DNA from: Syntrophomonas sp. DTU018
GTDB taxonomy: Bacteria > Bacillota > Syntrophomonadia > Syntrophomonadales > Syntrophomonadaceae
Direction of reading: 5' to 3'
NCBI GenBank assembly: GCA_001513155.1
Contig: LFSR01000042.1
Coordinates: 16,961 to 80,960 of the forward strand
DNA length: 64,000 nucleotides
Part shown: one piece after another, positions 1 to 64,000 of the stretch
Numbering within the stretch: position 1 is the first letter of the stretch
Layout: each line of letters begins with the position of its first letter
Position numbers and translations under genes: made by a program
Notes under the pieces: model-generated
The model's input: the letters and a program-made list of their open reading frames with translations, nothing else
The model's database searches: none
What the model was told of the DNA's origin: nothing

Positions 1-1265
1 CCGTATACAGCCCAGCTCTGGAAAAAGGTTATATGCCTTTTTATGTATTGGACGATTCCCCCATCTCTTATAAAGCCGGTAATGGTTCGGTATGGAGTCC
101 CCAAAACTATGACGGCAATTACCGGGGACTTATAACCATGCGTACTGCTGTTCAGTACTCAATCAATACCTATGCAGTCCAACTCTTGGACCAGGTGGGA
201 ATACGTACTGCTTTCGATTTTGGCCGCTCCCTGGGGTTAGAGCTGGTGGACACCCCGGGCACCAATGACCTGGGTCTGGCTCCCTTGTCCCTGGGTGGAT
301 TAACCCATGGCGCTACACCGGTACAGATGGCTGCCGCTTACGGAGCCATTGGCAACGGCGGCGTTTACGTCAAACCTCATTTTATAGAAAAAATTGTTGA
401 CAATAACGGCACGGTAATCTATGAATTCCAAAGAGAAGATCGCCGGGTTATGTCGCCCCAAACTGCCTGGCTGATGAGCAGCATGCTGCAGACAGTTGTC
501 ACATCAGGTACGGGCACCAATGCCCAGGTACCGGGTGTTTTCACAGCGGGTAAAACGGGTACTTCTGAAGAATACAAGGATTCCTGGTTCTGCGGTTTTA
601 CTCCCGGCTATTCGGTTGCAGTATGGATGGGCTATGATCAGGAGCATACCATGACCAATATTTACGGCGGCGGGTTCCCGGCCAAAATATTTAAGAACAT
701 GCTGCAAAGAGCCCATAGCAAGCACAACCCGCCCGCTAAAGGCATGCCGGAAGGTATCGTTCAGGTGGCGGTCTGTTCACGTTCAGGTTTGCTGCCGGGA
801 GACAACTGCCCGCCTGACCAGATAATAACGGATTTTTGCCGAAAAGATGCAGTGCCTACGGAGACCTGTAATGTTCACGAGTATCTTTTGATTTGTCCGG
901 AATCGGGCAAACTGGCTAGCAAATACTGTCCCCATCCCGAAATGCGTCCAGTAGTAAAAACTCGTGAGGGCAGTGCTGCTGCCGATCGAATTCCCACGGA
1001 ACAGTGTGACATCCATACCGGCAGTTTCGGTGGGTCGGAAGGCCTTCTGGACAACCAGGTCTGGATATGCCTGGATCCTCGTCATAACGGGGAATTAGTA
1101 CGGGCGAATGTTCCCGGTCCCTTGGAAACAGGGGGTTGTCCCCCGGAATACATGCAAAAGATTACTTTGGAACCGGGTCAGCGCATACGGGAATGCGATT
1201 TGAAAGACCACCAGGTGAAACGCAAAAAAGCACGGGATGTGATTGACGACTTAATAAATGACTGA
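1..1265 (+). CDS. Class A penicillin-binding protein (PBP1A family), C-terminal part; 5' end outside window
   Basis: Frame is open from position 3. KTG box (AGKTGTSEE) and the distal transpeptidase region are present, followed by a Cys-rich C-terminal tail. Confidence 0.85.
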   Translation, partial: VYSPALEKGYMPFYVLDDSPISYKAGNGSVWSPQNYDGNYRGLITMRTAVQYSINTYAVQLLDQVGIRTAFDFGRSLGLELVDTPGTNDLGLAPLSLGGLTHGATPVQMAAAYGAIGNGGVYVKPHFIEKIVDNNGTVIYEFQREDRRVMSPQTAWLMSSMLQTVVTSGTGTNAQVPGVFTAGKTGTSEEYKDSWFCGFTPGYSVAVWMGYDQEHTMTNIYGGGFPAKIFKNMLQRAHSKHNPPAKGMPEGIVQVAVCSRSGLLPGDNCPPDQIITDFCRKDAVPTETCNVHEYLLICPESGKLASKYCPHPEMRPVVKTREGSAAADRIPTEQCDIHTGSFGGSEGLLDNQVWICLDPRHNGELVRANVPGPLETGGCPPEYMQKITLEPGQRIRECDLKDHQVKRKKARDVIDDLIND

Positions 1266-1271
1266 TCAAAA

Positions 1272-1301
1272 AAGCGGCTGTTTGGTTAACAACAGCCGCT
1301 T
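1272..1301. terminator. Bidirectional hairpin between convergent PBP and mutS2
   Basis: AGCGGCTGTT-N8-AACAGCCGCT stem flanked by an A-run and a T-rich tract. Confidence 0.6.
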
Positions 1302-1306
1302 ATACT

Positions 1307-3646
1307 TTATTTTAATTTAACTACCGTCACTCCATAGCCGCCTTCTTCCCTGGCCCCATCCTGAAATGACTGTACATAACGATGATCCTGCAGGAAATTG
1401 CGGACAGCTTTACGCAGAGCGCCGGTACCTTTTCCGTGGATAATCCGTACGGAATCGATTCCTACCAGATTGGCATCTTCCAAATACTTGTCTATTTCCT
1501 GAATAGCTTCTTCGGCCAGTTTGCCCCGCACATCAATTTCCTTGGAGATAGTGCGGGCCTTTTCCAGGAAACTCTGATTCTTGCGCTGGTATTTCTTCTC
1601 CTCGGGAGATTCACTGGGTACCAGCTGATCCTGGCTTACGTTAAGCTTCAGAATACCTACTTGTACTGTTACCTCTCCTTGCGGATCGGGTCCTTCCAGA
1701 ACATACCCCCGTTGGTTGATATTCTTGATTAAAACATAGTCCCCTGGTTTAAGGTCCGCCGGCGCAATTTCTGCGGTGCTTTCCCGCCAGGGTTCTTCCA
1801 CATGCAGTTCCCGGATACGCTGCCGCTTCTGTTCCACTTCATGCCATTTGGGGGGTTTGTCTTTTTCCTTCAAGAGGTTTTTGAGTTCCTGGACAGCTTC
1901 CTCTGCTTCTCTCTTGACCGTACGCAAATAGCTGTCAGCTTCGCTGCGGGCCCGGGCCAGTATGGCAGCCTTTTGCGCTTCCAGGCGCTCCTTTTCTTCC
2001 TGAAGAGCCTGCTTTTCCTTGGTCAATTCCAGCCGCAGGCGTTCTGTTTCCCGGTAGCTCTGTTCCAGGAAGTAGGTCTTCTCCTTTAATTCTCTGATCA
2101 TATTGCTCAGTTCAATTTCCTTCACCGGCATCAACTGGCGGGCTGCTTCCACCAGCCTTTCTTCCAATCCTAAACGGGCAGCAATCTCCAAAGCATTGCT
2201 CTGCCCCGGGGTACCAATGGTCAAGCGGTAGGTAGGCTGTAGAGTTTTCGGATCAAACTCAACCGAAGCATTCACCACCCGCTCAGTCTGATAGGCATAA
2301 TATTTCAGTTCGCTCTGGTGCGTGGTCACAATCACTTTAGCGCCCTTGTTTCTGAATTCCTCCAGTATCACCCGGGCCAAAGAAGCCCCCTCAGCAGGAT
2401 CGGTACCTGCCCCCAGTTCATCGATTAGAACCAGGGATTTGGAGTCGGAGTGTTTGAGAATGTGAATGATATTGCTCATATGAGAGGAAAAAGTACTTAA
2501 GGATTGCTCAATACTCTGTTCATCCCCTATGTCTACAAACACCTCATCGAAAACAGACACCCGGCTGCTTTCCCGGGCGGGTATGAACAGTCCGGCCATA
2601 GTCATCAGAACCAGCAAACCCACTGTCTTAAGGGCCACTGTCTTGCCGCCGGTGTTGGGTCCGGTTATGACCATCATGTCAAAATCCTGACCTAAGCGAA
2701 CATCAATAGGTACAGCCTTATCTCCCAAAAGAGGATGGCGGGCACGGCTCAGGTCCAGAATACCGGAGTCATCTACCTGGGGCCGGAAAGCATTCATATG
2801 ATAAGCCAGCCGGGCCCGGGCATAAATGGCATCTATTTCACTGAGAATCCGCACATTATGGTCCAGCTCATCCCGATAGGCAGCTATCTGCGAGCTTAAC
2901 TCCCGCAGTATCCTTTCAATTTCTCTTTTTTCCTCCCCTTGCAAAGAACGGATGCGGTTGTTCTGTTCAACAACGGCCAGGGGTTCAATAAATACAGTGG
3001 CCCCACTGGCGGATTCGTCATGAACAATCCCCTTTACTTCATAGCGGTATTCCTGTTTTACCGGCACTACATACCTTCCATCCCGTTCAGTTACGATCGC
3101 ATCCTGCAATACTCGCTGGTTGTTGCCGGAACGGATAAAGTCCTGCAAATAATCCCGGATCCTCTGCCTTAAAACCTGAATCTGGTTGCGGATCCTTTTC
3201 AGCTCGGGAGTAGCATCATCCCGGACTTCTCCCTCTTCGCTGATCATACGGTCAATCATCTGTTCCAGTTTAAGGTCTGCAAACAGCTCCCGGCTCTTGG
3301 CCTGCATACGGGGATACCTCTCATCATCAGCAGTTTTCTTCGCCAGGCGGGAAGCCAGCAGCAAACGATAGATATCCCTTAGTTCAGATGGCATTATGAT
3401 ACCGCCGGCTTTGGCTTTGTCCAGATAGGGAGTTATTATCACCAGACCGGATAAATACGAAGGCTCCGCAAAGCGCAGCATCTCCATAGCTTCAGCGGTT
3501 TCATCCAGTCGCAGCTTTACTGCATTGAGATTACGGCTGGGCTGCAAATTCCGGCAGAGTTCCTCGCCTCCCTCGGAATATGCATAGCGAGCTAAATCAG
3601 CGGTTATTTTATTGAATTCAAGTTTCTCCAAAGTTTTCTCGTTCAC
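1307..3646 (-). CDS. mutS2: Endonuclease MutS2 (MutS domain V ATPase + C-terminal Smr domain)
   Basis: Walker A GPNTGGKT, long coiled-coil, Smr-type C-terminus (IIHGKGTGALR). GTG start abuts the upstream stop. Confidence 0.95.
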   Translation of the reverse strand: MNEKTLEKLEFNKITADLARYAYSEGGEELCRNLQPSRNLNAVKLRLDETAEAMEMLRFAEPSYLSGLVIITPYLDKAKAGGIIMPSELRDIYRLLLASRLAKKTADDERYPRMQAKSRELFADLKLEQMIDRMISEEGEVRDDATPELKRIRNQIQVLRQRIRDYLQDFIRSGNNQRVLQDAIVTERDGRYVVPVKQEYRYEVKGIVHDESASGATVFIEPLAVVEQNNRIRSLQGEEKREIERILRELSSQIAAYRDELDHNVRILSEIDAIYARARLAYHMNAFRPQVDDSGILDLSRARHPLLGDKAVPIDVRLGQDFDMMVITGPNTGGKTVALKTVGLLVLMTMAGLFIPARESSRVSVFDEVFVDIGDEQSIEQSLSTFSSHMSNIIHILKHSDSKSLVLIDELGAGTDPAEGASLARVILEEFRNKGAKVIVTTHQSELKYYAYQTERVVNASVEFDPKTLQPTYRLTIGTPGQSNALEIAARLGLEERLVEAARQLMPVKEIELSNMIRELKEKTYFLEQSYRETERLRLELTKEKQALQEEKERLEAQKAAILARARSEADSYLRTVKREAEEAVQELKNLLKEKDKPPKWHEVEQKRQRIRELHVEEPWRESTAEIAPADLKPGDYVLIKNINQRGYVLEGPDPQGEVTVQVGILKLNVSQDQLVPSESPEEKKYQRKNQSFLEKARTISKEIDVRGKLAEEAIQEIDKYLEDANLVGIDSVRIIHGKGTGALRKAVRNFLQDHRYVQSFQDGAREEGGYGVTVVKLK

Positions 3647-6133
3647 CTATTCGACCCCACGATAATAATGACATTTGGTAAAACCTGAGGGACTGTAACG
3701 TGCCAGCAGATTTTTCAGGGACTCGTTTTCCTCAGGTTGATCAGCAGCAATATTGGCAAGAGCTTTACGAAAAATCCTTACCACCTGTCCTACCTGGCGG
3801 GCTGAAGACCTGCGCATTTCCAGGCGCAATGCACCAGGTGACAGGGGCACAAGTTTGGACAGATCATCCAGCATGGATAGAGTGCGGGAATTAAACACAT
3901 AAAACCGGCAGTCGGCATCCCCGGCAACCGGAAAAGCATAGCCTTTTTCATCCTGAATATAGTATTGATCCCGCAGGCACCAATGAGAACACTTATTTTT
4001 ATTCTCCAATACTTCATATAATACACAGGTTTGAGAAACCATCAATACCAGCTCTCCATATACCAGCAGTTCCACATCAGTCAGATCCGGGAATTCTCTT
4101 AGCTGGTTCAGGTTAAGCTCGGGAGAGGCGCACACTCCCCGGGCACCCCAGGACTGCAACAGGGTTAAAGCCACCGGGTTGAGGACATTCAGGCTATAAT
4201 CAGCCCAAAAGGGTATCCCCTGACTGCGGCACCAGTAAATCCCACCCAAATCCCCTGCCATCACCTGGGTACATCCGGCTTCTTGGATGAGTCTGGTGTA
4301 ATCAAAGCTGTCACCGGGCTTGCGAATGCGGGGCAGGGCTGGAATCACCTCACTGCCTCTGTGACTGGCTTCCCGGGTTATCGCCTTGATCTCTTCCGGT
4401 CGCGGGCGCCGGTGATTTCCCAATCCTTCCAGAGCCAGGTACACCCGTTCGGCGCCAGCTTCCAGTGCTTGCAGGGCTGCTTCCGTACTGTTTACCATCA
4501 CCCGCAGCTGGGGCAATTTAGTTTTATTTTTTGCTCCGGTATTTCCTTTTAAGGCGGCAGCTAAAACCTGCTGCTTTTTCGGTTCAAATTCGGCAGAGGT
4601 GATTTGCCTTTGGTGTCTTTTTACTACCAGTTGGTACAGCCGGTCCACCGCATCCCGGCGGGCTTGATTTATTTCACTGAAAGGCACTATCAAATTGCCT
4701 GTACCCTCCAGGGTCAGGCTGCGCAGTTTGAAGGGAGTATTGCCCAGCCGGCCCAGTTTATCTGCCAGGGTATCCTTATCCAGGGGCTGCTGCTGGGCTT
4801 TTTGCACCAGGCTCCTGGTGGCCGCAGCGGCTTCCTGCCCACCGGCAGTGCGGTACACTACCTGCATGGGCTCCCCTTCTTGCAGATAAACTTCTACATC
4901 AACGGGCACCTCTGGATAGCTGACACCTTCATAGCTGGCTCGAGCCGAACTGATCAGTCTCTCATCATGGGTCTTAAATACCCGGTCATGGGGGTGAACT
5001 TTCTGGTCAACCTGCAAAATTACCGTTTCCCCGGCTTCCGCCCTGGTTACGGCACGTCCCTGGATCTCCATCCTTTCCACAGTAAAGGCCGGGCCTTGTC
5101 CATGAGATACCCATATCTCTACTCCATCTCCCAGGGACAGGGGTTCCTGCAGGCGAATAGCCGTACGTGCCCTGGCATCCTGGGATATCACCCGGCCTAT
5201 ATATACTCCTCGATTATTGGGACGCTGGGTACTCAATCTCTTGGGAACCTGAGGATCCAGGTACCCCGGAGAAAAAGTACGGTTGAATACTTTGGCCATC
5301 TCCCCTTTCAAGGCTTGCGGGTCGGCGGCAGTTTTCCCTTCAGCAATTTGGTCTATAAATTGACGGTAAGAACGGGTAACAATGGCCACATACTCCGGTC
5401 TTTTCATGCGCCCCTCAATTTTAAGAGAGTGGATGCCAATCTCCTGTAATACAGGCAAGTATTCTATCAGGGCCTGGTCCGCAAGACTTAACAGGTATTT
5501 GCCGGCACTATCCTGCCGGTTGCCATTTGCTGCATAAAGGGTGTAGGGCAGGCGGCAGGGCTGGGCGCATCTGCCCCGGTTGCCGCTCCTGCCGCCTACT
5601 ATGCTGCTGAACAAGCACTGTCCGGAATAGGAATAACATAAGGCTCCATGGACAAAAATCTCCAACTCAGCGGTTACTCTGTTTCTTATGGTTCTAATCT
5701 CATCCAGGGTCAGCTCCCGGGCCAGTACCACTCTTTTTACCCCCTGCTGCTGCAGAAGGTTTACTCCCTCAGCATTGTGCACCGTCATCTGGGTGCTGGC
5801 ATGAACGGCAAGATCGGGCAGCAGTTCTCGCAGCAGGTTCAATAAACCGAGATCCTGAATGATGACGGCATCTACATCGAGATTATAAAGTTCAAAGACA
5901 TAGTCCAGGACCTCATTTAGCTCCCGGCTGTGCAATAAAGTATTGACGGTAACATAGATCTTGGCATCCCGTAAATGGGCATATTCCACGGCTTTTTTAA
6001 TCATGTCCAAAGTAAAATTATCTGCGAATTGCCGGGCACTAAAAGCCTTTCCGCCCAGATATACTGCGTCTGCACCGTTTTCCAGGGCAGCCACCAAAGC
6101 ATCCCAATTACCAGCCGGAGCTAATAGTTCCAA
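3647..6133 (-). CDS. Peptidase U32 family protein (long form with C-terminal extension)
   Basis: U32 signature EIFVHGALCYSYSGQCLFSS. Likely start is TTG at 6133 (AGGAGGT 9 nt upstream, giving M-ELLAPAGNW), with ATG 6160 as alternative. The tracked ORF start at 6220 runs into repeat unit A-U1 and is an artefact. Confidence 0.85.
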   Translation of the reverse strand: MELLAPAGNWDALVAALENGADAVYLGGKAFSARQFADNFTLDMIKKAVEYAHLRDAKIYVTVNTLLHSRELNEVLDYVFELYNLDVDAVIIQDLGLLNLLRELLPDLAVHASTQMTVHNAEGVNLLQQQGVKRVVLARELTLDEIRTIRNRVTAELEIFVHGALCYSYSGQCLFSSIVGGRSGNRGRCAQPCRLPYTLYAANGNRQDSAGKYLLSLADQALIEYLPVLQEIGIHSLKIEGRMKRPEYVAIVTRSYRQFIDQIAEGKTAADPQALKGEMAKVFNRTFSPGYLDPQVPKRLSTQRPNNRGVYIGRVISQDARARTAIRLQEPLSLGDGVEIWVSHGQGPAFTVERMEIQGRAVTRAEAGETVILQVDQKVHPHDRVFKTHDERLISSARASYEGVSYPEVPVDVEVYLQEGEPMQVVYRTAGGQEAAAATRSLVQKAQQQPLDKDTLADKLGRLGNTPFKLRSLTLEGTGNLIVPFSEINQARRDAVDRLYQLVVKRHQRQITSAEFEPKKQQVLAAALKGNTGAKNKTKLPQLRVMVNSTEAALQALEAGAERVYLALEGLGNHRRPRPEEIKAITREASHRGSEVIPALPRIRKPGDSFDYTRLIQEAGCTQVMAGDLGGIYWCRSQGIPFWADYSLNVLNPVALTLLQSWGARGVCASPELNLNQLREFPDLTDVELLVYGELVLMVSQTCVLYEVLENKNKCSHWCLRDQYYIQDEKGYAFPVAGDADCRFYVFNSRTLSMLDDLSKLVPLSPGALRLEMRRSSARQVGQVVRIFRKALANIAADQPEENESLKNLLARYSPSGFTKCHYYRGVE

Positions 6134-6160
6134 GGTATGCTGACCTCCTGTGTTAAACAT

Positions 6161-6452
6161 GGTTGCTGTGAAAGCTGTGAATAAGAGATTGCCACGCCCC
6201 GTCGGGGCTCGCAATGACAATTAAGAATTCCTTTCATAGCGATGACAGGCTTAAGTTTTCGTTTATCGTGGCCTGTTATTCAGGTGACAATTGCGAGCGC
6301 AGCGAAGCAATCTCTAACGATGCCTGCAAATATGTGAACGAGATCGCCACGGCACTATGTGCCTCGCGATGACACATAAGAAAGCTTCTCTGCGATGCCA
6401 CGGCACTTCGTGCCTCGCGATGACACAAAAGGACGCCATTTTCACAGCAATA
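6161..6452. repeat. Repeat cluster A: four ~35-bp core units of the GAGATYGCCACG...CTCGCRATGACA family plus accessory modules
   Basis: Units at 6185-6219 (+), 6283-6315 (-), 6340-6374 (+) and 6391-6424 (+). Outer inverted TTGCTGTGAAA modules lie at about 6163-6173 and 6439-6449. 6239-6277 is the exact reverse complement of 28295-28333. Confidence 0.9.
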
Positions 6453-6471
6453 ACAGGTGATTTAACAGTGA

Positions 6472-6497
6472 CAAGGACGGGATTTCGACCCGTCCTG
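6472..6497 (-). terminator. Hairpin downstream of the NIF3-like gene
   Basis: AGGACGGG-ATTTCGA-CCCGTCCT 27 bp after the stop; no clear T-run. Confidence 0.35.
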
Positions 6498-6523
6498 GCA
6501 GTATCCTGGTTATATTATAGCCA

Positions 6524-7492
6524 TTAATGCAGTTCATGGTCTTTGACCCGGGAAACACGGATCAAGCCAGAACAGGGTATGATGCTGATTCCTCGTTTCT
6601 CCAATTCATCCAAAAACAGATTCATTCCCAGGGAGTCACTGGCCATATGACCGGCGACAATTACATTTAAGTGGTGCTCTTTGGCCAAGCTGCGGTGCTT
6701 ATCTGGCATATGCATGCAGATAAACGTCCCCACTCCTGCCTGGGCCAGTTTTTCGTAAGCTTTTTCCGATCCGGCTGTTCCACCGGTCATTTTGATGAAA
6801 ACCCTTCCCGCCCGGCGTTTGCGGTTACCGACTATGATTTTGGGTCCCGCTTTCAGCATTTGCGCCTGCCGGTACTCGGGAACTTCCAACAGCACCTGGA
6901 TTAAATCATCCAAAGTAGAATAACTTGCTTCTTTGAGAAGATTTTCCAAGTAGTGCTGCACCAGGTTATCAGCGGGAGAATGAACACACATGAAAGGAAT
7001 ATCCAACAGCCGGGCAGCATCTACCGCCCTTTGGTGGTTCATAGGCATATAGCGGCGTTCTACCTCGCCGATCCGGGTAGTCATTATTCCCTCGCCTACA
7101 TTTATGGGGACACCGGCTTTCTCCAGCATGTCCGCCTGGACCCCCATGACTTCATATAAGCCAGCTGCGGCGATACCCTCCGGGTGATGGGCCAGCACCA
7201 GATCAATGTTATGTCCCTTTTGCCTGAGACGGTCGGCCAAAAGGATTTCCGGTGTTTCCATATCAATTCCGCATAATATGGTCCTAACTTCGGCGTCTGG
7301 ATCTCCCACAAGAATGCGTGTATCGCTGAAGGGGTGCTCTAATTTCTGAACATCAAAAAACTCCTTCTCGTCTTCACTCATCCGCTCATACTTTTCTAAC
7401 TCATCTCTCAGTAATCTCTCCAGCTCATCTCCCCTGATATCATAACGCTTGCCTAAATCTACCGCCAGTTGGTATATCTCTCCCAGTTTCAT
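6524..7492 (-). CDS. NIF3-like (DUF34) dinuclear metal centre protein
   Basis: LVLAHHPEG and AGHMASD motifs and overall length fit NIF3/YqfO-like proteins. Family recognised by eye only. Confidence 0.5.
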   Translation of the reverse strand: MKLGEIYQLAVDLGKRYDIRGDELERLLRDELEKYERMSEDEKEFFDVQKLEHPFSDTRILVGDPDAEVRTILCGIDMETPEILLADRLRQKGHNIDLVLAHHPEGIAAAGLYEVMGVQADMLEKAGVPINVGEGIMTTRIGEVERRYMPMNHQRAVDAARLLDIPFMCVHSPADNLVQHYLENLLKEASYSTLDDLIQVLLEVPEYRQAQMLKAGPKIIVGNRKRRAGRVFIKMTGGTAGSEKAYEKLAQAGVGTFICMHMPDKHRSLAKEHHLNVIVAGHMASDSLGMNLFLDELEKRGISIIPCSGLIRVSRVKDHELH

Positions 7493-7497
7493 GAATT

Positions 7498-8175
7498 CTA
7501 ACCCCCTTCTTTCTGCCGTGGATTTTCCAGACTCTGTAAACGTTTATCTATTGCTTGCAGTTTATCTGCAATCTCTCTTAAAACCTCGGGCAAGTTTAAT
7601 TCCGGCTCATCCTGCCAGGATTCCTGCTCCTGCTGAGCAAAGATGTCTTTTCTCTCTGCCAGATCAAAAGTCCTGATTTGAGTTCCCCTGGTCTCTTTTA
7701 ATCCCAGATCCCGGCGAGTAACCGGTTCATCTCCTTCTTTGCGAATAACACTGAAACCCCCGCAGGATTCCAGAATGCCTTTTTCTACTTCATCTATATC
7801 GCGAATGCCCTGTTTGCGCAACTCCTGCATGAGATCATCCACATTGCATTTTTCCCGGGCTAAGTTCTCCCTTATAATGCGCCCGTTATCTATCAGCACA
7901 ACCGGTCTGCCCACAATCAGGTTGGATAAGGTCTGGCTTTTCAGAGCCAGGATGCCCATGATGTACTCTAATCCAGCCAAGGTGGCTAAGATAATTATAC
8001 CTTCATAATAGGGAATGCTTCTATCCAGGGCTACCGATACCACAGTATGCCCAACTCCCGTCATTACTACGAAATCAAAAGGCCCCAGTTCCCCCAGGGC
8101 TCGCTTGCCCAGCAAGCGTATCATAACCAAGGCCATAACATACATTACCACAGCTCTTAAGACAAAATCCAGCAT
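7498..8175 (-). CDS. DUF421 (YetF-like) membrane protein
   Basis: N-terminal TM helices with the RLLGKRALGELGPFDFVV motif typical of DUF421. Confidence 0.7.
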   Translation of the reverse strand: MLDFVLRAVVMYVMALVMIRLLGKRALGELGPFDFVVMTGVGHTVVSVALDRSIPYYEGIIILATLAGLEYIMGILALKSQTLSNLIVGRPVVLIDNGRIIRENLAREKCNVDDLMQELRKQGIRDIDEVEKGILESCGGFSVIRKEGDEPVTRRDLGLKETRGTQIRTFDLAERKDIFAQQEQESWQDEPELNLPEVLREIADKLQAIDKRLQSLENPRQKEGG

Positions 8176-8219
8176 GGAATACCCTCGTTTCCCGCTTTAT
8201 TCCATGCTTAGTATTATTG

Positions 8220-9902
8220 TCAACGGGAGCCTTTATTCTTCAGGTAAGCTGCTAGATTGTCGTATTCCATGGTATTCAGCACATCCTCAGGCTGCAGCCA
8301 GCCCCGGCGGGCATTAAGTATGCCGTAGCGCAACAGCTTTAAATCCTCCCGGTGATGGGCATCACTGTTGATGGCGATTTTGATGCCCATTTCCCTGGCC
8401 TGGCGTGCTGTATCCTCATCAACATCCAAACGGTCAGGATGGGAGTTTATTTCTAAAGCCGCACCATGTCGTGCGGCTGCTTCCAGTACTCTTTCCAGAT
8501 CAAGTTCATACCCGCTGCGGCGGTTTAGAAGCCGCCCGCTCAAATGCCCGATAATATCTACATGGGGATTCTTGATAGCCTGAATAATACGGTCAGTCTG
8601 CCTCTCCCGGTCCAGCTTAAAGTTGCTGTGAATTGAAGCTATAACAATATCCAGATCTTCCAGGATTTCATCCCTAAAGTCCAAACTGCCGTCTTTAAGG
8701 ATGTCCACCTCTATCCCCTTTAAAATATGAAAGTCCTGTAATTCCTGGTTTAAGGCGTCAATTACTTTTCCCTGCTGAGTCAGTCTTTCCTCATTCAGTC
8801 CGCCGCTGATGGTAAGGGATTTGGAGTGATCGGTGATGGCAATATAGGAATATCCCAGGGAACGGGCCTGGCTGACCGTTTCCATTATCTTGGCTCCGCC
8901 ATCACTCCAGTCGGAATGTATATGCAGGTCACCTTTTATATGAGTGAAATCAACTAGTTCGGGAATATCTTCCCGGTTAGCCAACTCTATCTCGCCTTTG
9001 TTTTCTCGCATCTCAGGGGGAATAAAAGCTAACTGCAGAGTACGAAAAACATCTTCCTCATTGCTGCATCCTGCAAACTGGGCGGGATCTTTTCCGGTGA
9101 AAACACGGCTGCGAAATTCCTTGGATCCGGTAGTCCACGCTAGGGCACCGTAAAAGTCCTGAGGTTCAACCATAATAATTTCAAACTTTAATCCCCAGTC
9201 GGCTTGCCCCGCTAAAAAATCAGGTCCCTCTTCCATAATTTCCCGAACACAGCGAAAGTTTCTGATTAAATTCTTTACTGCCGTAAAATCACGGCTGGCT
9301 ACCAGAATATCAATATCACTGACCAGGGGTTTGCCCCGGCGAATACTCCCGGTGAGAGAAATATTTTCCACTGCAGGAGAATCTTTAAGATAGTCTATAA
9401 ACTGCTCCGCTACCGGAAGTGCCAGTCCTAAAGTAACTTTGCCGTCGCTCTGCTGGAATAGCTCCATACCTTTTATTATGTTATATTCCATTTTGCTTCC
9501 CAGGCCAGGTACGGTCCGTATCTTTCTCTCCCGGGCAGCTTTGAGCAAATCACTGAGGTTATCGATATGCAGATGTTCATATATCAAACGGGCAGTTTTA
9601 TGCCCCAGTCCCGGTATTTTGAGAAAATCCAGAACTCCTTCCGGTATCTCCCTGATCAGGCTTTCATAGTATTCACTGCTGCCCTTTTCCAGAAGTTCTT
9701 CAAGGATTGCTCTAATGGATTTGCCAATACCAGGTAAGGAGTCCAGGCGTCCATGCTGGTAAATAGTATGCAGGTCTTCATCCAGGTGATAAATGGAATC
9801 AGCTGCTTTGCGATATGCCGCTATTTTAAAGGGGTTTTCCTCTTTTATCTGCAGAAGATCAGCTATACGATCAAGAGTACGAGCAATTTCCCGGTTTGTC
9901 AT
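8220..9902 (-). CDS. polX: DNA polymerase/3'-5' exonuclease PolX (Pol beta-like + PHP domain)
   Basis: HhH/pol-X N-terminal region and PHP motif DLHIHSDWSDG. Start ATG 9902 sits 1 nt after the zapA stop with an AGGA upstream. Confidence 0.9.
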   Translation of the reverse strand: MTNREIARTLDRIADLLQIKEENPFKIAAYRKAADSIYHLDEDLHTIYQHGRLDSLPGIGKSIRAILEELLEKGSSEYYESLIREIPEGVLDFLKIPGLGHKTARLIYEHLHIDNLSDLLKAARERKIRTVPGLGSKMEYNIIKGMELFQQSDGKVTLGLALPVAEQFIDYLKDSPAVENISLTGSIRRGKPLVSDIDILVASRDFTAVKNLIRNFRCVREIMEEGPDFLAGQADWGLKFEIIMVEPQDFYGALAWTTGSKEFRSRVFTGKDPAQFAGCSNEEDVFRTLQLAFIPPEMRENKGEIELANREDIPELVDFTHIKGDLHIHSDWSDGGAKIMETVSQARSLGYSYIAITDHSKSLTISGGLNEERLTQQGKVIDALNQELQDFHILKGIEVDILKDGSLDFRDEILEDLDIVIASIHSNFKLDRERQTDRIIQAIKNPHVDIIGHLSGRLLNRRSGYELDLERVLEAAARHGAALEINSHPDRLDVDEDTARQAREMGIKIAINSDAHHREDLKLLRYGILNARRGWLQPEDVLNTMEYDNLAAYLKNKGSR

Positions 9903-9903
9903 C

Positions 9904-10182
9904 TCATCCCATCCTGTTTTTACGCTCCTCTTCCAGGGTTTTGACCAGCTCATCGTAGTCTTCCTGCAGTTTGTTCAATTCGTCAGCCAGATTCAAGGCA
10001 GTCAAAACCGCAATTTTGGTAGTGGATAGATGGATATTGCGCTGTTGCACCATCCGCATACGCCGGTCCACATAGGAAGCGAGCATTTCTATGTAGTCGG
10101 GTTCTTCATTACCCTTTACTACATATTCTTCGTTAAAAATTTGCACCGTAACCCTATTAATCTGCTCTTTTTTCTCTCCCAC
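9904..10182 (-). CDS. zapA: Cell division protein ZapA
   Basis: 92 aa with a ZapA-like sequence. Conserved Firmicute position upstream of polX-mutS2. Confidence 0.85.
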   Translation of the reverse strand: MGEKKEQINRVTVQIFNEEYVVKGNEEPDYIEMLASYVDRRMRMVQQRNIHLSTTKIAVLTALNLADELNKLQEDYDELVKTLEEERKNRMG

Positions 10183-10396
10183 TTACGAAAGGCCCCCTTT
10201 CACCAATAGGTATTATTTCTCCTATTTTTTCTCTTTTCCTTCATACTAGCAAACACCAGCATCTCCTCCGAACCCGTACTATATGTTTTTCATATAACAG
10301 TCTGTATTTCCCGTTGCCATTATAGATTAGAAAGCAATACACCCGGGGCAATCCCCGGGCATATTGCTATTCAGCGGAGGTGCGGTTGCAATATTG

Positions 10397-12319
10397 CTAT
10401 TTTTGATAAATATCCTCAATTTCCTTGGCAAAATTCTTGATAACGTTGCGGTATTTGACTTTAAGAGTAGGAGTTACTTCATCCAGGGTCTCCAGGAAAC
10501 GACGGTTGGAGATATGGTACTTCTTAATGGTTTCATAGTCCTCCAGGTGTTTATTGGCCTCGACTATATCCTGTTCAATAAGCTTGCGTACTTCTTCGTG
10601 AGAAGTAAAATCTTCGCCTACTTTTACACAAACCCGTTCGACACCTTCACCTTCGTAAACGATCTGGCTCTCATCAAAGGTGATTCCTTTGCTCTGCATT
10701 AAAGCCAGTATCTGTTCGAACTTGGGAACCACTATAGCAGAGACGAAAGGCCGGTCGTCGCCGATAGCACAGATCTGCTCAATATAATGGGCTGTGGCAA
10801 ATTTACTTTCCACTTTGGCCCGGGGCACATTTTTACCGGTGTCCAAAACCATGATGCTCTTTTTACGGTCCACGATCTTGTAATACCCATTGGCTACCTG
10901 CACTGCTATATCGCCGGTTTTGAAAAAGCCATCCTCGGTGAAGGCTTCTGCGGTAGCTTTGGCATTGTTGAAGTAACCCACAAACAGGTTGCCGCCGCGT
11001 ACCAGCAGTTCACCATCATCAGCTATCTTCTGTTCGTGGGTGTAGGTGGTAGGCCCAACCGAACCCGGCAATACGGCTTTGAGGTTGTTGAAGTTTATGG
11101 CATTCATGGTTTCTGTCAAGCCATAGCCCTCACAGATACGAATTCCCATGGCAGCAAAGGCTTTCCACAGATTAGGAGACAAGCTAGCTGAGGCTGAGAA
11201 GGATACCCGGAAGTTTTTGCCCAGCAAGCCTCTCACTTTACTGAATACAGCGTCATCCGCCCAGCGGTATTGCTCCTTTAAGTCCTCCGGCAGACCTTCC
11301 ATCAGATCCACGTCAAATCCCATATCAATAAAACCGTTTTCGTCAGCACGGGCCTCAACAACTTTGAGCCCAATTTCCATGGCTTTTTCAAAGGCTGCTT
11401 TGCCCTCAGGAGTTGATTCAGCGACATCACGGATAGCCATATAGATTCTCTCAAATATACGAGGTACGGAACAGAAAACAGTTGGTTGGAATATCTGCAA
11501 ATCGGCTACTACCGTCTGGGGTTTTTCCGCATAAGCGATAGTGGCGCCGCAGTTTAAAGCCTGGAATTGACAGCACTGGCGTTCATAGGAGTGGGATAGG
11601 GGCAGGAATGAGAGAAATACGTCTTCCCCGGTTACCATGTAGCCATTGTGAGCAAAATTGGCGTTGTCCACCTGCACAGCATTCATAATGGTATAGTGGG
11701 TATGAATAGCCCCTTTAGGTTCTCCGGTAGTACCAGAGGTATATATTATGGTAGCCCAATCCCATACTTTTATATCCTCGCAGGACTGTTCATAGGCATA
11801 GCGATTCTTATGGAGATAGCGCTTCCCTGCTTCCCGAACTGCGCTTAAATACATAAAGGCTGGATGGTCAGGCAGCGGAACCGATTCATCCATCAGAATT
11901 ATATATTCCAAAGTGGGCATTTCCGGCAGCCGTTCCAGAACTTTTTCGATGGTTAACAAATCCCTGACAAATAAAATCCGGGAGCCCGAATTATTGATGA
12001 TATATTCCATTTCATTAGCAGAAAAAGAAGGATAAATGGTTACCGTAACCGCACCGGTAGTAAGAATTGCCAAATCTGCCCATAGCCACTGGGGACAATT
12101 ATATGACATTATAGCCGCCCGATCTTGTTTTTTCAGACCCAGTGACATCAATCCCCCGCAGAGGTCTTTAACGATCATACCTACATCTGAATAAGTCAGG
12201 GAATCAGTTGCAGTAGGAGAGGTCTTGAACCACTGGCACCGCCGATCTGCATAACGAACTACTGACTCATTGAACATCTGGGGTATGGTACGAACTCTCA
12301 AGTGATCTCGCTGAACCAT
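10397..12319 (-). CDS. AMP-dependent synthetase / long-chain fatty-acid-CoA ligase
   Basis: AMP-binding box IIYTSGTTGEPKGA. Start ATG 12319 is preceded by AGGGAGGA; the tracked start at 12412 lacks an RBS. Confidence 0.85.
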   Translation of the reverse strand: MVQRDHLRVRTIPQMFNESVVRYADRRCQWFKTSPTATDSLTYSDVGMIVKDLCGGLMSLGLKKQDRAAIMSYNCPQWLWADLAILTTGAVTVTIYPSFSANEMEYIINNSGSRILFVRDLLTIEKVLERLPEMPTLEYIILMDESVPLPDHPAFMYLSAVREAGKRYLHKNRYAYEQSCEDIKVWDWATIIYTSGTTGEPKGAIHTHYTIMNAVQVDNANFAHNGYMVTGEDVFLSFLPLSHSYERQCCQFQALNCGATIAYAEKPQTVVADLQIFQPTVFCSVPRIFERIYMAIRDVAESTPEGKAAFEKAMEIGLKVVEARADENGFIDMGFDVDLMEGLPEDLKEQYRWADDAVFSKVRGLLGKNFRVSFSASASLSPNLWKAFAAMGIRICEGYGLTETMNAINFNNLKAVLPGSVGPTTYTHEQKIADDGELLVRGGNLFVGYFNNAKATAEAFTEDGFFKTGDIAVQVANGYYKIVDRKKSIMVLDTGKNVPRAKVESKFATAHYIEQICAIGDDRPFVSAIVVPKFEQILALMQSKGITFDESQIVYEGEGVERVCVKVGEDFTSHEEVRKLIEQDIVEANKHLEDYETIKKYHISNRRFLETLDEVTPTLKVKYRNVIKNFAKEIEDIYQK

Positions 12320-12425
12320 TCCATTTCCTCCCTTAATAAATATTACGATTAATAATAATTTTATCATATTCATAAGTAATTGTAATCTTGTCAAAATAGC
12401 TAAGTTTTTCAATAATTACAGCAAA

Positions 12426-12450
12426 CAAAAAAGCCTCCCTTTCGGGAGGC
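12426..12450 (-). terminator. Intrinsic terminator after the uridine-kinase-like gene
   Basis: GCCTCCC-GAAA-GGGAGGC followed by TTTTTTGTTT on the minus strand. Confidence 0.8.
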
Positions 12451-12463
12451 CCAGGAAGCAGGA

Positions 12464-14122
12464 TTAGCTTTTAAACCAGCTTCCGCCAATAAATTCTCGT
12501 AAAATGGAATTGGGCGGGATTACACTCCCGTCAGCGGGCTGGAAATAGCTCAGGAATTTTAACAACCGCTGGGCTTCCAGGTATTCCGGATTCTCCGGTC
12601 CTATTTCCTGCAATAACGGTTCGGCATAAGTCCTTAATACAGATAATTCATATACCAAAGAAGAATTAAACATCACATCCGCATGTTCCTGGAAGGGGAA
12701 TATATTTCGTTCTTCCCCTGCCCGCACTGACGGCCAGCGCCGGATGGTCTGCAAAGCTCCATAGCCGCGGGTCCGGCTATCGCGAATAATACGCCGTATC
12801 AAGCGGCTGTCTGTGGTTGGGATGCGGTTAGTATAATCAATATTCAGCGCGGTTAGAGCACTGACATAGATCCTGAACTTCTGGTCATGGGGTATTTTGG
12901 AAGTCAGCTCCTCATTGAGGGCATGAATCCCTTCAATTATTATGGGTTCACCAGGGGGTACCTTGATTAACAAACCTTCCTCCTCACAACAGCCCTTTTG
13001 AAAACTGTATATAGGAGTCAGGACTTCTTCCCCGGCAATAAGCCTTTGCAGGTGATCATTAAACAGGTCCAGCTTCAGGGCATAGAGAGATTCAAAATCA
13101 TATTCACCGTTCTCATCCAAAGGAGTTTCATCCCTGTTCACAAAGTAATTGTCCAGGGATATAGACACCGGGCGGCGGCCATTTACCCGCAGCTGAATCA
13201 GCAAGCGCTGGGCAAAAGTGGTTTTTCCCGATGATGAGGGCCCGGAAATCAATACCAGCCTCTTATGGGGATCCTGGCAGATCATATCAGCAATGGAGGC
13301 AATCTTCTTTTCATGGAGGGCTTCATTCACCCGGATCAAATCTTCTATCTGGTGGTTGGCAATTAACTCATTTAATGCCCCCACATGGGGTGTCTGCAGC
13401 ATATCGGCCCAATCCTTGGCCTCCTTGAAAACAGCGGCCAGTTTCTTCTGCTCAATATAGGGCTTGATTTCATAAGGGCGATCAGCCTCAGGAGTCTGCA
13501 GGATAATACCCGGCGGGTAGTGCAGCAGTCTGAAATTGTTAATCATGCTGGTACGGGGCACCATGTAGCCATAGGAATACTCATACCATCCATCCAGTTC
13601 ATAAACATGCACTACATCCTTCTGTCTGGACTGCAGCAGCTTTACTTTGTCCATCTGGTCCTGCTGCTCGAAAATCCGGCAGGCCTCCTCCCGCGGCATG
13701 ACTTTCCTTACAAAAGGCAGGTCCCGCTTCACCAGTTCCTCCATGCACTGCTGAAGCTTTTCTACTTCCTTTCGTTCCGGCTCATAATTCAGGAATTCAC
13801 AAAACAGCCCGTTGGAAAGGGAATGCCGAATTATCAGCTTGCGGTTCGGAAACACTTCCCGTACAGCTCTAGTCAATAAAAAAGCCGCACTGCTGCGATA
13901 CACTCTTAATCCTTGTTCTGTGTCCAGGGTAATCAAACGAACCTGGCAAGGCTCTGTGAAATTAAAACTCAGGTCTTTCAGTTCATTGTTTACGGCTACC
14001 GCCATAATGGGTACCTTAACCTGATCTTTTATTTTATAAGTCAGCTCCTCAGCAGAAGAACCAACCGGTACCGAGTATTCACCTAACCCCTCAATCTGAA
14101 TTACTATACTATCGTTCTGCAA
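12464..14122 (-). CDS. Uridine kinase/PRK-family P-loop protein with N-terminal TGS/ThrRS-like region
   Basis: P-loop LISGPSSSGKTTFAQRL. Probable TTG start at 14122 (GGGAGGGA 7 nt upstream), with 14140 as alternative. Confidence 0.7.
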   Translation of the reverse strand: MQNDSIVIQIEGLGEYSVPVGSSAEELTYKIKDQVKVPIMAVAVNNELKDLSFNFTEPCQVRLITLDTEQGLRVYRSSAAFLLTRAVREVFPNRKLIIRHSLSNGLFCEFLNYEPERKEVEKLQQCMEELVKRDLPFVRKVMPREEACRIFEQQDQMDKVKLLQSRQKDVVHVYELDGWYEYSYGYMVPRTSMINNFRLLHYPPGIILQTPEADRPYEIKPYIEQKKLAAVFKEAKDWADMLQTPHVGALNELIANHQIEDLIRVNEALHEKKIASIADMICQDPHKRLVLISGPSSSGKTTFAQRLLIQLRVNGRRPVSISLDNYFVNRDETPLDENGEYDFESLYALKLDLFNDHLQRLIAGEEVLTPIYSFQKGCCEEEGLLIKVPPGEPIIIEGIHALNEELTSKIPHDQKFRIYVSALTALNIDYTNRIPTTDSRLIRRIIRDSRTRGYGALQTIRRWPSVRAGEERNIFPFQEHADVMFNSSLVYELSVLRTYAEPLLQEIGPENPEYLEAQRLLKFLSYFQPADGSVIPPNSILREFIGGSWFKS

Positions 14123-14191
14123 AACATCGTCCCTCCCCAATAAAACCTGCCTTAATTATAACCGATATTGCCGTTTTTTTGAGGACGGCTG

Positions 14192-16291
14192 TCACATTTT
14201 TACATAGGTTTGGAGAAACTTAATGGCCTCTTCTTCCTGAAGGGGTTCACTGATCAAGTATCCCTGTATTCGATCACAGCTATATTCTTTTAAAAGCTGC
14301 ATCTGGGTTTCATTCTCGACGCCTTCAGCTACGGTAGAATGTCCCATTTTGTGGGACATGGAGATAATATCGCTGGTTATTGCTTTGCTGGGGTCTAAAT
14401 CCAGCAGTTTATCTATGAAATACTTGTCAATCTTTACGCAGTCGACAATTAGCTCTCTTTCCCTGGCCAGAGAGGAATACCCGGTCCCGAAATCATCTAT
14501 GGCTATATGGATCCCGGCATTTTTCAGCTCACCAAGAATGATATTAATGTGCTCATAATCTGATGCAAAAACTGATTCTGTGATTTCAATTCCTACATTA
14601 TTGGGATTAACCTGCATCTGTCTCATTAACTCAAACAGCCTGCCGGGAAAATCCGGTTGCAATAACTGAATGGCAGAAATATTGACGGAAACATTGATGT
14701 CACCATACCCCTGTTCTTTAAGGCGGTTCAAGAAACGGAATACTTGAACCAGTACTTTTTCGCCGATAGGAAGAATGAGTTTGGTTTTTTCGGCCAGGGG
14801 AATGAATTTAACCGGAGGAACCAGTCCCAGCTTGTCTGTTTTTAATCTGGCCAGGGCTTCAAAGCCCCAGACGGAGCCTGTTTTTAAATCTATAATCGGC
14901 TGATACATTACATACAGATAATCATTGGCTGGATTACCGGTTGCTACTGCGTCAAGAGCTTCCGCAACATCTCTTTCCCAGTTAACCAGAGCTTCCACTT
15001 CTTCGTCGTAGAAACGGATCTCAAATTCATTGCCAACCGGGTTGCCAGATCTTTCCGTAGTGATCAGCAGCCTTCTCAGCAGGGAATCAACATTCTCATC
15101 ACCCTGGTCCTGAGCAAATTCGACGATCCCAATCCCCCCGCCTATTCTTTCTGTTACAAATAAGGATTCTAGAGTTGCGGCAATCCGTTTGCCGAAAGTC
15201 GCCAGTTCACTTCTATCCCGGTAGTCAAAAATATAAAAAACAAAATGGTTCTCATGGATATGGAACAATAGGCGATTATCAGCGCATAACTGCAGGAAAG
15301 CTTCTGCAGTTTTTTTGATCAGATTCTGGGTATACTGGAAACCATAATTGACTGTCAACAGGTGAATCTTGCTCAAGTCAATGCCAATGAGGGCCTTTTT
15401 ACACTGTTTCTTCAGCTTGATATCCTTGTCCAGCAAGGACACTAAATAATCGCGATTATACAGTCCTGTCAATCTATCGTGCTCAGTTAGATATTTGCGT
15501 TCCATCTCCATTTGCATTCTTTCAGAGATATCCTGAAGAATACATATATGATTAACTTGGTCTTTCCCCATAGGAGAAAGGGCGGCGACGATCATAGATA
15601 CCCAAACCACTGAGCCATCGGGCTTAATAATGCGTTTTTCCATGGAGTAGTCCTTTATTTCACCGGCTTGTAATCTTCTGAAATTCTCCAGGTCTTCTTC
15701 CAGGTCATCAGGATGGGTTATCTTGGCCCAGCCTAATTTGACCAACTCTTCCTTGGTCCTGCCGGTAATCTGCTCATACATCGGGTTGATTCTCACAACT
15801 GCCTCGTCGGAACCCTGCGGGTACCAGTTATGAGAAATTGATATGCCCACCGGGGCCTGATCAAAGAGCATGTCAAAGGAAAGAGTCTGTTCAGCCAGTT
15901 TTTGCTTCAGGGCATGCTCAGCCCGCAGCAGGGCAGCGTGCACATCAATTCTGGCCTTTAAGGAATACATATGTATGGGTTTGCGTATATAATCTATGGC
16001 CCCGAGCTTCAATCCCCTGATTTCATTGTCCAGTTCATCATAATTAGTCAATATTATGATGCGAACATCCTGGTAGCGTTCATCCTTTTTCAGGGCTTCC
16101 AGCACTTGAAATCCATCCATACTGGGCATGTTCAGGTCAACGATCATTATGTTAATCCCCTCATGCTCCTCAAGCATGCGCATGGCTTCCACACCGTCGC
16201 AGGCAGTCAAAACCGTGTATTCGCTCAGCATATTTTTAATGATCAACCGGTCAGTGGCTGAGTCTTCAACAACCAAAATCTTAATCAGCAT
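14192..16291 (-). CDS. Response regulator: REC-PAS-degenerate GGDEF-EAL (c-di-GMP phosphodiesterase type)
   Basis: REC N-terminus (ILVVEDS...DLNMPSMDG). The GGDEF position reads HENHF. EAL motifs are intact (FEALARL, DDFGTGYSSL, AEGVE, QGY). Start 16291 overlaps the kinase stop by 11 nt. Confidence 0.85.
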   Translation of the reverse strand: MLIKILVVEDSATDRLIIKNMLSEYTVLTACDGVEAMRMLEEHEGINIMIVDLNMPSMDGFQVLEALKKDERYQDVRIIILTNYDELDNEIRGLKLGAIDYIRKPIHMYSLKARIDVHAALLRAEHALKQKLAEQTLSFDMLFDQAPVGISISHNWYPQGSDEAVVRINPMYEQITGRTKEELVKLGWAKITHPDDLEEDLENFRRLQAGEIKDYSMEKRIIKPDGSVVWVSMIVAALSPMGKDQVNHICILQDISERMQMEMERKYLTEHDRLTGLYNRDYLVSLLDKDIKLKKQCKKALIGIDLSKIHLLTVNYGFQYTQNLIKKTAEAFLQLCADNRLLFHIHENHFVFYIFDYRDRSELATFGKRIAATLESLFVTERIGGGIGIVEFAQDQGDENVDSLLRRLLITTERSGNPVGNEFEIRFYDEEVEALVNWERDVAEALDAVATGNPANDYLYVMYQPIIDLKTGSVWGFEALARLKTDKLGLVPPVKFIPLAEKTKLILPIGEKVLVQVFRFLNRLKEQGYGDINVSVNISAIQLLQPDFPGRLFELMRQMQVNPNNVGIEITESVFASDYEHINIILGELKNAGIHIAIDDFGTGYSSLARERELIVDCVKIDKYFIDKLLDLDPSKAITSDIISMSHKMGHSTVAEGVENETQMQLLKEYSCDRIQGYLISEPLQEEEAIKFLQTYVKM

Positions 16292-19200
16292 GCAAATCCT
16301 CCCCTGATCCCCAGCGGCCGTAGGTTTCTTCAACAGCCTTTAATTCCTCCAGCAGCCTTTTTAACAGTTTTGCAAAAATATCCTGCAATGGCCCTATCTC
16401 GTTTTCCCTTTCTTCCTCAAGAGCTTTCTGAAATGCCACAGCAATATCATAGAGAGATTTGGCCCCGATGCTTCCTGAACTGCCTTTTATTTTATGCACA
16501 ATTTGAGCGGCATCAGCATACTTCCTTTCCCGAACCGCAGCTGCAAGTTTATCCAATGTATCACGATTCTCATGGTAGTATTCTCTCAACACCTGACGAT
16601 AAAGCTCTGCATTGCCTCCCATGTTTTCCAGACCTTGTTGCTGGTCAAGAATGTAACCAGTCTTGCTTTCCTCCTGTCCCGCTTCCAGAATATCGATGAT
16701 GTCTTGCAAGAAGCCTTCGGGCTTAAAGGGTTTGCTTATGTAATGGTACATACCGCTTTGCGCGCATCTCTCCCGCACCCCCTGAACCACATCAGCGGTC
16801 ATGGCTACAATGGGAACATCATGGGACAGCTGGCGGATTTTTTCCGCAGCTTCGTAGCCATTCATGGTGGGCATGTGCAAATCCATTAAGACCAGGTCGA
16901 TGCTGTCTTTATGCTTTCTATACTGTTCAACGGCTTCCCGGCCATCGCTGGCTATAAGAGTCTCTATCCCGGCCTCCTCCAGGAGGGATTTGGCAATCAG
17001 CTGGTTGGTCTCGTTGTCTTCCACCAGTAAAACCCGGTAATTTTTCTCCGGTCTGGTCAGAGCCGATTCGTCACTTGCCGCAGGCTGGAAAGTAAAAATT
17101 GCATTCAAATTGAAAAGATCCATAATTCCATTAAACAATACCGAAGGTATGATAGGCTTCCTTATTCCCATGTCAATTCCATGCTGGTTAAGTTCATCGA
17201 ATAAATCCTCCCGTGTCATGGGCAAAAGCATGATAATCTTGGGCAGCTTAACAATTTTTTTATTGCTGCGTATGGTTTCGATAAACTGGAACCCATCTTC
17301 GGCCGGGGCATCGTAAGCAACTATAAGGAGATTGAAGGGTTCAGCAGACACATCATCCCCCTTTTCCAGCAGCCTGAGGGCACTGGTCTCTGAGCTGGTA
17401 AGCTCATACTGCATGCCAAAGCTGCTTAAGTAACCTCCAATTAAGTCCATATCGGGACCTGGTTTTTCCAAAACCAGAGTCTTTATCCCCTTTAAGTGCT
17501 CAGCCACCAGGGCTCTTTTATATGTCTCCTCCTTCTCTTTGTCCACGGTCAGGGGTAATCTGATGACAAAGGTTGAACCTTCTCCGGGGGTGCTGAATAC
17601 TTGTATCTCCCCACCCATCATCTCCACCAGGCTTTTGACAATCGACAACCCCAGGCCGGACCCTCCGAAGCGACGGTTAATACTGCTGTCACCCTGTTCA
17701 AAAGGTTCAAAGAGCCTGGTTATTTGTACCTGGGTCATTCCTATACCGGTATCCTTAACGGTAAATGAGATATGGTAGGTATCGGTCTCCCTGGCTATTA
17801 CGCGAATATCCAGGGACACTTCACCAGTACTGGTGAATTTGGCAGCATTGTTCAGAACATTGACTAAGACCTGTTCAATCTTTTTACGATCACCAACAAA
17901 CCAATTGGGTACCTGCGGGTCTTTGGTCAAGCGAAAACCGATTCCCTGCTCATCGATTTTGTAGGAAACAATATTGACTACCTCCTGAATCACCTGGTCC
18001 AGGCTAAAAGAGGTGGTTTCCAGCTCAACTTTGCCTGCTTCTATTTTGGAAAGATCAAGTATATCGTTTATGATGCTCAGCATGCTATCAGTCGCTTGTA
18101 TGATCCGGTCAATATACATTCTCTGGGTTAAGGATAACTCGGTCCTTTTCAGAAGGTAGGTCATGCCGGCTATGGCATTCAGAGGAGTTCTTATCTCATG
18201 GGACATCCTGGCCATAAAATTCGACTTAAACTCATTGGCTTCTTCTGCTTCCCGTTTAGCTGTTTCCAAAGCAAGCTGGATTTGTTTCCTATGGTGGACC
18301 TCTTTTTGCAGTCGGATAATCCAGAAAATAGATACAGCCAAAACAACGACGATGAACGCTCCCGCCATGTACAAAATATGCAGTACAGGTCCGTAGTCAA
18401 CATCGGTATTCAATTCAATCCACTTGTCGTTAATAGCCAGCTTTTCCCTCTCCGGAATCGAAGCCATAGCTTTATCAAAGATGCTTACCAGTTCAGGCCA
18501 GTCTTTGCGAACTGCAAAATGTAAGGCCTGTTGTTTCTCCGGCTCAAAAACAATAGTTCTGAGATTGTTCAAACCATAGGAACGTATGATGTAATTAGTT
18601 GTAGCCAGGTTACCGACAAAGGCTTTTTCTGCACCTGTGGATACAGCTGTAAGCGCTGCTTCCCCAGTTTCATAAAGGCTGAGATTAATATGAGGGTAAG
18701 ACAATAAATAGCTGTGATTGGAACTATTGCGCTGTACAGCTACAGTAAATTTTTCCAGATCGTCTATTCCCTTTATATCGGTATCTGTATCACGGGTTAC
18801 GATTACTCGCTTATAATAGTAATAAGGTTCGGAGAAGAGGAAGTGTTCTTCTCGCTCCGGGGTTTTGCTTATAATGGGAAGAGCATCAACTTCCCTCCTA
18901 ACTGCCTTATCATATGCTTCAGGCCAGGTTAAGCCTTTGGCAATTTCAAATTGCAAACCGGTTTTTTCGCTAATTAAAGCAAGGTAGTCGGCAGCGATTC
19001 CCTTATATTCACCACGCTCATCGATGAATTCAAAGGGCACAAATTCAGGATCAACCCCCAGGAGAATCACCGGGTGTTCTTTCATGAAAGCAAGTTCTTC
19101 CTCTGTCCAATTGAGGTCTTCAGCAGAAAAGCACGGAATAGCACCAGTTGTTAACAGGATTACAACTGCGTAAATAACGGCACTGACAGCTCTGTATTTG

Positions 19201-19292
19201 TTTCTTAATGCGCTGATCAGATGTTGCCAGCAACTGGTTTTCTTTTTTTGCTCACCATATCCATAATCATACTTCTCTCTGCTAACGAACAT
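16281..19292 (-). CDS. Hybrid sensor histidine kinase (periplasmic SBP_bac_3-like domain, HisKA, HATPase, receiver-like domain, REC, Hpt)
   Basis: H-box SHEIRTPLN, G-box GGSGLGLSIV, REC DLVLMDLHMPTMNG, Hpt HKIKGSSGSIGA. Confidence 0.9.
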   Translation of the reverse strand: MFVSREKYDYGYGEQKKKTSCWQHLISALRNKYRAVSAVIYAVVILLTTGAIPCFSAEDLNWTEEELAFMKEHPVILLGVDPEFVPFEFIDERGEYKGIAADYLALISEKTGLQFEIAKGLTWPEAYDKAVRREVDALPIISKTPEREEHFLFSEPYYYYKRVIVTRDTDTDIKGIDDLEKFTVAVQRNSSNHSYLLSYPHINLSLYETGEAALTAVSTGAEKAFVGNLATTNYIIRSYGLNNLRTIVFEPEKQQALHFAVRKDWPELVSIFDKAMASIPEREKLAINDKWIELNTDVDYGPVLHILYMAGAFIVVVLAVSIFWIIRLQKEVHHRKQIQLALETAKREAEEANEFKSNFMARMSHEIRTPLNAIAGMTYLLKRTELSLTQRMYIDRIIQATDSMLSIINDILDLSKIEAGKVELETTSFSLDQVIQEVVNIVSYKIDEQGIGFRLTKDPQVPNWFVGDRKKIEQVLVNVLNNAAKFTSTGEVSLDIRVIARETDTYHISFTVKDTGIGMTQVQITRLFEPFEQGDSSINRRFGGSGLGLSIVKSLVEMMGGEIQVFSTPGEGSTFVIRLPLTVDKEKEETYKRALVAEHLKGIKTLVLEKPGPDMDLIGGYLSSFGMQYELTSSETSALRLLEKGDDVSAEPFNLLIVAYDAPAEDGFQFIETIRSNKKIVKLPKIIMLLPMTREDLFDELNQHGIDMGIRKPIIPSVLFNGIMDLFNLNAIFTFQPAASDESALTRPEKNYRVLLVEDNETNQLIAKSLLEEAGIETLIASDGREAVEQYRKHKDSIDLVLMDLHMPTMNGYEAAEKIRQLSHDVPIVAMTADVVQGVRERCAQSGMYHYISKPFKPEGFLQDIIDILEAGQEESKTGYILDQQQGLENMGGNAELYRQVLREYYHENRDTLDKLAAAVRERKYADAAQIVHKIKGSSGSIGAKSLYDIAVAFQKALEEERENEIGPLQDIFAKLLKRLLEELKAVEETYGRWGSGEDLHAD

Positions 19293-19374
19293 TTTTATAA
19301 GCTAACGGGCAGGATATTTTGAGGTAAATACCGGCGTGTTCAGTGGTCATTCATCTGGAAGAAGAGTTAATTAT

Positions 19375-19408
19375 AGAAAAACACTGGGGCACCAATTACT
19401 CCAGTGTT
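19375..19408 (-). terminator. Hairpin + T-run in the pheT-kinase intergenic region
   Basis: AACACTGG-N13-CCAGTGTT followed by TTTTC on the minus strand. Confidence 0.5.
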
Positions 19409-19600
19409 GAATAGTTTAATGTTTTGGTGACCTCTATCCCTGTGTATTAATACCCAATACTTGCTGCTCTGTCCTTTACCTTTTAGTCTGCTTAAAATTT
19501 TCTATTGAGATTGATGAGAACACAATTTTTTGAGACATTGCGACATTTTCCTTCATGTTACCAGATATTTCTTTTTATAGTCAACCTTCCACCTTAACAC

Positions 19601-19625
19601 AAAAGAGGGCTTAATGCCCTCTTTT
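19601..19625 (-). terminator. pheST terminator
   Basis: AAAAGAGGGC-TTAAT-GCCCTCTTTT, 77 bp after the pheT stop. Confidence 0.7.
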
Positions 19626-19701
19626 GCATGACGGACCTTATCCGTTTTTAGCCGTGTCCTTTTATTATTCGATTTTGAGGAAAGTGATAACTGAGCATTT
19701 T

Positions 19702-21759
19702 TTAGCGCAGTTTGGCTCCCAGTTTCTGCTCCAAGGCTTTTACTATATTATCCATTATATCCTTAACCTGGCTGTCTGTCAGGGTTCCTTCATCAGAACG
19801 GAAAGTCATGCGGAAAGCCAGGCTTTTAACCTCTTTGGGCAACTGGCCCCCGGTAAACAGGTCAAAGATCTGTACGTCCCGCAATAACGGGGCGCCGGCT
19901 TCGCGTATAGCATTAATAGCCTCAGCCGCCGCAGCATCCACGGGGAGGAGTACCGCCAGATCCCGCTCTACCGCGGGGAATCGCCCTATAGATTCTGTCA
20001 TGGCTTTTGGGACAGCATGTCGATATAGTTTTTCTACCTCCAGTTCTGTGAGCACCACCCGGTCTTTAATCTCAAAGTTATCCAATACCTGGGGATGAAC
20101 CTCGCCAATTATGCCCACTTCCTCCTCACCGCACTTGATAACAGCGGTGCGGCCGGGATGGAAACCGGGAACAACTGCTGCTTCGAACCTGACATCTTTC
20201 ACTCTTATCTGCCGGAATAGATCTTCCACCATACCTTTTAGGTAATAAAAATCCAACTCTGAAGAAGGTACTCTCCAGCTCATATCACTGCGCCCGGCTA
20301 CGGCAGCTCCCAGCTTGAGGACCTCCCGGGGAAGCTTGCCTTCACCGGGAATAAAAACTGCTCCCATTTCAAAGATAGCCGGGTTCTGATTGCGCCGGGC
20401 CAGGTTGCGGCTGACTGTCATAAGCAGACCAGGCATCAGCAGAGTCCGCATAACCCCCTGCTCCTCCGACAGCGGATTGGCTATTACCACCGCATTGCGG
20501 TGCCAGTCATTAGGCGGCAGCATAATGCGGTCAAACAGGTCCCGGTTAATAAAGCTGTAAGTGATAACCTCCCGCAGATGAGCACCCATGATATTGCGGA
20601 TGCAAGCCTGGAACTGCTGGTAGGGGGTCAAGCCTCCCACCGAAGCACCTGCTGGTAATTCCGTGGGTATAGCATTATAACCATGCAATCTGGCGATTTC
20701 TTCTATCAAGTCCACCTCAATCTGCAAATCCGGGCGGTAAGTGGGAACCGTTACAGATAGAACATCCTCATCCGGATTCGTTTCCACTTCAAAGGATAAC
20801 CTCTTTAGATAACCTGTTATCTCTTCAACGCTCAGTTGGGTTCCCAGCAGCTGATTAACCCGCTGAGGTCTCAATTGGATTGTTACAGGGGCCTGAGGCC
20901 GGGGGTAGGCATCACAAATGCCAGCCACCACCTCACCGCCCGCCAGTTCTTGAATCAGCTGGGCCGCCCTGTTGATGGCAAAGATAACACCGTTGATGTC
21001 AATTCCCTTTTCAAAGCGCATGGACGCGTCGGTGCGCAGGGCCAGTTTCTGCGAGGTGCGGCGAGTATTTATGGGATCGAAATAAGCAGATTCCAGCAAC
21101 ACAGTAGTGGTATTATCATTGATCTCCGTGTTCTGTCCTCCCATGACCCCAGCCAGAGCCACAGGTTTTTCTCCATCGGTGATCAGCAGCATGGGATCTT
21201 CCAAAACCCTTTCCACATCATCCAGGGTAGTGAATTTCTCCCCGTTATAAGCGCGGCGGACTACAATGCGTTTATTCTGCGAGAGCAAATCATAATCAAA
21301 AGCATGCAGGGGTTGATTGGCTTCCAGCATGATATAATTGGTGACATCTACTACATTGTTTATCGGCCTGATTCCCGAATGCAGCAGGGCTTTCTGCATC
21401 CACTCAGGAGAAGGCCCGATTTTAACGTTTTTTATTACCCGGGCTGCATAACGGCGGCACAGGTCAGGGTCTTCGATTTCCACCTTGATATAGCTGCTGA
21501 TATCCTCCGAGTTTTCCTGTATTCTGATTTCCGGTAAATGGACCGGATTGCCCGTTAAAGCGGCTACTTCCCGGGCCAGGTTGATGATCCCCAGGCAGTC
21601 GCCCCGGTTGGGAGTTAAATCCAGTTCCAGGACTTTATCTCCCTCAACCTCTTCTATACCTTCCACTGCAATCCCGGCCATGGTCAGAGCATCCGCCAAT
21701 TCTTCCGCTGACCAGGAAAAATCTATATATTTCTTCAACCAGCTGGTTGGTACTCCCAT
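19702..21759 (-). CDS. pheT: Phenylalanine-tRNA ligase beta subunit, short form (no OB-fold tRNA-binding domain)
   Basis: B1, B3/4, B5 and FDX-ACB regions are recognisable. 685 aa, with GIEEVEGDKVLELDLTPNRGDC joining B1 directly to B3/4. Confidence 0.9.
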   Translation of the reverse strand: MGVPTSWLKKYIDFSWSAEELADALTMAGIAVEGIEEVEGDKVLELDLTPNRGDCLGIINLAREVAALTGNPVHLPEIRIQENSEDISSYIKVEIEDPDLCRRYAARVIKNVKIGPSPEWMQKALLHSGIRPINNVVDVTNYIMLEANQPLHAFDYDLLSQNKRIVVRRAYNGEKFTTLDDVERVLEDPMLLITDGEKPVALAGVMGGQNTEINDNTTTVLLESAYFDPINTRRTSQKLALRTDASMRFEKGIDINGVIFAINRAAQLIQELAGGEVVAGICDAYPRPQAPVTIQLRPQRVNQLLGTQLSVEEITGYLKRLSFEVETNPDEDVLSVTVPTYRPDLQIEVDLIEEIARLHGYNAIPTELPAGASVGGLTPYQQFQACIRNIMGAHLREVITYSFINRDLFDRIMLPPNDWHRNAVVIANPLSEEQGVMRTLLMPGLLMTVSRNLARRNQNPAIFEMGAVFIPGEGKLPREVLKLGAAVAGRSDMSWRVPSSELDFYYLKGMVEDLFRQIRVKDVRFEAAVVPGFHPGRTAVIKCGEEEVGIIGEVHPQVLDNFEIKDRVVLTELEVEKLYRHAVPKAMTESIGRFPAVERDLAVLLPVDAAAAEAINAIREAGAPLLRDVQIFDLFTGGQLPKEVKSLAFRMTFRSDEGTLTDSQVKDIMDNIVKALEQKLGAKLR

Positions 21760-21770
21760 ACTCGCACCTC

Positions 21771-22793
21771 CTAAAATTGTTTCAAAAAGCGCAAGTCGTT
21801 ATCAAAGAACAAGCGCAGGTCATTAACACCGTATTTGAGCATAGCAATGCGTTCTATTCCCATGCCGAAGGCAAAACCGGACACTTTCTCCGGATCATAG
21901 CCGCCATACTCCAACACCCGGGGATGAACCATCCCGGCCCCCAGGATCTCCAGCCAGCCAGTGTGAGAACATACCCGGCAGCCTTCACCATTGCAGTGAA
22001 CACAGGAAATATCCATTTCCGCGCTGGGTTCCGTAAAGGGGAAGAAACTGGGACGATAGCGTACCTTGACTTGCTCCCCGAAAATTTTGCGGGCAAAAGT
22101 CATCAGTACCGCCTTCAGATGAGCAAAGGTTATATTGGTATCTACCAGCAAGCCTTCTACCTGGTGAAACATGGGGGAATGGGTGGCATCATCGTCTTTG
22201 CGGTACACTTTTCCCGGAACTATGATTTTTACCGGAAGCTGGGGTGCCATGGCTTCCATGGTTCTGACCTGCACCGGTGAAGTATGGGTACGCAGCAGTA
22301 CATCCTCATCTATGTAGAAGGAATCCTGCATATCCCGGGCAGGATGATCTTTAGGAATATTGAGAGCTTCAAAGTTGTAATAATCCAGCTCTACTTCGGG
22401 TCCCTCCGCCACAGAAAATCCCATACTTATAAAAATATCTTGAATTTCTTCCCTAATCTGGGTGAGAGGATGTTTGCCTCCTCTGAGCAAAGGAATACCA
22501 GGTAGGGTTACATCGATAGTCTCTGCCTCCAGTCGCTCATTCAAGACCTGTTTTTGCAGTTCTTCGTTTCTCTGCTGCAGCATGTTTTCCACACGCTCTT
22601 TTAGCTCATTAGCCACCCGGCCTACTTCCGCCCGCTGATCAGCGGACAGGTCTTTGAGCCCTCTTAATAGCTGGGTTAATTCTCCTTTGCGCCCCAGCAG
22701 CTTGACCCTTAAATCATTTAACTGGCCAATCTCATTGATTTCTTTTATTTGTTGCAGGGCTTTTCGTTCCAATTCGTTTAGTTTTTCTAACAT
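21771..22793 (-). CDS. pheS: Phenylalanine-tRNA ligase alpha subunit
   Basis: Class II motifs ([20 protein letters not shown]). ATG 22793 gives a 340-aa product; the tracked upstream extension covers the T-box terminator. Confidence 0.95.
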
Positions 22794-22811
22794 ACCACTC
22801 ACTCCCAACAG

Positions 22812-23055
22812 AAAATAAAAAACTTTCGCCCAAGGGACGAAAGTGTTTTTCCGCGGTACCACCCTAGTTAGCCTGAAAGCTCAGCTTTCAGGCTCCCTCT
22901 TCTCCGGTAACGGCGGTAACCGATAGAACCTACTGCTAGTTCAGTTCCCAGCTCCCAGGTGAATTCACCTGATCCTATCCCTGGCTGTACTTCCAGTCGC
23001 GGTACAGCCTCCCTGTAGGGCATCCTATCAGGCTACTTGTCCTGTTCATCGCATT
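22812..23055 (-). promoter_or_regulatory. T-box riboswitch leader, Phe specifier (UUC)
   Basis: Minus strand has a stem I start at TGCGATGAACAGGACAAGTAG. The specifier loop reads GAA-UUC-A (UUC at 22963-22961) and the T-box is GGGTGGTACCGCG (22852-22865). The terminator is ACTTTCGTCCC-TT-GGGCGAAAGT followed by TTTTTTATTTT. Confidence 0.9.
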
Positions 23056-23232
23056 TATAATATGAGACCTATTGAGTAATCAACATCTTATATAACAGAT
23101 AATATATGATGCAACCAGAACTCTCAAATAGCTGCCACAAGGCCTGGGCTGTGTCCACGCTAACGCCCACCCTTCCACCGTAATGTCTGGGGTCGGAATT
23201 AAAGTCATTATATCATACCGGTAAATTCTCCA

Positions 23233-24009
23233 TCAATTGGATACAGCTCGCTGCCGGCGAGCCTCTGCCATGATTATAGCACAGGAAACAGCCGCATTCA
23301 AAGAATCCACGGTGGGATTTATCGGAATAACCACTTGCTGCACCGACTGGTTCAGCCACATTTCATCCAACCCATGGGCCTCACTGCCAATGGCGCAGAT
23401 TACCGCTCCTTGCCAGTCAGCCTCATAAATGCTGGTGTGAGCCTTGGGCGTGGCAGCAATCATCCGGTAACCTCTGCTGAGCAATTGGTTTATCAAGTGG
23501 TGGTCCGCGTTGAATATGGGTACGTGCAGGACACCTCCCATAGTCGACCTGACCACCTTTGGGCTGAAAGGATCAGCCGAACCGGGAGTCAGCAAAATGC
23601 CGTCTACATCCATAGCCCAGGCAGTACGAATAATAGTCCCCAGATTGCCGGGATCGGATATGCGATCCAGGAGCAGCAGCAGGGACGAAGGTTTGCTCAA
23701 TATCTCCCCCTGATACTGGGGAATACGGGCTACCGCCACCACACCCTGGGGATGCTCCGTATCGGCCATAGCTTTGAGAATACTTGAGGTTACCTGATAA
23801 GTGTCTATTGGTAAATGATCAAATTCAAGAGGTACCGGATAATTCTCATCCAGAAAAACCCGCACTATCAGCTCCGGAGTTTTAAGGAGCTCCCTTAACA
23901 TTCGCTCTCCTTCAATGAGGAATGTTCCGGTCAACTGGCGGTATTTTTTTTGTTTTAGCTTAATCGCTTCTTTTACCAAAGGATTCTCGCGAGCAGTCAG
24001 GCGCAACAT
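23233..24009 (-). CDS. SpoU/TrmH-family RNA 2'-O-methyltransferase
   Basis: SpoU methylase C-terminal motifs (DPGNLGTIIRTA, IGSEAHGL, SLNAAVS). Position equivalent to the B. subtilis gene downstream of rplT. Confidence 0.8.
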   Translation of the reverse strand: MLRLTARENPLVKEAIKLKQKKYRQLTGTFLIEGERMLRELLKTPELIVRVFLDENYPVPLEFDHLPIDTYQVTSSILKAMADTEHPQGVVAVARIPQYQGEILSKPSSLLLLLDRISDPGNLGTIIRTAWAMDVDGILLTPGSADPFSPKVVRSTMGGVLHVPIFNADHHLINQLLSRGYRMIAATPKAHTSIYEADWQGAVICAIGSEAHGLDEMWLNQSVQQVVIPINPTVDSLNAAVSCAIIMAEARRQRAVSN

Positions 24010-24024
24010 TTTTTACCCCTATAC

Positions 24025-24053
24025 AAAAAGTATGGCTCGAAGCCATACTTTTT
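24025..24053 (-). terminator. Terminator after rplT
   Basis: AAAAGTATGGCT-CGA-AGCCATACTTTT perfect palindrome. Confidence 0.75.
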
Positions 24054-24073
24054 AGTTCCTGATTTAGCTTTTT

Positions 24074-24427
24074 CTAGCTATTCTTCTTGGCTAGTTCAGC
24101 CAGTTCCGAGAACCCTTTCGGGTCGCTTACTGCTAGTTCGGCCAGTATTTTACGGTTTATATCTACCCCAGCATTCTTTAGCCCGTGAATCATTCTGCTG
24201 TAGGTAGTCCCATTCTCGCGAGCGGCAGCATTTATACGGGCAATCCATAATTTGCGGAATTCACGTTTCTTGAGCTTACGATGAATGTAAGCATACTGTC
24301 CGGATTTCATGACCTGCTGATTGGCTACCCGGTACAGTTTGGATTTGCTGCCATAATAACCTTTAGCAGCTTTCAAAATCTTTTTATGTCTACGGCGGGT
24401 GGTTACCCCACGCTTTACCCTTGGCAT
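24074..24427 (-). CDS. rplT: 50S ribosomal protein L20
   Basis: [19 protein letters not shown]... canonical L20. Confidence 0.97.
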
Positions 24428-24445
24428 ATCGTCAACCTCCTACTT

Positions 24446-24637
24446 TTACGGAATAAGCTTGGATATTCTTTTAGTTTCGGCAGCACTAACCAGGGCAGAC
24501 TTGCGCAGTCTCCGCTTGCGTTTGGGGGTCTTGTGTCCCAACAGATGGCTGGCATATGCCTTGGAACGCTTTATTTTTCCTGATCCAGTTTTCTTAAATC
24601 TCTTAGCTGCACCTCTATGGGTTTTGGTCTTAGGCAT
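24446..24637 (-). CDS. rpmI: 50S ribosomal protein L35
   Basis: [24 protein letters not shown] canonical L35. The start overlaps the infC stop (TGATG). Confidence 0.97.
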
Positions 24638-25167
24638 CAGCCTTCCTCCTTCGATGGTTCATTTTTTGGTACCAGGATTGTCACCATATTTCGTCCCTCA
24701 ACCTTGGGAGGCTTTTCTACCGCAGAAACGTCGGAGAGTTCTTCCACCATTCGCAAAGATAACTTCTCTCCCAGTTCCGGATGTGTAATCTCCCGGCCCC
24801 GGAACATAATTGTCACTTTGACTTTGTCGCCGGAGCTAAGGAACCTACGGGCATTACGAGCCTTAACCAGGAAATCATGTTCATCAATATTAGGACGGAG
24901 TTTGACCTCTTTGACAGATATCACCTTTTGCTTCTTGCGCGCTTCTTTTTCCCGCTTGCTCTGCTCAAACTTAAACTTACCATAATCCATCAAGCGGCAA
25001 ACGGGAGGTTTGGCAGAAGGCGCGACCTCCACCAGATCCAATCCTCTTTCTTCCGCGATCTCCAATGCCTGGCTAATGGGGACGATACCCAATTGTTCTC
25101 CATCCTCACTGACCAACCGGACTTCTCGGGAGCGGATTTCCTCATTGACTCTCCAATCCTTGCTGAT
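24637..25167 (-). CDS. infC: Translation initiation factor IF-3, probable non-AUG (AUC) start
   Basis: [19 protein letters not shown] matches IF-3 N-termini. GGAGGTG lies 8 nt upstream of ATC at 25167; the tracked ATG at 25221 adds 18 non-homologous residues. Confidence 0.9.
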
Positions 25168-25184
25168 AAGAAGTTCACCTCCAG

Positions 25185-25347
25185 AATAAAATAAGCGAGC
25201 ATAAGCTCGCCTCACTCGCATTATCCTGTAATCCAGAAATGCGCTGGTATTAAACCATATACCTTACGAACCGGAGTTGTAAGGTGAGAAGCCAAGCTTC
25301 TGCTTAAATCCATACTGGAGTATAGCATACCATTTTTTATCTTGCAA
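25185..25347 (-). promoter_or_regulatory. infC operon promoter plus leader with attenuator hairpin (position of the L20 leader)
   Basis: TTGCAA (25347-25342)-17 nt-TATACT (25324-25319). The leader ends in GCGAGC-TTAT-GCTCGC + TTATTTTATT (25185-25211) just before the infC RBS. Confidence 0.5.
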
Positions 25348-25573
25348 GTATTTGCTAAAATCACTAGCTGTGAAAACCGCTATCGCGTCAGTACAAAAAA
25401 CAGCTGTATTGCCATTAGAGAAAGTGGTAATCTCTATGTCGATCTACAACAACCACGGTTTTGTAGGAGTATAGCCCGCTCGCTCCGTGACTCCTCGCCG
25501 GCTAATACTCCTGTTGAAGCCAGTCAGCGACTTTCTCATTCATATGACACAGAGAGCTTTCCCGAGGTTCCCT

Positions 25574-27484
25574 TTAATCGTAAGTTTTCTCCTTAATCTC
25601 TGTGGTAATCTTGGCAATAAAATCAGCCACGGGCACTGCACCCAGGTCACCCTGCTTGCGGTGGCGTACTGCCACTGTTCCCTGTTCAGCTTCTTTATCT
25701 CCAACAACAAGCAGGTAGGGTATTTTCTGCAGCTGGCCTTCCCTGATCTTATAGCCCACTTTCTCACTGCGGCTGTCCAATTCTGCCCGGATACCAGCCT
25801 CTATTAGTTTATCAAACACTTTTTGCCCATATTCATGATGGCGTTCGCTGATGGGCAGAACCCTGGCTTGTACCGGAGCCAGCCAAACCGGAAACGCCCC
25901 GGCAAAGTGCTCGGTCAGAATACCAATGAACCTTTCAATACTGCCGTATATCACCCGGTGGATCATTACGGGACGATGTTTCTCTCCATCCTCGCCTATA
26001 TAGGTAATGTCCAGGTTCTCCGGCATCAGAAAATCTAACTGAACTGTGCCGCACTGCCAGGTACGGTCCAGGGAATCCTGGAGATGAAAATCGATCTTGG
26101 GGCCGTAGAATGCACCGTCGCCCTCATTGACTTTATATTCCATGCCCTTTTCCTGCAGAGCCTGAATTAAGGCGTTGGTAGCCAGTTCCCAGATTTCGTC
26201 TGATCCCATGGCCTTTTCAGGTTTAGTGGACAGTTCCACATGATAGGGGAAGCCAAACAGCTTGTAAAAACGGTCTATCAGGTCAATAACACCTTTTATT
26301 TCATCAATAATCTGCTCAGGTAGCATGAAAATATGGGCATCGTCCTGGGTAAAGGCTCTAACCCTCATCAGCCCATGTAATACCCCGGATTTCTCATGCC
26401 GGTGCACCAGTCCCAGTTCACAATAACGCAGGGGCAATTCCTTGTAGCTGTGCAAAGACTGCTTGTAAGCCAGGAGCGCCCCCGGGCAGTTCATAGGCTT
26501 AACTGCATAATCTTCATCATCTATTTTGGTAAAATACATGTTTTCCTTATAATGATCCCAGTGACCGGATCTTTCCCACAATTCCCGGTTAAGGATAATC
26601 GGGGTTTTTATCTCCTGGTACCCCGCCTTGCGATGTTCTTCCCGCCAGAAGTTTTCCAGTTCATTGCGCAATATCATGCCCTTGGGCATGAAGATGGGGA
26701 ATCCCGGACCCTCATCAACGATGGTGAACAAGCCCAATTCCCTGCCCAAACGGCGGTGATCACGCTTTTTGGCTTCTTCCAGTTTGTTAATGTAGTCATC
26801 CAGCTGGGCTTTCTTGGGGAAAGAAGTAGCGTAAATCCTTTGCAGCATCGGATTTCTCTCATCCCCTCTCCAGTAAGCCCCAGCCAGATTCATCAGCTTA
26901 AAAGCTTTGATGCGGCCAGTGGAAGGCAGATGAGGCCCCGCGCACAAGTCGGTAAATTCACCTTGCTGGTAAATACTTATAACTGCATCTTCAGGCAGAT
27001 CCCTTATCAGCTCAACCTTATAATCCTCGTCCCGCTCTTCAAAAAACTTTATAGCCTCATCCCGGGGCAGTTCCCGGCGAATAATAGGCAGGTCTTCCTT
27101 GATGATTTTATCCATCTCCGCTTCAATGGCCGCAAAATCATCAGGAGTAAAAGTATGTTCCCCGTCAAAATCATAATAGAAACCTTTATCGATAGCCGGA
27201 CCAATAGCTAATTTGGTATCCGGCCACAGTCTCTTAACCGCCTGGGCCATTACGTGAGCCGAGGAATGTCTGTACACGGAAGCCCCGCGGGGATCATCAA
27301 ACTCTAATAGTTCTAAAGTGCCATCCTTTTCAACAGGACGGTTCAGGTCAGTAAGCTCGCCATTGAATAACGCTGCTACTGCATTTTTAGCCAGCTTGGG
27401 ACTTATGTCCTCCGCCACCTGCATTAATGTTGTTCCGGCAGGGTACTCCCGCACGCTTCCGTCTTGCAAAGTTATCTTCGCCAT
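25574..27484 (-). CDS. thrS: Threonine-tRNA ligase
   Basis: TGS domain, editing-domain HSSAH motif and class II core; 636 aa. Confidence 0.97.
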   Translation of the reverse strand: MAKITLQDGSVREYPAGTTLMQVAEDISPKLAKNAVAALFNGELTDLNRPVEKDGTLELLEFDDPRGASVYRHSSAHVMAQAVKRLWPDTKLAIGPAIDKGFYYDFDGEHTFTPDDFAAIEAEMDKIIKEDLPIIRRELPRDEAIKFFEERDEDYKVELIRDLPEDAVISIYQQGEFTDLCAGPHLPSTGRIKAFKLMNLAGAYWRGDERNPMLQRIYATSFPKKAQLDDYINKLEEAKKRDHRRLGRELGLFTIVDEGPGFPIFMPKGMILRNELENFWREEHRKAGYQEIKTPIILNRELWERSGHWDHYKENMYFTKIDDEDYAVKPMNCPGALLAYKQSLHSYKELPLRYCELGLVHRHEKSGVLHGLMRVRAFTQDDAHIFMLPEQIIDEIKGVIDLIDRFYKLFGFPYHVELSTKPEKAMGSDEIWELATNALIQALQEKGMEYKVNEGDGAFYGPKIDFHLQDSLDRTWQCGTVQLDFLMPENLDITYIGEDGEKHRPVMIHRVIYGSIERFIGILTEHFAGAFPVWLAPVQARVLPISERHHEYGQKVFDKLIEAGIRAELDSRSEKVGYKIREGQLQKIPYLLVVGDKEAEQGTVAVRHRKQGDLGAVPVADFIAKITTEIKEKTYD

Positions 27485-27512
27485 ATTTAAACCTCCTGCG
27501 TACCTCTTACCT

Positions 27513-28121
27513 CTAGTAAAACAGTATCATAATAACCATTTGCACTAAACCAATAATAAACCCCAGGACCCCGCCCAGGATCTCAATAGAGCGCAATTCT
27601 GTGGAAGCTACTCCTCGCACCATTTCTTCCAGTTGATCCAGGTCAAACTGGTTGATTTTATCTTCTACTATCTGCTTTATCTGAATCTCGGAGGTTAAGT
27701 ATTCCCGGACTGATTCTACCGCCTGGCTGATGATCTGACCGGCTTCCTGCCGTACCACCTTTTCCAAAGTATCACCAATCAGCTGTATAACCTTTCCAGG
27801 AATAATTCGCGGCAGCATACTGTCCAGCTTGGTCCGCATTACCTCGCTTACGGCAGCAACTAATCGCTCTCTTACTTCCGGGGTATTGACTTGGTCTATT
27901 ACTTCATCCAGGGACAGTAATTGCTCTTCAACCAATTGGCCTACATTGGCGGCAATATCGGCTTGTCTTTTCGGCAATACTCCCTGTAATGTAAAAAGGC
28001 CCAGATTAACAGGCTGTTTTGGCCAAAAGAGCAGTCGTATCGCCACTACATTAGTTATGTACCCAATTAATGCACTAATTAAGGGCAATGTCAGTAAAGC
28101 GTACACTTCTGCATCCACCAA
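27513..28121 (-). CDS. DUF445-like membrane protein
   Basis: GYITNVVAIRLLFWP N-terminal motif. TTG start with weak RBS; 28 nt upstream of thrS. Confidence 0.6.
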   Translation of the reverse strand: MVDAEVYALLTLPLISALIGYITNVVAIRLLFWPKQPVNLGLFTLQGVLPKRQADIAANVGQLVEEQLLSLDEVIDQVNTPEVRERLVAAVSEVMRTKLDSMLPRIIPGKVIQLIGDTLEKVVRQEAGQIISQAVESVREYLTSEIQIKQIVEDKINQFDLDQLEEMVRGVASTELRSIEILGGVLGFIIGLVQMVIMILFY

Positions 28122-28214
28122 TCTAATTTTACCTAATGAATATAGCAGATTTTGCTGTCACCCGCAATCACACCAGCCCTTTCTCCATGAAAAAAGGCTG
28201 CCTTGCGGCAGCCC

Positions 28215-28527
28215 CAGACTGTAAAAGAAGTCTGTTAGCGGTTCGACGTTCGAGATTGCCACGCCCCTCCGGGGCTCGCAATTGTCACCAGTAGAACAGG
28301 CCACGATAAACGAAAACTTAAGCCTGTCATCGCGAGGAGCGAAGCGACGTGGCGATCTGTTAACTCACACCGTTAGTTGCCATAGAGATTGCCACGCGCT
28401 ACGCGCTCGCAATGACACAATTGGGAGCTATTTTCACAGCAATGACACATAAGATGGCCTTTTGGTATGTCATCGCGAGGAGCGCAGCGACGTGGCGATC
28501 TCTTTTAGCAACTTTTTTGACACTCTC
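28215..28527 (+). mobile_element. 313-bp ORF-less element (expanded copy) flanked by a 20-bp duplicated hairpin
   Basis: Termini are CAGACTGTAAAAGAAGTCT ... TTTTTTGACACTCTC. Core units lie at 28252-28288 (+), 28325-28358 (-), 28385-28417 (+) and 28468-28502 (-). Flanking direct repeats AGGCTGCCTTGCGGCAGCCC occur at 28195-28214 and 28528-28547. Confidence 0.85.
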
Positions 28528-28565
28528 AGGCTGCCTTGCGGCAGCCCGGTATTTATGCTGCAATT

Positions 28566-29483
28566 TTAGGGTTGGGTGTTTTTGTTCAGGTGTTTGCGGC
28601 AGCGCTCGCATCCGCTGCACATGCGAATTTTATCTTTAAATACTCTTTTAATAGTCTCTACTGGCTCGTTGCCCAATTCCGCCACATTATGCAGTATAAT
28701 GCGGCGGGGAGAGATGGTTATCAATATACTGATCAAAACGTCGTCAAAATTGATTTCATTTAACAGCATGTCGTCCAGATAATAGCTCATATAGTTATCT
28801 TCAATCTTGATACCCTTTCCGTCCCACATGTTAAATACGCCATTTTCATCCATCATAATATTCACTTCTTGGATTTTGGGCACCTGGGTATCTACAAAAT
28901 AGCGCAGCAGAGTTACAAAGTCGTTGTATTCCTTTTCATTCTTCAGTTCTTCCATGGCCAGTTCTACAGCAAAGCGAATCTCAGTCAGGTAATCTTGCAG
29001 GCAAAAGTTTATGAATCCTTCCACAACCAACAGCTTATTATCATGAATGTAGTCCAAAACCCGGTGGGCAATCTTGTTTTTGCGGCCGTAGTTCATCAGT
29101 AAATTCAGGCTTTCATTTTCATTGCACCGGTTTAGGAACTGGACCGCCTTATCATATACAGTACGCTGTTCTTCCCCCGAGAGGCCCCGGCCAGATTTGC
29201 GGATTTCCTTTTTCACCAGCGTACTTTCCCATTCCAATAAAATGTGCTCTGCAATTAATTCCGACAGTTGATGTTTGAAGATATAAACAATATCTTCATT
29301 ACGAAAAATCTGATTATCATGATTTCCCCGTAATTGTATATCATAGGCTTCTCTGCCGTCTTCCAGTTGCTTTGACAGCATTGAAACGGAATAACCCTGC
29401 TCGCGGATCCATTTAAAACGCTGACTGATCATCTCAGGAAATGCAGTACCACTGGCCGTAGTTATTCGTAAATCATAGATCAT
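28566..29483 (-). CDS. ytxC: Sporulation protein YtxC-like
   Basis: Position upstream of thrS as in Bacillus. ATG 29483 is preceded by AGGAGG. Family assigned by eye. Confidence 0.6.
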   Translation of the reverse strand: MIYDLRITTASGTAFPEMISQRFKWIREQGYSVSMLSKQLEDGREAYDIQLRGNHDNQIFRNEDIVYIFKHQLSELIAEHILLEWESTLVKKEIRKSGRGLSGEEQRTVYDKAVQFLNRCNENESLNLLMNYGRKNKIAHRVLDYIHDNKLLVVEGFINFCLQDYLTEIRFAVELAMEELKNEKEYNDFVTLLRYFVDTQVPKIQEVNIMMDENGVFNMWDGKGIKIEDNYMSYYLDDMLLNEINFDDVLISILITISPRRIILHNVAELGNEPVETIKRVFKDKIRMCSGCERCRKHLNKNTQP

Positions 29484-29735
29484 ATAACGGCCTCCTACTC
29501 GTAGAGTTAGTTTATTATATGTGAGGCCAAAATTCATTATTCAAACCATCTATTGCTTGATATAGCGCTTTTCCTGCATTCTTCGCCCCTGCCTCACTGA
29601 TCGGGTTCTTGGTATTTTATGCAAGAGCACAGTCAGATGTTGCTCCACTTTACTTATGGCATCAATTCCTTAAAATGGTTGTATACAAATTTAACAACTT
29701 ATGAGGGAGAGGGATGGCAAAAGTTGAGAAATCCA

Positions 29736-30686
29736 ATGTTTGACATTCTCAAAGGGCTGGGTATTATTTCAGTCATATTCAGCCATGTCTACCGGGGCGG
29801 AACTGATCCGCTGGCAGTATTTGTGCGGGAAATAGCCATGTGGTGTGTGCCCATGTTTTTCATGGTGCAGGGCTATTTCATGTACACTCCTGCCTATCGC
29901 AGGTGGCTGCAGAATTCATGGAACAAAATCAAAAAAGTCTACATACCTTATCTTTACTGGGCAGTAGCCTATGGTTTGTTCTTTTACTTCACCGCGGGAA
30001 AAACCTTCGGAATTATGGATCTTATCTATGGCAAAACTGCATTGCACCTGTACTACATGTTTTACTATATCATTTTTGCCATATTCTGCCCGCTGCTGTA
30101 TTTCCTGCCTAAAACATTGCGCCGCTATACCCTTTACTTAATGATCATCAGCAATATTTACTGGCTGTACATGCTGGAGATCAGCAAACATTATGGTATT
30201 CACTGGATTAGCTGGTCAGGACCGGCTCCGATAAAATGGTGGGGATTTATTGCCATCGGTATGCTGCTGGGTGAATACAAGCAGATCGAAGCCTTTATCA
30301 GGAAGCATTACAAGGCCTTTTTCGCAGGAGCAGTCATTCTAGCATTGATCGGCTTAATTGAACCTTTCTTGAATGATACCGTTGGATATCTCTTTAATAA
30401 GGTGGCTTTGTTCCCCCTGGCTATTGGCGTAACCCTGGCTCTGGCTATTTATTACAGTTCCGAAAAGGCCATTGGCCGGAATTTCCTGAATTATGTAGGC
30501 ACCCGAACCTTTGGCATCTACCTGGGACATTTCTTCTTCGTTGACATCCTGCGCAATGAACTGATCCCCGGTGACCGTACCCTGGTTGCCCTGATAATTC
30601 TGGGAATATGCCTGGCTGCCAAGGAGATAAAAGATCGAGTAACTGCCCGCCTTCCCTGGAATAAAGGTACCCAAATAGCTGCATAA
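29736..30686 (+). CDS. Acyltransferase family 3 membrane protein
   Basis: About 10 predicted TM helices and an N-terminal FDILKGLGIISVIFSH motif. Start is ATG 29736 or TTG 29724. Confidence 0.7.
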   Translation: MFDILKGLGIISVIFSHVYRGGTDPLAVFVREIAMWCVPMFFMVQGYFMYTPAYRRWLQNSWNKIKKVYIPYLYWAVAYGLFFYFTAGKTFGIMDLIYGKTALHLYYMFYYIIFAIFCPLLYFLPKTLRRYTLYLMIISNIYWLYMLEISKHYGIHWISWSGPAPIKWWGFIAIGMLLGEYKQIEAFIRKHYKAFFAGAVILALIGLIEPFLNDTVGYLFNKVALFPLAIGVTLALAIYYSSEKAIGRNFLNYVGTRTFGIYLGHFFFVDILRNELIPGDRTLVALIILGICLAAKEIKDRVTARLPWNKGTQIAA

Positions 30687-30694
30687 TCCCATAA

Positions 30695-30745
30695 AAAAGC
30701 CGATCCTAGATCCAGCTTGTGGTTAGGATCGGCTTTTCGTTTTGT
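30695..30745. terminator. Bidirectional terminator between acyltransferase and csp
   Basis: AGCCGATCCT-N17-AGGATCGGCT with A-run before and TTTCGTTTTGTT after. Confidence 0.75.
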
Positions 30746-30753
30746 TAACAAGG

Positions 30754-30957
30754 TTACATAACTTCCACATTGGAAGCTTGCGGTCCCTTGGGACCAGTCA
30801 CCACCTCAAACTTAACTCTCTGCCCTTCATTGAGGGTTTTATAACCAGTGCCCATTATAGCGGTGTGATGTACGAATACATCATCTCCCTGTTCTGTTTG
30901 GATGAATCCAAAACCTTTAGCTGCATCAAACCATTTAACTGTACCGTACAAAGCCAT
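30754..30957 (-). CDS. Cold-shock protein (CspA family)
   Basis: [15 protein letters not shown] (RNP1) and VFVHH (RNP2); 67 aa from ATG 30957. Confidence 0.95.
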
Positions 30958-31122
30958 CACTCCAATGTAATAAAACTTCATTAATATCTTGCCCGGTGGA
31001 TATCAGTCTATGATAGTAAAACACTGCTTGCAATTCCAAAATTATTGCTAAATAAAATTTTCAGTACAACTTATGCAAAACATAAAAATGTCCATAAATA
31101 GAGCGGGGTTCCAAACCCCGCT

Positions 31123-31274
31123 CAGACTGTCAAAGAAGTCTATTAGCGGTTCGACGTTCGAGATTGCCACGCCCCTCCGGGGCTCGCAATGACACATAAG
31201 ATGGCCTTTTGGTATGTCATCGCGAGGAGCGAAGCGACGTGGCGATCTCTTTTAGCAACTTTTTTAACACTCTC
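31123..31274 (+). mobile_element. 152-bp ORF-less element (archetypal copy) flanked by a 22-bp duplicated hairpin
   Basis: Termini are CAGACTGTCAAAGAAGTCT ... TTTTTTAACACTCTC. Inverted core units lie at 31160-31194 and 31215-31249. Flanking direct repeats GAGCGGGGTTCCAAACCCCGCT occur at 31101-31122 and 31275-31296. Confidence 0.9.
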
Positions 31275-31348
31275 GAGCGGGGTTCCAAACCCCGCTGTTA
31301 CAACTTTGGCATCTGCATCTGTTATTAATTCCAGAGGAAACCCGGCTA

Positions 31349-32491
31349 TTACCCAAACAGACTGAGGAAAAATCCGGCGGCAACTGCTGATCCTATAACC
31401 CCTGCCACATTGGGGCCCATGGCATGCATCAAGAGGAAGTTGCCTGGATTAGCCTTCTGCCCTTCTATCTGAGATACGCGAGCAGCCATGGGTACAGCGG
31501 ATACACCTGCAGATCCGATGAGAGGATTAACTTTTCCACCCGTCAGTATGTACATCAGCTTGCCCAGCAATACTCCGCCAGCGGTACTGAACATGAAGGC
31601 CAGCAATCCCAGGCCTATTATTTTGAGGGTTTCAGGCCGCAAAAAGGTTTCCGCTACGGCAGTGGCTCCCACCGTGGTGGCCAGAAAGATGGTTACGATA
31701 TTTATCAAAGCGTTTTGGGCAGTCTGGCTGAGTCTTTCTACTACTCCGGATTCCCGGAAAAGATTTCCCAGCATCAGCATACCGATAAGAGGTGCTACCG
31801 ATGGCAAAAGCAGGCATACTACAATAGTAACAATAATCGGGAATACAATTTTTTCAAGTTTGGAGACTTCCCGCAACTGAGTCATTTCCACTTTTCTCTC
31901 TTTTTCCGTAGTCAGCAACCGCATAATAGGCGGTTGAATCATGGGGATCAACGCCATATAAGAATAAGCGGCAATAGCTATAGCCGGCAGCAATTCCGGA
32001 GCCAGCTTGCTGGTCAAGTAGATAGCAGTCGGGCCGTCGGCTCCCCCTATAATACCAATGGAAGCCGCCTCTTTGGGATCGAAACCTAATAGAAGGGCTA
32101 CAATAAATGCAACGTATATGCCCAGTTGGGCAGCAGCTCCCAAAAACAGGCTGGAAGGTCTGGCAATCAGAGGGCCGAAATCGGTCATGGCGCCAATGCC
32201 CAAAAATATCAGGGATGGGTAAATCCCCAGTTTAACCCCTTGATAGAGATAATAAAGAAGTCCGCCAGCATGGCCATCTGAAGGCGGAGCCATAAGGTTG
32301 GCCATAGGCAGGTTAGCCAGCAGCACCCCAAAGGCGATGGGCAATAACAGCAAGGGCTCATACTTCTTCACGATAGCCAGGTAAATAAGTACACCAGCCA
32401 CGCAGAGCATAACAACTTGCTGCCAGCTCATAGAGGGGAAGCCGGAATCATACCATAGTTTTAAAAGGATTTCCATTACAGAAATAGACAT
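31349..32491 (-). CDS. oadB: Na+-translocating decarboxylase beta subunit (OadB/GcdB/MmdB family)
   Basis: Polytopic membrane protein with the IIGGADGPT motif. Confidence 0.9.
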
Positions 32492-32506
32492 CGTTCCCCC
32501 CCCAAA

Positions 32507-32908
32507 CTACTGCAGCGTTAGCAGGATGTCACCTGTTGAGACAGATGTTCCTTTGGTCACCATGATCTCAGAGACCAACCCATCTCGCGGAGCAACAATT
32601 TCACTTTCCATTTTCATGGCTTCCATGATAAATAAAACATCGCCCTGTTTTACCTTATTACCCGGCTGAACACTTACAGCAACAATGGTCCCGGGCATAG
32701 GAGCCCTGAGGGGTTCACCTGATGCTGGAGCAGCTTGAGGGTTGGAAGTATTGGCTGGCTTCACTTCTGAAGCTGCAGGGGGTGCTTGAATCTCATTTTG
32801 CACAGGAACCGCAGCAGCCTGGGTAGTCCTGACGATACTGGCCTGTCCTTTCTCCACCTCAACTTCGTAACTTTTATCATTAATGGTAACAATGTATTTC
32901 ATCCCCAT
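32507..32908 (-). CDS. Biotin carboxyl carrier subunit of the decarboxylase
   Basis: Biotinylation motif EAMKME in the C-terminal lipoyl-like domain; Ala/Pro-rich linker. Confidence 0.9.
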   Translation of the reverse strand: MGMKYIVTINDKSYEVEVEKGQASIVRTTQAAAVPVQNEIQAPPAASEVKPANTSNPQAAPASGEPLRAPMPGTIVAVSVQPGNKVKQGDVLFIMEAMKMESEIVAPRDGLVSEIMVTKGTSVSTGDILLTLQ

Positions 32909-32914
32909 TCCCCC

Positions 32915-33277
32915 TTATAAACTAGAATCAATAGCCTTAATTGTCTTGAACTGCAGCTGGGATAGAGGTATCTCACTTTCATCGCTGACGATAGCCATAA
33001 TCATGGCCGCCGTTTTTTCATCAACTCCGATAAGCTTTAACTCCCCTGCTGACCAATCCCCGTCAGGTTCTCCAAGAATATAGGGAACAGTTCCCTCAGT
33101 TCTCTGCGCTGCACTGCCTGGTATGGCATAACCATTCGTATCCTGACCATTCTTCACTACCAATCCCAGGATCTGGGACAAAATGGTTATAAAAAAGCTC
33201 AGTAAAATGAGCACCGTAAAAACTACAGCCATACCTAACAGGGATACCCATAAGCTGTCAATGAATGTCATGAGCAC
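32915..33277 (-). CDS. OadG-family small membrane subunit
   Basis: N-terminal TM helix GMAVVFTVLILL and operon context. Confidence 0.7.
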   Translation of the reverse strand: MLMTFIDSLWVSLLGMAVVFTVLILLSFFITILSQILGLVVKNGQDTNGYAIPGSAAQRTEGTVPYILGEPDGDWSAGELKLIGVDEKTAAMIMAIVSDESEIPLSQLQFKTIKAIDSSL

Positions 33278-33283
33278 CCTCCT

Positions 33284-34660
33284 TTAGAGCTTTCTTATGG
33301 TGTAACTAACTTTTACAGCTGTACTCTCTTCTCTGTTCTTCAGGAATTGTTCCGCAATCTGGGGAAAGGCGATATAGGACAACACATCTTCATCGCTTTT
33401 GGCCAGACTGCCGATTTCCTGCTTGGCTTTTTCAAATTGAGGCTCCAGAGTGTCAGCAAACCTGCCCGTAAAAGGCTTTTCATCACCCAAAACCTTTTTC
33501 ACCAGCTCGGCATCCAATTCTCCAGGAGGTCTGCCGTATTCACCTTTAAGGTAAGCCCTAAGTTCTTTGGATACACTCTTGTAGCGCTCACCCATCAGTA
33601 TATTGGTGGCCGCCTGCACCCCTACGATCTGGCTCATAGGGGTCACCAGAGGAGGATATCCTAGTTCTTTTCTGACCACCGGAATTTCCTGCAGCACTTC
33701 CGGCAGTTTTTCCAGGGCATTAAACTGCTTTAACTGAGCAATAAGATTGGAAAGCATTCCCCCAGGCACCTGGTAAATAAGGGCATTGGTATCCGAACCC
33801 AGCACAAAATGTTCCAGTACACCGGTTTTGATAAATCTCTCCTTGACCGGCAGGAAAAAGTCGTTGATTGCTTTTAAGACTTCAGGGTCCAGACCGGTAT
33901 CATAGCCCGCCTGGGTTAAAGCGTAATGCAGCGATTCAGTGGCAGGCTGGGAGGTCCCCCCGCCAAATGCGGAAATAGCACAATCAATGCCGTCACAGCC
34001 AGCTTCTACGGCTTTATAATAAGTAATCGGGCCTAATCCAGTAGTAGAGTGGGTATGGAGAAAAACCGGTATTTTTACAGATGCCTTTAAAGCGGTGATT
34101 AGATCAAAAGCTTCCTGGGGTCCAAGTATGCCTGACATATCCTTGATGCAAATGGAGTCAACCCCCATTCCTTCCAACTCTTTTCCCAGTTTGACATAGT
34201 TTTCGATGTTGTGAATGGGACTGATGGTATAGCAGATAGCCCCCTGGGCATGCCCGCCGCTTTTTAAGGTCTGAGCCACCGCAACTTCAATGTTGCGGAA
34301 GTCATTTAGAGCATCAAATATTCTGATTATGTCTATACCATTACTGATGGAATGCTCCACAAACTTGCGGACCACATCATCAGGGTAATGCCTGTATCCC
34401 AGTAGATTTTGACCTCTTAACAGCATCTGCAGCTTGGTATGCTTCATTTTGGACTTAATTTTTCTGAGCCTTTCCCAGGGATCTTCATTCAGATATCGCA
34501 GACAGGAGTCAAAGGTTGCTCCTCCCCAGCATTCCACGGAGTAGTACCCGGCACTATCGATCTTTTCCAGAATCGGTTCAAAATCGCTAAAAGGCATTCT
34601 AGTTGCTATAAGCGATTGGTTGGCATCTCTTAAAACCGTTTCCGTAATATTTATTTTCAT
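33284..34660 (-). CDS. oadA: Oxaloacetate decarboxylase alpha / carboxyltransferase (5S-like) subunit without biotin domain
   Basis: HMGL-like TIM barrel (LRDANQS, FLHTHSTTGL) plus conserved C-terminal carboxyltransferase region. Confidence 0.9.
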   Translation of the reverse strand: MKINITETVLRDANQSLIATRMPFSDFEPILEKIDSAGYYSVECWGGATFDSCLRYLNEDPWERLRKIKSKMKHTKLQMLLRGQNLLGYRHYPDDVVRKFVEHSISNGIDIIRIFDALNDFRNIEVAVAQTLKSGGHAQGAICYTISPIHNIENYVKLGKELEGMGVDSICIKDMSGILGPQEAFDLITALKASVKIPVFLHTHSTTGLGPITYYKAVEAGCDGIDCAISAFGGGTSQPATESLHYALTQAGYDTGLDPEVLKAINDFFLPVKERFIKTGVLEHFVLGSDTNALIYQVPGGMLSNLIAQLKQFNALEKLPEVLQEIPVVRKELGYPPLVTPMSQIVGVQAATNILMGERYKSVSKELRAYLKGEYGRPPGELDAELVKKVLGDEKPFTGRFADTLEPQFEKAKQEIGSLAKSDEDVLSYIAFPQIAEQFLKNREESTAVKVSYTIRKL

Positions 34661-34991
34661 CAGTTCACTCCCTTCCAGCGCATTAATACAATTTTATTAA
34701 GTGTGGATATTAAGCGTGCATTATAGCCAAAATACAACTTTAATGCCAGATAACTCCCATTGAAGACATTTGAAACTAAACTTTCCACGTCTTTACAAAA
34801 AAACCTGCCAAAATTCTTGTATACACGGTACAACGGCAGTAAATCCTGTTGCGAACAGCCTAAGTAAGCTGTTTAATTGCCAATAAAAATAGCGGAGCTT
34901 ATACTCCGCTAAAGCAAATAAAGAGCACACTGGTCTGATATACTTATGTGATTGACAGGCATATGGGCATCAAACGAAATGAGCGTGACCA

Positions 34992-35019
34992 CAAAAAAAG
35001 CGGGGCTGTATACCCCGCT
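34992..35019 (-). terminator. Terminator after tRNA-Val
   Basis: AGCGGGG-TATACAG-CCCCGCT followed by TTTTTTT on the minus strand. Confidence 0.85.
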
Positions 35020-35034
35020 CTTGCTAGCTCTTTA

Positions 35035-35109
35035 TGGTGGGCCGTACAAGATTCGAACTTGTGACTTCTTCCGCGTCAAGGAAGCACTCTCCCACTGAGT
35101 TAACGGCCC
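35035..35109 (-). tRNA. tRNA-Val (anticodon GAC), CCA encoded
   Basis: Hand-folded cloverleaf. Acceptor GGGCCGT/ACGGCCC, D stem ACTC/GAGT, anticodon stem CTTCC/GGAAG with loop TTGACGC. T stem ACAAG/CTTGT with loop TTCGAAT, discriminator A, CCA. Confidence 0.95.
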
Positions 35110-35448
35110 TTAAGCATTATTGATTATATCGTGTATATCAATGAAAATCAACACCTCTGCCAGGCTAGAGGAGAAAAGTATTATAAAAATCTGAGCAGCA
35201 AAGCCTCTAAAGACCCTACTTCAGGGGCAATGATCAAATATCCGAAAAATGCCCCTTGAGAGCGAGATATAAATATGGAATAATATACCAATAAGGTTAC
35301 TGTGTTTCTTTTCGGCCAGCGATATGCTTTATGTAAAGCAGCGAAACCTTGTGAGCCAAAAAAGGAAAGGTCTTCTAATACCGTAATATTCTCAGGTGTG
35401 TTACCATATCTGTATAACCAGTAATTAAAAAGAAAGGAGCGCATTACT

Positions 35449-36720
35449 TTGAAGCGGAAAACCTGCTTAATACTTAGCCTTATCCTGGTAATGATCATGG
35501 CAACTCCAGCTCTAGCCTCCGTTTCTCTGGACATAAATGGGCAGGCATATAAGCCCTCCAGTGAACTCTACCTGGAAAACGGAGTTACTTTAGTACCGCT
35601 GGATGTTATTAAAAATGTGCTGGGCTGCGAAGTTGCTGTTGCCGAAGATATCAGGTTAAGGGAAAACGACCATACCCTGAAAATGGCTGTCGGTAAAACC
35701 ACTGCAACGGTAAATGATACCATTGCAACTATGCCCATAGCCCCTCGCATGGTTGAGGGTCAGATCTATGTTCCGCTGCGCTTTATCATGGAAGCCGTAG
35801 GAGCCCAGGTTGATTGGAATGGAGAAAACCGCCAGGTATCCATCACCTACAATGAAACCCGAAATGGCATGACTGCCGAAGAAATTATGGCCAAATCGTC
35901 TGTAGCTATGACTGAAGCCAACCGGTACAAAATGCTGGCTGATGTGCGCAGTACAGTGAAGGTCAGTACTGATCTTCCTGATTCCGAAGCCGCAGACATG
36001 TCCATGGATCTGCAAGGCACTGTGGAAGCCTGGATGCAGATGAATCCTGTGCTTATGTATCTGAAGCAAAACATGACCATCAATGCCCCCATTGCACCTG
36101 CTCCTGCGACTCAGACTGTGGAGACTGAAATGGCTATGAACCAGGACGGAATATTCATTACTATGCCGGATATTGGCTGGGTAAAGATGGATTTACAGGA
36201 ACTTAACATGCAGGAACTGATGCAGCAGTCCATGACTCAGGATCCAACTGCCGCAATACAGCAGATGCGGGACTTGGGTATGATAGTTTCCCTGGGTCAG
36301 GATCAGGAAAAGAACGGCAAGAAATACTGGGTACTGCGGGCCGCTGTAAACGGAAATATCCTGGACAGTGATTATTTCAAAAAGATGACCCAGCAAATGC
36401 CAGCTATGCTTGAGGGAATGGATATTGAGCAGATGCTGGAAAACCTGGACGTAGATTTGTCCTATGATATGTGGATCGATCAGGATACCTTTTATGCCGA
36501 TTACATGAACATGTCCGGAGACATCAAGTTTGCCATGAGTCTACCGGCAACTGATGAAACTCCAGCAGGTAATATGGAAATGGCTATGACCATCCAGGCA
36601 TCCTATACCATGTCCGATTATGGGAAGGAATTTACAGTACCAGATGTGACTGGCGCCCGGGACTTTGAAGAAGTCCTGGCTGAACAAATTGCCCAGGCCC
36701 AAACGGCTCTCGAACCATAA
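35449..36720 (+). CDS. Secreted protein with copper amine oxidase N-terminal-like domain
   Basis: Signal peptide, VTLVPLDVI and IYVPLRFIMEAVGAQVDWN repeats. TTG start with AGGAG RBS. Confidence 0.7.
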   Translation: MKRKTCLILSLILVMIMATPALASVSLDINGQAYKPSSELYLENGVTLVPLDVIKNVLGCEVAVAEDIRLRENDHTLKMAVGKTTATVNDTIATMPIAPRMVEGQIYVPLRFIMEAVGAQVDWNGENRQVSITYNETRNGMTAEEIMAKSSVAMTEANRYKMLADVRSTVKVSTDLPDSEAADMSMDLQGTVEAWMQMNPVLMYLKQNMTINAPIAPAPATQTVETEMAMNQDGIFITMPDIGWVKMDLQELNMQELMQQSMTQDPTAAIQQMRDLGMIVSLGQDQEKNGKKYWVLRAAVNGNILDSDYFKKMTQQMPAMLEGMDIEQMLENLDVDLSYDMWIDQDTFYADYMNMSGDIKFAMSLPATDETPAGNMEMAMTIQASYTMSDYGKEFTVPDVTGARDFEEVLAEQIAQAQTALEP

Positions 36721-36742
36721 AAATAAATAGACATAATGGACC

Positions 36743-36777
36743 AGGACGGTCAGGACCAACTGACCGTCCTTTTTTTT
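36743..36777 (+). terminator. Intrinsic terminator
   Basis: AGGACGGTCAG-GACCAA-CTGACCGTCCT + TTTTTTT. Confidence 0.9.
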
Positions 36778-36887
36778 GACATAATTCCTAAAAAAAGCAT
36801 CTTCCTTTTTGCACAGTACATAGTAAAATAATATACGTGATTTCCTACCCAGCACTTCACTATTTCGCAGTAAAGGAGGTACAAAAA

Positions 36888-39218
36888 TTGAAAAAGCGAT
36901 TAGCTACCAAAATAGTTGTTAATCTGGTGGTTTTTGTTGTCATTATCTTCGCGTTATCTTATGGAATCAACGTCTCGGTACAGAATAAACTTGTTGATGA
37001 GCTGGAAGAGCAGTACGCAATGAGTATTCTCAATCAGACCGAACTAGCTCTGAATTCAGCTTACGACCAAGCCGAGGCTTTGGCACAAGCCTTAGAACAT
37101 AACCCGGAAATCGCCCGGGCATTTGCCGATAGAGACCGGGAACTTTTAGAAAGCCTGGTAGCACCCCTTTACACCTCCTGGCAAACAGAATACGACGTAG
37201 CTCAATTGCAGTTCATAACCCCTGATTTACATTCCTTTTACCGGGCTCATAAACCTGAAGAATTCGGAGATGACCTGAGCTTTCGCAAAGGCTTGTCCAG
37301 GGTTACCGAAACTCAAGAGCGGTTAACCACAGCAGAGTCAGGAGCAGCCGGCTATGGATTGAGATGTATCATTCCTTTGTTCGATGGTGATCAATTCGTG
37401 GGAGCCTGTGAAGTGGGCATATCCCTGGATAAAGCAGTAGAAAGAGCCCTCGGAAGCCAAAACCTGGAATATTATTCCCTGTACAGTTTAGCTGACGGCC
37501 AGTCTGAAAAATTATGGGGTAATGATCACAAAGTTTCGCTATCACCCGCCGATTTGGAAAAACTGCAGCAAGGCCAAGCATTTTATAGAAACAGTTCTGA
37601 CAACAAGTATATGTTAGTAATAATTCCTATCAAGGACGTGGACAATCAAACTATAGCTTACATACATGGCGAATTGCCCCGGGACAGCATTCTACAGGCC
37701 GGGAAATCTGCCAGACTCAGCATTTTAGGCATAATGATTCTAGCTTTACTGCTCCTGTGCGGTTCCATTGTGTTAATACTGCGTAAAGCGCTGCAGCACT
37801 TAAAGCCCCTGCAGGAAACCATGAATGCAGTCAGCAACGGAGATTTGACTAAAATAATAGAGCTGGTTTCCCATCAAGATGAAATTGGCCAGCTTACCTC
37901 TGATTTCTCCAGGCTGCTGGAAAAAATTAAAGAAGTATTTAAAGAACTGTTTACCACTACCGCCAATTTGACCAGTAATGCCAACTTTATGAATGATGTG
38001 ACCAATTCATCTGTAGCCAGCTTGAATCACTCCATAAACGCTCTCGAGAGACTAAGTCAACAATTGAATGAAGTAGGCAACAACTTGAAACAGGCTGACA
38101 TGGGAGTTGATCAAATCGCTGGTGCTGCACAAATGGTGGCCGAGCAGACCCAGAAAATGCAGGAGTCATATATCACCCTGACAGAAGTGGCCCGCAGCGG
38201 CAAGGACAGTTTAAACCAGGTAGTGGAGTCTATCAATAACTTGAAAGCCAATAGCATCAACACCTTGGAGAATGCCCGGGAATTAGAAGCAATTTCCCGG
38301 GATATAGGAGCCATATCCAGTACTATTATGGCTGTGTCTGATCAGACCAACCTGTTGGCCTTAAACGCTGCTATCGAATCGGCCCGCGCTGGTGAACATG
38401 GCCGGGGCTTTTCGGTGGTAGCAGAAGAGGTGCGCAAACTGGCCGAAGAGACTGCCCAGTACGCTCATCAAATCAGCAATCTCATTGCCAATGTTCAGTC
38501 CCATATTAGCGGTTTTGTTCACCAAATCGAGTTTATGGCGGGAATTATTGAGGAAGGCAACCAGACCACCATAGGGGTAGTACATAAACTGGAGGAAATT
38601 GTCCAGCATATTGAGACAGTTGAAAAGTCCGTCTACGATATATCTGCTGCTATGCAAGAACAGAGCGCATCATCCCAGGAAATATCTGCTGTGGTAGACT
38701 CGGTAACTGAAGTCACTAATACATTGCTGGCAACCCTAAGTGATACAATGCAGAACATCCAGGAACAGGTGAACAACTTCTCAGAACTGGCCCGCATCGC
38801 CGGTGTAACCAATGAAATATCGGATTCCCTGCGGGCTATTATTCAGCAATATCGTATGCCCGACGAAGTAGTGCTTACCCAGGTTAAGGAAGACCATCGT
38901 AATTTTGTCCGCAAGTATGAGTTTATCGTAAAACAAAAGCTCTATTTTGACCCTGATCAGGTGGTTGACCACCACTCCTGCCGCTTGGGCAAATGGTACG
39001 ACGGCATTACCGACCCGCAAGTAAAACAAATATTCGCTGAAGCAGCCGATGAACCCCATCAACAGATTCACCGCCTGGCCCGTCAGGCAGTAATTCTGAA
39101 TAATGAAGGACGTAACCAGGAAGCCCTGCAAGTTATTGACCAGATGTACGAAATCTCCGCTAAAATCCTGGCCGCTATCGATAAGATACTGGATCATGTA
39201 AGCAACCAAAATAGCTAA
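36888..39218 (+). CDS. Methyl-accepting chemotaxis protein with Cache-like sensor, HAMP and C-terminal CZB zinc-binding domain
   Basis: Signalling hairpin [35 protein letters not shown]-terminal [10 protein letters not shown]...HQQIH. TTG start 36888 after AAGGAGGT. Confidence 0.9.
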
Positions 39219-39229
39219 CTTTGGCTTGC

Positions 39230-39250
39230 AGGGGGGCTAACCGCCCCCCT
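39230..39250 (+). terminator. GC-rich hairpin after the MCP gene
   Basis: AGGGGGGC-TAACC-GCCCCCCT; no T-run. Confidence 0.4.
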
Positions 39251-39265
39251 CAAATTATGAATAAA

Positions 39266-39330
39266 GATGTTAAAAGAGATCGCCACATTGCTGAGTTCCT
39301 CGCGATGACACAATCGGAGGCCATCATATG
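39266..39330 (+). repeat. Solo half-copy of the repeat element (one core unit plus partial linker)
   Basis: GTTAAAAGAGATCGCCAC-ATTGCTGAGT-TCCTCGCGATGACA (unit 39276-39310) then GGCCATCATATG. This resembles the R-end half of the 152-bp element in reverse orientation. Confidence 0.7.
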
Positions 39331-39396
39331 TTGGAATAATGGATCCCCTGCCACCATACAAATATAGAAAACCAGACAAAAAGGGGGACCGGCTTA

Positions 39397-40128
39397 ATGC
39401 CCAAAATCTTCGGTTTCTATGAGATGCAGCCCCGGGCAAAAATCACTTTGATCGGCATACTAGCCCTGGTGATCCTGGCCAGCAGTGTTATGTATGTACA
39501 GGCTTATCACCGGTTAAAACCGGTTTACGAAGTAAATACCGATGAGAAAGTAGTGGCCTTAACTTTTGACATCAGCTGGGGAAATCAGACCCCCATGCCG
39601 GTTATAGAAATACTGAAGGAAAAAAATGTGAAGACCACCTTCTTCTTATCAGGACCGTGGGTAAAGCAAAACCCCGATGTGGTAAAACGCATCAAGGAAG
39701 ATGGCCATGAAATAGGCAGTCATGGGTATCGCCATATTAACTTAAGCAATCTAAGCAAATCAGAGGTAAAGGAAGAGGTGAAAAAAGCCCACGAGATTAT
39801 CAAGGAAGTGGCCGGCGTAGAACCCAATCTTATTCGCACTCCCAATGGGGATTACAGTGACCAGGTTATTGAAGCCATTCATGAGGTAAATTATGAAGCC
39901 ATTCAATGGAGTGTTGATTCTCTGGATTGGATGAATCCTGGAGTAGACACTATTGTTGAAAGGGTAAGCAAACGGGTCCACCCGGGAGCCATCATACTGA
40001 TGCATGCCAGTGACAGCTGCAAACAGACCACCGAAGCCCTGCCCCGGGTTATAGACAACCTGCAGAAACAAGGTTACAAAATCGTAACCGTTTCCGAGTT
40101 GCTGAAAATGGGTGATAAAGAGAATTAA
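39397..40128 (+). CDS. Polysaccharide deacetylase (NodB family, PdaB-like)
   Basis: N-terminal TM, TFDISWG, HGYRH and LMHAS motifs. Confidence 0.85.
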   Translation: MPKIFGFYEMQPRAKITLIGILALVILASSVMYVQAYHRLKPVYEVNTDEKVVALTFDISWGNQTPMPVIEILKEKNVKTTFFLSGPWVKQNPDVVKRIKEDGHEIGSHGYRHINLSNLSKSEVKEEVKKAHEIIKEVAGVEPNLIRTPNGDYSDQVIEAIHEVNYEAIQWSVDSLDWMNPGVDTIVERVSKRVHPGAIILMHASDSCKQTTEALPRVIDNLQKQGYKIVTVSELLKMGDKEN

Positions 40129-40147
40129 CAGCGGTATAAAACTAATG

Positions 40148-40180
40148 AAGCCATTTAAGGGGTATCCTTAAATGGCTTCT
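40148..40180. terminator. Bidirectional terminator
   Basis: AAGCCATTTAAGG-GGTAT-CCTTAAATGGCTT + CTTTTATT. Confidence 0.8.
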
Positions 40181-40181
40181 T

Positions 40182-40274
40182 TTATTCCTGGTCCCGGTCC
40201 TGGGAATCATCAAGGTAATCCAGATGTTCCAGGCCAATATCCCTCAGGATCTCATCAATCAAATTCTTATCCAT
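40182..40274 (-). CDS. Possible 30-aa acidic small protein (MDKNLIDEILRDIGLEHLDYLDDSQDRDQE)
   Basis: ATG preceded by GGGGGA 6 nt upstream and ends next to the bidirectional terminator. Below the ORF-track cut-off; no homology evidence. Confidence 0.3.
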   Translation of the reverse strand: MDKNLIDEILRDIGLEHLDYLDDSQDRDQE

Positions 40275-40402
40275 ATACCATCCCCCTTTCAATCTCCTCT
40301 CTATAATTTTTATTTTCTGAATTTTAGACGCACACAAATCCAATAAGTTCTATGTTTTTTATTGCCACACCAGTATATAAAACCCATATTGTTAATATTA
40401 TC

Positions 40403-41974
40403 TTAATTTTCTGATTTCTTGTCAACTGCCGATTCTTCCTGGGAAAGGGCAGCCTGAGCAATGGTTTCTTCCTGGTCAACAGCTGTAACCGCAGTTAAAC
40501 TGCGCAGGGACTTTTCAACCTCGCCTATTTGGTCTATATCAGCGCTGCTGGAGGCCCCCAGTTCTTTAAATCTCCGGGCAGCTACCAGAACGCGGCTCTC
40601 ATAAGACCCCACCGCCTTATTATATGCCTCAACCGCCTTTTCCAGACCTTTGCGCATTTCCTGGAAATGATCGGTCATAACCTTGATACGCTCGTAAAGA
40701 GTTCGCCCTAAATCGCTTATCATTTCTGCATTCTTGGCAATGATCTGTTCTCTCCAGCCATAAGCTACCGCCCGTAACAGGGCAATCAGGGTGGTAGGCG
40801 TCGCTACAATAACCCGCTGTTCTGCGCCATACTCAATTAGAGTGGGGTCCTGTTCCAGGGCAGCGCTGAAAAAGGCTTCTCCCGGCAGGAACAATACCAC
40901 AAATTCAGGAGTCGTCTTAAATTGTTTCCAGTAATTCTTACTGGCCAATTGGGTAATATGGGAGCGTATTTGCCGAGCATGTTCTGCCAATTTAGCTTTC
41001 CGCTGCTCCTCGTCAGCAGCTTCCAGGGATTCCAGATAAGCCTGCAGAGGTGTTTTAGAATCTACCACCACTTGTTTGTTGTTAGGCAGGTGTACCAGCA
41101 TATCGGGACGCAGGCGGCCTTCTTCCGTGTCAACGGTTTCCTGCTGGGTAAAATCACAGTATTCTACCATACCGGCAATTTCCACTACCCGCTTAAGCTG
41201 AATTTCACCCCAGCGTCCGCGAACACTGGGAGCCCGTAAGGCTTTAACCAAATTGGCAGTTTCGGATTGCAGCTGATTCTGGGTATTAGCTAAGGCTTTA
41301 AGCTGTTCAGTCAGGCTGCCATAAGCTGTATTCCGTTCCTTCTCAATGTTCCGGATCTGCTCATCCACTTTTTGCAGGGATTCCCGTAAGGGTTCTACCA
41401 ACTGGGCAATGGCTTTCTGCCGCATTTCCAGATCACTTTGGGCTCCCTGCTGATATTTCTCCAGGGTTGTACGAGCCAGGTCCAGAAAAGACTGGTTGTT
41501 CTGCTGCAGAGCTTCAGCCGACAGGGCTCTGAAAGTATCGGCCAGTTTGGTTTGGGCTTCATTCAGCAATTCCATTTTTTCTTGCAGGGCTTTTTGTTCT
41601 GAAGCCAGGCGAGTTTCCAGTTCCGCAATATGGGCTTGCTGGCTGGCGTTACTTTCCGCTAATCTCGCCCCTTCTTCAAGCAAGCGGGCTATTTCCTCTT
41701 TTAAGGCAGGAATTTGTTCATTTTTCTCTTCTGCTGCAGCGCGCCTTTGCTGTTCTTGTTCCAACTGAGAACGCAGCTGGGTTATCTCCTGCATTAACTC
41801 ACTATTTTTCAGCTTTTCCTGTTCCAAGGCTTCGTCTTTATGCCGCAATCGTTCTTCCAGGGCGAGTTTTTCAGCTGCAACTTGATACTGCGCTCTGTCA
41901 AAACGAGCTTTCACCATTACAATTGCCAATACAGCTACCAACACCACAGCAGCAAGTACCAAGGGTGATTCCAT
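40403..41974 (-). CDS. rmuC: DNA recombination protein RmuC
   Basis: N-terminal TM, long coiled-coil, and a C-terminal RmuC nuclease-like domain ([19 protein letters not shown]). Confidence 0.9.
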
Positions 41975-42397
41975 CTATGTAACCTCCGTATAACTCTTAT
42001 TTATTTAAACAATTCTCGACTAACCTCTTTATTCCTTGCCCGAAAATTGAGGAATTATTTTAATAATTGGGATTAGTTTTTCTTTAATAAGGTAATCTAG
42101 GTATCGTCCTGGCAAAGCAAGCAATATTGGGATGTGCACGCGTATAAAGGCAGGTTATCTCCGCCATAAAGGAACTCATTGCCAGTTTCTATTGAACCGG
42201 TTTGTGAAAGGTATTACAATCACATTAAAGAAACGCACCGGTTAAAGGGGATGAGGCCAGTCAATATGAATCGTTTAGACTCAGTCTACTTAGAGCGGTT
42301 ACACATATTGACTCCCCAGAAGAAGGATACTATTCAGAGAACGGAATTAAAATGAAACACAGCCGACAAGACTATGGACAGAAAGTGGGGGATGTAT

Positions 42398-42640
42398 ATG
42401 TTGAGCAGAGATGGAGTTATAATCCGATTCATGCTGGCATTTACTTGCTTCTTCCTATCGGGTACGGGTATACTGACCGGAGGCCTGGCTACCTTGAGCG
42501 GAGTTTTTGGAGTTGTTGAACTGGCTACAGGATTGCTGCGTTACTCACCGTTGCAAGAACTTTACGACATAGCTAAGGAAAACATTACCCACAAGCTAGA
42601 GCACAGTACAAGTTATCACCCCGCGCTCAAGCACAGGTAA
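42398..42640 (+). CDS. DUF2892 (YgaP-like) small membrane protein
   Basis: Two TM helices with a GLLRYSPLQELY tail resembling DUF2892; start ATG 42398. Confidence 0.5.
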   Translation: MLSRDGVIIRFMLAFTCFFLSGTGILTGGLATLSGVFGVVELATGLLRYSPLQELYDIAKENITHKLEHSTSYHPALKHR

Positions 42641-42682
42641 CTCCAAATCCTCGAAATAGGCCTGTCCGTCCACAGGCCTATT

Positions 42683-43072
42683 TCATTTTCTGCTCTTAAT
42701 CCAATCCCCTTCTACCAGATAATAAGTCTCAAACCTATTATCAGGCAATTTAACATTATCCCACTGGTCCTGAATCCTGTAAGCAAGCTGGCCTGTTTCA
42801 CTGCGGTAAATCCTATATACTGTAGTCACAGGCTGATCCGCAACTTGTTTTCCCACATAGAATAGGTCTCCGCTGGTCCCGCTGAATTTAGCCGGGAAGC
42901 TTACCCAGGTTTCACCTGATTCTTCTTCCTGAAAGTCCTTTAATATCTCTTCCCGGGTGATTCCCGGCAGATTACTCTGCTGGGTACTATCAACATAATT
43001 AAGAACCAAAAACGCTATCAACGCGATAGCTACAATGTACAGAATGCGCCGCACTTGCAAATGTTTGTTCAC
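42683..43072 (-). CDS. Hypothetical membrane-anchored protein
   Basis: Single N-terminal TM helix; no recognisable motifs. Confidence 0.5.
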   Translation of the reverse strand: MNKHLQVRRILYIVAIALIAFLVLNYVDSTQQSNLPGITREEILKDFQEEESGETWVSFPAKFSGTSGDLFYVGKQVADQPVTTVYRIYRSETGQLAYRIQDQWDNVKLPDNRFETYYLVEGDWIKSRK

Positions 43073-43078
43073 CTCGAA

Positions 43079-44008
43079 TTATATCCTGAACCATTGCCCT
43101 TCACCAGTTTCAGCAATCAATCCTTGTTTTTTTAAGCGCTGCAGGTGCTTGCGAAGCATCATCCTGCTCCAAAACTCCGTGTATTCCGTCTTGGATGGAT
43201 GATTATTCACAAAGGGCTGGCTGGCTATTTCCATAAAAGATCGGGGCTGAGTCAAATATTCCAGTATATTATGCTCTTTCTGCAGGGCAATATCAAGATA
43301 ATCCAGAAATAGGCCGGGTATGTCATCTTCTCCCTGGTAAAACAAGCGCCGGTGAGATGTAGATAAAATTGAGGGTTTAATTTCCGCTAATCTTCGAATT
43401 GACAGCTCAAACTGGTCGAAATCCGAATTCTCTGCGCCATACCAGGGGCCGTAAGGAGACAGGTCTATATCAGCCGAGAATAGTATATTGCTGCGCTCCA
43501 GCCAAAAGGAGCAATGTCCATGGGAATGACCGGGAGTATGCAGGGCAATGATTCGTTCCCGTCCCGTATCCCACTGGCTGCCTTCATCAATTAGGCCCCA
43601 TAATTTTATGGGTATAAAGCCAGGCCGAACAGGTACGTCCGGGGGCATAACTTCAGTATCGGCCAATCTTTTGGTGCGAGGTTTTCCCATCAGTTTTTCC
43701 CAATGTTCAAAACCATTATAGGAAGCATGAATAATTGGGTCTCCATAACCAGGTGCTTCCTCACGGGAGGCCCAAACCTGAGCATTAGGAAAGAAACTCA
43801 CCCCATGAATATGGTCATAGTGGTTGTGACTCAGCAGAATGATATCTACTGGTTCCTTAAGCTGGCTGAAAGCATTACCGCCTGCTCCTGCATCAATTAA
43901 TACCGATGGGTCCCCCTTTATAAACAGAGAGTTGCTGTATGGGAAAACCGCCTTTCCATCTGGGCGAATCAACTGAACATGGTCGTTAATAGAAATGATC
44001 ACAGGCAC
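43079..44008 (-). CDS. MBL-fold metallo-hydrolase with C-terminal winged-helix-like tail
   Basis: HNHYDH (HxHxDH) motif, plus downstream H and D ligands. Confidence 0.8.
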   Translation of the reverse strand: MPVIISINDHVQLIRPDGKAVFPYSNSLFIKGDPSVLIDAGAGGNAFSQLKEPVDIILLSHNHYDHIHGVSFFPNAQVWASREEAPGYGDPIIHASYNGFEHWEKLMGKPRTKRLADTEVMPPDVPVRPGFIPIKLWGLIDEGSQWDTGRERIIALHTPGHSHGHCSFWLERSNILFSADIDLSPYGPWYGAENSDFDQFELSIRRLAEIKPSILSTSHRRLFYQGEDDIPGLFLDYLDIALQKEHNILEYLTQPRSFMEIASQPFVNNHPSKTEYTEFWSRMMLRKHLQRLKKQGLIAETGEGQWFRI

Positions 44009-44107
44009 ACGTCCTCAGGAATTTAATAAATTGATATCAATTAATATGCTACCATTAGGCCAGAAAAGAATGAAGCCCGGGCATAAACCCGGGCAAAATT
44101 ACGTAAC

Positions 44108-44515
44108 TTACTCCAGTTTGTCCAGCATTTCCATAACCATATCGAAGAAGTAAGTAATATCGTCTTTATCGCTGATGCCTGCCTTAAAGCCTATCTCTGG
44201 GAAACGGCCGTTGCCGCTGATTCTGACATTCACTGTGTACTGGGCTTGATCCATTTCCTCTTCCAGCCGATCTACATCAATATCGTCCCAATCTTCTTCA
44301 AAACCCATTACGTCTCTGGCAAGGTCTGCACTGTCACCCGCCTGTTCATCAAGATGGGTTTCTTGGTTATCTATAATCTGGGATACTATCCACATAACAT
44401 CTGCGGCACTCATATCCAGTTCTTCGCTTAGCTGTATGATTTCATTGGCCACTGGGGTTATTTTCAGTAGGTCGGATAAGTTAACCGGATCTCCCTTGCC
44501 CCATCTCTTCTTCAT
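44108..44515 (-). CDS. Hypothetical acidic protein
   Basis: ATG 44515 is preceded by GGAGGTG. Asp/Glu-rich; no recognisable family. Confidence 0.5.
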   Translation of the reverse strand: MKKRWGKGDPVNLSDLLKITPVANEIIQLSEELDMSAADVMWIVSQIIDNQETHLDEQAGDSADLARDVMGFEEDWDDIDVDRLEEEMDQAQYTVNVRISGNGRFPEIGFKAGISDKDDITYFFDMVMEMLDKLE

Positions 44516-44820
44516 ACGATCACCTCCGCATCTGCTTACCCCCATAGAGCGCCACTATCAGGTTTTTGATAATGGTTTCTATAGGTAAAGCTAAATCCTG
44601 CAACTATAATTCCCAGTCATTTCATTGTACTCTTCCTAATTTGATTATATGTGAAGCAACTGAGAAAAAACAATGAAATTACTGGCTTCTCAACTGCTAT
44701 TATTCAAGTAAGTTTTTCCAAAACCGGCGAATATTTATGTACCTTAAACACTAACTGGAATGAAATTATAACACGAACCTATTTACCCCGCAATGTTAAC
44801 CCTGAATTTTAGGATACATC

Positions 44821-45111
44821 TTAGTTAGAAGGGTTATTCATTTGTTCCCGGCGTTCTCGTCTAACCCTTTCCACTTCCGGTTTTACTAATTTACGCAGTT
44901 CCCGCATATTATCTTTCAGAAAAGCTTCCAGTTCTTCAGTTTTTAAGCTTGCCTCATGACGCCCCAGCCTGATACTGAGGCAATCGTCGGCTTGGAGATA
45001 AAAAATAAAATCAGCCTTGGCCAGCTGCTGGTCACCTATTTCAAAAATTGCATCGCCATTAGCCTTATTGCGATCAGTCAGACGGAAATTTTCAATGCCC
45101 AAGAACTTCAT
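44821..45111 (-). CDS. Hypothetical protein (96 aa, basic C-terminus)
   Basis: ORF only; no recognisable family. Confidence 0.4.
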   Translation of the reverse strand: MKFLGIENFRLTDRNKANGDAIFEIGDQQLAKADFIFYLQADDCLSIRLGRHEASLKTEELEAFLKDNMRELRKLVKPEVERVRRERREQMNNPSN

Positions 45112-45675
45112 AGCTTAACCCCTCCTATCATCATCCCTCAGCCTGTAATCATTGTATCATTTAATAATCCATCTATGATTTTAATCTTATAAAATAAAAG
45201 ACCAGATCAAACAAACCTGGTCTAATCCCGCTATTCAATTAGACACATTTTCCATCCTGCGTAACTAATACCTTTATTTATACCAATAGCCCAGGTACTG
45301 GAAATCCTGCGGCTATTTTAGCTTCCCATATTCATGCTTACAAGTCAAGTCCTTTTATGAAAAAGGCAGCTTTTTTATGCTGCAGCTAAAAATTTTTACA
45401 ATCAATATTACGCGCCTTTAATTATACATATTTCAATATTTTTGGTCGGTTTGCTTTTTGGTCACATCCTACTAGTATAATTTCTATAACTAAATACTCA
45501 TAGCTAGCCGAGACCCTGTTTTGTCCTAGCATGTGGCACTGGGTCTTCGTGTTTGATGCAGCTTGAAAGGAGGTAGAGAGAAGATATTTAATTAGCCCGG
45601 GACATATTATTATCCAGCTTCCTGGTTGGGAGGCCATTTTGAACCTATTTTGGGGGAAGGACGTGAACTAGTAGA

Positions 45676-48120
45676 ATGAAACTTAGGCTTAAAACAAGAG
45701 TAACACAAACCCTGCTGGGCAGTTTACTCAGCCTACCGATGATTTTATTGGCACCGGCAATGGCTTTGGCAAGCGAAGCCGATTTGGCTGTTCCGGCTTT
45801 AAATGAAGCACAAAACAATCTTCTTCTTGTCGGTATTTTAGTATGTGTTCTGGGAATGGTTTTTGGATTGTTTCAATTTCTCAAGGTTAAAAAACTGCCT
45901 GCCCACCAATCGATGCTGGACGTAGCCAACACTATTTATGAAACCTGCAAAACATACCTTATTCAACAAGGCAAATTCCTGCTGGTACTTTTTGCCTTCA
46001 TCGGTATATGTATCGCTTTCTATTTTGGGTACTTGGATCGTATGCCTGTCAGCAAGGTTCTGATAATACTGGGCTGGACAGTCATCGGTATACTTGGTTC
46101 ATATAGCGTCGCCTGGTATGGCATACGCATGAATACCCTGGCTAACAGCCGTACTGCCTTTGCAGGACTGCAAAGAACACCTCTGAAGGTGTTGAACATA
46201 GCCCTGGATGCCGGTATGAGCATCGGTGTGCTGCTGGTAAGCGTGGAATTGATCATGATGCTGATTATCCTCCTGTTTATTCCCCGCGACATCGCCGGAG
46301 CCTGTTTTATTGGGTTTGCTATTGGTGAATCGTTAGGAGCCAGTGCCCTGCGTATTGCTGGTGGTATCTTTACCAAAATTGCTGATATAGGATCCGACCT
46401 GATGAAAATCGTCTTCGGCATCAAAGAAGACGATCCCCGCAACCCTGGGGTTATTGCCGACTGCACCGGAGACAATGCCGGTGACAGTGTTGGTCCCACC
46501 GCAGACGGTTTCGAAACCTACGGCGTTACTGGCGTGGCTCTGGTAACCTTTATTGTATTGGGCGTACACGATGTAGCCCTGCAAATGTCCCTGCTTACCT
46601 GGATTTTCGTTATGCGTGTTTTGATGGTTATCACTTCTATTGGCGCTTTCTATATTAACGGTCTCATCAGCAAAGCCAGATTTGGCAGCAAGGAAGACCT
46701 TGATTTTGAACAGGTATTGACCAACCTGGTTTGGACTACTTCTATTCTGTCCATCGCAGTTACTTTCGTAGTTAGCTACTATTTACTGGGCCCCGGTTCC
46801 GGTGTTCAAACCGCGCTGACCGGTTTATGGTTTGTCCTGGCTACTATTATCAGTATCGGAACTCTCGGTGCTGCATTAATACCTGAATTCACCAAGATCT
46901 TCACCAGTCCCAAATCCACCCATGTAGGCGAAGTAGTGAAAGCTTCCCGGGAAGGCGGACCTTCCCTGAACATTCTCTCCGGATTGGTAGCTGGTAACTT
47001 CAGCGCCTTCTGGATTGGCCTGTTATTCTTAGGCTTAATGTTCGGGGCTTATTATGCCAGTGGTTTTGGCCTGGGCGAGATCATGATTTATCCTTCTATC
47101 TTCGCTTTTGGTCTGGTGGCTTTTGGTATGCTGGGTATGGGGCCGGTTACTATAGCCGTTGACAGTTACGGTCCGGTTACAGATAATGCCCAGTCTATTT
47201 ATGAGCTGTCTCTCATTGAGCAAATTCCCAACATTGACAAAAAGATTGAAAAGGAATTCGGCTTCAAACCTGATTTTGACAAAGCCAAATATTACCTGGA
47301 AGCTAACGACGGAGCCGGCAATACCTTTAAAGCCACAGCCAAACCGGTGTTAATCGGAACTGCGGTGGTAGGTGCTACTACCATGATCTTCTCCCTGATT
47401 CTGGTTATCCAGAATGTCCTGGGAGTTCAACCGGAAGAAATCCTCAACCTGCTGAATCCATACACCATTCTTGGTTTTATCTGCGGCGGTGCCGTAATCT
47501 TCTGGTTCACCGGCGCATCCACTCAGGCAGTTACTACTGGTGCATACCGGGCAGTAGCATATATCAAACGCAATATTCAGCTGGATGACAACGCCAGTCA
47601 GAAAGCAGCTACGGAAAAATCAAAAGAAGTGGTAAAAATCTGTACTCAATATGCCCAGAACGGTATGTTCAATATATTCATTGCCATCTTCTCTTTTGCT
47701 CTGGCCTTTGCCTGCCTGGCTGCTCCAGCCGTCTCCAACGATCCGGTAGCACTGTTTGTGTCCTATCTGATCTCCATCGCCGTATTTGGTCTGTTCCAGG
47801 CGGTATTCATGGCCAATGCCGGCGGATGCTGGGACAACTCCAAGAAAGTGGTGGAAGTTGACCTGCAGGAAAAAGGAACTGAGCTCCATGATGCTACAGT
47901 AGTCGGAGATACAGTGGGTGATCCCTTCAAAGACACTTCCTCGGTATCTCTGAACCCGATCATCAAGTTTACAACCCTGTTCGGTTTGCTGGCTATGGAA
48001 ATCGCTATCTCCGAAGCCTTCCGCGTGGTTGCTCCCAAGGTGGGTATTGTCTTCCTGGTGATAGCTCTGATATTCGTATGGCGTTCATTCTATGGCATGA
48101 AAATCCAAGTGGAAGGTTAA
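45676..48120 (+). CDS. hppA: Membrane-bound pyrophosphatase, long form, K+-independent signature
   Basis: DNAGD, GDTVGDPFKDT and GNTFKATAK (Lys at the A/K switch position). 814 aa with a signal-like N-terminal extension. Confidence 0.9.
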   Translation: MKLRLKTRVTQTLLGSLLSLPMILLAPAMALASEADLAVPALNEAQNNLLLVGILVCVLGMVFGLFQFLKVKKLPAHQSMLDVANTIYETCKTYLIQQGKFLLVLFAFIGICIAFYFGYLDRMPVSKVLIILGWTVIGILGSYSVAWYGIRMNTLANSRTAFAGLQRTPLKVLNIALDAGMSIGVLLVSVELIMMLIILLFIPRDIAGACFIGFAIGESLGASALRIAGGIFTKIADIGSDLMKIVFGIKEDDPRNPGVIADCTGDNAGDSVGPTADGFETYGVTGVALVTFIVLGVHDVALQMSLLTWIFVMRVLMVITSIGAFYINGLISKARFGSKEDLDFEQVLTNLVWTTSILSIAVTFVVSYYLLGPGSGVQTALTGLWFVLATIISIGTLGAALIPEFTKIFTSPKSTHVGEVVKASREGGPSLNILSGLVAGNFSAFWIGLLFLGLMFGAYYASGFGLGEIMIYPSIFAFGLVAFGMLGMGPVTIAVDSYGPVTDNAQSIYELSLIEQIPNIDKKIEKEFGFKPDFDKAKYYLEANDGAGNTFKATAKPVLIGTAVVGATTMIFSLILVIQNVLGVQPEEILNLLNPYTILGFICGGAVIFWFTGASTQAVTTGAYRAVAYIKRNIQLDDNASQKAATEKSKEVVKICTQYAQNGMFNIFIAIFSFALAFACLAAPAVSNDPVALFVSYLISIAVFGLFQAVFMANAGGCWDNSKKVVEVDLQEKGTELHDATVVGDTVGDPFKDTSSVSLNPIIKFTTLFGLLAMEIAISEAFRVVAPKVGIVFLVIALIFVWRSFYGMKIQVEG

Positions 48121-48184
48121 TCCTTCCACTTGATTTTGCTTGCATTGTTAACGCGGGTATTACTGCAGGCTGATGAAAACTGCA

Positions 48185-48277
48185 AAGATCGTTCAAAGCG
48201 CTAGCGATCTTCATATGAGATTGCCACGCCTTTATCGCTCCTGTTAAGTGGGAGCTTTGATAAAGGCGTGGCAATCT
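48185..48277. repeat. Two hairpins derived from the repeat family between convergent genes
   Basis: The first is AAGATCGTT-N9-AGCGATCTT (48185-48211). The second is a perfect 19-bp stem, AGATTGCCACGCCTTTATC ... GATAAAGGCGTGGCAATCT (48218-48277), with an inner GCTCC/GGAGC stem. It is followed by GTTATTTTA. Confidence 0.8.
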
Positions 48278-48283
48278 GTTATT

Positions 48284-48490
48284 TTAATCCAGTTCATTTA
48301 CATCAGCATTTAGCCCTGGACTGGGTATTCCACCTCCAGGCTGAGCAATTACATAATAGCCAGGATACTCTCCAGCTTCGATCTTTTGAATAAATTCCCC
48401 CCGACTCATCTCCATACCTGTCCGCAGGTCAAACCATCGCTCCTGATCTTCCGGCTGAAGCTGATTTATGGTCTGTTCATTATTTTGCAC
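48284..48490 (-). CDS. Hypothetical small protein (68 aa from GTG 48490)
   Basis: GGAGGG lies 6 nt upstream of GTG. The tracked N-terminal extension overlaps the SRAP gene start region. Confidence 0.45.
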   Translation of the reverse strand: MQNNEQTINQLQPEDQERWFDLRTGMEMSRGEFIQKIEAGEYPGYYVIAQPGGGIPSPGLNADVNELD

Positions 48491-48593
48491 ATAGGTCCCT
48501 CCTGCCTCATTTGTTTTAGTATGCCTGAGTCCAGCCGAACTAATACCCTTACCCGGACATATGCTACAATAAAGCCAGTGAGGTGAAATCAGC

Positions 48594-49268
48594 ATGTGCG
48601 GCCGCTATACCATCACCGTGGATGCGGACAGCATTGCCTGGCGTTTTGGCGCCGAGCGTCCTGAATTTGAATTTGAGCCAGTTTATAATGCTGCGCCTAC
48701 CCAGTCTTTGCCTGTAATCATTGAAACCGAAAGCCAGCGGCAGGTGGTGATGATGCGCTGGGGTCTTATTCCTTTCTGGTCCAAAGACATGTCTATAGGT
48801 AATAAGCTTATCAATGCCCGGGTGGAAACTGTTCATCAAAAACCGGCTTTTAAGAAAGCCTTTTACCAGAGCAGGTGCCTGATTCCGGCAGACGGATACT
48901 ATGAATGGCTCAAGGTTAACGGCCGCAAGCAACCTATGCGCATTATATCCACCCAGCAAAACATTTTCAGCTTTGCAGGTATTTGGGACAGGTGGGTCAG
49001 CCCAGAGGGAACAGCCATACACTCCTTCAGCATTTTGACTACCCCCCCGGTTGATTCCATCAGGCATATACATAATCGTATGCCCTTAATATTGCCCCTG
49101 GATCAGGAAGATGACTGGTTAAAGGGGCCTCCAGAGTGGTCCCCCCAGGCAGTTCAGCATTTTTTGAGCAGCATTATACCCTTTTCAGCCTTAAAGGCCT
49201 ATTCTGTATCTACCAGGGTAAACAACCCCCAGATAAATGACCCGTCCCTTATCACTGCTGTTGAATGA
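48594..49268 (+). CDS. SOS response-associated peptidase (SRAP/YedK family)
   Basis: N-terminal MCGRY catalytic Cys2 and a conserved RMPLIL region. Confidence 0.9.
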   Translation: MCGRYTITVDADSIAWRFGAERPEFEFEPVYNAAPTQSLPVIIETESQRQVVMMRWGLIPFWSKDMSIGNKLINARVETVHQKPAFKKAFYQSRCLIPADGYYEWLKVNGRKQPMRIISTQQNIFSFAGIWDRWVSPEGTAIHSFSILTTPPVDSIRHIHNRMPLILPLDQEDDWLKGPPEWSPQAVQHFLSSIIPFSALKAYSVSTRVNNPQINDPSLITAVE

Positions 49269-49276
49269 AAGGCTTT

Positions 49277-50575
49277 TTATAACAAGTGCAGCTTACGAGC
49301 ATGGAAAGTCAACTCGTCCCGGAAGTCCGGATGAGCAATAGCGATTAGCCTTTTAGCCCTTTCTCTTATGGACTGGCCTTTTAATCTTGCTACCCCGTAT
49401 TCGGTTATTACGCAATCCACATCATGCCGGGGAGTGGTAACGATTGCTCCCGGTTTCAACTGCCAGGTAATCCGGGAAACCGGTCCTTCCGGGGTGTTGG
49501 CCAAGGATTCAAAAGCTATAATGGACCGCCCGCCTTTAGATCGATACGCTCCATTTACAAAATCCAGCTGACCACCGGGATGAGTATACTGGAGATGACC
49601 AATGGACTCTGAGCATACCTGCCCGGTCAGATCCACTTCCAATGCCCCATTAATAGAAATCATGTTATCGTTTAGCCCGATTATATAAGGATCATTAACC
49701 CATTCCACCCCGCGGAACTCAATGCCCCGGTTTTCATTGATCCAGTCATACAGCTTCTGTGATCCCAAAGCAAAGGTAACAACAGAGCGATCCGGCAGCA
49801 ACGTCTTTTTCCGATTGGTTATCACCCCCTGTTCCCACAAATAGTGCATAGTATCACAGGCCATCTCCTAGTGAACTCCCAGATCCTTCTTGTTTATAAG
49901 TGCGGTAGCAGCAGCATTGGGTATTCCGCCAATTCCCAATTGAATAGTTGCCCCGTCAGGAACAAATTCCGCACAATATTGGCCTATGATCTTTTCATTT
50001 TCATTAGGAGGAATTTCCGGCAGCTTGAACAATTCCTGCTCAGCCTCCACAATGGCGTCCACCTGAGATATGTGCACGAAATTCTCACCATGGCTGCGGG
50101 GCACAGTACTGCTCACCTGTACCAGAACTCTGTCCGCCAGCCGCATAGCTGCCAAACCATAATCTGCTCCCAATCCCATGCAAAAATAGCCGTGTTCATC
50201 CATGGGGGCCACCAGGTGCATAGTAGTTGCTACTTTTCGTTCCCTAAAGATTCTAGCTGCGTCACCAAATCTTACCGGGGTGTAATAAAATTTGCCTTCT
50301 TGTATATCACGGCGGTGAATAATAGGATAGCCTAAATCTACCTTCAGACCTGACTCAGGATGAATGTTTTTGATGTCTGTATCATAGAGGTCCACCACAT
50401 AAAACAATTCCACATCCTGAATTTCATCCTGGCGCCTAACCAGAGCATTCACCAGAGCAACAGGATGCCCAACTGCTACGTTGGTGAGCACAATAGAATG
50501 GTCTGGGATCAGTTTCACCGCCTCATCTGCAGACATGAGCTTTTGGCGATACATCTCTTTGTATTTGTTATTCAT
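49277..50575 (-). pseudogene. Acetyl-CoA hydrolase/transferase-family (4-hydroxybutyrate CoA-transferase-like) gene interrupted by one in-frame TAG
   Basis: ORFs 49868-50575 and 49277-49864 are in the same frame. ...KKDLGVH-TAG-EMACDTMHYLWEQGVITNRKK aligns with KKDLGLH-T-EMFGDGAMWLHEQGVITNRKK of the intact paralog at 51768-53063. Confidence 0.75.
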
Positions 50576-50576
50576 T

Positions 50577-51755
50577 CTAATCCCTCCCTATTATTGTGGC
50601 GATGCCCATGCCTCCCCCGGTACAAGCAGTGGCCAGTCCATAACGGCTTCCCCGTCTTTGCATTTCATAGACCAGCGTAGTCATGAGCCGTGCACCGGTG
50701 GCACCCAAAGGGTGTCCCAAAGCAATGGCTCCGCCATTTACATTCAAACGATTTCTGTCCCAGCGCAGCCCCCGCTCTACAGCCAGGGTCTGGGCTGCAA
50801 AAGCTTCGTTGCACTCGATAAGATCAATTTCATCAAGGGTTAAGCCGGCTTTTTTCAAGGCCAGGTTGACTCCCAATACTGGTGCTTCTCCAAAATAGGC
50901 GGGCTCCACCCCGCCAACGGCAAAACTGACAATCCGGGCCATGGGCTTGATGCCCAACTCCCGGGCTTTCTCGGCACTCATCAATACCAGGGCTGCAGCC
51001 CCATCATTCATACCGCAGGAATTGCCGGCAGTAACAGTACCATTTTTCTTGAATACCGCCGGCAGCTTGCTCAGACCCTCCAGGGTAGTATTGGGGCGGG
51101 GATGTTCGTCAGTGTCAAAGATACGTGCCCCTTTGCGGTTGTTTACGGTCAGAGGCAGGATTTCATCCTTGAAAACTCCCATTTCAATAGCTCTTTGGGC
51201 TTTGTACTGGCTTTCCAGAGCAAACAGGTCCTGTTCTTCCCGGCTGATATTATATTTCTCTGCCAGAAGCTCAGCTGCCCCGCCGGCGGTCAATCCAGTT
51301 TCATGATCCCGCAGGGTGGCCGCCGCATCATCGATTAGCTGGGCGTCTCCAAATCGCAATCCCCAGCGGGCATTATACAGAGAATAGGGATAATCGCTCA
51401 TGTTTTCTACCCCGCCGGTTACCACGATGTGGGCTTCTTCCGCCATGATCATCATAGCTCCCAGGTTAATAGCCTGCAGGCTGGAACCACATTGCCGGTT
51501 TACTGTAAAGGCCGGCACTTCCACAGGTATACCCGCCCGCAAGCTGGCTTCTCTGCTGACATTGAGACATATGGCAGGAGGGTTCACATTGCCGAAGATG
51601 ACCTCATCCACTTGTTCAGCCTTTATACCTGCCCGTTTGACGGCTTCGGCAATTACTGCTGCTCCCAAGCGGTGAATGGGGAACCCGGTTAAGCTGCCAC
51701 CAAAAGTTCCCACCGCCGTGCGTACCGCACTCACAATTACGGCCTGGTTTGCCAT
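50577..51755 (-). CDS. Acetyl-CoA C-acetyltransferase (thiolase II type)
   Basis: [10 protein letters not shown] (Cys nucleophile), [15 protein letters not shown]. Confidence 0.92.
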
Positions 51756-51767
51756 TTTAACTCCTCC

Positions 51768-53063
51768 TTAAATAAAGTAGGCCTTCTTCGCTTCAAAAGT
51801 AAGCTGGTCTCGGAAATCGGGGTGAGCTATAGCAATCAAGCTTTTAGCTCTGTCCCAGAGATTCATGCCCTTCAACTTGGCTACACCGTATTCGGTAACC
51901 ACATAGTTGGTATCGTAGCGAGCAGCGGTTACGAAGGATCCGTACTTTAAGTGAGTTACTATTTTGGATACCAATCCATCTTTGGTTTCCGCTACTGATT
52001 CAAAAGCTATAATGGTCTTGCCTCCCCTGGAGCGATGTGAACCGAGCACGAAATCAGCCTGCCCTCCAGTGTGGGTATACTGCTTGGGCCCAATGGATTC
52101 AGCACACACTTGGCCGGATAAATCTATTTCGATGGCACTGTTGATGGAGATGAGCTTATCATTCTGAGCAATAATGAAGGGATCATTAACCAGGTCGCAG
52201 GGATAAAAATGCACGGCCACATTATTGTCCAGCCACTCATAGAGGGCTTCGCTGCCCAGGGCAAATGTAGCTACCGATATATCAGGCATATAAGTCTTCT
52301 TCCGGTTAGTGATTACCCCCTGTTCATGCAGCCACATAGCTCCGTCGCCGAACATTTCCGTATGCAAACCCAGATCTTTCTTATTCCCCAAGGCGTGAGC
52401 CACCGCATTGGGAATACCGCCGATTCCCAGCTGAAGGCAGGATCCATCTTCTATCAAATCGGCTATATACTGGCCTATTATCTTTTGCTTCTCGTTGGGC
52501 GGGGGACTGGGTAAAGCAGGAAGGGGGTGAGTTGCTTCAACTATAGCATCTATTTCGCTGATATGGAGGAAGTTGCGACCAAAGGTGCGGGGCATTTTTT
52601 CATTAACCTGAACAATGATCTTTTCCGCATACCGGGACAAGGGCATTATATAATCACAGGATAGACCCATACTGAAGTACCCGTTTTTGTCCATTGGAGC
52701 CACCTGTAACATAACAGCCTGATAATGGCGGTTATATTCAGGGAAACGAGGTACTTCGCCCAAACGTCCAGGAGTGTAAACATATTTTCCCTGTTGCACA
52801 CCAGCTCGCTGAACCACGCAATAGCTGTAATCCAAGATGAAGGGGTCTTCTCGATCCATAGTCATCATCTCAGTGGGATACACATCTACCACGGTGAAAA
52901 GTTCCACCCGGGTAAACTCATCCTTACGGCGGGCCAGGGCATTAATCAGTACCGGCGGCTGCCCAACTGCCACTGGAACAGCTACTGACCATCCATCCTG
53001 GATCATCTTGACAGCCTCGTCAGCGGACATAAGTTTGCTTTTATACAACTCCTTTAGGTTCAC
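51768..53063 (-). CDS. Acetyl-CoA hydrolase/transferase-family CoA-transferase (intact paralog)
   Basis: 431 aa, collinear with the split gene downstream. Confidence 0.85.
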   Translation of the reverse strand: MNLKELYKSKLMSADEAVKMIQDGWSVAVPVAVGQPPVLINALARRKDEFTRVELFTVVDVYPTEMMTMDREDPFILDYSYCVVQRAGVQQGKYVYTPGRLGEVPRFPEYNRHYQAVMLQVAPMDKNGYFSMGLSCDYIMPLSRYAEKIIVQVNEKMPRTFGRNFLHISEIDAIVEATHPLPALPSPPPNEKQKIIGQYIADLIEDGSCLQLGIGGIPNAVAHALGNKKDLGLHTEMFGDGAMWLHEQGVITNRKKTYMPDISVATFALGSEALYEWLDNNVAVHFYPCDLVNDPFIIAQNDKLISINSAIEIDLSGQVCAESIGPKQYTHTGGQADFVLGSHRSRGGKTIIAFESVAETKDGLVSKIVTHLKYGSFVTAARYDTNYVVTEYGVAKLKGMNLWDRAKSLIAIAHPDFRDQLTFEAKKAYFI

Positions 53064-53128
53064 TCAGCTTACCTCCCTTCACTTTATTAATCTCTATGCA
53101 TAGAAATGGAATTTCACGCTTGGCAAAG

Positions 53129-53144
53129 TGCAATTCTCATGCCA
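53129..53144 (-). promoter_or_regulatory. Sigma-54 (-24/-12) promoter for the 53063 operon
   Basis: The minus strand reads TGGCATGAGAATTGCA, with GG and GC at canonical spacing, 66 nt upstream of the ATG. Confidence 0.75.
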
Positions 53145-53417
53145 GACCACTAGCCTTTAGATTTACCAGCTTGAGGAGGATGGGATTTCAGCAAAACTGC
53201 CAAAACAGCAAATTTCCATCTTGTTACCCGAATGAAGTTGTAGAAATACCTGCAGTTGGCGGTTTTTGCATTATTGCCGAACCGGTTGCAGGAAATGAGA
53301 ATGGACTTGTTTGTGCCAATTTTCTCTAAATTCAGAATTATTACTTTTGCAATATCACCGTATACTATTAGTAAAACAGCCTAAGATCCGTTATGGGGGG
53401 TTGCGGAAAGGGGAGAG

Positions 53418-54812
53418 GTGATTAATGTGAATATCGAGCGGATCATAACCGATATTATTGAGAAAAATCCTCATATTGCCGCTATCATTGTTGATCGGAA
53501 TGGCATTATACGTTTCATCAACGATACCTATCTAAAAGCACTTCAGATGCCTCAAGACCAGGTACTCGGTCAGAATATCAGAAATGTAACACCTGATTCG
53601 CGCACCCTTAAGTCAATTGAAACCGGACGTTCCTACATTGGCTACAATTGGAGCATCCACGGACGTCAAGGAGTAGCCTGTTCAGTTCCGCTTTTTGAAA
53701 ACGGCGAAATAATAGGCGCCTTTGCTTACAGCATTTTCTTGGATATCTGGGATAAAAAACTGCGAGATCAAGTGTTGAGCGGCATCATCAGTAACAGCAG
53801 CAAGGACTCCTATGTAGAGGCATTTAAAACCCGTTACAGTTTCGATTCCCTGATCGGAAAAGACCCTGGTTTTGTCAATCTCAAGTGTGTTGCCCAGAAT
53901 ATTGCCTATCACGACAATGTAACGGTACTGATCACCGGGGAAAGCGGCACCGGGAAAGAACTGTTTGCCCAGGCCATTCATGAAGGCAGCAATCGCCGGG
54001 CTTTTCCTTTTGTTCGGGTAAACTGCGCTAGTATACCTCACAATCTTATGGAGTCGGAGCTGTTTGGGTATGAAGAAGGCGCCTATACCGGGGCACGCAA
54101 GGGCGGCAAACCGGGTAAACTGGAACTGGCCAATAACGGAACAGTTTTCTTCGATGAAATCGGAGAACTGCCACTATCCATGCAGAGTAAACTGCTGATA
54201 TTTTTGCAGGAACGAGAATTGGAAAGGCTGGGATCCAATCGTCCCATACGCTTAAACGTACGCATCATTGCCGCCACCAATCGCAACCTGGAAAAGATGA
54301 TGCATGAGAATAAATTCCGCGAAGATCTCTATTACCGGCTTAATGTTATTCGAATTGAAATTCCGCCCCTGCGTTTGCGCAAAGGGGATATTCCCCTGCT
54401 GGCTCAACATTTTATAAAGAAAACCAACGAAAAGCTGTGCCTGGATATTGAACAAATGTCCGACCAGGCTATGGAATTACTGATGCAGCATTCCTGGCCC
54501 GGCAATGTAAGAGAATTGGAAAATGTTATTGAAAGAGCCATGATTCTAGCTGATCTGGAGGACATGGCAGTGATAATGCCCCGGCATTTGTCATTTACTC
54601 CCGCTCAGGTACCCCAGCGATGGGAGGAAGAGGAGGACGAGGATTCCATTGAAATCAAAGATCTGAAAACCTTGGTCAATGAATTTGAAAAAAAGGTTAT
54701 ACTGCAAGTATTGCGAGATACCAAGGGGAACAAAATTGAGGCTGCCAAATACCTGAATATCAATTTATCCTCTCTTTACCGGAAAACTAAAAAGTATAAT
54801 ATAGATTTCTGA
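53418..54812 (+). CDS. Sigma-54-dependent transcriptional activator (PAS-AAA+-HTH)
   Basis: GESGTGKE Walker A, ESELFGYEEGAYTGA (GAFTGA-type loop), C-terminal Fis-type HTH; GTG start. Confidence 0.92.
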   Translation: MINVNIERIITDIIEKNPHIAAIIVDRNGIIRFINDTYLKALQMPQDQVLGQNIRNVTPDSRTLKSIETGRSYIGYNWSIHGRQGVACSVPLFENGEIIGAFAYSIFLDIWDKKLRDQVLSGIISNSSKDSYVEAFKTRYSFDSLIGKDPGFVNLKCVAQNIAYHDNVTVLITGESGTGKELFAQAIHEGSNRRAFPFVRVNCASIPHNLMESELFGYEEGAYTGARKGGKPGKLELANNGTVFFDEIGELPLSMQSKLLIFLQERELERLGSNRPIRLNVRIIAATNRNLEKMMHENKFREDLYYRLNVIRIEIPPLRLRKGDIPLLAQHFIKKTNEKLCLDIEQMSDQAMELLMQHSWPGNVRELENVIERAMILADLEDMAVIMPRHLSFTPAQVPQRWEEEEDEDSIEIKDLKTLVNEFEKKVILQVLRDTKGNKIEAAKYLNINLSSLYRKTKKYNIDF

Positions 54813-54894
54813 TAAAAAGAAAAGAAGCTACAGCTTTTTGATGCCATAGCTCCAAGATAATAATGGGCAGAGGATGTGAAGATATTGAATAATT

Positions 54895-56068
54895 TCAGGC
54901 TAGTATTTTTTCTTCTTTCCAACGGATTATTTCTTCCCGGGAATAACCAATTTCCTGGAGAATAGCTTCAGTGTGCTCTCCTATTTCGGGAAATACCGGT
55001 TTGACTACCGCAGGGGTATGAGACAGTTTTATAGCACATCCGGTTAACACCATGTTTTTGCCGCTTCCCTGAACATCCTCCATTATGATCACCATGTTGC
55101 GGTCCCTGACTTGAGGATGCTGGATCATTTCCTCCAGATTAAGCACGGGAGTAAAACATATATCCTCATCAGCAAAGTAATCCACCCATTCCTGCTGGGT
55201 CCTGCCAGCCATTATAGCTCTGATGTCAGCCAGTATTTCCTCCTGGCGGGTACTATCCCATTGATAGGGTATATATTCCGGCCGGCCAATCCTTTCACAG
55301 AACCTCTGCCAGAACTTGGCTTCCACTGCTCCCAGGCTGACATATTTCCCATCAGCAGTGGCGTAAATTTGATAGCAAGCATAACCACCGGTGATAAATT
55401 CTCCATTACAGAGCGGCAGCCGGCCCAGGCCGGACCACTCTGCCAGACTATAGGCCAAAAGACTTATAGCCCCATCCAGCATGGCTATATCACAATACTG
55501 GCCCCGGCCGATTTTTTCCCGGGCCAATAATGCCAGCAGAATTGCACTGACAGCCTGCAGGGAACCACCGGCTATATCGGCAATCTGAACCCCAGACATG
55601 CCCGGCTGGTTTCTGGTGCCGGTTAAGCTGGTAACCCCTGCCAGACTCAAATAGTTTATGCCCGGCAGCATACTGGAGAGGTCCGCTGTGTCCATAACCG
55701 CTTATGGAACAATAAATCAGCCGGGGATTTATCTTGGAGAGGGTTTCATATCCCAGGCCTAATCGTTCCATAACCCCGGGCCGGAACTGTTCAACAATCA
55801 CGTCCGCATGCTGGGCCAGCCTTAAAAATATTTCCTTGCCGGTTTCTGATTTCAGATTAATTGCCACGCTCTTTTTGCCTCTATTCACTGCGTAAAAGAT
55901 AGCACTCTTGTCGCCTATTACCGGATAAAGCTTTCTTCCCCATTCACCGCTGAGCTCTTCTATTTTGATTACCTCAGCCCCGAAATCAGCTAATATCTGG
56001 GTACAAAAGGGTCCCGGCAGATACATGGACAAATCTAATATGCGGATTCCTTCCAGGGGCAGTGACAT
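54895..56068 (-). pseudogene. Family III (CaiB/BaiF) CoA-transferase with a frameshift
   Basis: The N-terminal ORF (55490-56068) is family-typical up to SISGYGHSGPLQYAAGH. The family sequence then continues in another frame (INYLSLAGVTSLTG...IADIAGGSL in ORF 54895-55695). The break lies near 55655-55663. Confidence 0.75.
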
Positions 56069-56100
56069 AATTATTCCCCCTTTGCTGAAGAGTAACCAGG

Positions 56101-56511
56101 CTAGTCATCGAAACTGAATACGGGGCGAGCTAAGGCTCCGCCGGAAAACATATCTCCCGGGTATACCCGGCTGCCCAGTTTGACCCGTCGGCCAATAATA
56201 TCGAAAGTGATTTTTTCTGGTTCCATGTCGATGAGGTTGCCCATTATCCAAGGCCCTTCATCCAGCTGTACCATCACGATAGTAAAGGGGAGCTCATTTT
56301 CCCGTCCCTGAGGCGCCACATAACTGGTGGTAAAGGTGACGATTGACCCTTTGCCGCTCAGTTCCACGATTTCCAAGTCCAGTCCGGAACACTCCTGGCA
56401 GCTCATTTTCGGCGGACAAGTAATGGCTCCGCAGGAGTTGCATCTCAAGCCCAGCAGCTTGCCTTTGCGCAGCGCTTTATTGTATTCCTTAAAGGGCAGT
56501 CTGTATTCCAT
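56101..56511 (-). CDS. DUF35 OB-fold/zinc-ribbon protein (thiolase partner)
   Basis: Zn-ribbon CNSCGAITCPPKMSCQEC followed by an OB-fold. Confidence 0.85.
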   Translation of the reverse strand: MEYRLPFKEYNKALRKGKLLGLRCNSCGAITCPPKMSCQECSGLDLEIVELSGKGSIVTFTTSYVAPQGRENELPFTIVMVQLDEGPWIMGNLIDMEPEKITFDIIGRRVKLGSRVYPGDMFSGGALARPVFSFDD

Positions 56512-56526
56512 ATAGCATCCTCCTTC

Positions 56527-57699
56527 CTATACCTGCACTACCAGGTGACAGAGACATCCATCGCCACCCAGGGTATCAACCAATCCGGTACGGGCCCCTT
56601 CCACCTGCAGACCATAGTCAACCATCTCATTGCGGAGTTGTTTGCAGATGTGATAAAGCTGGGAAATTCCGGTAGCTCCAACCGGATGACCTTTGGCTTT
56701 AAGACCTCCGGAAATGTTGATGGGAATCTTGCCCTCAATCCTGGTCTCGCCTTTCATCCAGGCTTCCCCGGCCGTGCCGAACTCGAAAAAGCCCAGGCTT
56801 TCAGCGGCTATTAAGGAAGCAATGCTGAAGCAGTCGTGCAGTTCGCATACATCTACATCCTCAGGCCCGATGCCGGCCATTTTATAAGCCTGCTGCACCG
56901 ATATCTCCCGGGCTCGGATACGGGGCAGCCAGCGATACTGGGAACTTAACTTCCCGGAGGTGGCTAAACCCACACCGGTGATCCAGCATGGCTTATCATA
57001 TATCTTTTTAGCTACTTCTTCCGTCGCTAACACCACTGCCGCTGCACCATCAGTGAAGGGACAGCAGTCGTGGAGTTGCAGAGGCGTAGATACCATAAAG
57101 CTGTTCAGTACATCCTCCACCGTTATTTCAAAACGCAGCTGTGCCAGCGGGTTTTTACTGGCATAGTGATGGGACTGAACCGATACGTGAGCCATTTGCT
57201 CCTTTAATTTGGGCAGAGGAATATTGTAGTGACTGGCATATAGATGAGCTAACAGGGCAAAGGCAGCCGGGAAGGTATAGCCGGAAGGAAATTCATAGCG
57301 GGAATCTCCAGCCATGGAAAAACAGCGGGTAGCCAAAGGAGTTCCCAAAGCAGTTACTTTCTCTGCCCCGGCCACCAGAACAACATCATAGTGACCGGCC
57401 GCTACGTGCAGAAAAGCTTCCCGGACGGCAATAGTGCCGGAAGCACATGCTCCTTCATAACGCAGGGCAGGTATATTCAAACACCCCATATCGTTAACGG
57501 CAAACTGCTGGATGGTAGCCTGCCCCTCAGACATGATTGTCAGGCAATTGCCGATAAAAGCGGCTTGAATATCCTTAGTCGTCAAGTTGGAACTGGTAAT
57601 AGCATCGAGGGATACTTGTGCCAGCATTTCCACCACAGTAAGGGGTGAATTAAAACAAAATTCACTGTGCCCCATACCTAATACGGCAACTTTTCTCAT
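56527..57699 (-). CDS. Thiolase-like (SCP-x type) protein
   Basis: Thiolase fold with YEGACASG nucleophile region and GHPVGATG; adjacent to DUF35. Confidence 0.85.
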   Translation of the reverse strand: MRKVAVLGMGHSEFCFNSPLTVVEMLAQVSLDAITSSNLTTKDIQAAFIGNCLTIMSEGQATIQQFAVNDMGCLNIPALRYEGACASGTIAVREAFLHVAAGHYDVVLVAGAEKVTALGTPLATRCFSMAGDSRYEFPSGYTFPAAFALLAHLYASHYNIPLPKLKEQMAHVSVQSHHYASKNPLAQLRFEITVEDVLNSFMVSTPLQLHDCCPFTDGAAAVVLATEEVAKKIYDKPCWITGVGLATSGKLSSQYRWLPRIRAREISVQQAYKMAGIGPEDVDVCELHDCFSIASLIAAESLGFFEFGTAGEAWMKGETRIEGKIPINISGGLKAKGHPVGATGISQLYHICKQLRNEMVDYGLQVEGARTGLVDTLGGDGCLCHLVVQV

Positions 57700-57752
57700 T
57701 ATTCATGTCCTCCTTTCCCAGTAGGGATGACCTATCAGTCACTCACGGGCCT

Positions 57753-58898
57753 CTATTTAAGCCCCAAGCCACGGCTGATGATCAGCTTCATTATTTCTGA
57801 GGTGCCCGCATAGATGGTTTGCACCCGGGCATCCACAAACAGCTTGGATATCTCGTATTCCGAACAGTAACCGTATCCTCCGAAGAGCTGCAGACACCTG
57901 GTAGCAACCCGGTTAACCATCTCGCAGATCCAATATTTGGCCATGCTGACTTCCTGGACCACGTTTTTGTTGGCCATATGCTGCAATATCAAGGCATCCA
58001 CAAAAGTTCGGCCAATTTGGATCTCGGTGGCTAATTCCGCCAGGCAAAACTGGGTATTCTGAAAACTGCTTAAGGGCTTGCCAAACACTTGCCTTTCCTT
58101 CACATACTGCAAAGTAATCTCCAGGCAGTGCTCGGCTACCGCCTGATTAATCATGGCAGCTACCAGTCTTTCCTGCTGCAGCTTCTGCATCAGGTAATAA
58201 AACCCATAGCCTTCCTGCCCCAGCAGGTTCTCAGCGGGTATGCGGCAGTCTTCGAAATAAAGTTCCGCCGTATCCTGGGCATGCATACCGATCTTGGGAA
58301 TGGGTTTGCTCCGTTCAAACCCTTTAGTGCCTGCTTCCACAACAAACAGGCTGACTCCGCGAGCCCCTGCCTGCGGATCGGTTTTAGCCGCTACCACAAC
58401 CAAATCGGCCAGGATGCCATTGGATATGAAGGTCTTGGAGCCATTCAAGACATAGCTGTTTCCGTCTCGCACAGCACGGGTACGCATAGCTGCCAGATCT
58501 GAACCAGCATTTGGCTCGGTCATGGCAATAGCCAAAATTTTTTTGCCGCTGACACAGTCAGGCAGCCAGCGCATTTTCTGCTCCTCGGTGCCAAAAGAAT
58601 CTATATAGGGTGCAACAATATCACTGTGCAGGAAGACGAAAAACCCGGTTAAGTTCAAACGAGCTATCTCTTCACCGATAATCAACGAATAAAGAAAATC
58701 CGCTCCTGTCCCTCCATATTTCTCATCTACCCAGGGACATAAATAGCCCTGTTCCCCCATCTTCCGATAGGCGTCCCTATCAACAATGCCGTTTTTCTCC
58801 CACTCAGGATATTTGGGTGCTATTTCTTTTTCTAAAAAGCTGCGAAAGCTTTTGCGAAACATTTCATGCTCAGCCGTAAACGGCAGCATACGTTCCAT
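57753..58898 (-). CDS. Acyl-CoA dehydrogenase
   Basis: ACAD motifs (AMTEPNAGSD, GGYGY, IYAGTSEI). Confidence 0.92.
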   Translation of the reverse strand: MERMLPFTAEHEMFRKSFRSFLEKEIAPKYPEWEKNGIVDRDAYRKMGEQGYLCPWVDEKYGGTGADFLYSLIIGEEIARLNLTGFFVFLHSDIVAPYIDSFGTEEQKMRWLPDCVSGKKILAIAMTEPNAGSDLAAMRTRAVRDGNSYVLNGSKTFISNGILADLVVVAAKTDPQAGARGVSLFVVEAGTKGFERSKPIPKIGMHAQDTAELYFEDCRIPAENLLGQEGYGFYYLMQKLQQERLVAAMINQAVAEHCLEITLQYVKERQVFGKPLSSFQNTQFCLAELATEIQIGRTFVDALILQHMANKNVVQEVSMAKYWICEMVNRVATRCLQLFGGYGYCSEYEISKLFVDARVQTIYAGTSEIMKLIISRGLGLK

Positions 58899-59016
58899 CT
58901 TACCCCTCCTTCCTAAATGGCATTTTCAGCAATTCAACTCTGGGGAAAATTAAAATGCAATTGCGGCATTGATCAGAGCATGTTGGAAGTTGAACTGCAT
59001 TTCTGCCCTTGGCAAA

Positions 59017-59032
59017 CGCAAACATTATGCCA
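59017..59032 (-). promoter_or_regulatory. Sigma-54 (-24/-12) promoter for the ACAD operon
   Basis: The minus strand reads TGGCATAATGTTTGCG with canonical GG-N10-GC spacing, about 120 nt upstream of the ATG. Confidence 0.65.
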
Positions 59033-59259
59033 GTCCCTAAGTTGCCGAAACTCCGGGCAGTTGCCGGCAGGAAGCAGGATTTATAATGGCAAGTCTGCAA
59101 AAAAACAAAGGGATAGGTTGTAAAGACAGGCCTTCTGATAGCAGTACAGGAAATCTCAAAAGTAAAAATTGAATTTTGCAGAGAAGATAATTAGGGCATG
59201 GTTCGAAAAAAGGGATTAAAGGGCTCAAAAAAAGCTGCCCCTTGTTTAAGAGGCAGCTT

Positions 59260-59412
59260 GAGAGTGTCAAAAAATTAGCTAAAAGAGATCGCCACGTCGC
59301 TTCGCTCCTCGTGATGACATAACCAAAAGGCCATCTTATGTGTCATTGCGAGCCCCGGAGGGGTGTGGCAATCTCGAACGTCTAACCGCTAAAAGACTTC
59401 TTTGACAGTCTG
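59260..59412 (-). mobile_element. 153-bp ORF-less element (second near-identical copy) flanked by a 28-bp duplicated hairpin
   Basis: The reverse complement differs from 31123-31274 at about 8 positions. Core units lie at 59285-59319 and 59341-59375. Flanking direct repeats AAGCTGCCCCTTGTTTAAGAGGCAGCTT occur at 59232-59259 and 59413-59440. Confidence 0.9.
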
Positions 59413-59501
59413 AAGCTGCCCCTTGTTTAAGAGGCAGCTTATCGAATACTAAGATAGTATATAAAAGGAAACCGGAGTTACCCTTGGGTATCCCGGCGGA
59501 C

Positions 59502-61196
59502 CTAACCTCTTTCCGGTTCAGGAAGGGAATCAGGGCAAACATATCTGGCTATATTACTGCAATGGTCACTGATCCGTTCCAAATTGCTGATGAGGTCGAG
59601 GAAGACCGCACCATTATTCCCGTTGCATATCCTTTCATTAAGCCTGCGGATATGGGACTGGCGGTACTGTTCCTGCATTTCGTCCAACTGTCTTTCATAA
59701 GCCATAACTTTTTGGGCTAAATTCTTATCCTTGCGTTCCAAAGTCAAAAGTGCTGATTCCACTGCGCGTCTGGTCATTTCTATCATAGAAGCCAATTCTT
59801 CCTGGGCTTCATCGGAGAAAACTACCTGATGCTTGGTCGCGTAATCAGCACTCTCGATAATGCTTTCACTTATATCAGCAATTCTCTCAATATCATTCAA
59901 TGACTGCAGTATAAGCTGGGCTTGACTGGAGTCTTCCCTGGACAGGTGCTTTTGGGAAGCCATGACTACATAATCGGTGATCTGGCGCTCCAGGTTGTCA
60001 ATAGTCTCCTCCAGCACTTGCCCTCTTTTAACCAGGCTTTCGTCCCGGGTTTGGAAATATTCCAGAGCATTCTCAAAGGCCTGGCGAACTAATTCTCCCA
60101 TACGCAGCATTTCCCGGGTAGCTTGAGTTAAAGCCACAGATGGGTTGTTCAAGAAGCGGCGGTCGATGAAACGGACTCTGAACTCCGCTTCATCCCCGTA
60201 TTCCTCACGGTCGGGTATCAGGAAAGTAACCACAGCCGCCATCACTCCCACCAGAGGCAAATGAATCAGCGTATTGCTGATATTGAAAATGAAATGAGTC
60301 TGGGCAATCTGCAATTTGGGATTGAGAGTTTCCCAGGTCCCAGAGCCAGGCACTATATTTAACATTGCATTAGTAACAAAGGTGACAAGTTCCGGGAAAA
60401 AGCCGAAAATAAACAGAGGCAGGAAGATAACGGTACCAACCACATTGAACATGAAATGGGTTAAAGCAGCCCGGCGTGCTGCTATGCTGGCACCAATTCC
60501 CGCCAGCAACGCAGTAACCGTAGTGCCTATGTTGTCACCGAACAGGATTGGCACCGCCTGATGATAGGTAACCGCTCCCTGGTTGGCCAATTCCTGCAGT
60601 ACACCGATCGCTGCACTGCTGCTCTGCACAATGGCGGTAAAAATGGCTCCGATAATTACTCCGATCAACGCATTATCATCAATACTGATCATCAGGTTAG
60701 TAAAAAAGGCAAGATCCTTTAATGGTTTCATGCCGTCGCCCATAACACTCAGGCCAAAGAACAGCAATCCGAAACCCAAGACAGCCTGGGACATATTCTT
60801 TGCTCTCTTGCTCCGGGCAAAAAGAAACCATAAAGCGCCCACCCCTATTATGGGCAAGGCATATTCGTAAAGATTAAAACCAATCAAATAGACCGTTACT
60901 GTGGTACCAATATTAGCTCCGATGATTACGCCGATAGCCTGTCTGAGAGTAAGCAATTCGGCATTGACCAGACCTACCGTTAAAACCGTGGTAGCACTGC
61001 TGCTTTGAATCAATCCGGTTACCACCAGACCGGTTAGTATCCCCCGTATCGGATTACTGGTCCCTTTCTCCAAGATGTTTCGCATCCGATCCCCTGCTAC
61101 TGCTTGCAGGCCATCTGACATAGAGCGCAAACCAAACAGGAACAGCCCCAATCCGCCGAGAAAAGAAAATAATACTACCTGCCAATTTACTTCCAA
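59502..61196 (-). CDS. Na/Pi cotransporter family protein with C-terminal PhoU-like domains
   Basis: Duplicated QSSSAT/QSSSAA motifs in the membrane domain and PhoU-type helical repeats. Confidence 0.88.
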   Translation of the reverse strand: MEVNWQVVLFSFLGGLGLFLFGLRSMSDGLQAVAGDRMRNILEKGTSNPIRGILTGLVVTGLIQSSSATTVLTVGLVNAELLTLRQAIGVIIGANIGTTVTVYLIGFNLYEYALPIIGVGALWFLFARSKRAKNMSQAVLGFGLLFFGLSVMGDGMKPLKDLAFFTNLMISIDDNALIGVIIGAIFTAIVQSSSAAIGVLQELANQGAVTYHQAVPILFGDNIGTTVTALLAGIGASIAARRAALTHFMFNVVGTVIFLPLFIFGFFPELVTFVTNAMLNIVPGSGTWETLNPKLQIAQTHFIFNISNTLIHLPLVGVMAAVVTFLIPDREEYGDEAEFRVRFIDRRFLNNPSVALTQATREMLRMGELVRQAFENALEYFQTRDESLVKRGQVLEETIDNLERQITDYVVMASQKHLSREDSSQAQLILQSLNDIERIADISESIIESADYATKHQVVFSDEAQEELASMIEMTRRAVESALLTLERKDKNLAQKVMAYERQLDEMQEQYRQSHIRRLNERICNGNNGAVFLDLISNLERISDHCSNIARYVCPDSLPEPERG

Positions 61197-61425
61197 TTAG
61201 TTACCTCCTTGCAACCAACCAGCTTACAGGGCTATTGGCCTTGTTCATCCCTATCTTTTTGTCTACGGAAAATTGTATCAAAACTTATTACCATTCGCTA
61301 ACCATTATTTGATTAATATTTATGAGCACTTCTGGTGAGGACATACTGGAGCCATTTTTAATAGTGTTTTCCTGTTTTCTTTAATTATGTTTTGCCATTG
61401 CTTGACAGGGGTATGCCATGTAATA

Positions 61426-61446
61426 ATATATAATAAAATTATATAT
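61426..61446. promoter_or_regulatory. Perfect AT-only palindrome between a TTGACA box and padR (candidate operator)
   Basis: ATATATAAT-AAA-ATTATATAT, 19 nt downstream of TTGACA (61402-61407). Confidence 0.3.
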
Positions 61447-61465
61447 CTTGAATCGAGGTATTAGC

Positions 61466-62017
61466 GTGCTGGATTATTTAATTCTCGGCTCATTAACCAT
61501 TCATGAAATGAGCGGATATGAAATAAAGAAATTAATGAGCAACAGCACCGCTTTCTTCTCCAACGTAAGTGACGGCAGCCTTTACCCTGCTTTGAAACGC
61601 TGCGAGGAATCCGGATTGATTCGTTCTAAGGAACTGGTGGAAAACGGCCGCTACAAAAAAGTCTACGAAATCACTCCCGAAGGGCGTCAGGTTTTTTTGG
61701 ATTGGCTGGAACAACCTCTCAAACCCTTTAAATTCCGCTATGAAATACTGATCCGTCTCTTTTTTGCCCGCAATCTCACTCAGGATAAGCTTTTTCAAAT
61801 CATTGACCAGCACATACAGCAGCTGGAGGACTTAAAACAAAGCCTGGAAAACATAGCTGCCGGTCCGGCCAAATACGCGGACACCTGCCAAAAAGCCACC
61901 CTGCGCTTTGGCCTGGATTTCTACCAGTACCTGATAGATTGGTTTAGCAATCTGGAAAGCCAGTTGAAGGGAAGTGAGAATAAGCCAGCACTTGCAAACC
62001 AACCCGAAAACCAATAA
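61466..62017 (+). CDS. PadR-family transcriptional regulator
   Basis: The LDYLILGSL...SGYEI...GSLYPALKRCE wHTH pattern is present. The GTG start at 61466 is preferred over TTG 61448. Confidence 0.85.
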   Translation: MLDYLILGSLTIHEMSGYEIKKLMSNSTAFFSNVSDGSLYPALKRCEESGLIRSKELVENGRYKKVYEITPEGRQVFLDWLEQPLKPFKFRYEILIRLFFARNLTQDKLFQIIDQHIQQLEDLKQSLENIAAGPAKYADTCQKATLRFGLDFYQYLIDWFSNLESQLKGSENKPALANQPENQ

Positions 62018-62031
62018 AGGGGTGATGAGAA

Positions 62032-63537
62032 GTGTCGGATTATGATGTGGTAGTTATCGGTGCGGGTAACGGCGGGCTTACTGCCGCGTGCCGCTTGGCT
62101 CAGAAGGGCATTAAAACCCTTCTGTTGGAAAGGCACAATATCCCTGGAGGTTGTGCCACCAGTTTTATCCGGGGGCGTTTTGAATTCGAGGTAGCTTTGC
62201 ACCAGTTAAGCGGTTTGGGTTCCAAAGACAAACCAGGTCCCCTTCGTTATGTACTGGACCAATTGGGCGTCACCGACCGGGTGGAATGGGTGGAAATGCA
62301 GAACCTGTACCGGTTGGTGGTACCGGGTCAGTTGGATATAACCCTCCCTGCGGACCGGGAAGCACTTTTAGCTGCCCTGCAGGCGAGGTTTCCGGCGGAA
62401 AAAGACAATATTACGGCTTTCTTTGACCTGGTTTATAAACTATGTATTGAATTCTTTAGTACCATGAGAGACCCAGAACCTTCACCGGAAAAATATCCCA
62501 CCTATTTCAAGTATGCTCTAACCAACACCCAGGAAATCCTGGATGAATACTTTACCGATCCGCTGCTGAAACTCAGTGTAGCTGTTTATTGGGGTTATAC
62601 GGGTGTTCCCCCGGCGAAACTGCCCTTTATGGACCTGGCAATACTGTTATTTGCCTATATTGAGCTGAAGCCATATCATATCAAAGGCGGTTCCCAGGCT
62701 CTCTCCACCGCTATCCTGGAAAAATTCTATGAAGCCGGCGGTGAAGCACGCTTTAACTGCGGAGCCAGCAAAATCCTGGTGGAAAACGGCTGCATTACCG
62801 GAGTCGTTACCGAGCATGGTGAAACCATTAACACCAAATATGTAGTCTCCAATGCTTCCACCCTGTCCGTGTATACCGAATTGATTGACCCCGAGCATGT
62901 TCCCGAAGAACAGCTGAAAATACTGGGCGGCAGTACGGTAGGCCCCTCCGCAGTAACCCTGTTTATTGGCTTGGACTGCGAACCGGCGGAGGTAGGCATA
63001 TACGAGACCACTAACTTCCTCGGCACTACCAGCGATATTAATAGAGTATTTTCATCCTGTAAAAAAGTTGACGTGGAAGACGATTATATCCTGCTCAGCT
63101 GCTACAATGTATCCGATCCTGATTTTTCTCCCCCCGGAACCTGTCAGGTAGTAATTGTTGATTTGAAATACGGTGAGCCCTGGCTGGAGATTCCGCCCCA
63201 TCAATACTATGAAAAGAAATACGAAGTAGCAGATAAACTGCTGGATAAGGTAGAGCAGCACTTCCCTGGATTCCGTGAACATATAGAAGAAATCGAGGTG
63301 GCTACTCCTCTTACCCATGCGCGCTATTTGGCTACACCGGGCGGTGCTATTTACGGTTTTGACCAATTTGCCAAAGACTCCAATATGTTTATCTCTCCCC
63401 GTTCTCCCATCAAAGGTTTGTATTTCGCGGGAGCGTGGGCAGGGATGGGAGGATTTCAGCCCACCCTAAGTTCCGGAGTTGCCGCTGCCCGTCAGGTTAT
63501 CAAAGCTATGCAGAGTGAAGCGGAGGTGGGAGCATGA
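62032..63537 (+). CDS. NAD(P)/FAD-dependent oxidoreductase (phytoene desaturase/CrtI-like family)
   Basis: The VVVIGAGNGGL dinucleotide-binding fold is present. Length is 501 aa and the start codon is GTG. Confidence 0.8.
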   Translation: MSDYDVVVIGAGNGGLTAACRLAQKGIKTLLLERHNIPGGCATSFIRGRFEFEVALHQLSGLGSKDKPGPLRYVLDQLGVTDRVEWVEMQNLYRLVVPGQLDITLPADREALLAALQARFPAEKDNITAFFDLVYKLCIEFFSTMRDPEPSPEKYPTYFKYALTNTQEILDEYFTDPLLKLSVAVYWGYTGVPPAKLPFMDLAILLFAYIELKPYHIKGGSQALSTAILEKFYEAGGEARFNCGASKILVENGCITGVVTEHGETINTKYVVSNASTLSVYTELIDPEHVPEEQLKILGGSTVGPSAVTLFIGLDCEPAEVGIYETTNFLGTTSDINRVFSSCKKVDVEDDYILLSCYNVSDPDFSPPGTCQVVIVDLKYGEPWLEIPPHQYYEKKYEVADKLLDKVEQHFPGFREHIEEIEVATPLTHARYLATPGGAIYGFDQFAKDSNMFISPRSPIKGLYFAGAWAGMGGFQPTLSSGVAAARQVIKAMQSEAEVGA

Positions 63538-64000
63538 AGACTGAGGTACGCAAATCAATTGAAGGTTACAGCCAAATCGCCCATGAATTGGAGATTTGCC
63601 GTAAATACGGTATAGACTATACCGCCCAAAAAGGCAGGTGGAAAGCAGCAGTAGAAAGGCTGCATCCCAAGCGCCTGCAGCTGCGGGTTGCCAAAATAAT
63701 ACCTGAAACCCCCACTGCCAGCACCCTGCGTCTGGTTCCGGTCTCTGGTTACCTGCCTCCCTTTCAAGCAGGCCAATATATCAACTTATTTGCAGAAATC
63801 AATGGGGTCCGCACCGGCCGTCCTTACAGCATATCGTCTCCTCCCAATCAAATTGCCTATTATGATATCACCGTGCGCCGGGTACCCGATGGTTTTGTGT
63901 CCTCTTACCTGCTGGATCAGGTAAAAGTGGGAGATATCCTGGAGTCCACCGGACCGGCCGGCCAATTTTATTACAATCCATTGATCCACGGCAAAGATCT
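63534..64000 (+). CDS. Ferredoxin-NADP reductase-like FAD-binding oxidoreductase, 5' part (runs off window)
   Basis: My own translation from ATG 63534 (ATGA overlap with the upstream stop). It reads MKTEVRKSIEGY...RPYSISS...ITVRRVPDGFVSSYL and stays open to the window end. Confidence 0.7.
   Translation, partial: MKTEVRKSIEGYSQIAHELEICRKYGIDYTAQKGRWKAAVERLHPKRLQLRVAKIIPETPTASTLRLVPVSGYLPPFQAGQYINLFAEINGVRTGRPYSISSPPNQIAYYDITVRRVPDGFVSSYLLDQVKVGDILESTGPAGQFYYNPLIHGKD

What the first reader, a model, noticed from the sequence alone, without database searches (positions are those of the whole stretch)
6161..6452. Composite repeat nest upstream of the U32 peptidase gene, sharing a 39-bp module with locus 28.3 kb in inverted orientation and lacking a hairpin duplication
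Four core units (three forward, one reverse) plus accessory modules fill most of the 390-bp gap between the NIF3-like stop and the U32 start. 6239-6277 is the exact reverse complement of 28295-28333, and the same CTCGCAATTGTCACC junction is used at both loci. The cluster is bounded by inverted TTGCTGTGAAA modules instead of the CAGACTGT/CACTCTC termini. The nearby hairpin at 6472-6497 is present once only. This implies at least two sub-families or modular shuffling by recombination. The first unit also creates a false 29-codon N-terminal extension of the U32 ORF.
Basis: seen in the sequence. Interest (0 to 1): 0.6.

Follow-up and report, generated by a model that had tools for sequence, protein, structure and literature searches.

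The report
Nested hairpin-homing mini-elements upstream of U32
The 300-bp repeat cluster is a pile-up of decayed copies of a small gene-less mobile element that lands right after the letters GCAAT at the foot of a widespread DNA hairpin, so it is a worn member of a real but undescribed repeat family, not a special structure.

Summary
It covers four core hairpins, the exact 39-nt inverted match to 28.3 kb, the shared CTCGCAATTGTCACC junction, the inverted TTGCTGTGAAA ends, the single terminator hairpin and the false 29-codon extension.

The nest is not a locus-specific rearrangement. It is built from a genus-specific family of 160-190-nt gene-less elements, which I call X-RE elements (about 110 copies). 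Each runs from a left end T[G/A]TCACC through the 39-nt "X" module and two inverted core hairpins to a right end TTTTCACAGCAAT.

They sit directly 3' of GCAAT, mostly at GCAAT^GACA of a core hairpin. They have no inverted termini and no target duplication. Of 66 complete copies, 36 have uninterrupted paralogous sites, and one has an orthologous empty site in the sister species.

The 6-kb nest contains:
- a young copy of subfamily 2B on the minus strand, carrying a 63-nt deletion;
- an older 5'-truncated copy on the plus strand, into which the 2B copy inserted;
- an 11-nt left-end remnant.

TTGCTGTGAAA is the family's right end, seen here in both orientations. The family is distinct from the hairpin-duplicating 152-bp element. 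The mover is unidentified. I infer single-strand HUH-type transposition, as in IS200/IS605 or RAYT systems, but this is unproven. The core hairpin itself occurs across many phyla.

The parts
6131..6133 (-). True start codon (TTG) of the U32 peptidase gene. GGAGG lies at 6149-6145.
   Evidence: M-E-L-L-A-P-A-G-N-W follows a TTG with GGAGG 10-11 nt upstream, and this is conserved in G001-G004. The ATG at 6160 and the TTG at 6220 are not conserved.
6162..6289 (-). E3: an X-RE element of subfamily 2B, 128 nt, with a 63-nt internal deletion. Left end TGTCACC = 6289-6283. X module = 6277-6239. Core hairpin = 6219-6185 (read on +). Right end TTTCACAGCAAC = 6173-6162.
   Evidence: Its first 104 nt are 100% identical to the consensus of 10 full-length 191-nt 2B copies, followed by a deletion that removes the third hairpin unit. 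It is preceded on the minus strand by GCAAT (6294-6290).
6239..6277 (-). The 39-nt 'X' module (AACAGGCC ACGATAAACGAAAACTTAA GCCTGT CATCGC) shared with 28295-28333.
   Evidence: Exact reverse complement. There are 42 copies genome-wide, always just inside a T[G/A]TCACC left end that follows GCAAT.
6290..6451 (+). E2: an older X-RE copy of the 160-nt subtype, lacking its first 49 nt (left end plus X' module). Core 6290-6314, linker 6315-6339, core 6340-6374, extra core 6391-6425, right end TTTTCACAGCAAT 6439-6451.
   Evidence: It aligns to positions 50-160 of the complete 160-nt copy at C39:5285, with one extra 51-nt unit (36/51 identical to its neighbour). The same core-linker-core arrangement recurs at 15 other loci.
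6452..6462 (-). E1: remnant of a minus-strand left end (AATCACCTGTT).
   Evidence: It matches the left-end consensus T[G/A]TCACCTG with one mismatch. At the same boundary, G001 keeps a complete left end plus X' module after GTAAT.
6475..6495 (-). Terminator-like hairpin of the NIF3-like gene, present once and not part of the repeat family.
   Evidence: It is unique in the genome and is present in the repeat-free spacer of G002. It is predicted as a stable stem in the fold of the spacer.
6524..7492 (-). NIF3-like gene (322 aa) upstream of the nest.
   Evidence: ORF list. Orthologues at 80-89% identity occur in four congeners.
28283..28443 (+). Sister copy: an X-RE element of subfamily 2A (161 nt), inserted at GCAAT^GACA of the forward core of a 152-bp hairpin-duplicating element.
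   Evidence: The flanks join to ...ccggggctcgcaat|gacacataagatgg, which occurs uninterrupted 41 times in the genome. There are 16 copies of 2A at 94.6% mean identity.

Best explanation
**What it is (shown).** The region is a nest of three copies or fragments of one genus-specific family of gene-less mobile elements, which I call X-RE elements. They are 160-190 nt long.

Each element has this order:
- an asymmetric left end, T[G/A]TCACC(TG);
- the 39-nt X hairpin module;
- two core hairpins in inverted orientation, which together fold into one long stem;
- a right end, (A)TTTTCACAGCAAT.

The elements sit immediately 3' of the pentamer GCAAT. Most often this is the GCAAT^GACA that forms the 3' foot of a core hairpin. 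Because they end in GCAAT themselves, they recreate the target, so they can nest and chain.

**History at this locus.**
- An element entered the short NIF3-U32 spacer after the split from G002-G004.
- A young 2B copy (E3, minus strand) later inserted into the first core of an older plus-strand copy (E2).
- Deletions then removed 63 nt of E3, the 5' 49 nt of E2 and most of a third copy (E1).
- This leaves two right ends facing outward. They are the 'inverted TTGCTGTGAAA modules'.

**Mechanism (inferred, not shown).** I infer movement as single-stranded DNA by an HUH-type tyrosine enzyme acting in trans, in the manner of IS200/IS605 elements or of REP/RAYT systems. The only candidate found is a single-copy RAYT-like gene at C2:13399-13890.

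**Effect on U32.** The nest probably does nothing more than lengthen and structure the U32 leader.
For: **Family and modules**
- There are 284 core units in 170 clusters. Repeat loci number 166 and total 43 kb.
- The 39-nt module occurs 42 times, in a constant context.
- About 110 copies carry a left end; 66 of them also have a right end within 330 nt.
- Subfamily 2A has 16 copies at 94.6% identity, and 2B has 10 copies at 93.5%.

**Target**
- 94 of 122 left ends are preceded by GCAAT (binomial p about 1e-256).
- 31 GCAAT cores carry an insertion, against 0 of about 215 GCGAT cores (Fisher p = 3e-13).

**Discrete insertion**
- 36 of 66 complete copies have flanks that occur joined and uninterrupted elsewhere, up to 41 times.
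- The 184-nt copy at C20:17452 is absent from the orthologous, otherwise collinear site in G001.

**No target duplication and no inverted termini**
- In all 18 copies where one of the two flanking pentamers deviates from GCAAT, the other does not share the change. This includes 5 copies with ACAAT or GTAAT on the left and GCAAT at the right end.

**This locus**
- E3 is 100% identical to the 2B consensus over 104 nt, then carries a 63-nt deletion.
- E2 aligns to positions 50-160 of a complete 160-nt copy.
- The spacer is about 40-47 nt in G003 and G004 and about 110 nt in G002, without repeats.
- G001 has a different nest of about 410 nt. It has a left end next to the terminator side and a right end next to the ribosome-binding site.

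**Single-strand structure**
- The 2B consensus folds at -37.5 kcal/mol, z = -4.2.
- The outer stem of the core covaries: 325 concordant versus 7 discordant.

**Link to the HUH candidate**
- The RAYT-like gene scores 65.9 bits to NF047646, E = 3e-18.
- Its own GTAG-type palindrome is the sole hairpin in minimal 94-97-nt X-RE copies.
Against: **The mover is not identified.**
- The RAYT-like protein scores below the curated cut-off (65.9 versus 80 bits).
- The RAYT-like gene is flanked by GTAG palindromes, not by core hairpins or X-RE ends.
- It is absent from G001, which still has 71 cores and 43 right ends.
- No X-RE unit in this genome encloses a transposase gene.

**The expected strand bias is missing.** Lagging-strand single-strand transposition should give an orientation bias. 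The observed bias is weak: 65:45, p = 0.07.

**The pentamer test has limits.** It cannot separate an HUH mechanism from a site-specific recombinase that uses a 5-nt crossover core.

**The history at this locus is a reconstruction.**
- The flush loss of E2's 5' part at E3's right end is not explained in detail.
- Whether the G000 and G001 nests descend from one insertion cannot be decided, because the flanks have diverged.

Confidence: 0.6

Rival explanations
1. The nest is a BIME-like mosaic. Core hairpins are REP-type units that cluster in alternating orientation with stock linkers. The arrays grow and shrink by replication slippage, gene conversion and recombination between units, not by transposition of a defined 160-190-nt element.
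For: Cores are extragenic: only 36 of 284 lie in open frames of at least 150 aa. They are abundant and mostly paired in inverted orientation (49 '+-' and 20 '-+' clusters). A limited set of linkers recurs. The nest itself shows deletions and a tandem 51-nt unit. A 7-unit tandem array sits at C8:1-754.
Against: The LE...RE units have base-precise boundaries in several unrelated host contexts. They have 36 paralogous empty sites and one orthologous empty site in unique coding-end DNA. They also discriminate strictly between GCAAT and GCGAT. Slippage or conversion does not predict any of these.
Confidence: 0.15
2. X-RE elements are moved by a site-specific recombinase or an IS110-type (DEDD) enzyme that recombines a 5-nt crossover core, GCAAT, shared by donor junction and target. 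They are not moved by an HUH single-strand transposase.
For: An identical pentamer lies on both sides of 48 of 66 copies. Head-to-tail RE|LE junctions exist in the genome (C34 copies). IS110-family elements are known to lack inverted termini and to target repeated palindromes (my knowledge, and the background of PMC3733652). The genome holds an IS110-family transposase at two contig ends: C25:45415-45897 (108 bits) and C34:130352.
Against: The DNA upstream and downstream of the IS110 gene shows no T[G/A]TCACC, X module or TTTTCACAGCAAT. No bridge-RNA-like partner was tested. The elements are rich in single-strand hairpins next to both ends, which suits HUH enzymes.
Confidence: 0.12
3. X-RE elements are ordinary cut-and-paste MITEs of a DDE transposase that makes a 5-bp target-site duplication at a strongly preferred GCAAT target.
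For: GCAAT lies on both sides of most copies. The size range is that of MITEs.
Against: The two ends have no inverted repeats (T[G/A]TCACCTG versus ATTGCTGTGAAA read inward). None of the 18 variant pentamers is shared between the two sides. No IS1182-family gene was found, and no other multi-copy DDE partner with these ends was seen.
Confidence: 0.06
4. The nest is a selected cis-regulatory RNA structure for the U32 gene, such as a processing, stabilising or attenuating leader, rather than selfish DNA debris.
For: The 390-nt spacer folds well as a single strand (-67.3 kcal/mol, z = -4.3). It lies between a terminator hairpin and the ribosome-binding site. REP and BIME elements are reported to affect mRNA stability and termination (PMC2817692 and PMC3733652 abstracts).
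Against: It is absent from three of four congeners, which have 40-110-nt spacers. Its content differs in G001. It is made of decayed copies with deletions. No Rfam family matches. No sigma-70-like promoter lies on the minus strand.
Confidence: 0.05

Closest known systems
REP / BIME / REPIN elements with RAYT (REP-associated tyrosine transposases): Nunvar 2010 (PMC2817692); Bertels & Rainey 2011 (PMC3116915); Di Nocera 2013 (PMC3733652)
   Same: - Imperfect palindromes about 35 nt long.
- Hundreds of extragenic copies.
- Pairs in inverted orientation that fold into one long hairpin, as REPINs do.
- Mosaic clusters with stock linkers, as in BIMEs.
- A single-copy RAYT-like gene in the genome.
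- Expansion that differs strongly between congeners.
   Different: - The core carries neither the GTAG nor the CGTC tag.
- The RAYT-like gene is flanked by a different, GTAG-type palindrome.
- The mobile unit has extra asymmetric ends (T[G/A]TCACC plus the X module, and TTTTCACAGCAAT) and a defined pentamer target. Neither feature is described for REPINs.
- The core hairpin is shared across phyla, whereas REPs are usually lineage-specific.
IS200/IS605-family insertion sequences and their gene-less derivatives (PATEs), moved by the Y1 HUH transposase TnpA (background in PMC6006769)
   Same: - No terminal inverted repeats and no target duplication.
- Insertion immediately 3' of a fixed 4-5-nt sequence.
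- Hairpins close to both ends.
- Strong single-strand folding.
   Different: - No autonomous partner with the same ends was found.
- The right end repeats the target pentamer itself.
- There is no clear replication-strand bias.
- The preferred target is the foot of another repeat.
The 152-bp CAGACTGT...CACTCTC element of the same genome, which duplicates whole terminator hairpins. Earlier agents read it as an IS1182-type MITE.
   Same: It contains two of the same core hairpins in inverted orientation. It is the host of the 28-kb sister copy of the 39-nt module.
   Different: It has different termini, a different target (a terminator hairpin) and a different footprint (a 17-35-bp hairpin duplication). 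The 6-kb nest has none of these features. No IS1182-family transposase is detectable in this assembly.

Membership tests
REP/BIME (REPIN-RAYT system) | Short (20-40 nt) imperfect palindrome in more than 100 extragenic copies | tested here: met
   There are 284 units of 33-37 nt. Only 36 fall in open frames of at least 150 aa. The outer stem covaries 325:7.
REP/BIME (REPIN-RAYT system) | Clusters of units in alternating orientation with recurrent linkers | tested here: met
   There are 49 '+-' and 20 '-+' pairs, plus longer arrays. Linkers recur.
REP/BIME (REPIN-RAYT system) | GTAG (or CGTC) tag at one end of the palindrome | tested here: not met
   Core ends are GAGATYGCCAC and CTCGCRATGACA. 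A separate GTAG-tagged palindrome of about 35 copies exists, but it is not the core.
REP/BIME (REPIN-RAYT system) | Cognate RAYT gene flanked by the same palindromes (REPtron) | tested here: not met
   The RAYT-like gene at C2:13399-13890 and its G003 orthologue are flanked by GTAG palindromes, not by cores or X-RE ends. The gene is absent in G001.
IS200/IS605-type non-autonomous elements | No terminal inverted repeats and no target-site duplication | tested here: met
   The ends are unlike each other. None of 18 variant pentamers is shared between the two sides. The orthologous empty site shows no duplicated bases beyond a possible shared AAT.
IS200/IS605-type non-autonomous elements | Insertion 3' of a fixed short target sequence | tested here: met
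   GCAAT precedes 94 of 122 left ends. GCGAT cores are never hit.
IS200/IS605-type non-autonomous elements | Autonomous relative with the same ends that encodes TnpA (Y1 HUH) | tested here: not met
   The only Y1-like gene is the RAYT-like one, which lacks X-RE ends. No coding LE...RE unit exists.
IS200/IS605-type non-autonomous elements | Orientation bias relative to replication (lagging-strand template) | tested here: inconclusive
   65 copies have the top strand on the C-rich strand and 45 on the G-rich strand, p = 0.07. The assembly is a draft, so replication direction was inferred from local GC skew only.
IS200/IS605-type non-autonomous elements | Single-stranded circular intermediate with an RE-LE junction | not testable with these tools
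   This needs mobilome sequencing or PCR.
Hairpin-duplicating 152-bp element (IS1182-type MITE, per earlier agents) | CAGACTGT...CACTCTC termini and duplication of a whole target hairpin | tested here: not met
   The nest has neither terminus. The hairpin at 6475-6495 is unique in the genome. In contrast, nearly all of the 32 full-length 152-bp copies show duplications, exact over 17-35 bp in about half.

The most novel reading that the evidence does not exclude
X-RE elements may be a previously undescribed kind of gene-less mobile DNA. On this reading they home to the 3' foot (GCAAT^GACA) of a hairpin of about 33 nt whose sequence, GTCATYGCGAG-[mini hairpin]-CGNNGCRATC, is shared almost unchanged by bacteria of many phyla.

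They are built from that same hairpin, and they recreate the target at their own right end, so they can nest and chain. The enzyme would act in trans. It would be either the single-copy RAYT-like protein or an unrecognised, widely conserved activity that handles hairpins in single-stranded nucleic acid. Such an activity would also explain why the hairpin persists across phyla without any linked gene.
Probability: 0.25. Interest if true: 0.75.

Novelty: new variant of a known kind. Interest (0 to 1): 0.5.

Why it matters
The nest itself is genomic debris and is unlikely to matter for the U32 gene. Working it out gives three useful results:
- It separates two mobile families that share building blocks in one genome.
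- It defines the ends, target and footprint of one of them at base resolution, with empty sites.
- It shows that the building block is a hairpin found across bacterial phyla. No Rfam family matched, and the searchable literature returned nothing for its sequence.

This makes a concrete biochemical question testable: which enzyme recognises the GCAAT foot of this hairpin?

It also gives annotators a rule for removing spurious ORFs and N-terminal extensions that these repeats create. Examples are the 29-codon extension here, and the '...LAMT', 'CEERSDEAI' and 'ARNDG' peptides seen in other phyla.

Tried and rejected
- **Rfam.** A permissive scan of 5900-6800 and a gathering-threshold scan of the whole window gave nothing for the repeats. 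The only hits were a T-box and a tRNA elsewhere.
- **Literature.** Searches for the core sequence and for the junk peptides it encodes returned only unrelated primer matches or nothing.
- **IS1182-family transposase (NF033551).** No match in the genome.
- **Y2/IS91 (PF04986).** No match, but the control genomes were also silent, so this is uninformative.
- **IS110-family gene.** Found at two contig ends, but its flanks show no X-RE features.
- **Conserved neighbouring gene.** I looked around the core hairpin in 120 loci from other phyla. Only spurious ORFs that translate the hairpin clustered together.
- **Gene cassettes between inverted cores or between LE and RE in this genome.** Only housekeeping genes were found: SmpB, HtrA-like, UvrC and a radical-SAM protein.
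- **Strand bias.** Not significant.
- **Promoter and terminator scan of the spacer.** One plus-strand promoter-like match, at the chance level; nothing on the minus strand.
- **A fuzzy-regex search for empty sites.** It timed out and was replaced by BLAST.
- **A first alignment of the orthologous empty site.** It used the wrong locus coordinates and was redone by reading the locus directly.
- **Rejected reading: the inverted TTGCTGTGAAA pair as terminal inverted repeats of one element.** The motif is the right end of asymmetric units, and only 4 of 166 arrays have it at both ends.

Full report
**1. Observation**

All the stated features are present.
- 6239-6277 is the exact reverse complement of 28295-28333. 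CTCGCAATTGTCACC occurs at 28275 (+) and 6283 (-). TTGCTGTGAAA occurs at 6163 (+) and reverse-complemented at 6440 and 28432.
- Core units lie at 6185-6219, 6340-6374 and 6391-6425 (forward) and at 6290-6314 (reverse, a shorter variant).
- The hairpin at 6475-6495 is unique in the genome.
- The minus-strand open frame 3647-6220 begins at a TTG formed by the edge of unit 1.
- The real U32 start is TTG 6133-6131 (MELLAPAGNW), with GGAGG at 6149-6145. This start is conserved in four congeners. The 29-codon extension is therefore false and the gap to the NIF3 stop (6524-6526) is 390 bp.

**2. The repeat family in the genome**

The window is C21:16961-80960 of a 2.56-Mb, 59-contig assembly with 48% G+C.
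- A loose pattern for the core, GAGATYGCCAC-N8-18-CTCGYRATGACA, finds 284 units in 170 clusters. Most are inverted pairs.
- Repeat-rich loci that contain a core number 166 and cover 43 kb, or 1.7% of the genome.
- A 14-mer recurrence map of 6120-6540 shows that almost every junction between 6184 and 6313, and between 6391 and 6451, recurs elsewhere.

That criterion is not met: this is a modular family.

**3. Two different mobile families share the core hairpin**

*(a) The 152-bp element.* The CAGACTGT...CACTCTC element has 32 full-length copies at 72-100% identity. Nearly all are flanked by a duplication of a whole terminator-like hairpin, exact over 17-35 bp in about half of them. Earlier agents read it as an IS1182-type MITE. 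I confirmed the duplication but found no IS1182-family gene in this assembly. The one paper I read on that family, on IS1272/TnSha1 (PMC4923244), reports hairpin targeting with partial deletion, not duplication.

*(b) The family relevant here, which I call X-RE.* All 42 copies of the 39-nt module lie just inside a T[G/A]TCACC end that directly follows GCAAT. Reading on, the unit continues with:
- a core in reverse orientation;
- a linker;
- a core in forward orientation;
- 8-10 nt;
- ATTTTCACAGCAAT, usually followed by GACA.

About 110 copies carry the left end, and 66 of them have a right end within 330 nt. The modal lengths are 160-165 and 180-195 nt. Subfamily 2A (161 nt, 16 copies) averages 94.6% identity. 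Subfamily 2B (191 nt, 10 copies) averages 93.5%. A third, heterogeneous group has a variant X' module.

As single-stranded DNA the 2B consensus folds at -37.5 kcal/mol (z = -4.2). The two inverted cores form one long stem, as in a REPIN.

**4. Evidence that X-RE units are discrete, site-specific insertions**

- GCAAT precedes 94 of 122 left ends (p about 1e-256).
- 31 GCAAT cores are followed by a left end, against none of about 215 GCGAT cores (p = 3e-13).
- For 36 of 66 complete copies, the 25 nt on each side occur joined and uninterrupted elsewhere in the genome, up to 41 times. Hosts include the forward core of the 152-bp element (8 insertions, one being the 28-kb locus) and the short TTCGCTGCG core followed by an X' module.
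- Some copies lie in unique DNA. The 184-nt copy at C20:17452 sits four codons before a stop codon (...gctgctcacaat|element|gaggaggaatgattATG). The orthologous G001 site reads ...gctgcccatagcgaggaggaatgataATG without it.
- The two flanking pentamers are not a target duplication. In all 18 copies where one deviates from GCAAT, the other does not share the change.
- The ends are not inverted repeats of each other.
- Right ends serve as targets too, since head-to-tail RE|LE junctions exist (for example at C34).

**5. Anatomy of the 6-kb nest**

- **E3.** On the minus strand, GCAAT (6294-6290) is followed by a 2B copy, E3 (6289-6162). Its first 104 nt are identical to the 2B consensus. A 63-nt deletion then removes the third hairpin unit, and the copy ends TTTCACAGCAAC.
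- **E2.** E3 interrupts the first core of a plus-strand copy, E2 (6290-6451). E2 aligns to positions 50-160 of a complete 160-nt copy (C39:5285) and carries one extra 51-nt core (36/51 identical to its neighbour). The 49 nt that should precede E2 are missing, so E3's right end abuts unique DNA 12 nt from the ribosome-binding site.
- **E1.** Beyond E2's right end lies AATCACCTGTT (6462-6452 on the minus strand), a remnant of a minus-strand left end.

The inverted TTGCTGTGAAA pair is therefore two right ends from oppositely oriented copies. Genome-wide, 45 array ends are of this type, but only 4 arrays have it at both ends.

The 39-nt identity with the 28-kb locus reflects recent copies of sister subfamilies 2B and 2A. 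These share their first 51 nt apart from five bases.

**6. History from relatives**

- The core pattern is confined to the genus: 246, 71, 8, 6 and 2 exact matches in G000-G004. There are none in 35 other genomes of the family and order, apart from one match in G040. The right-end motif shows the same gradient: 124, 43, 16, 9 and 3.
- The NIF3-U32 spacer is about 40 nt in G003, about 47 nt in G004 and about 110 nt in G002. G002 has the terminator hairpin, and none of the three has repeats.
- G001 is the closest relative (89% NIF3 identity) and has a 511-nt spacer holding a different nest. On the minus strand, a complete left end follows GTAAT next to the terminator, and a right end (CATGTTCACAGCAAT) lies next to the ribosome-binding site. 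The interior includes an unrelated MITE with CAGGAGTATTAGCCGG termini.
- The spacer was therefore invaded after the split from G002-G004 and remodelled independently afterwards. E3 is specific to G000. Whether the G000 and G001 nests share one founding insertion cannot be settled, because the flanks have diverged.

**7. The core hairpin beyond this genus**

The loci came from Alpha- and Gammaproteobacteria, Chloroflexota, Bacteroidota, Cyanobacteria, Patescibacteria, Clostridia, Planctomycetota, Nitrospirota and others.
- Chance alone would give roughly 150 matches in 596 Gb (my estimate). These hits are not chance, however. The variable centre is almost always a mini-hairpin, most often GAGCGAAGCGAC. 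The conserved flanks extend beyond the pattern, and several loci hold 2-5 copies.
- The Y/R pair of the outer stem covaries: 139 T-A and 12 C-G against 2 discordant in other phyla, and 121 and 204 against 7 in this genome.
- No protein family is consistently adjacent in those loci.
- Rfam has no matching family, and the searchable literature returned nothing for the sequence or its junk peptides.
- Notes from other agents of this scan describe cross-phylum mini-hairpins that may be the same object. I treat them as leads only.

**8. Who moves the elements**

This is not shown.
- The genome has one Y1 HUH gene. It is a 163-aa RAYT-like protein at C2:13399-13890 (NF047646 65.9 bits, below the cut-off of 80; PF01797 19.6 bits).
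- A GTAG-tagged palindrome, GTAGGGGNCGATGCCCACATCGNCCC (about 35 copies), flanks and overlaps this gene, both here and in G003. That palindrome is the sole hairpin in minimal 94-97-nt X-RE copies, which links the two systems loosely.
- Against the link: the gene is absent from G001 and G004 and fragmentary in G002. X-RE orientation shows only a weak bias (65:45, p = 0.07).
- An IS110-family transposase sits at two contig ends, but its flanks have no X-RE features.
- No LE...RE unit encloses a transposase.

My preferred mechanism is single-strand, HUH-type, trans-mobilised transposition. It rests on the footprint: a fixed 3' target, no duplication, no inverted termini and hairpins near both ends. 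I rate the mechanism at about 45%, and the structural decomposition of the nest at about 85%.

**9. Function at this locus**

None is indicated.
- The spacer folds strongly as a single strand (z = -4.3).
- It has no minus-strand sigma-70-like promoter or additional terminator.
- Congeners do without it.
- Transcript data could not be obtained.

**10. Verdict**

The nest is a decayed, nested cluster of a real, undescribed, site-specific mini-element family that is distinct from the hairpin-duplicating element. In kind it lies between REP/BIME/REPIN systems and IS200/IS605-type gene-less elements. It fails one or more defining tests of each, so I class it as a new variant of a known kind, of moderate interest. 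The more intriguing object is the pan-bacterial core hairpin that the family is built from and targets.

Noticed in passing
genome contig C2:13399-13890 (outside the window): A single-copy RAYT-like gene (163 aa, HUH and Tyr motifs). A separate GTAG-tagged palindrome, GTAGGGGNCGATGCCCACATCGNCCC (about 35 copies), overlaps and follows it. The same arrangement occurs in G003, and the gene is absent in G001 and G004.
   Followed up: partly
loci L011-L130 (other phyla): The core hairpin GTCATYGCGAG-[mini hairpin]-CGNNGCRATC occurs in species of many bacterial phyla, with covariation of its outer stem and no consistently linked gene. It generates the recurrent junk peptides '...DCFVASLLAMT', 'RHCEERSDEAIQ', 'VIASEAKQS' and 'LLRFARNDG'.
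   Followed up: partly
genome contig C20:17452-17635 (outside the window): A 184-nt X-RE copy is inserted four codons before the stop of a gene and just upstream of the next gene's ribosome-binding site. It replaces the C-terminal EEE with a repeat-encoded tail. G001 has the empty site.
   Followed up: yes
window about 25514 (-); G001 nest (L007:850-1075); genome C25, C8, C57 and about 55 other loci: Another abundant MITE, about 206-232 bp and roughly 55-60 copies, with terminal inverted repeats CAGGAGTATTAGCCGG...CCGGCTAATACTCCTG. It is unrelated to the core hairpin family.
   Followed up: partly
genome contig C8:1-754 (outside the window): A tandem array of seven forward core units with a period of about 110-129 nt sits at a contig end. 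This differs from the usual inverted pairs.
   Followed up: no
genome contigs C25:45415-45897 and C34:130352-130453 (contig ends): An IS110-family (DEDD) transposase gene lies at two contig ends, so it is probably multi-copy. Its element ends could not be defined in this draft assembly.
   Followed up: partly
window 6152-6160 versus 6461-6470: An imperfect direct repeat flanks the nest on the minus strand: CACTGTTAAA next to the terminator and CATGTTTAAC next to the ribosome-binding site. It could be chance or the trace of an older insertion.
   Followed up: no

What the first reader, a model, noticed from the sequence alone, without database searches (positions are those of the whole stretch)
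6340..6424. Core unit architecture: conserved 12-mers flanking a mini-hairpin whose stem covaries between copies
Units share GAGATYGCCACG on the left and CTCGCRATGACA on the right, while the 9-13 nt between them changes but stays self-complementary. The variants are GCCCC-gtc-GGGGC (6196-6208), GCCCC-tcc-GGGGC (28.26 kb, 31.17 kb, 59.35 kb) and GGCAC-tat-GTGCC (6351-6363). Further variants are GGCAC-ttc-GTGCC (6401-6413), GCGC-tac-GCGC (28.39 kb) and a 19-bp extended stem at 48.2 kb. A second unit type carries AGCGAAGCGA or AGCGCAGCGA instead. Each complete element pairs one unit of each type. Compensatory change with retained pairing argues that the structure (DNA hairpin or RNA) is selected, for example as a protein recognition site. 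Simple sequence drift would not preserve pairing.
Basis: seen in the sequence. Interest (0 to 1): 0.6.

Follow-up and report, generated by a model that had tools for sequence, protein, structure and literature searches.

The report
Hairpin DNA repeats of Ssn nucleases
The 35-base units are a real, structure-conserving hairpin repeat (about 400 copies in this genome and present in many bacterial phyla) that elsewhere brackets a tiny GIY-YIG nuclease gene, so they belong to the recently described Ssn nuclease / hairpin-repeat systems rather than being a new kind of element.

Summary
The unit GAGATYGCCACG-[centre]-CTCGCRATGACA occurs about 405 times in this 2.56-Mb genome. 93% of copies lie outside long ORFs, mostly as inverted A/B pairs and mosaic arrays. 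Both an outer 5-bp stem (ATYGC/GCRAT) and the inner mini-hairpin covary. Exact copies of the two 12-mers occur in well over ten phyla with dozens of different, still-pairing centres.

No Rfam family matches, and no RAYT gene lies near the units. Instead, in Bacillota, Chloroflexota, Gammaproteobacteria, a sister species (G003) and 38-47 of 80 metagenome loci, the units tightly bracket a ~95-aa single-domain GIY-YIG gene. The unit often starts at its stop codon.

This is the architecture published in 2025 for Ssn nucleases and their NTS/SRM hairpin repeats (PMC11893778). Read on the other strand, the unit is TGTC-ATYGC…GCRAT-C, the same frame as NTS. Its invariant non-stem bases sit where that paper mapped the binding and cleavage determinants.

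The differences:
- The unit is two-tiered with a free inner hairpin.
- It fails the published SRM search pattern (0/405).
- This genome has no ssn gene.
- 76 units ride in an IS1182-type MITE.

Verdict: a new member of a known kind, of moderate interest.

The parts
6185..6219 (+). Type-A unit, centre CCCCGTCGGGG
   Evidence: Folds as ...(((((...(((((...)))))..)))))...., -7.4 kcal/mol as DNA; the opposite strand gives -8.1.
6286..6314 (-). Degenerate unit (GAGATTGCTTCG-CTGCG-CTCGCAAT) joined at GCAAT to a 42-copy linker module
6340..6374 (+). Type-A unit, centre GCACTATGTGC (start of the finding)
   Evidence: MFE -7.7 kcal/mol, z -2.4.
6390..6425 (+). Type-A unit, centre GCACTTCGTGC, with a 1-nt deletion in the left 12-mer
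28252..28282 (+). Type-A unit interrupted after GCAAT by the linker module
28325..28359 (-). Type-B unit (bottom strand reads ...GAGGAGCGAAGCGACGTG...)
28385..28417 (+). Type-A unit, short centre CGCTACGCG
28468..28502 (-). Type-B unit (AGCGCAGCGA)
31160..31194 (+). Type-A unit inside the 152-bp MITE
31215..31249 (-). Type-B unit inside the 152-bp MITE, 20 nt from its partner
39276..39310 (+). Solo degenerate B-like unit (centre TTGCTGAGTTC, non-pairing)
48217..48278 (.). Half-unit palindrome: the left 12-mer paired with its own reverse complement. Not a standard unit.
   Evidence: 3 such in the genome.
59285..59319 (+). Type-B unit inside a MITE copy in opposite orientation
59341..59375 (-). 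Type-A unit, centre CCCCTCCGGGG

Best explanation
The units are Ssn-type hairpin repeats. They are a sequence variant of the NTS/SRM motifs that small single-domain GIY-YIG nucleases of the Ssn family recognise on single-stranded DNA.

Read on its bottom strand, a unit is 5'-TGTC-ATYGC-GAG-[variable stem-loop]-CGTG-GCRAT-CTC-3'. When that strand is single-stranded (replication, repair, incoming transforming DNA), it folds into three parts:
- an outer 5-bp stem;
- a small conserved internal loop;
- a free inner hairpin.

The nuclease reads the conserved bases, namely GTC 5' of the palindrome, the outer stem, and the C 3' of it. By analogy with SsnA, it nicks a few nucleotides upstream. The inner hairpin only has to close, which explains why it covaries freely and varies from 5 to more than 40 nt.

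The ancestral arrangement is unit(-) / ssn gene / unit(+), which looks like an insertion sequence. Gene-less inverted pairs and mosaic arrays are its non-autonomous derivatives.

In this genome no ssn gene is assembled, so the ~405 units are orphans or served in trans. About a fifth of them were multiplied passively inside a 152-bp IS1182-type MITE.

What is shown: the structure, the covariation, the distribution and the gene association. What is inferred from the literature: ssDNA binding and cleavage. What is only inferred: the mobility mechanism and any present-day function in this organism.
For: Exact units occur in more than ten phyla with many different pairing centres.

Covariation is seen in both helices.

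Units flank a ~95-aa GIY-YIG (PF01541, E 1.4e-16) ORF in Oscillospiraceae, Dehalococcoidales and Gammaproteobacteria.

Of 80 metagenome ssn-like loci, 47 (loose criteria) or 38 (strict) have a unit within 120-150 bp.
- Unit density is 3.5 per kb near the gene against 0.31 per kb further away.
- Upstream units are mostly on the - strand (24 of 29) and downstream units mostly on + (21 of 29).
- The unit often begins at the stop codon, as in TGA|GAGATTGC.

The generic frame GTC-ATxxx…xxx'AT-C lies next to 69 of 80 genes. The controls give 0.4% in shuffled flanks and 3 of 26 at 1 kb away.

The same-genus genome G003 has an ssn-like gene bracketed by these units.

The outer-stem sequence clusters on the nuclease tree: 13 changes against 28.6 in shuffles, 0 of 500.

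PMC11893778 reports the following.
- SsnA (94 aa, GIY-YIG, cd10448) binds NTS (CGTCATTCCCGCGMAVGCGGGAATCYRG) only as ssDNA on one strand and cuts upstream.
- The C after the palindrome is critical for binding, and the 3 nt before it for cleavage.
- The loop is dispensable.
- NTS-ssnA-NTS is IS-like.

In our alignment the bases complementary to that C (G3) and to GTC (G32 A33 C34) are at least 90% invariant.

Units are intergenic: 7.2% lie in long ORFs against 83.7% of the genome.

The clusters at 28.2 kb and 6.2 kb are absent at the orthologous sites of sister species.
Against: - No ssn gene or remnant is found in this 99.9%-complete genome. G001, the other unit-rich genome of the genus, has only a weak GIY-YIG hit.
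- The units match the published degenerate SRM pattern in 0 of 405 cases, and 0 of 388 external units match.
- B-type units are not predicted to fold by the DNA energy model.
- No biochemical test exists for this motif variant.
- I could not verify the cd10448 assignment of the flanked proteins, nor see the paper's supplementary motif lists.
- The gene-unit association could also arise if the gene homes into pre-existing repeats.
Confidence: 0.8

Rival explanations
1. REP/BIME elements served by a RAYT (Y1 HUH) transposase, as in E. coli and Pseudomonas REPINs.
For: The units are ~35-nt imperfect palindromes present in hundreds of intergenic copies. They form inverted pairs and an alternating array of 14. 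The genome encodes a RAYT-like ORF (NCBIfam REP_Tyr_transpos, 65.9 bits, E 3.4e-18).
Against: The RAYT score is below the curated cut-off of 80 bits. The gene is flanked by a different hairpin with the classical GTAG (GTAGGGGGCGATGcccaCATCGCCCC), which has its own 18 copies. The nearest units lie 2.5 kb away. No RAYT homologue lies near units in 114 loci from other phyla. The units have no GTAG.
Confidence: 0.04
2. A structured RNA motif (terminator, sRNA or cis-regulatory hairpin) selected at the transcript level.
For: The stems covary. Units are enriched between convergent genes: 27% of clusters against 11% background. Metatranscriptome contigs contain unit sequences.
Against: No Rfam family matches, even at E up to 10. 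Units occur in both orientations in equal numbers (122 against 121) and as inverted pairs. There is no G-U against A-C asymmetry (25 against 34). RNA depth is summed over ~400 copies and equals the flanking gene depth per copy. Characterised Ssn enzymes do not bind RNA. GNA triloops, about 40% of folded centres on the bottom strand, are a DNA-hairpin hallmark from my own knowledge.
Confidence: 0.06
3. The units are merely internal sequence of the 152-bp IS1182-type MITE and have no recognition role of their own.
For: 38 MITE copies each carry one A/B pair. The filled site at 28.2 kb against the empty site in G004 shows the terminator-hairpin duplication that earlier agents described.
Against: This explains only 76 of 405 units. 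The other units sit in other linker contexts. The unit alone, without the MITE arms, is conserved across phyla and flanks ssn-like genes.
Confidence: 0.03
4. The ssn-like gene is a homing-type parasite that targets pre-existing hairpin repeats, and the repeats themselves serve another host function or protein.
For: 42 of 80 ssn-like loci lack a strict unit. The unit-rich genomes G000 and G001 lack a cognate gene.
Against: The gene and units are tightly integrated, with the stop codon abutting the unit and a fixed -/+ orientation. The nuclease lineage co-varies with the outer stem. Direct biochemical recognition has been shown for relatives (PMC11893778).
Confidence: 0.08

Closest known systems
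NTS / dRS3 repeats and SRM motifs with SsnA (GIY-YIG, cd10448) nucleases: Chenal et al. 2025, Nat Commun 16:2388 (PMC11893778)
   Same: - It is a hairpin repeat with oriented conserved flanks in the same frame: GTC + AT-palindrome … AT + C.
- There are hundreds of mostly intergenic copies.
- A ~95-aa single-domain GIY-YIG gene is bracketed on both sides.
- The loop or inner part is free to vary.
- Motif and nuclease lineages co-vary.
- The Oscillospiraceae variant TGTCATTCC…GGGAATCTC even shares ATTCC/GGAAT with dRS3.
   Different: - The outer stem is ATYGC/GCRAT.
- The hairpin is two-tiered, with a conserved internal loop (GAG / CGTG on the bottom strand) and a hypervariable inner stem-loop.
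- There are two unit types, A and B (B has a TC/TC shell).
- 0 of 405 units match the published SRM pattern.
- The host here is a Gram-positive-type anaerobe from digesters.
- No ssn gene is present in this assembly.
REP / BIME / REPIN elements with RAYT transposases (E. coli, Pseudomonas)
   Same: These are short palindromic extragenic units in inverted doublets and alternating mosaic arrays. A small nuclease gene flanked by its own repeats acts on ssDNA hairpins.
   Different: The enzyme class differs (HUH Y1 against GIY-YIG). The units have no GTAG. The RAYT-like gene of this genome has a separate 18-copy REP family.
Neisseria intergenic mosaic elements (NIMEs: RS blocks bounded by dRS3)
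   Same: Both are mosaics of a few linker modules bounded by the hairpin repeat. Here a limited set of 5' and 3' flanks recurs 15-37 times each.
   Different: The sequences and the host phylum differ. The comparison rests on my knowledge of NIMEs and on the paper's text, not on an alignment.
IS1182-family MITEs that duplicate terminator hairpins (earlier agents' reading of 28.2, 31.1 and 59.3 kb)
   Same: 38 genomic copies of the 152-bp element carry an A/B unit pair. The empty site in G004 confirms insertion into a terminator hairpin.
   Different: The units are the cargo or core of that element, not its termini. Most units lie outside it.

Membership tests
Ssn-related hairpin repeats (NTS/SRM) | Hairpin-forming inverted repeat of 20-50 nt with oriented, conserved non-palindromic flanks (GTC 5' of the palindrome, C 3' of it) | tested here: met
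   359 of 405 units have GTC + ATxxx…xxx'AT + C with a perfect 5-bp outer palindrome. G3 and G32-A33-C34 are at least 90% invariant. The units fold as predicted.
Ssn-related hairpin repeats (NTS/SRM) | Match to the published degenerate SRM search sequence HGTCWYN(0-2)YYVSBRHN(0-5)WNVSBRGN(0-2)RNCYNB | tested here: not met
   0 of 405 own units and 0 of 388 external units match. The pattern requires YY after GTCWY, whereas these units have TGC or CGC. This is an operational search pattern built from 29 genomes, not a functional definition. The unit therefore lies outside the published sequence definition.
Ssn-related hairpin repeats (NTS/SRM) | Repeats flank the gene of a small single-domain GIY-YIG (Ssn) nuclease, often on both sides | tested here: met
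   Met in other genomes: 38-47 of 80 metagenome loci, three named MAG lineages, and same-genus G003. Not met in the window's own genome, which has no such gene.
Ssn-related hairpin repeats (NTS/SRM) | The flanked protein belongs to CDD family cd10448 / is homologous to N. meningitidis SsnA | not testable with these tools
   Only Pfam GIY-YIG (E 1.4e-16) and a weak PDB hit to UPF0213 BH0048 (1ZG2, E 1.7e-5) were obtained. No CDD library or SsnA sequence was at hand. The size (95-98 aa) and the Y…Y…E spacing agree with the paper's description.
Ssn-related hairpin repeats (NTS/SRM) | Bound and cut by the cognate nuclease as ssDNA only, on one strand, a few nt upstream | not testable with these tools
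   Needs biochemistry. It is inferred from PMC11893778.
Ssn-related hairpin repeats (NTS/SRM) | Hundreds of mostly intergenic, clustered copies | tested here: met
   There are 405 units in 193 clusters, and only 7.2% lie in ORFs of at least 150 aa.
REP/BIME with RAYT | Conserved GTAG-type tetranucleotide next to the palindrome, and a RAYT gene flanked by the same REPs | tested here: not met
   The units have no GTAG. The RAYT-like ORF is flanked by a different GTAG hairpin family of 18 copies. No RAYT lies near units elsewhere.
REP/BIME with RAYT | Inverted doublets and alternating arrays of two unit types | tested here: met
   80 of 96 two-unit clusters are A/B pairs. There is one (+A -B)x7 array at C8:1-805. 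This is a resemblance in organisation only.
Rfam structured RNA families | Covariance-model match | tested here: not met
   Only a T-box and a tRNA match in the window at gathering score. Nothing relevant appears at E up to 10 over 28100-28560.
IS1182-type MITE | Element ends plus duplication of the target hairpin; units would be part of the element | tested here: inconclusive
   The hairpin duplication and the empty site were confirmed for 28.2 kb. 76 of 405 units lie in 38 such elements. I did not test the transposase link.

The most novel reading that the evidence does not exclude
This reading has three parts.
- The ATYGC two-tier unit defines a distinct, cross-phylum class of Ssn-cognate hairpins that the published SRM definition misses.
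- The unit(-)/ssn/unit(+) module is a genuine autonomous transposon. It uses a GIY-YIG ssDNA nuclease as its only enzyme, and the gene-less inverted pairs are its MITE-like offspring.
- In this genome the repeats persist and stay homogeneous without a resident nuclease. That would imply trans-mobilisation, secondary amplification by a DDE-type MITE, or a host function independent of Ssn.
Probability: 0.25. Interest if true: 0.65.

Novelty: new member of a known kind. Interest (0 to 1): 0.4.

Why it matters
- The unit ties a striking, very abundant repeat of an uncultured anaerobic-digester bacterium to a nuclease family whose biochemistry was only described in 2025.
- The published motif definition misses a large, phylum-spanning branch of these repeats. 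Surveys based on it therefore undercount Ssn-type systems in Bacillota, Chloroflexota, Bacteroidota and others.
- The natural variation makes concrete predictions for engineering Ssn enzymes as programmable ssDNA cutters: a free inner hairpin, fixed GTC and C, and outer-stem swaps that track the nuclease lineage.
- Orphan expansion without a resident nuclease bears on whether these repeats are selfish, domesticated or hitch-hikers.

Tried and rejected
- RAYT/REP hypothesis. I searched the genome for Y1_Tnp and found one RAYT-like ORF, but it owns a different GTAG-hairpin family. tblastn of it against 114 unit loci found nothing.
- Unbiased clustering of ORFs within 1.5 kb of units in 114 loci gave no dominant family except the small GIY-YIG (3 loci). 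That became the lead.
- Rfam searches at gathering and at permissive thresholds found nothing relevant.
- A full-text search for the 12-mers returned only human primer hits. Searches for GIY-YIG with REP, COG2827 or YhbQ were uninformative. The Ssn paper surfaced with GIY-YIG + transposon + hairpin + bacteria. No follow-up papers were found, and its supplements are not held.
- The published SRM regex gave 0 hits on units and 14 chance-like hits genome-wide.
- A permissive local tblastn for ssn remnants gave a best hit at C48:39964-40104 that lies inside a GGDEF-type protein and is spurious.
- I laid the G003 ssn locus on metagenome contigs of runs that hold this MAG. The gene body has no coverage at 80% identity or more. 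A 356-nt contig joins a unit to the start of a diverged ssn-like ORF (loose end reads …TNKVLYTGVT), but its depth ratios to the MAG vary from 0.4 to 2.1 times, so ownership is unresolved.
- Metatranscriptome contigs cover the units, but depth is summed over ~400 copies and DNA carry-over cannot be excluded. This is inconclusive.
- There is no wobble asymmetry (G·T against A·C) that would pick out the folded strand.

Full report
**Observation.** The region 6340-6424 holds two direct copies of a 35-nt unit, GAGATCGCCACG-GCACTATGTGC-CTCGCGATGACA and a slightly damaged second copy. The window has ten complete units plus several degenerate ones. The 12-mers are over-represented: 17 matches against 6.6 expected, with 0 of 100 shuffles reaching 17.

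In the whole 2.56-Mb assembly (59 contigs; the window is C21:16961-80960) I count 405 units at up to 2 mismatches per 12-mer. Of these, 243 are exact, against 0 for the reversed-pattern control.

**Anatomy.** The unit is a two-tier hairpin.
- The Y and R of the two 12-mers covary (C-G 244, T-A 145, other 16). ATYGC therefore pairs with GCRAT.
- Next comes a small asymmetric internal loop, CAC / TC on the top strand.
- A closing G-C pair follows, and then the variable centre.

Centres fall into discrete types: CCCC-N3-GGGG, GCAC-N3-GTGC, CGC-N3-GCG, C-N3-G and CCCCT-N3-AGGGG. There is also a 'B' type, TC-GC-TNC-GC-TC.

As ssDNA, A-type units fold exactly as drawn, at -7 to -8 kcal/mol, and the bottom strand is slightly more stable. 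The energy model does not predict B-type units to fold. On the bottom strand, B reads GA-GC-GNA-GC-GA, which could form tandem G·A pairs and a GNA triloop. That is my inference and is not in the model.

On 94 distinct 35-nt units from this genome and from other phyla:
- 85.4% of cells pair, against 75.9% in shuffles.
- The covariation score is 0.288 against 0.118, reached by 0 of 500 shuffles.
- Slid registers pair at only 27-44%.

Distinct centres close with at least 3 bp in 55% (own genome) and 70% (other sources) of cases. Shuffled centres do so in 12-13%. Thirty different 3-bp stem starts are seen.

**Organisation in this genome.**
- Units are intergenic: 7.2% lie in ORFs of at least 150 aa, which cover 83.7% of the genome. 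They are enriched between convergent genes.
- They occur singly (52 clusters), as pairs (96) and as arrays of up to 14 alternating units.
- Convergent pairs are spaced 20 nt apart and divergent pairs 24-27 nt.
- 80 of 96 two-unit clusters combine one A and one B unit.
- A limited set of linker modules recurs 15-37 times each, so the family is a mosaic.
- 38 copies of the 152-bp element that earlier agents read as an IS1182-type MITE each carry one A/B pair. That accounts for 76 of the 405 units.

The clusters are insertions. At 28.2-28.5 kb, sister species G004 has a single terminator hairpin where the window has the element between two copies of that hairpin. At 6.2-6.4 kb, G003 and G004 have only ~40-bp spacers.

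**Distribution.** Within 40 relatives, the exact unit is confined to the genus, apart from one stray hit. The hosts include Dehalococcoidia, Oscillospiraceae/Faecousia, Bacteroidota (Mucilaginibacter, Leeuwenhoekiella), Nitrospirota, Thermodesulfobacteriota, Gammaproteobacteria, Rickettsiales, Armatimonadota, Acidobacteriota, Methylomirabilis, Acetothermia and a CPR bacterium. Several of these records are closed chromosomes.

In these loci the flanks are identical, while the centres differ widely and still pair. Examples are GCCCGTTGGGC, GGCCTGACGGCC, AGTTCTACGAACT and ACCAGTGTGCGCACTGGT. The outer stem also shows compensatory variants: ATTCC/GGAAT, ATGGC/GCCAT and ATTAC/GTAAT.

**What it is associated with.** The first idea was REP/RAYT. 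The genome has one RAYT-like ORF (NCBIfam REP_Tyr_transpos 65.9 bits, below the cut-off). It is flanked by a different hairpin carrying the classical GTAG, which has 18 copies of its own. No RAYT lies near units in other phyla.

Unbiased clustering of neighbouring ORFs instead picked out a ~95-aa GIY-YIG protein (Pfam E 1.4e-16). It lies next to units in an Oscillospiraceae MAG, a Dehalococcoidales MAG and a Gammaproteobacteria MAG.

A metagenome scan with an alignment of these three proteins returned 80 loci.
- 47 loci (loose criteria) or 38 (strict) have a unit within 120-150 bp of the gene.
- Unit density near the gene is 3.5 per kb, against 0.31 per kb further out in the same loci.
- Upstream units are on the - strand in 24 of 29 cases, and downstream units on + in 21 of 29.
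- In the canonical cases the upstream unit ends 4-60 nt before the ATG, and the downstream unit begins at or within a few bases of the stop codon, as in TGA|GAGATTGC.

The generalised frame GTC-ATxxx…xxx'AT-C lies next to 69 of 80 genes. It appears in 0.4% of shuffled flanks and in 3 of 26 controls taken 1 kb away.

The same-genus genome G003 has such a gene bracketed by these very units. A second gene in G003, and one in G009, are bracketed by a sister unit, TGTCATTCTGAG… / …CTCAGGATGACA. On a tree of the nucleases the outer-stem 5-mer is clustered: ATTGC needs 13 changes against 28.6 in shuffles, 0 of 500. One clade of 18 holds only non-ATTGC stems. The tree itself is poorly resolved.

**Comparison with the literature.** Chenal et al. 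2025 (PMC11893778) describe exactly this kind of system.
- N. meningitidis SsnA is a 94-aa single-domain GIY-YIG protein (cd10448).
- It binds the hairpin repeat NTS (CGTCATTCCCGCGMAVGCGGGAATCYRG, whose core is dRS3) only as ssDNA and only on one strand. It cuts a few nucleotides upstream.
- It acts on neither dsDNA nor RNA.
- The cytosine just after the palindrome is most critical for binding. The three nucleotides before it are most critical for cleavage.
- The loop is dispensable and can be replaced or extended.
- 71% of homologues have an 'SRM' motif nearby and 42% have one on both sides.
- The NTS-ssnA-NTS layout is noted to resemble an IS, and the analogy to REP/RAYT/BIME is drawn.
- In Neisseria the system lowers transformation by NTS-bearing DNA.

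Read on its bottom strand, our unit is TGTC-ATYGC…GCRAT-CTC, which has the same frame. The positions complementary to that C, and the GTC itself, are at least 90% invariant in our alignment. The free inner hairpin mirrors the paper's loop-replacement experiments.

The unit nevertheless fails the paper's degenerate SRM pattern in 0 of 405 and 0 of 388 cases. Only 4 of the 80 ssn-like loci have a regex match nearby. This branch therefore lies outside the published sequence definition. I found no later paper on it.

**Open points.**
- This genome has no ssn gene or remnant, although it is 99.9% complete.
- Only 5 of 118 contig ends lie near a unit.
- In metagenome runs that hold this MAG, a short contig joins a unit to the start of a diverged ssn-like ORF. 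Its depth does not track the MAG, so ownership is unresolved.
- RNA contigs cover the units at about the per-copy depth of neighbouring genes, which is uninformative.
- ComEC is present, so DNA uptake is conceivable.

**Verdict.** The units are Ssn-type hairpin repeats: a new, widely distributed sequence member of a kind described in 2025. In this genome they are present as an orphan, partly MITE-borne expansion.

Noticed in passing
G000 contig C2:13606-13910 (locus L001:1294-1810), outside the window: A RAYT-like 163-aa ORF (REP_Tyr_transpos, 65.9 bits) is followed by GTAGGGGGCGATGcccaCATCGCCCC. That GTAG-hairpin has ~18 copies genome-wide. It is a separate, small REP/RAYT system coexisting with the ~405 Ssn-type units.
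   Followed up: partly
window 6248-6276 (-) and 28296-28324 (+): A 42-copy linker module (…ACAGGCCACGATAAACGAAAACTTAAGCC…) always joins a unit cut after GCAAT to the next unit's TGTCAT. It may be a distinct inserted element or a fixed tail-to-tail linker type.
   Followed up: partly
window 48217-48278: GAGATTGCCACG…CGTGGCAATCT is the left 12-mer paired with its own reverse complement, giving a ~19-bp perfect stem. It lies between convergent genes. Only 3 such half-unit palindromes exist in the genome.
   Followed up: partly
L228 (G003:C4:30900-32600), L229 (G009:C92:1400-3200), L134:4068-4150 (G004, syntenic to window ~31.0-31.35 kb): A sister hairpin family, TGTCATTCTGAG…GAAGAATCTT / AAGATCCTTCG…CTCAGGATGACA, flanks a second ssn-like gene lineage. 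It has 0 copies in the window's genome.
   Followed up: partly
G000 contig C8:1-805: An array of 14 alternating (+A -B) units starts at a contig end, so the true array may be longer.
   Followed up: no
runs X1, X5, X9, X12 laid on L227:1076-1151: A ~356-nt metagenome contig links a unit to the 5' end of a diverged ssn-like ORF (loose end encodes TNKVLYTGVT). It could be the missing nuclease gene of this organism or of a neighbour.
   Followed up: partly
L241 (G001:C20:5920-6540): At the site orthologous to window 6.2-6.4 kb, G001 has a unit whose TGTCATTGC and GCGAG halves are separated by a ~38-nt insert. About 300 nt of unrelated sequence follows it.
   Followed up: no
window 22830-23058 (-): A T-box leader (Rfam RF00230, 134 bits). 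It fits a Bacillota-type host and the thrS region noted by earlier readers.
   Followed up: no
L150, L178, L195, L208 and others (metagenome ssn loci): The stop codon of the nuclease ORF directly abuts or overlaps the first bases of the downstream unit (TGA|GAGATTGC, TAA|AAGATTGC, TAG|TAGATTGC). The nuclease mRNA would therefore end in its own recognition hairpin.
   Followed up: no

Follow-up and report, generated by a model that had tools for sequence, protein, structure and literature searches.

Bacterial MITEs such as Correia/NEMIS, RUP and Nezha are short, non-coding and multicopy, carry terminal inverted repeats (TIRs) and target-site duplications (TSDs), are polymorphic for presence and absence, and occupy intergenic, terminator-proximal positions. 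The duplications of known MITEs are short and of fixed length (2-10 bp), and the direct repeats that ISfinder gives for the IS1182 family range from 0 to 60 bp. Two members of the IS1182 family, IS1272 and TnSha1, insert into terminator hairpins that have no sequence consensus, do so in both orientations, and hit the same hairpin repeatedly (PMC4923244), and the duplication of a whole stem-loop has been modelled as pathway b of Wan et al. (PMC5678879). IS1272 and TnSha1 themselves remove the hairpin partly or entirely, without duplicating it, so that whole-hairpin duplication is a predicted, not a documented, outcome for this family.

The repeat family described here, found at the ytxC gene of Syntrophomonas sp. 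DTU018, resembles the MITEs in all of these traits and has in common with the IS1182 family that stem-loops are targeted by structure, in both orientations and more than once (PMC4923244, PMC5678879). It differs from IS1272 and TnSha1 in that the entire hairpin is duplicated instead of deleted, and from known MITEs in that the duplication measures 17-43 bp and has the length of the target stem-loop. We consider it likely, with a probability of about 0.72, that the ytxC locus holds a non-autonomous, MITE-like element that inserted into the ytxC terminator stem-loop with a structure-sized TSD, was mobilized in trans by an IS1182-family enzyme, and had acquired an extra 161 bp before insertion.

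The locus lies in a 64-kb window (the whole stretch of DNA analyzed, 64,000 nucleotides of contig LFSR01000042.1), where the genes for YtxC (28566-29537), a DUF445 protein (27513-28121) and ThrS (25574-27484) are all on the minus strand. The window contains two exact copies of AGGCTGCCTTGCGGCAGCCC, at 28195-28214 and 28528-28547, and allowing up to three mismatches gave no third match there, with none expected by chance. On the minus strand, the copy at 28528-28547 is the ytxC terminator stem-loop proximal to ytxC, and the copy at 28195-28214 is the same stem-loop in distal position, followed by a T6 run (28195-28190) and predicted to be the working terminator. Between them lies a body of 313 bp without credible coding capacity (28215-28527, plus strand; here called E2), which begins with the left TIR CAGACTGTAAAAGAAG (28215-28230, plus), with a small hairpin AGACT..AGTCT inside it, and ends with the right TIR CTTTTTTGACACTCTC (28512-28527, plus; reverse complement GAGAGTGTCAAAAAAG). 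E2 aligns with a 152-bp copy elsewhere in the window, its left 68 bp with 31123-31190 (repeat family D6, 97% identity) and its right 89 bp with 31186-31274 (repeat family D4, 98% identity); what E2 has beyond the 152-bp form is 161 bp, at 28283-28443. The first-pass annotation had described this locus, between ytxC and DUF445-thrS, as an expanded copy of the 152-bp element with a 20-bp hairpin duplication; its coordinates are correct throughout, the gene coordinates and the alignments bear out its placement and its account of the expansion, and the hairpin duplication is not only real but proves to be a TSD by the rule that the whole family follows.

Two sister copies in the window make the nature of the flanking hairpins clear. 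E1 is the 152-bp element (31123-31274) and lies between two exact 22-nt copies of the oadB terminator hairpin GAGCGGGGTTCCAAACCCCGCT (31101-31296, plus), while E3 is a 153-bp element (59260-59412) between two exact 28-nt hairpins (59232-59440, minus, in the opposite orientation). The hairpins around E1, E2 and E3 are unrelated in sequence, which marks them as parts of the targets rather than of the element. A diverged empty E1 site, with one hairpin downstream of oadB, is present in L120. At ytxC, no element is present in relatives with 78% and 69% YtxC identity, whose single hairpin is followed by a T tract; the orthologous empty sites are those of L237/L238 and L239, with a single hairpin in both L237 and L239. 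These single-hairpin relatives, together with the empty sites at other loci, identify the 20-bp repeat as a TSD of the complete ytxC terminator stem-loop.

Around E1 we made some further observations. A hairpin at 34998-35019 resembles the E1 target hairpin (77%), and a tRNA gene lies at 35038-35109 on the minus strand. In the relative with 85% YtxC identity (L117-L119, 1533-4400), genes for PadR, an AAA-ATPase and VWA/CoxE stand between oadB and a cold-shock gene; they are absent from this position in the window (30690-31350) and in L120.

The same rule holds well beyond the window. A metagenome scan with the left end and first unit as the query returned at least 114 stretches, most of which come from digesters and bioreactors. 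Besides the three copies in the window, the hairpin rule is followed by at least 48 others from related digester metagenomes. The elements are 114-374 bp long, non-coding and, with at least 51 distinct insertions in related contigs, multicopy, as MITEs are. Among the matches listed, those with both ends recovered represent 51 distinct target hairpins without shared sequence, and the direct repeats, 17-43 bp long with a median of 25, are in each case the element's own target hairpin (26 of the 51 exact, the others with 1-5 differences). All but one of the 51 hairpins fold at -8 kcal/mol or lower, compared with 2% of random 24-mers, and in the exact cases the repeat boundaries are 0-1 nt (2 nt at the most) away from the stem foot. 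With respect to the T tract, the elements show no preferred orientation (17:16 among the matches listed). Five contigs hold exact empty sites for three filled sites, over 72-75 nt with zero mismatches and with one hairpin each: L125 for the L152 element, L172 for L184, and L147, L180 and L188 for the 310-bp long form in L182. One hairpin in the empty sites and two in the filled ones is what a TSD predicts, and the empty sites rule out an origin of the hairpins within the element or by local tandem duplication; as presence/absence pairs, they fit insertion and also precise loss by recombination between the hairpin copies.

The ytxC terminator has been entered more than once. In relatives with 85% (L117) and 81% (L120) YtxC identity, the hairpin is occupied as well. 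The L117 element is of type B, with a 10-nt gap between TIR and first unit and a right end in ...GACACGCTG (the type B right end is also given as ...GCTTTTTTGACACGCTG), and its ends are identical to those of L235 at 120 of 120 positions and to those of L176 and L151 at 119 of 120; the L120 element has a similar start, and its contig stops inside the element. E2, on the other hand, is of type A: its gap measures 21 nt, its right end is ...GACACTCTC, and it shares 97-98% identity with E1 and E3. The difference in type between L117 and E2 indicates that the orthologous ytxC terminator was hit independently by two subfamilies. Orthology of the two elements, which their matching unit order could suggest, was rejected, as they belong to different subfamilies that are each near-identical within their own lineage. 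Judged from these sequences, the ytxC terminator is a repeatedly hit target, which is the hot-spot behavior described for TnSha1 (PMC4923244).

After insertion, one full target stem-loop stands on each side of the element. Such a product would result from two strand transfers at the two feet of a hairpin or cruciform, with a stagger that would be set by the size of the structure and not by a fixed protein ruler, and gap repair would then copy the entire stem-loop, which would account for duplications of 17-43 bp without a preferred orientation. A Cas1- or casposase-like integrase could in principle do something similar, since in CRISPR spacer acquisition staggered attacks at the borders duplicate a palindromic repeat, Cas1-Cas2 prefers cruciform borders, and the product has the same geometry of repeat, insert and repeat, here with a palindromic repeat of 17-43 bp. 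We nevertheless regard such an integrase as extremely improbable, because the insert carries transposon-type TIRs that resemble IS1182 inverted repeats and the duplication varies in length with each target, whereas that of casposons is fixed at about 14-15 bp. No cas1 gene was noticed near any copy. A class C group II intron, which has ribozyme domains, sits in a fixed orientation downstream of a hairpin and makes no duplication, was also considered and rejected: there was no Rfam match at E <= 10, the orientation ratio is 17:16, and the hairpin is duplicated.

We favor instead an IS1182-family DDE transposase that would act in trans, an assignment based on the matching termini and on the structure-based choice of terminator hairpins in that family. 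The TIRs of the element are imperfect and 16 bp long (CAGACTGTCAAAGAAG against GAGAGTGTTAAAAAAG, 12/16) and are kept across copies in the two subfamilies; for the family as a whole we write the pair as CAGACTGTCAAAGAAG / GAGAGTGTCAAAAAAG. These ends were compared in terminal register with the inverted repeats of IS1272 and five other annotated IS1182-family plasmid elements (L240-L245). Over the 16 positions on which the similarity rests, the type A right end agrees with the ISBce1 inverted repeat GAGGTTGTCCCAAAAG at 12, with that of an IS1182-family element of Lactiplantibacillus plantarum (GAGGCTGTGACATAAG) at 11, and with that of IS1272 (GAGTCTGGGACATAAA) at 9, and the type B ends agree with IS1182-family inverted repeats at 8-11. 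The 16-bp inverted repeats of IS1272, ISBce1 and ISClbu1 and those of our element share the pattern GAGnnTGTnnnAnAAG, and a small subterminal hairpin is common to the element and to all compared members of the family. The interiors differ: the annotated IS1182 insertion sequences that we examined lack the 35-nt palindromic units described below, whereas the non-coding interior of the element is built from them. A duplication that equals the stem-loop hit may be a natural case of what has been modelled for IS1182-type enzymes, of which the literature searched gave no documented example.

Some of the compared elements have suggestive surroundings of their own. The inverted repeats of ISBce1, ISClbu1 and the L. 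plantarum element extend outward into A-rich flanks, and the first 7 nt of the ISBce1 inverted repeat can pair with upstream sequence as a hairpin; these elements, too, may lie inside palindromic targets.

Neither the window nor 1.9 Mb of related loci, which are short stretches around elements, yielded an autonomous copy or a transposase of the IS1182 or any other family. Searching the sampled DNA by tblastn with six IS1182-family transposases gave no match, and no autonomous element emerged in the sampled loci from hairpin direct repeats 0.45-6 kb apart or from left ends without a nearby right end. Inverted pairs of TIR motifs 0.7-4 kb apart yielded one case only, with MCP, UPF0014 and ABC genes, and near-identical open reading frames in different contexts were housekeeping genes only. 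A cognate autonomous insertion sequence with the same termini, which one looks for behind a MITE, was therefore not seen in the sampled loci, a weak negative from a biased and incomplete sample.

Not every copy shows the simple arrangement. Some elements, such as those in L178 and L185 (317 bp), are bordered by two different hairpins, and in L207 (120-3828) two outward-facing ends surround MCP, UPF0014 and ABC genes. This suggests recombination between copies at different sites, leading to deletions, inversions and composite-like structures.

Family members are built internally from a palindromic unit of 35 nt, GAGATYGCCACG-variable tip-CTCGCRATGACA, arranged in one or two doublets, and the extra 161 bp of E2 are best understood in these terms. 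On the plus strand, core unit a (GAGATTGCCACG-CCCCTCCGGGG-CTCGCAAT, 28252-28282) lacks its final GACA and is followed by the block at 28283-28443 (plus), which comprises linker L2, unit b, linker L4, unit c, linker L3 and GCAAT. By alignment, unit b lies at 28325-28359 (minus), unit c, with the tip CGCTACGCG, at 28385-28417 (plus), and unit b' at 28468-28502 (minus), beyond the block; GCAATGACA, a 3' unit remnant at 28439-28447 (plus), forms the right junction. GCAAT stands at 28278-28282 and at 28439-28443 and so bounds the block. The two further units and the two GCAAT copies that the first-pass annotation had reported are thus present. The block supplies the second inverted-unit doublet of E2, the long form being made of two such doublets and the short form of one.

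That annotation had left it between a nested insertion and a recombination product, and the second reading is the better one. A nested insertion would make the block a separate mobile element, 156 bp plus a 5-bp GCAAT duplication, inside unit a of a 152-bp copy. The GCAAT on both sides and the two units within the block agree with this, as do pieces of the block that occur without terminal repeats, in the window at 6185-6455, in L129, L208 and L224, and in L220 at 12716. At other loci, though, the block comes with its junctions: L144, L182 and L196 hold elements of 304-310 bp with the E2 architecture and both long-form junctions, CTCGCAAT/TRTCACC and TTTTCACA/GCAATGACA, and the exact empty sites of the 310-bp copy in L182 indicate that the long form moves in one piece. 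An absence of independent copies had been named as what would speak against the first-pass reading; such copies exist, in L159 and in L220, where an element at a different locus (1361-1735), flanked by a palindrome of its own, has the block at 95.7% over all 161 bp. Unit c and its linker recur in L018, L129, L141 and L220, and a scan of viral contigs for the block linker gave no match.

Nor does GCAAT look like a mark of insertion. The junction module TTTTCACAGCAAT recurs 45 times in varied surroundings, in some cases as tandem repeats of 30-nt period, which identifies GCAAT as the 3' part of the unit motif GCAATGACA, and its reading as a 5-bp target duplication is not convincing. As the block also has no terminal inverted repeats of its own and its parts recur in several different combinations, a nested insertion at ytxC is unlikely, while an ancient nesting in the founder of the long subfamily remains conceivable. 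Most likely, the block came with the element and arose earlier by recombination between units and linkers at the shared GCAAT(GACA). Either form may be ancestral, since a deletion between the two GCAAT motifs would restore the short form exactly.

Related arrangements occur elsewhere in the window. An array at 6185-6455 (strand not assigned; repeat families I6, 65 nt at 92%, and D3, 42 nt at 83%) has four to five units with linkers and no terminal inverted repeats, contains both E2 block junctions, one of them inverted, is bordered by inverted copies of TTTCACAGCAA, and is followed by a terminator-like hairpin (about 6476-6496). A solo core unit with a degenerate tip (39276-39310) begins about 25 nt past a G/C-rich terminator-like hairpin, GGGGGGCTAACCGCCCCCC, and the region 39231-39310 has neither terminal repeats nor a duplication. 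At 48213-48282, a 24-nt inverted repeat has arms that begin with the 5' half of the unit (GAGATTGCCACGCC...), are 92% complementary and enclose a spacer of 22 nt; here the foot of the unit is part of another palindrome. In all, core units in the window start at 6185, 6340, 6391, 28252, 28325, 28385, 28468, 31160, 31215, 39276, 59285 and 59341.

The unit itself, AGATYGCCACG-tip-CTCGYRATGACA, combines an invariant foot with a tip that is variable yet complementary. Mismatches in the tip are balanced between G.T and A.C (10 against 14, and 5 against 6), which argues for a palindrome at the DNA level and rules out selection on the unit as RNA. It is often paired with the variant GTCATTGCGAGCGAAGCGAAGCAATCTC (in L001-L116 and in the window). 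When one genome per species was scanned for AGATYGCCACR-N7-15-CTCGYRATGACA, at least 116 stretches were found, and hosts among the matches listed include Dehalococcoidia, Oscillospiraceae, Flavobacteriia, Helicobacter, Rickettsiales, Patescibacteria, Nitrospirota, Planctomycetota and more. The TIR CAGACTGTCAAAAAAG stands beside the unit in few of these loci, among the matches listed L060 and L085, both Oscillospiraceae, so that the unit is far more widespread than the element family. These two metagenome-assembled genomes belong to another order of Clostridia; CAGACTGTCAAAAAAG lies at 1305 in L060 and at 4340 in L085, where it adjoins a hairpin, and in both the unit that follows it is opposite in orientation to that of the Syntrophomonadaceae family.

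Palindromic units of this kind call to mind REP sequences, and it could be proposed that our units correspond to REPs and their doublets, together with the outer flanks, to REPINs, all moved by a RAYT HUH (Y1) transposase. In favor of this, each unit is an imperfect palindrome of some 35 nt whose foot is conserved and whose tip varies but stays complementary; the units lie outside genes, frequently form inverted doublets, and are assembled into mosaic arrays joined by conserved linkers. Their balanced tip mismatches are those of a DNA-level palindrome, and no transposase gene lies nearby in the loci examined. REPINs, in contrast, bear a GTAG or CGTC tag, make no target duplication, as expected of HUH transposition, and are lineage-specific in those described so far, whereas our unit ends are untagged, every copy of the element has its duplication, and one unit sequence extends across phyla. 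Adding to this the DDE-type TIRs that match IS1182, and that the main text of two REP surveys does not contain the unit strings, we judge mobilization by a RAYT to be highly unlikely and keep to the IS1182-type enzyme.

Attempts to link the unit to a gene or to a described sequence met with little success. An all-versus-all BLAST of open reading frames from the 116 loci and a Pfam search of 150 neighboring small ones gave no enriched gene. Four-helix-bundle 23S_rRNA_IVP frames occur in five unit loci from different phyla (L055, L071, L090, L096 and L111), and small GIY-YIG frames in three (L008, L027 and L103; that of L008 overlaps the unit); both are too few for an association. In the full-text literature the unit strings matched PCR primers only, and blastn of E1 against plasmids returned a single unit match, in Novosphingobium. 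Searching Rfam with the whole window at gathering scores and with the locus at E <= 10 gave no family for the element or the unit, the remaining hits being noise (isrD on the terminator, and a long-hairpin miRNA model that scored 25 bits where its gathering score is 110). The 35-nt unit may be the recognition module of an undescribed mobilization or DNA-handling system rather than a passenger. Taken together, the broader proposal that a transposase lets structure set the spacing of its cuts and that the unit is a recognition module of such a widespread, undescribed system can be put forward only tentatively, and we think it rather doubtful.

What the insertion would mean for transcription can be read from the two hairpins. 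On the minus strand, the terminator scan reports only 28215->28194, with a 9-bp stem and the tail TTTTCATGGA; as the first-pass annotation had stated, a T run follows only the distal hairpin, which retains TTTTTT, and the bases after the proximal hairpin are GAGAGTGTC... and not T residues. Transcripts of ytxC probably run past the proximal hairpin, now without a U tract, and end at the distal copy, and the ytxC 3' tail would thereby gain about 330 nt of highly structured sequence compared with relatives without the element. Between the distal hairpin and DUF445-thrS lies a promoter-like TTGCGG-17-TATATT with TGn (28139-28167, minus), whose function is suggested by its conservation in the window, L117, L237 and L239, with or without the element; a simple consensus scan missed it because its -35 hexamer has only 3 of 6 matches. 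DUF445-thrS would thus keep its own promoter downstream of the element, and thrS expression is unlikely to depend on the element. The first-pass annotation had placed E2 on the path of any ytxC read-through into thrS; given the retained distal T tract and this conserved motif, a regulatory role of E2 for thrS is unlikely. That thrS has no T-box was correctly noted, the sole T-box in the window, at 22830-23058, not being upstream of thrS. This leader (134 bits, minus) probably precedes pheS, by synteny with L117.

A cis-acting regulatory or stabilizing RNA that is selected at this locus, as a ytxC 3' untranslated region or as a barrier or attenuator before thrS, might still be imagined, as the position between ytxC and an essential operon invites it and E2 folds very stably as single-stranded RNA, into two long hairpins that each pair two inverted units (z = -10.2). 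Close relatives, however, lack the element at this site or have the other subfamily there, copies lie behind unrelated genes and in both orientations, wobble pairs show no strand bias, and Rfam offers no match. We accordingly give this possibility very little credence; any RNA effect is a by-product of the insertion.

Our results place the ytxC copy as an ordinary member of a repeat family, and what looked like a nested block is a feature of its subfamily. The interest of the family lies in the structure-sized duplication and in the widely distributed unit, and the element is probably an IS1182-mobilized MITE that targets terminator hairpins. The family offers dozens of natural whole-terminator duplications with exact empty sites and a stem-loop of any size, and with this wealth of natural examples, the structure-directed targeting that has been proposed for IS1182-type transposases can be tested directly. 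The unexplained range of the 35-nt unit across phyla merits a study of its own. In Syntrophomonadaceae genomes, the family accounts for a class of duplicated terminators that annotation otherwise misses, and since every insertion strips the terminator of the upstream gene of its U tract and adds a structured tail of 150-330 nt, it may reshape 3' ends genome-wide.

Follow-up and report, generated by a model that had tools for sequence, protein, structure and literature searches.

The locus at the end of the oadB-like operon

The window analysed here is a stretch of 64,000 nucleotides from Syntrophomonas sp. DTU018 (contig LFSR01000042.1, positions 16,961 to 80,960 of the forward strand). The feature under study lies between a cold-shock protein gene (30754-30981, minus strand) and an oadB-like ORF on the same strand. 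An exact 22-mer, GAGCGGGGTTCCAAACCCCGCT, is present at two sites on the plus strand in the same orientation (Table 1), a repeat for which the number expected by chance is 0 (100 shuffles). The 22-mer is a hairpin that is best drawn with a 9-bp stem and a 3-nt loop (AGCGGGGTT-CCA-AACCCCGCT); in its left copy, a tenth base pair is supplied by the first base of the sequence that follows, and its right copy is 52 bp from the stop codon of the oadB-like ORF. Between the two copies is a body of 152 bp that starts with CAGACTGTCAAAGAAGTCT and ends with TTTTTTAACACTCTC, and the two ends form imperfect terminal inverted repeats (TIRs), with 13 of 17 positions matching (CAGACTGTCAAAGAAGT versus GAGAGTGTTAAAAAAGT). 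No ORF is contained in the body; two spurious ORFs (49 and 58 aa) merely overlap its edges. Its interior contains two inverted 34/35-nt core units that are separated by a linker of about 20 nt, and, as single-stranded DNA, the body folds into a long hairpin (-48.5 kcal/mol; z = -6.7 relative to shuffled sequence).

A preliminary description of this DNA had reported the pair of identical 22-bp hairpins, the ORF-less 152-bp body with imperfect TIRs, the two inverted 35-bp core units with a 20-bp linker between them, and a distance of about 50 bp between the second hairpin and the oadB-like stop codon. These observations are confirmed here, with the exception of the hairpin itself, for which the 7-bp stem and 7-nt loop drawn previously are replaced by the longer stem and shorter loop given above.

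A search of Rfam gave no match for the element, whether at gathering score or with the limit relaxed to E = 10, and no Rfam 15 family reached its gathering score in the surrounding interval 30950-31400 (best E = 0.9). The only gathering-score matches in the window are a T-box leader (22830-23058, minus strand), located upstream of a threonyl-tRNA synthetase gene, and a tRNA gene (35038-35109, minus strand).

Table 1. Positions in the window of the three element copies, their flanking hairpin duplicates (TSD), and internal features of copy 1.
Feature	Position	Strand	Comment
Copy 1, left TSD copy	31101..31122	.	Complete terminator hairpin; original T-tract kept on the minus strand; corresponds to the one hairpin of empty-site contigs L004-L006
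Copy 1, ORF-less MITE body	31123..31274	+	152 bp; missing from empty-site alleles
Copy 1, right TSD copy	31275..31296	.	On the minus strand the element end is next; no T-tract
Terminus CAGACTGTCAAAGAAGT	31123..31139	+	Counterpart of IRR in full-length IS1182-family elements
Terminus GAGAGTGTTAAAAAAGT, read inward	31258..31274	-	Counterpart of IRL in full-length IS1182-family elements
REP-like core unit GAGATTGCCACGCCCCTCCGGGGCTCGCAATGAC	31160..31193	+	Dispersed family, 10 copies in the window
Second core unit, opposite in orientation to the first	31216..31249	-	Pair forms a REPIN-like doublet with a long central hairpin
Copy 2, left hairpin duplicate AGGCTGCCTTGCGGCAGCCC	28195..28214	.	20 bp; T-tract retained on the minus strand
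Copy 2	28215..28527	+	313 bp; termini as in copy 1, with the internal core-unit array longer by about 161 bp
Copy 2, right hairpin duplicate	28528..28547	.	20 bp
Copy 3, hairpin duplicate AAGCTGCCCCTTGTTTAAGAGGCAGCTT	59232..59259	.	28 bp; T-tract retained on the minus strand
Copy 3	59260..59412	-	153 bp; opposite orientation; 94.8% identity to copy 1
Copy 3, second hairpin duplicate	59413..59440	.	28 bp

Filled and empty alleles

Syntenic contigs of near-identical strains were retrieved from public assemblies via the neighboring cold-shock protein. In the alignment of these related metagenome contigs, the window and two contigs (L002 and L003) carry the hairpin, the 152-bp body, and the hairpin again, and three contigs (L004, L005, and L006) carry a single hairpin and no body, reading ...GTTGTAAC|AGCGGGGTTTGGAACCCCGCTC|TATTTATGG... 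at the site. The filled allele exceeds the empty allele by exactly 174 bp (152 + 22), the aligned flanks of the two alleles are identical save for one substitution in L004, and the boundaries of the empty site coincide exactly with the outer termini of the element. Because the empty alleles have one hairpin, rather than two, and are shorter by exactly this amount, the 152-bp body is a recent mobile insertion that was accompanied by a 22-bp duplication of the whole hairpin. No empty site for window copy 2 was found among the related contigs; all of those examined contain it, including those without copy 1. Since copy 2 is fixed and copy 1 is polymorphic, copy 1 is the younger insertion.

Distribution of the element and its relatives

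The three copies in the window each lie between duplicates of a different hairpin (22, 20, and 28 bp), and copy 1 is 92-97% identical to copies from other genomes. Four copies, namely L017, L025, and L038 from one Syntrophomonadaceae MAG and L023 from a second MAG, are 100% identical to one another. These identical copies and the polymorphic state of copy 1 argue for a putative source of transposase that is present now or was present very recently. When the 19-nt left end was sought in reference genomes, the element was found mainly in Syntrophomonadaceae and in other Clostridia MAGs, one of the MAGs having 12 or more loci. Viral and metagenome contigs were scanned with a degenerate, more general form of the 17-nt terminus. 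Across these data, family members range from 109 to 313 bp in length and share a conserved 17-nt terminus, CAGA[C/G]TGTCAAA[A/G]AAGT, of which the opposite end is an imperfect inverse; despite the conserved termini, their interiors are wholly different between lineages. An element of about 199 bp is abundant in gut metagenomes among the scan matches listed. The viral scan yielded single matches only, six of which are true short elements, and no autonomous element was recovered in that scan with the degenerate terminus. BLAST of the window MITE and of the Oscillospiraceae-type MITE against 72,556 plasmids detected no relatives, yielding just 32-42-nt matches to internal units. Three contigs that were considered as possible full-length elements (L015, L034, and L044) were rejected, as these are short MITEs that have other cargo and are without a transposase ORF. 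The element is thus short and non-coding, is bounded by TIRs, has a TSD that is defined by filled and empty alleles, and is present in multiple dispersed copies, as is characteristic of MITEs.

The core units of the body are copies of a dispersed REP-like unit of about 34 nt (GAGATYGCCACG-N10-12-CTCGCRATGAC), the 10 window copies of which are located at 6185-6428, 28326-28502, 31160-31249, 39276-39309, and 59285-59375. The unit is found alone, in arrays (6185-6428), and within MITEs, and its copies display compensatory changes from ATTGC/GCAAT to ATCGC/GCGAT and a variable inner stem. Viral contig L088 has a similar unit within its MITE. A match of 32 nt (94%) was also identified in a Novosphingobium replicon and, for this reason, the unit may be very widespread.

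Several related copies are arranged in unusual ways. In L036 (JAKOQC010000075.1), a minus-strand copy that begins at 183-201 is broken after ...GAAGTTCGA by a sequence that includes a reversed GAGCCGTATACGAGGCCCGTACGTACGGTTC and that, by eye, resembles group II intron domain V. Two contigs of Syntrophomonadaceae MAG DAONVO01 (L012 and L033) both stop within a longer variant of the element, after 183 nt of it (...GCGACGTGGCGATCGTTTGACCAGC); their shared end is a repeat-induced assembly break. At 784-815 of L086 (IMGVR_UViG_3300029305_007615), the MITE starts with a perfect 32-nt palindrome composed of two abutted termini, CAGACTGTCAAAAAAGTCTTTTTGACAGTCTG, which resembles an IR-IR junction. Lastly, in L162 (OLOS01000022.1), the C-terminal end of an rve-type integrase/transposase frame (...LIRHYTPRHNGKVERSHRED...) is located about 25 nt inside the terminus, suggesting a truncated arrangement or one that is nested with an unrelated IS.

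Length and geometry of the target duplications

A census was compiled of 53 non-redundant elements with both flanks readable, drawn from genomes, viral contigs, and metagenomes among the matches listed. TSDs in this set are 12-33 bp in length (median of 24 bp), and a hairpin whose stem is 5 bp or longer is present in 51 of the 53. The TSD ends within 0-1 nt of the ends of the palindrome in 44 of these 51 elements. As judged from loops and from stem mismatches, the duplicates are direct rather than inverted in all 53 elements. A palindrome likewise abuts the 17-nt terminus in 83 of 121 metagenome matches, among the matches listed. The length of the TSD therefore follows the palindrome and not a fixed stagger, and the hairpin, being different for each copy, belongs to the target and lies outside the element consensus. 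The proposal in the preliminary description that a complete stem, loop, and stem had been duplicated is thus borne out by the empty site and by census lengths that track the hairpin, and the checks that it recommended have returned single hairpins at orthologous sites without the element, flanking hairpin duplications in most copies, and no consensus hairpin.

Among TSDs that are exact palindromes, one more base pair, mostly A:T, could form outside the TSD in 14 of 22 cases. The joints are therefore inside A/T tracts that flank a G+C-rich stem, and there may be a base preference of the form A|A...T|T at the joints. In L018, L044, and several other rows of the census, the two hairpin copies have diverged by 1-2 mismatches, and occasionally one copy is heavily decayed; such changes in older copies are what one would expect if, of two terminators in tandem, one is redundant.

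Two other origins of the flanking repeats were considered and rejected. Site-specific recombination with an att core borne by the element does not accommodate a flanking repeat that varies from copy to copy. Nor does insertion into the loop with subsequent snap-back repair accommodate complete hairpins that are present as direct repeats on both flanks (53 of 53).

Relationship to IS1182-family transposases

Among the metagenome matches listed, a coding interior lies behind a matching terminus in two contigs, L099 and L176. In L099, CAGAGTGTCAAAAAAGT adjoins a hairpin, and 66 nt further on is the start of an ORF whose product scores 292.8 bits against the NCBIfam model NF033551, 'IS1182 family transposase' (cut-off of 270), and also matches the Pfam families DUF772 and DDE_Tnp_1. 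An in-frame TAG is present at 1586-1588 of this ORF with homology resuming beyond it, which could reflect either a pseudogene or recoding. L176 has the same terminus as L099 and a complete transposase gene. Full-length ISs also generate perfect TSDs that comprise whole hairpins: one of 30 bp surrounds L211, which is located on a closed plasmid of Sutcliffiella and is annotated as an IS1182 family transposase, and others surround IS copies in viral contigs L214 (22 bp), L215 (40 bp), L216 (25 bp), and L217 (26 bp). TSDs of these five full-length IS1182-family elements are thus 22-40 bp in length versus 12-33 bp for the MITEs.

The terminus of the window element at 31123-31139 is identical to the IRR of L216 and L217 (CAGACTGTCAAAGAACC) at 15 of 17 positions. 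The terminus at 31258-31274 is identical to the IRL of L176 and L099 at 15 of 17, although this IRL-like end has G and not C as its first base; for window copy 2, the corresponding value is 16 of 17. All full-length elements found with matching termini encode DUF772 + DDE_Tnp_1 / NF033551 proteins. Because its termini are identical at 15-16 of 17 positions to those of ISs that encode an IS1182-family transposase, the element is considered, with a probability of roughly 0.8, to be an IS1182-family-derived MITE that inserted at a terminator hairpin with duplication of the whole hairpin.

The preliminary description had invoked an unidentified trans-acting enzyme, in part on the premise that DDE-type ISs and MITEs give only fixed duplications of 2-14 bp. 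That premise is incorrect, given the whole-hairpin TSDs of 22-40 bp made by IS1182-type ISs, and a candidate enzyme now exists in the IS1182-family DDE transposases encoded by ISs with the same termini. The longer, coding copy with the same termini that it advised seeking was found in other lineages (L099, L176, and L214-L217) and only there: tblastn with three IS1182 transposases detected no IS1182 transposase gene in the 64-kb window or in the searched loci of related MAGs. That an IS1182 enzyme moves the element in Syntrophomonas sp. DTU018 is therefore suggested by family resemblance.

A number of full-length copies have flanks that depart from the pattern described above. In L219 (IMGVR_UViG_3300029713_000150), the flanks of a full-length IS1182-type element, at about 1426 and 3085, are AGGTTCGCGCTTTGCGCGAACCT versus AGGTTCGCGCAAAGCGCGAACCT; these share a stem but the loop is reverse-complemented, such that they are inverted and not direct copies, unlike those of all 53 MITEs. 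Template switching and a second event are both possibilities for the inverted loop. In L209 and L213 (Thermocaproicibacter melissae plasmid NZ_CP101828.1) and in L218, differing complete hairpins are located on either side of a full-length IS, an example of such an unlike pair beside an IS1182-family copy being GGCTGATAACATTATGTTATCAGCC and AGAGAAGAATTCTTTGGAATTCTTCTCT. Recombination between two inserted copies would fit the unlike hairpins of L209 and L218. The IS of L209 adjoins a type III-A cas10 gene.

Proposed mode of insertion

The following sequence of events would be consistent with these observations. A transposase would bind the conserved 17-nt termini, and the resulting transposase-end complex would capture a palindromic target, usually a Rho-independent terminator, most likely as an extruded cruciform or as a hairpin on single-stranded DNA. 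In the extruded form, the two bases of the stem would be spatially adjacent though 12-40 nt apart in sequence. If the ends of the element were joined to opposite strands at, or no more than about 1 nt from, the two stem bases, the stagger in the linear sequence would amount to the whole stem-loop-stem (12-40 bp), and gap repair would leave the element between two complete hairpins in direct repeat. Whole-hairpin TSDs of hairpin length fit the cuts near the stem bases that the preliminary description had envisaged in proposing structure-guided insertion; that the target is recognized as a DNA structure, namely a cruciform, is something that we infer from this geometry, as we do the polarity of the stagger.

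A broader interpretation that combines mechanism and distribution is put forward only tentatively, and we consider it rather doubtful as a whole. It would hold that one type of enzyme produces a stagger of 12-40 bp that is set by structure, with IS1182-type transposases that may attack both strands where an extruded cruciform has its base, and that the MITEs form an undescribed, Clostridia-wide superfamily that doubles terminators. Such a superfamily may extend to Oscillospiraceae of the human gut and to prophage-like contigs and may place structured, REP-like cargo in 3' untranslated regions. In a stronger version, the driving enzyme in genomes such as that of DTU018 may be other than a resident IS1182 copy.

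Alternative explanations

A related possibility is that the mover is a structure-specific enzyme, such as an integrase of Cas1/casposase-like type or a nuclease that resolves junctions, and that the IS1182-like ends are convergent or hijacked. The tblastn result for the window and related MAG loci, which leaves the same genome with no transposase found for the element, is compatible with this explanation, and the TSD geometry would resemble, by analogy, the duplication of a whole and often palindromic CRISPR repeat by Cas1-Cas2. However, autonomous IS1182 elements with termini that are identical at 15-16 of 17 positions give exactly the same whole-hairpin TSDs, which renders an additional enzyme unnecessary and this explanation improbable.

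Derivation from an IS of the IS30 family, of the IS1630 / ISMhom-1 type, would account for variable-length duplication of whole inverted repeats, and the IS1630 type is the only one explicitly published as duplicating whole inverted repeats on insertion. This behavior does not discriminate between families, however, and the full-length elements with matching termini are of the IS1182 type (DUF772 + DDE_Tnp_1; NF033551) and none is of the IS30 type (HTH + rve); moreover, no IS30-type gene was seen adjoining a matching terminus. The inverted repeats of IS1630 are 27 bp long. A MITE of IS30-family origin is accordingly given very little chance of being correct.

It is also conceivable that the body is a REPIN moved by a RAYT or by an IS200/IS605-type HUH enzyme, with the outer ends being incidental. 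At the center of the body, a dispersed REP-like unit is indeed arranged as an inverted doublet; this unit is also solitary elsewhere in the window (6185-6373 and 39276-39309) and has compensatory changes. Yet HUH elements have neither a target duplication, which here is 22 bp, nor conserved 17-nt TIRs, and the flanks are varied and duplicated where an IS200/IS605-type element would have a fixed tetra- or pentanucleotide and no TSD. In addition, the termini are conserved across lineages that have unrelated cargo, the boundaries of insertion are at the termini and not at the doublet, and every full copy so far has both termini and duplications, such that the doublet looks like cargo and transposition by this route is highly improbable. 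Finally, a native pair of tandem terminators around a structured spacer, such as the small RNAs embedded between dual terminators that are described for other bacteria (PMC8144298), is already refuted by near-identical strains that have one hairpin and no spacer at the same locus and by recurrence of the spacer elsewhere between other duplicated hairpins.

Probable consequences at the duplicated terminators

All three window insertions are located 3' of minus-strand genes, namely the oadB-like ORF (31349-32491), ytxC (28566-29537), and an ORF at 59502-61196. Only the gene-distal hairpin copies (31123-31101, 28215-28194, and 59259-59232 on the minus strand) have a terminator score and a T-tract; at each site, the gene-proximal copy has the end of the element next to it. 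Judging from this arrangement, transcription probably continues past the proximal hairpin and across the element and ends at the distal copy, and the element is probably transcribed as part of the 3' end of the oadB operon with termination preserved. Terminators would thus represent a low-cost landing site because the distal hairpin keeps its T-tract and termination is preserved, and a mobile element that regenerates the terminators in which it lands plausibly occupies a low-cost niche. At the same time, the 3' end of an oadB-type decarboxylase operon has been altered by a strongly structured segment between two hairpins, and this segment could influence transcript stability or read-through.

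Comparison with known systems

The closest system is the IS1182 family itself (DDE; ISfinder; NF033551), with which the window element shares termini at 15-16 of 17 positions, palindrome or terminator targets, and direct TSDs of whole palindromes. It is distinguished from ISs of that family by its length of 152 bp, by the lack of a transposase, and by an interior that comprises a REP-like doublet and not IS sequence. In ISfinder, direct repeats of 0-60 bp are given for the IS1182 family. Some IS1182 members target palindromes, according to the portion of a review (Siguier 2015) that is quoted in PMC4923244, and IS1272/TnSha1 of Staphylococcus inserts in either orientation into varied terminator hairpins that it recognizes by structure (PMC4923244, PMC5678879). 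However, IS1272, the best-studied hairpin-targeting member of the family, deletes or replaces the hairpin, wholly or in part, with no duplication (PMC4923244, PMC5678879), whereas the window element duplicates the hairpin intact. Since IS1272 deletes the hairpin and ISPse1, another IS1182-family member, duplicates 4 bp, whole-hairpin TSDs are not universal in the family. In the literature searched, no description of IS1182-derived MITEs or of whole-hairpin duplication by IS1182 members was found, nor any occurrence of the terminal sequences of the element.

Precedent for the insertion habit comes from the IS30 family. IS1630 (Calcutt et al. 1999) duplicates whole inverted repeats and generates junction duplications of 16-26 bp, as reported in PMC3317919, and similar behavior is described for ISMhom-1 (PMC7648426). 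These Mycoplasma elements differ from the window element in being autonomous, in their size of about 1.2-1.4 kb, in their HTH + rve transposase, and in their 27-bp inverted repeats. Bacterial MITEs such as Correia, RUP, and MITEAba12 are also alike in being small, ORF-less, and multicopy, with TIRs, a TSD, and presence/absence polymorphism. Classical MITEs have short TSDs of fixed length, whereas those of the family described here are 12-33 bp and are set by the target palindrome. REPIN-RAYT systems have a comparable doublet, internal in the window element, but REPINs are without a TSD and without these TIRs, and the same holds for REP-targeting members of the IS110 family, which also land in extragenic palindromes. 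In Cas1-Cas2 and casposon systems, staggered attacks at both borders of an often palindromic repeat duplicate the whole unit. The resemblance to these systems would be one of analogy only, as the enzyme family is unrelated and no Cas1 is linked to the elements.

These comparisons have practical implications for annotation, in that puzzling loci of the 'duplicated terminator' class, in Clostridia genomes as well as metagenomes, can be explained as IS1182-type MITE insertions and recognized by a palindrome, CAGASTGTCAAARAAGT ... ACTTYTTTGACASTCTG, and the same palindrome again. The 53 MITEs and five ISs with exact junctions, together with one pair of filled and empty alleles, provide a testable set for a mechanism that is biochemically uncharacterized. 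Taken together, the MITE group apparently constitutes an undescribed superfamily within a known kind of mobile element, and its habit of insertion, while poorly described, has a precedent in IS1630 and does not define a new category of mobile DNA.
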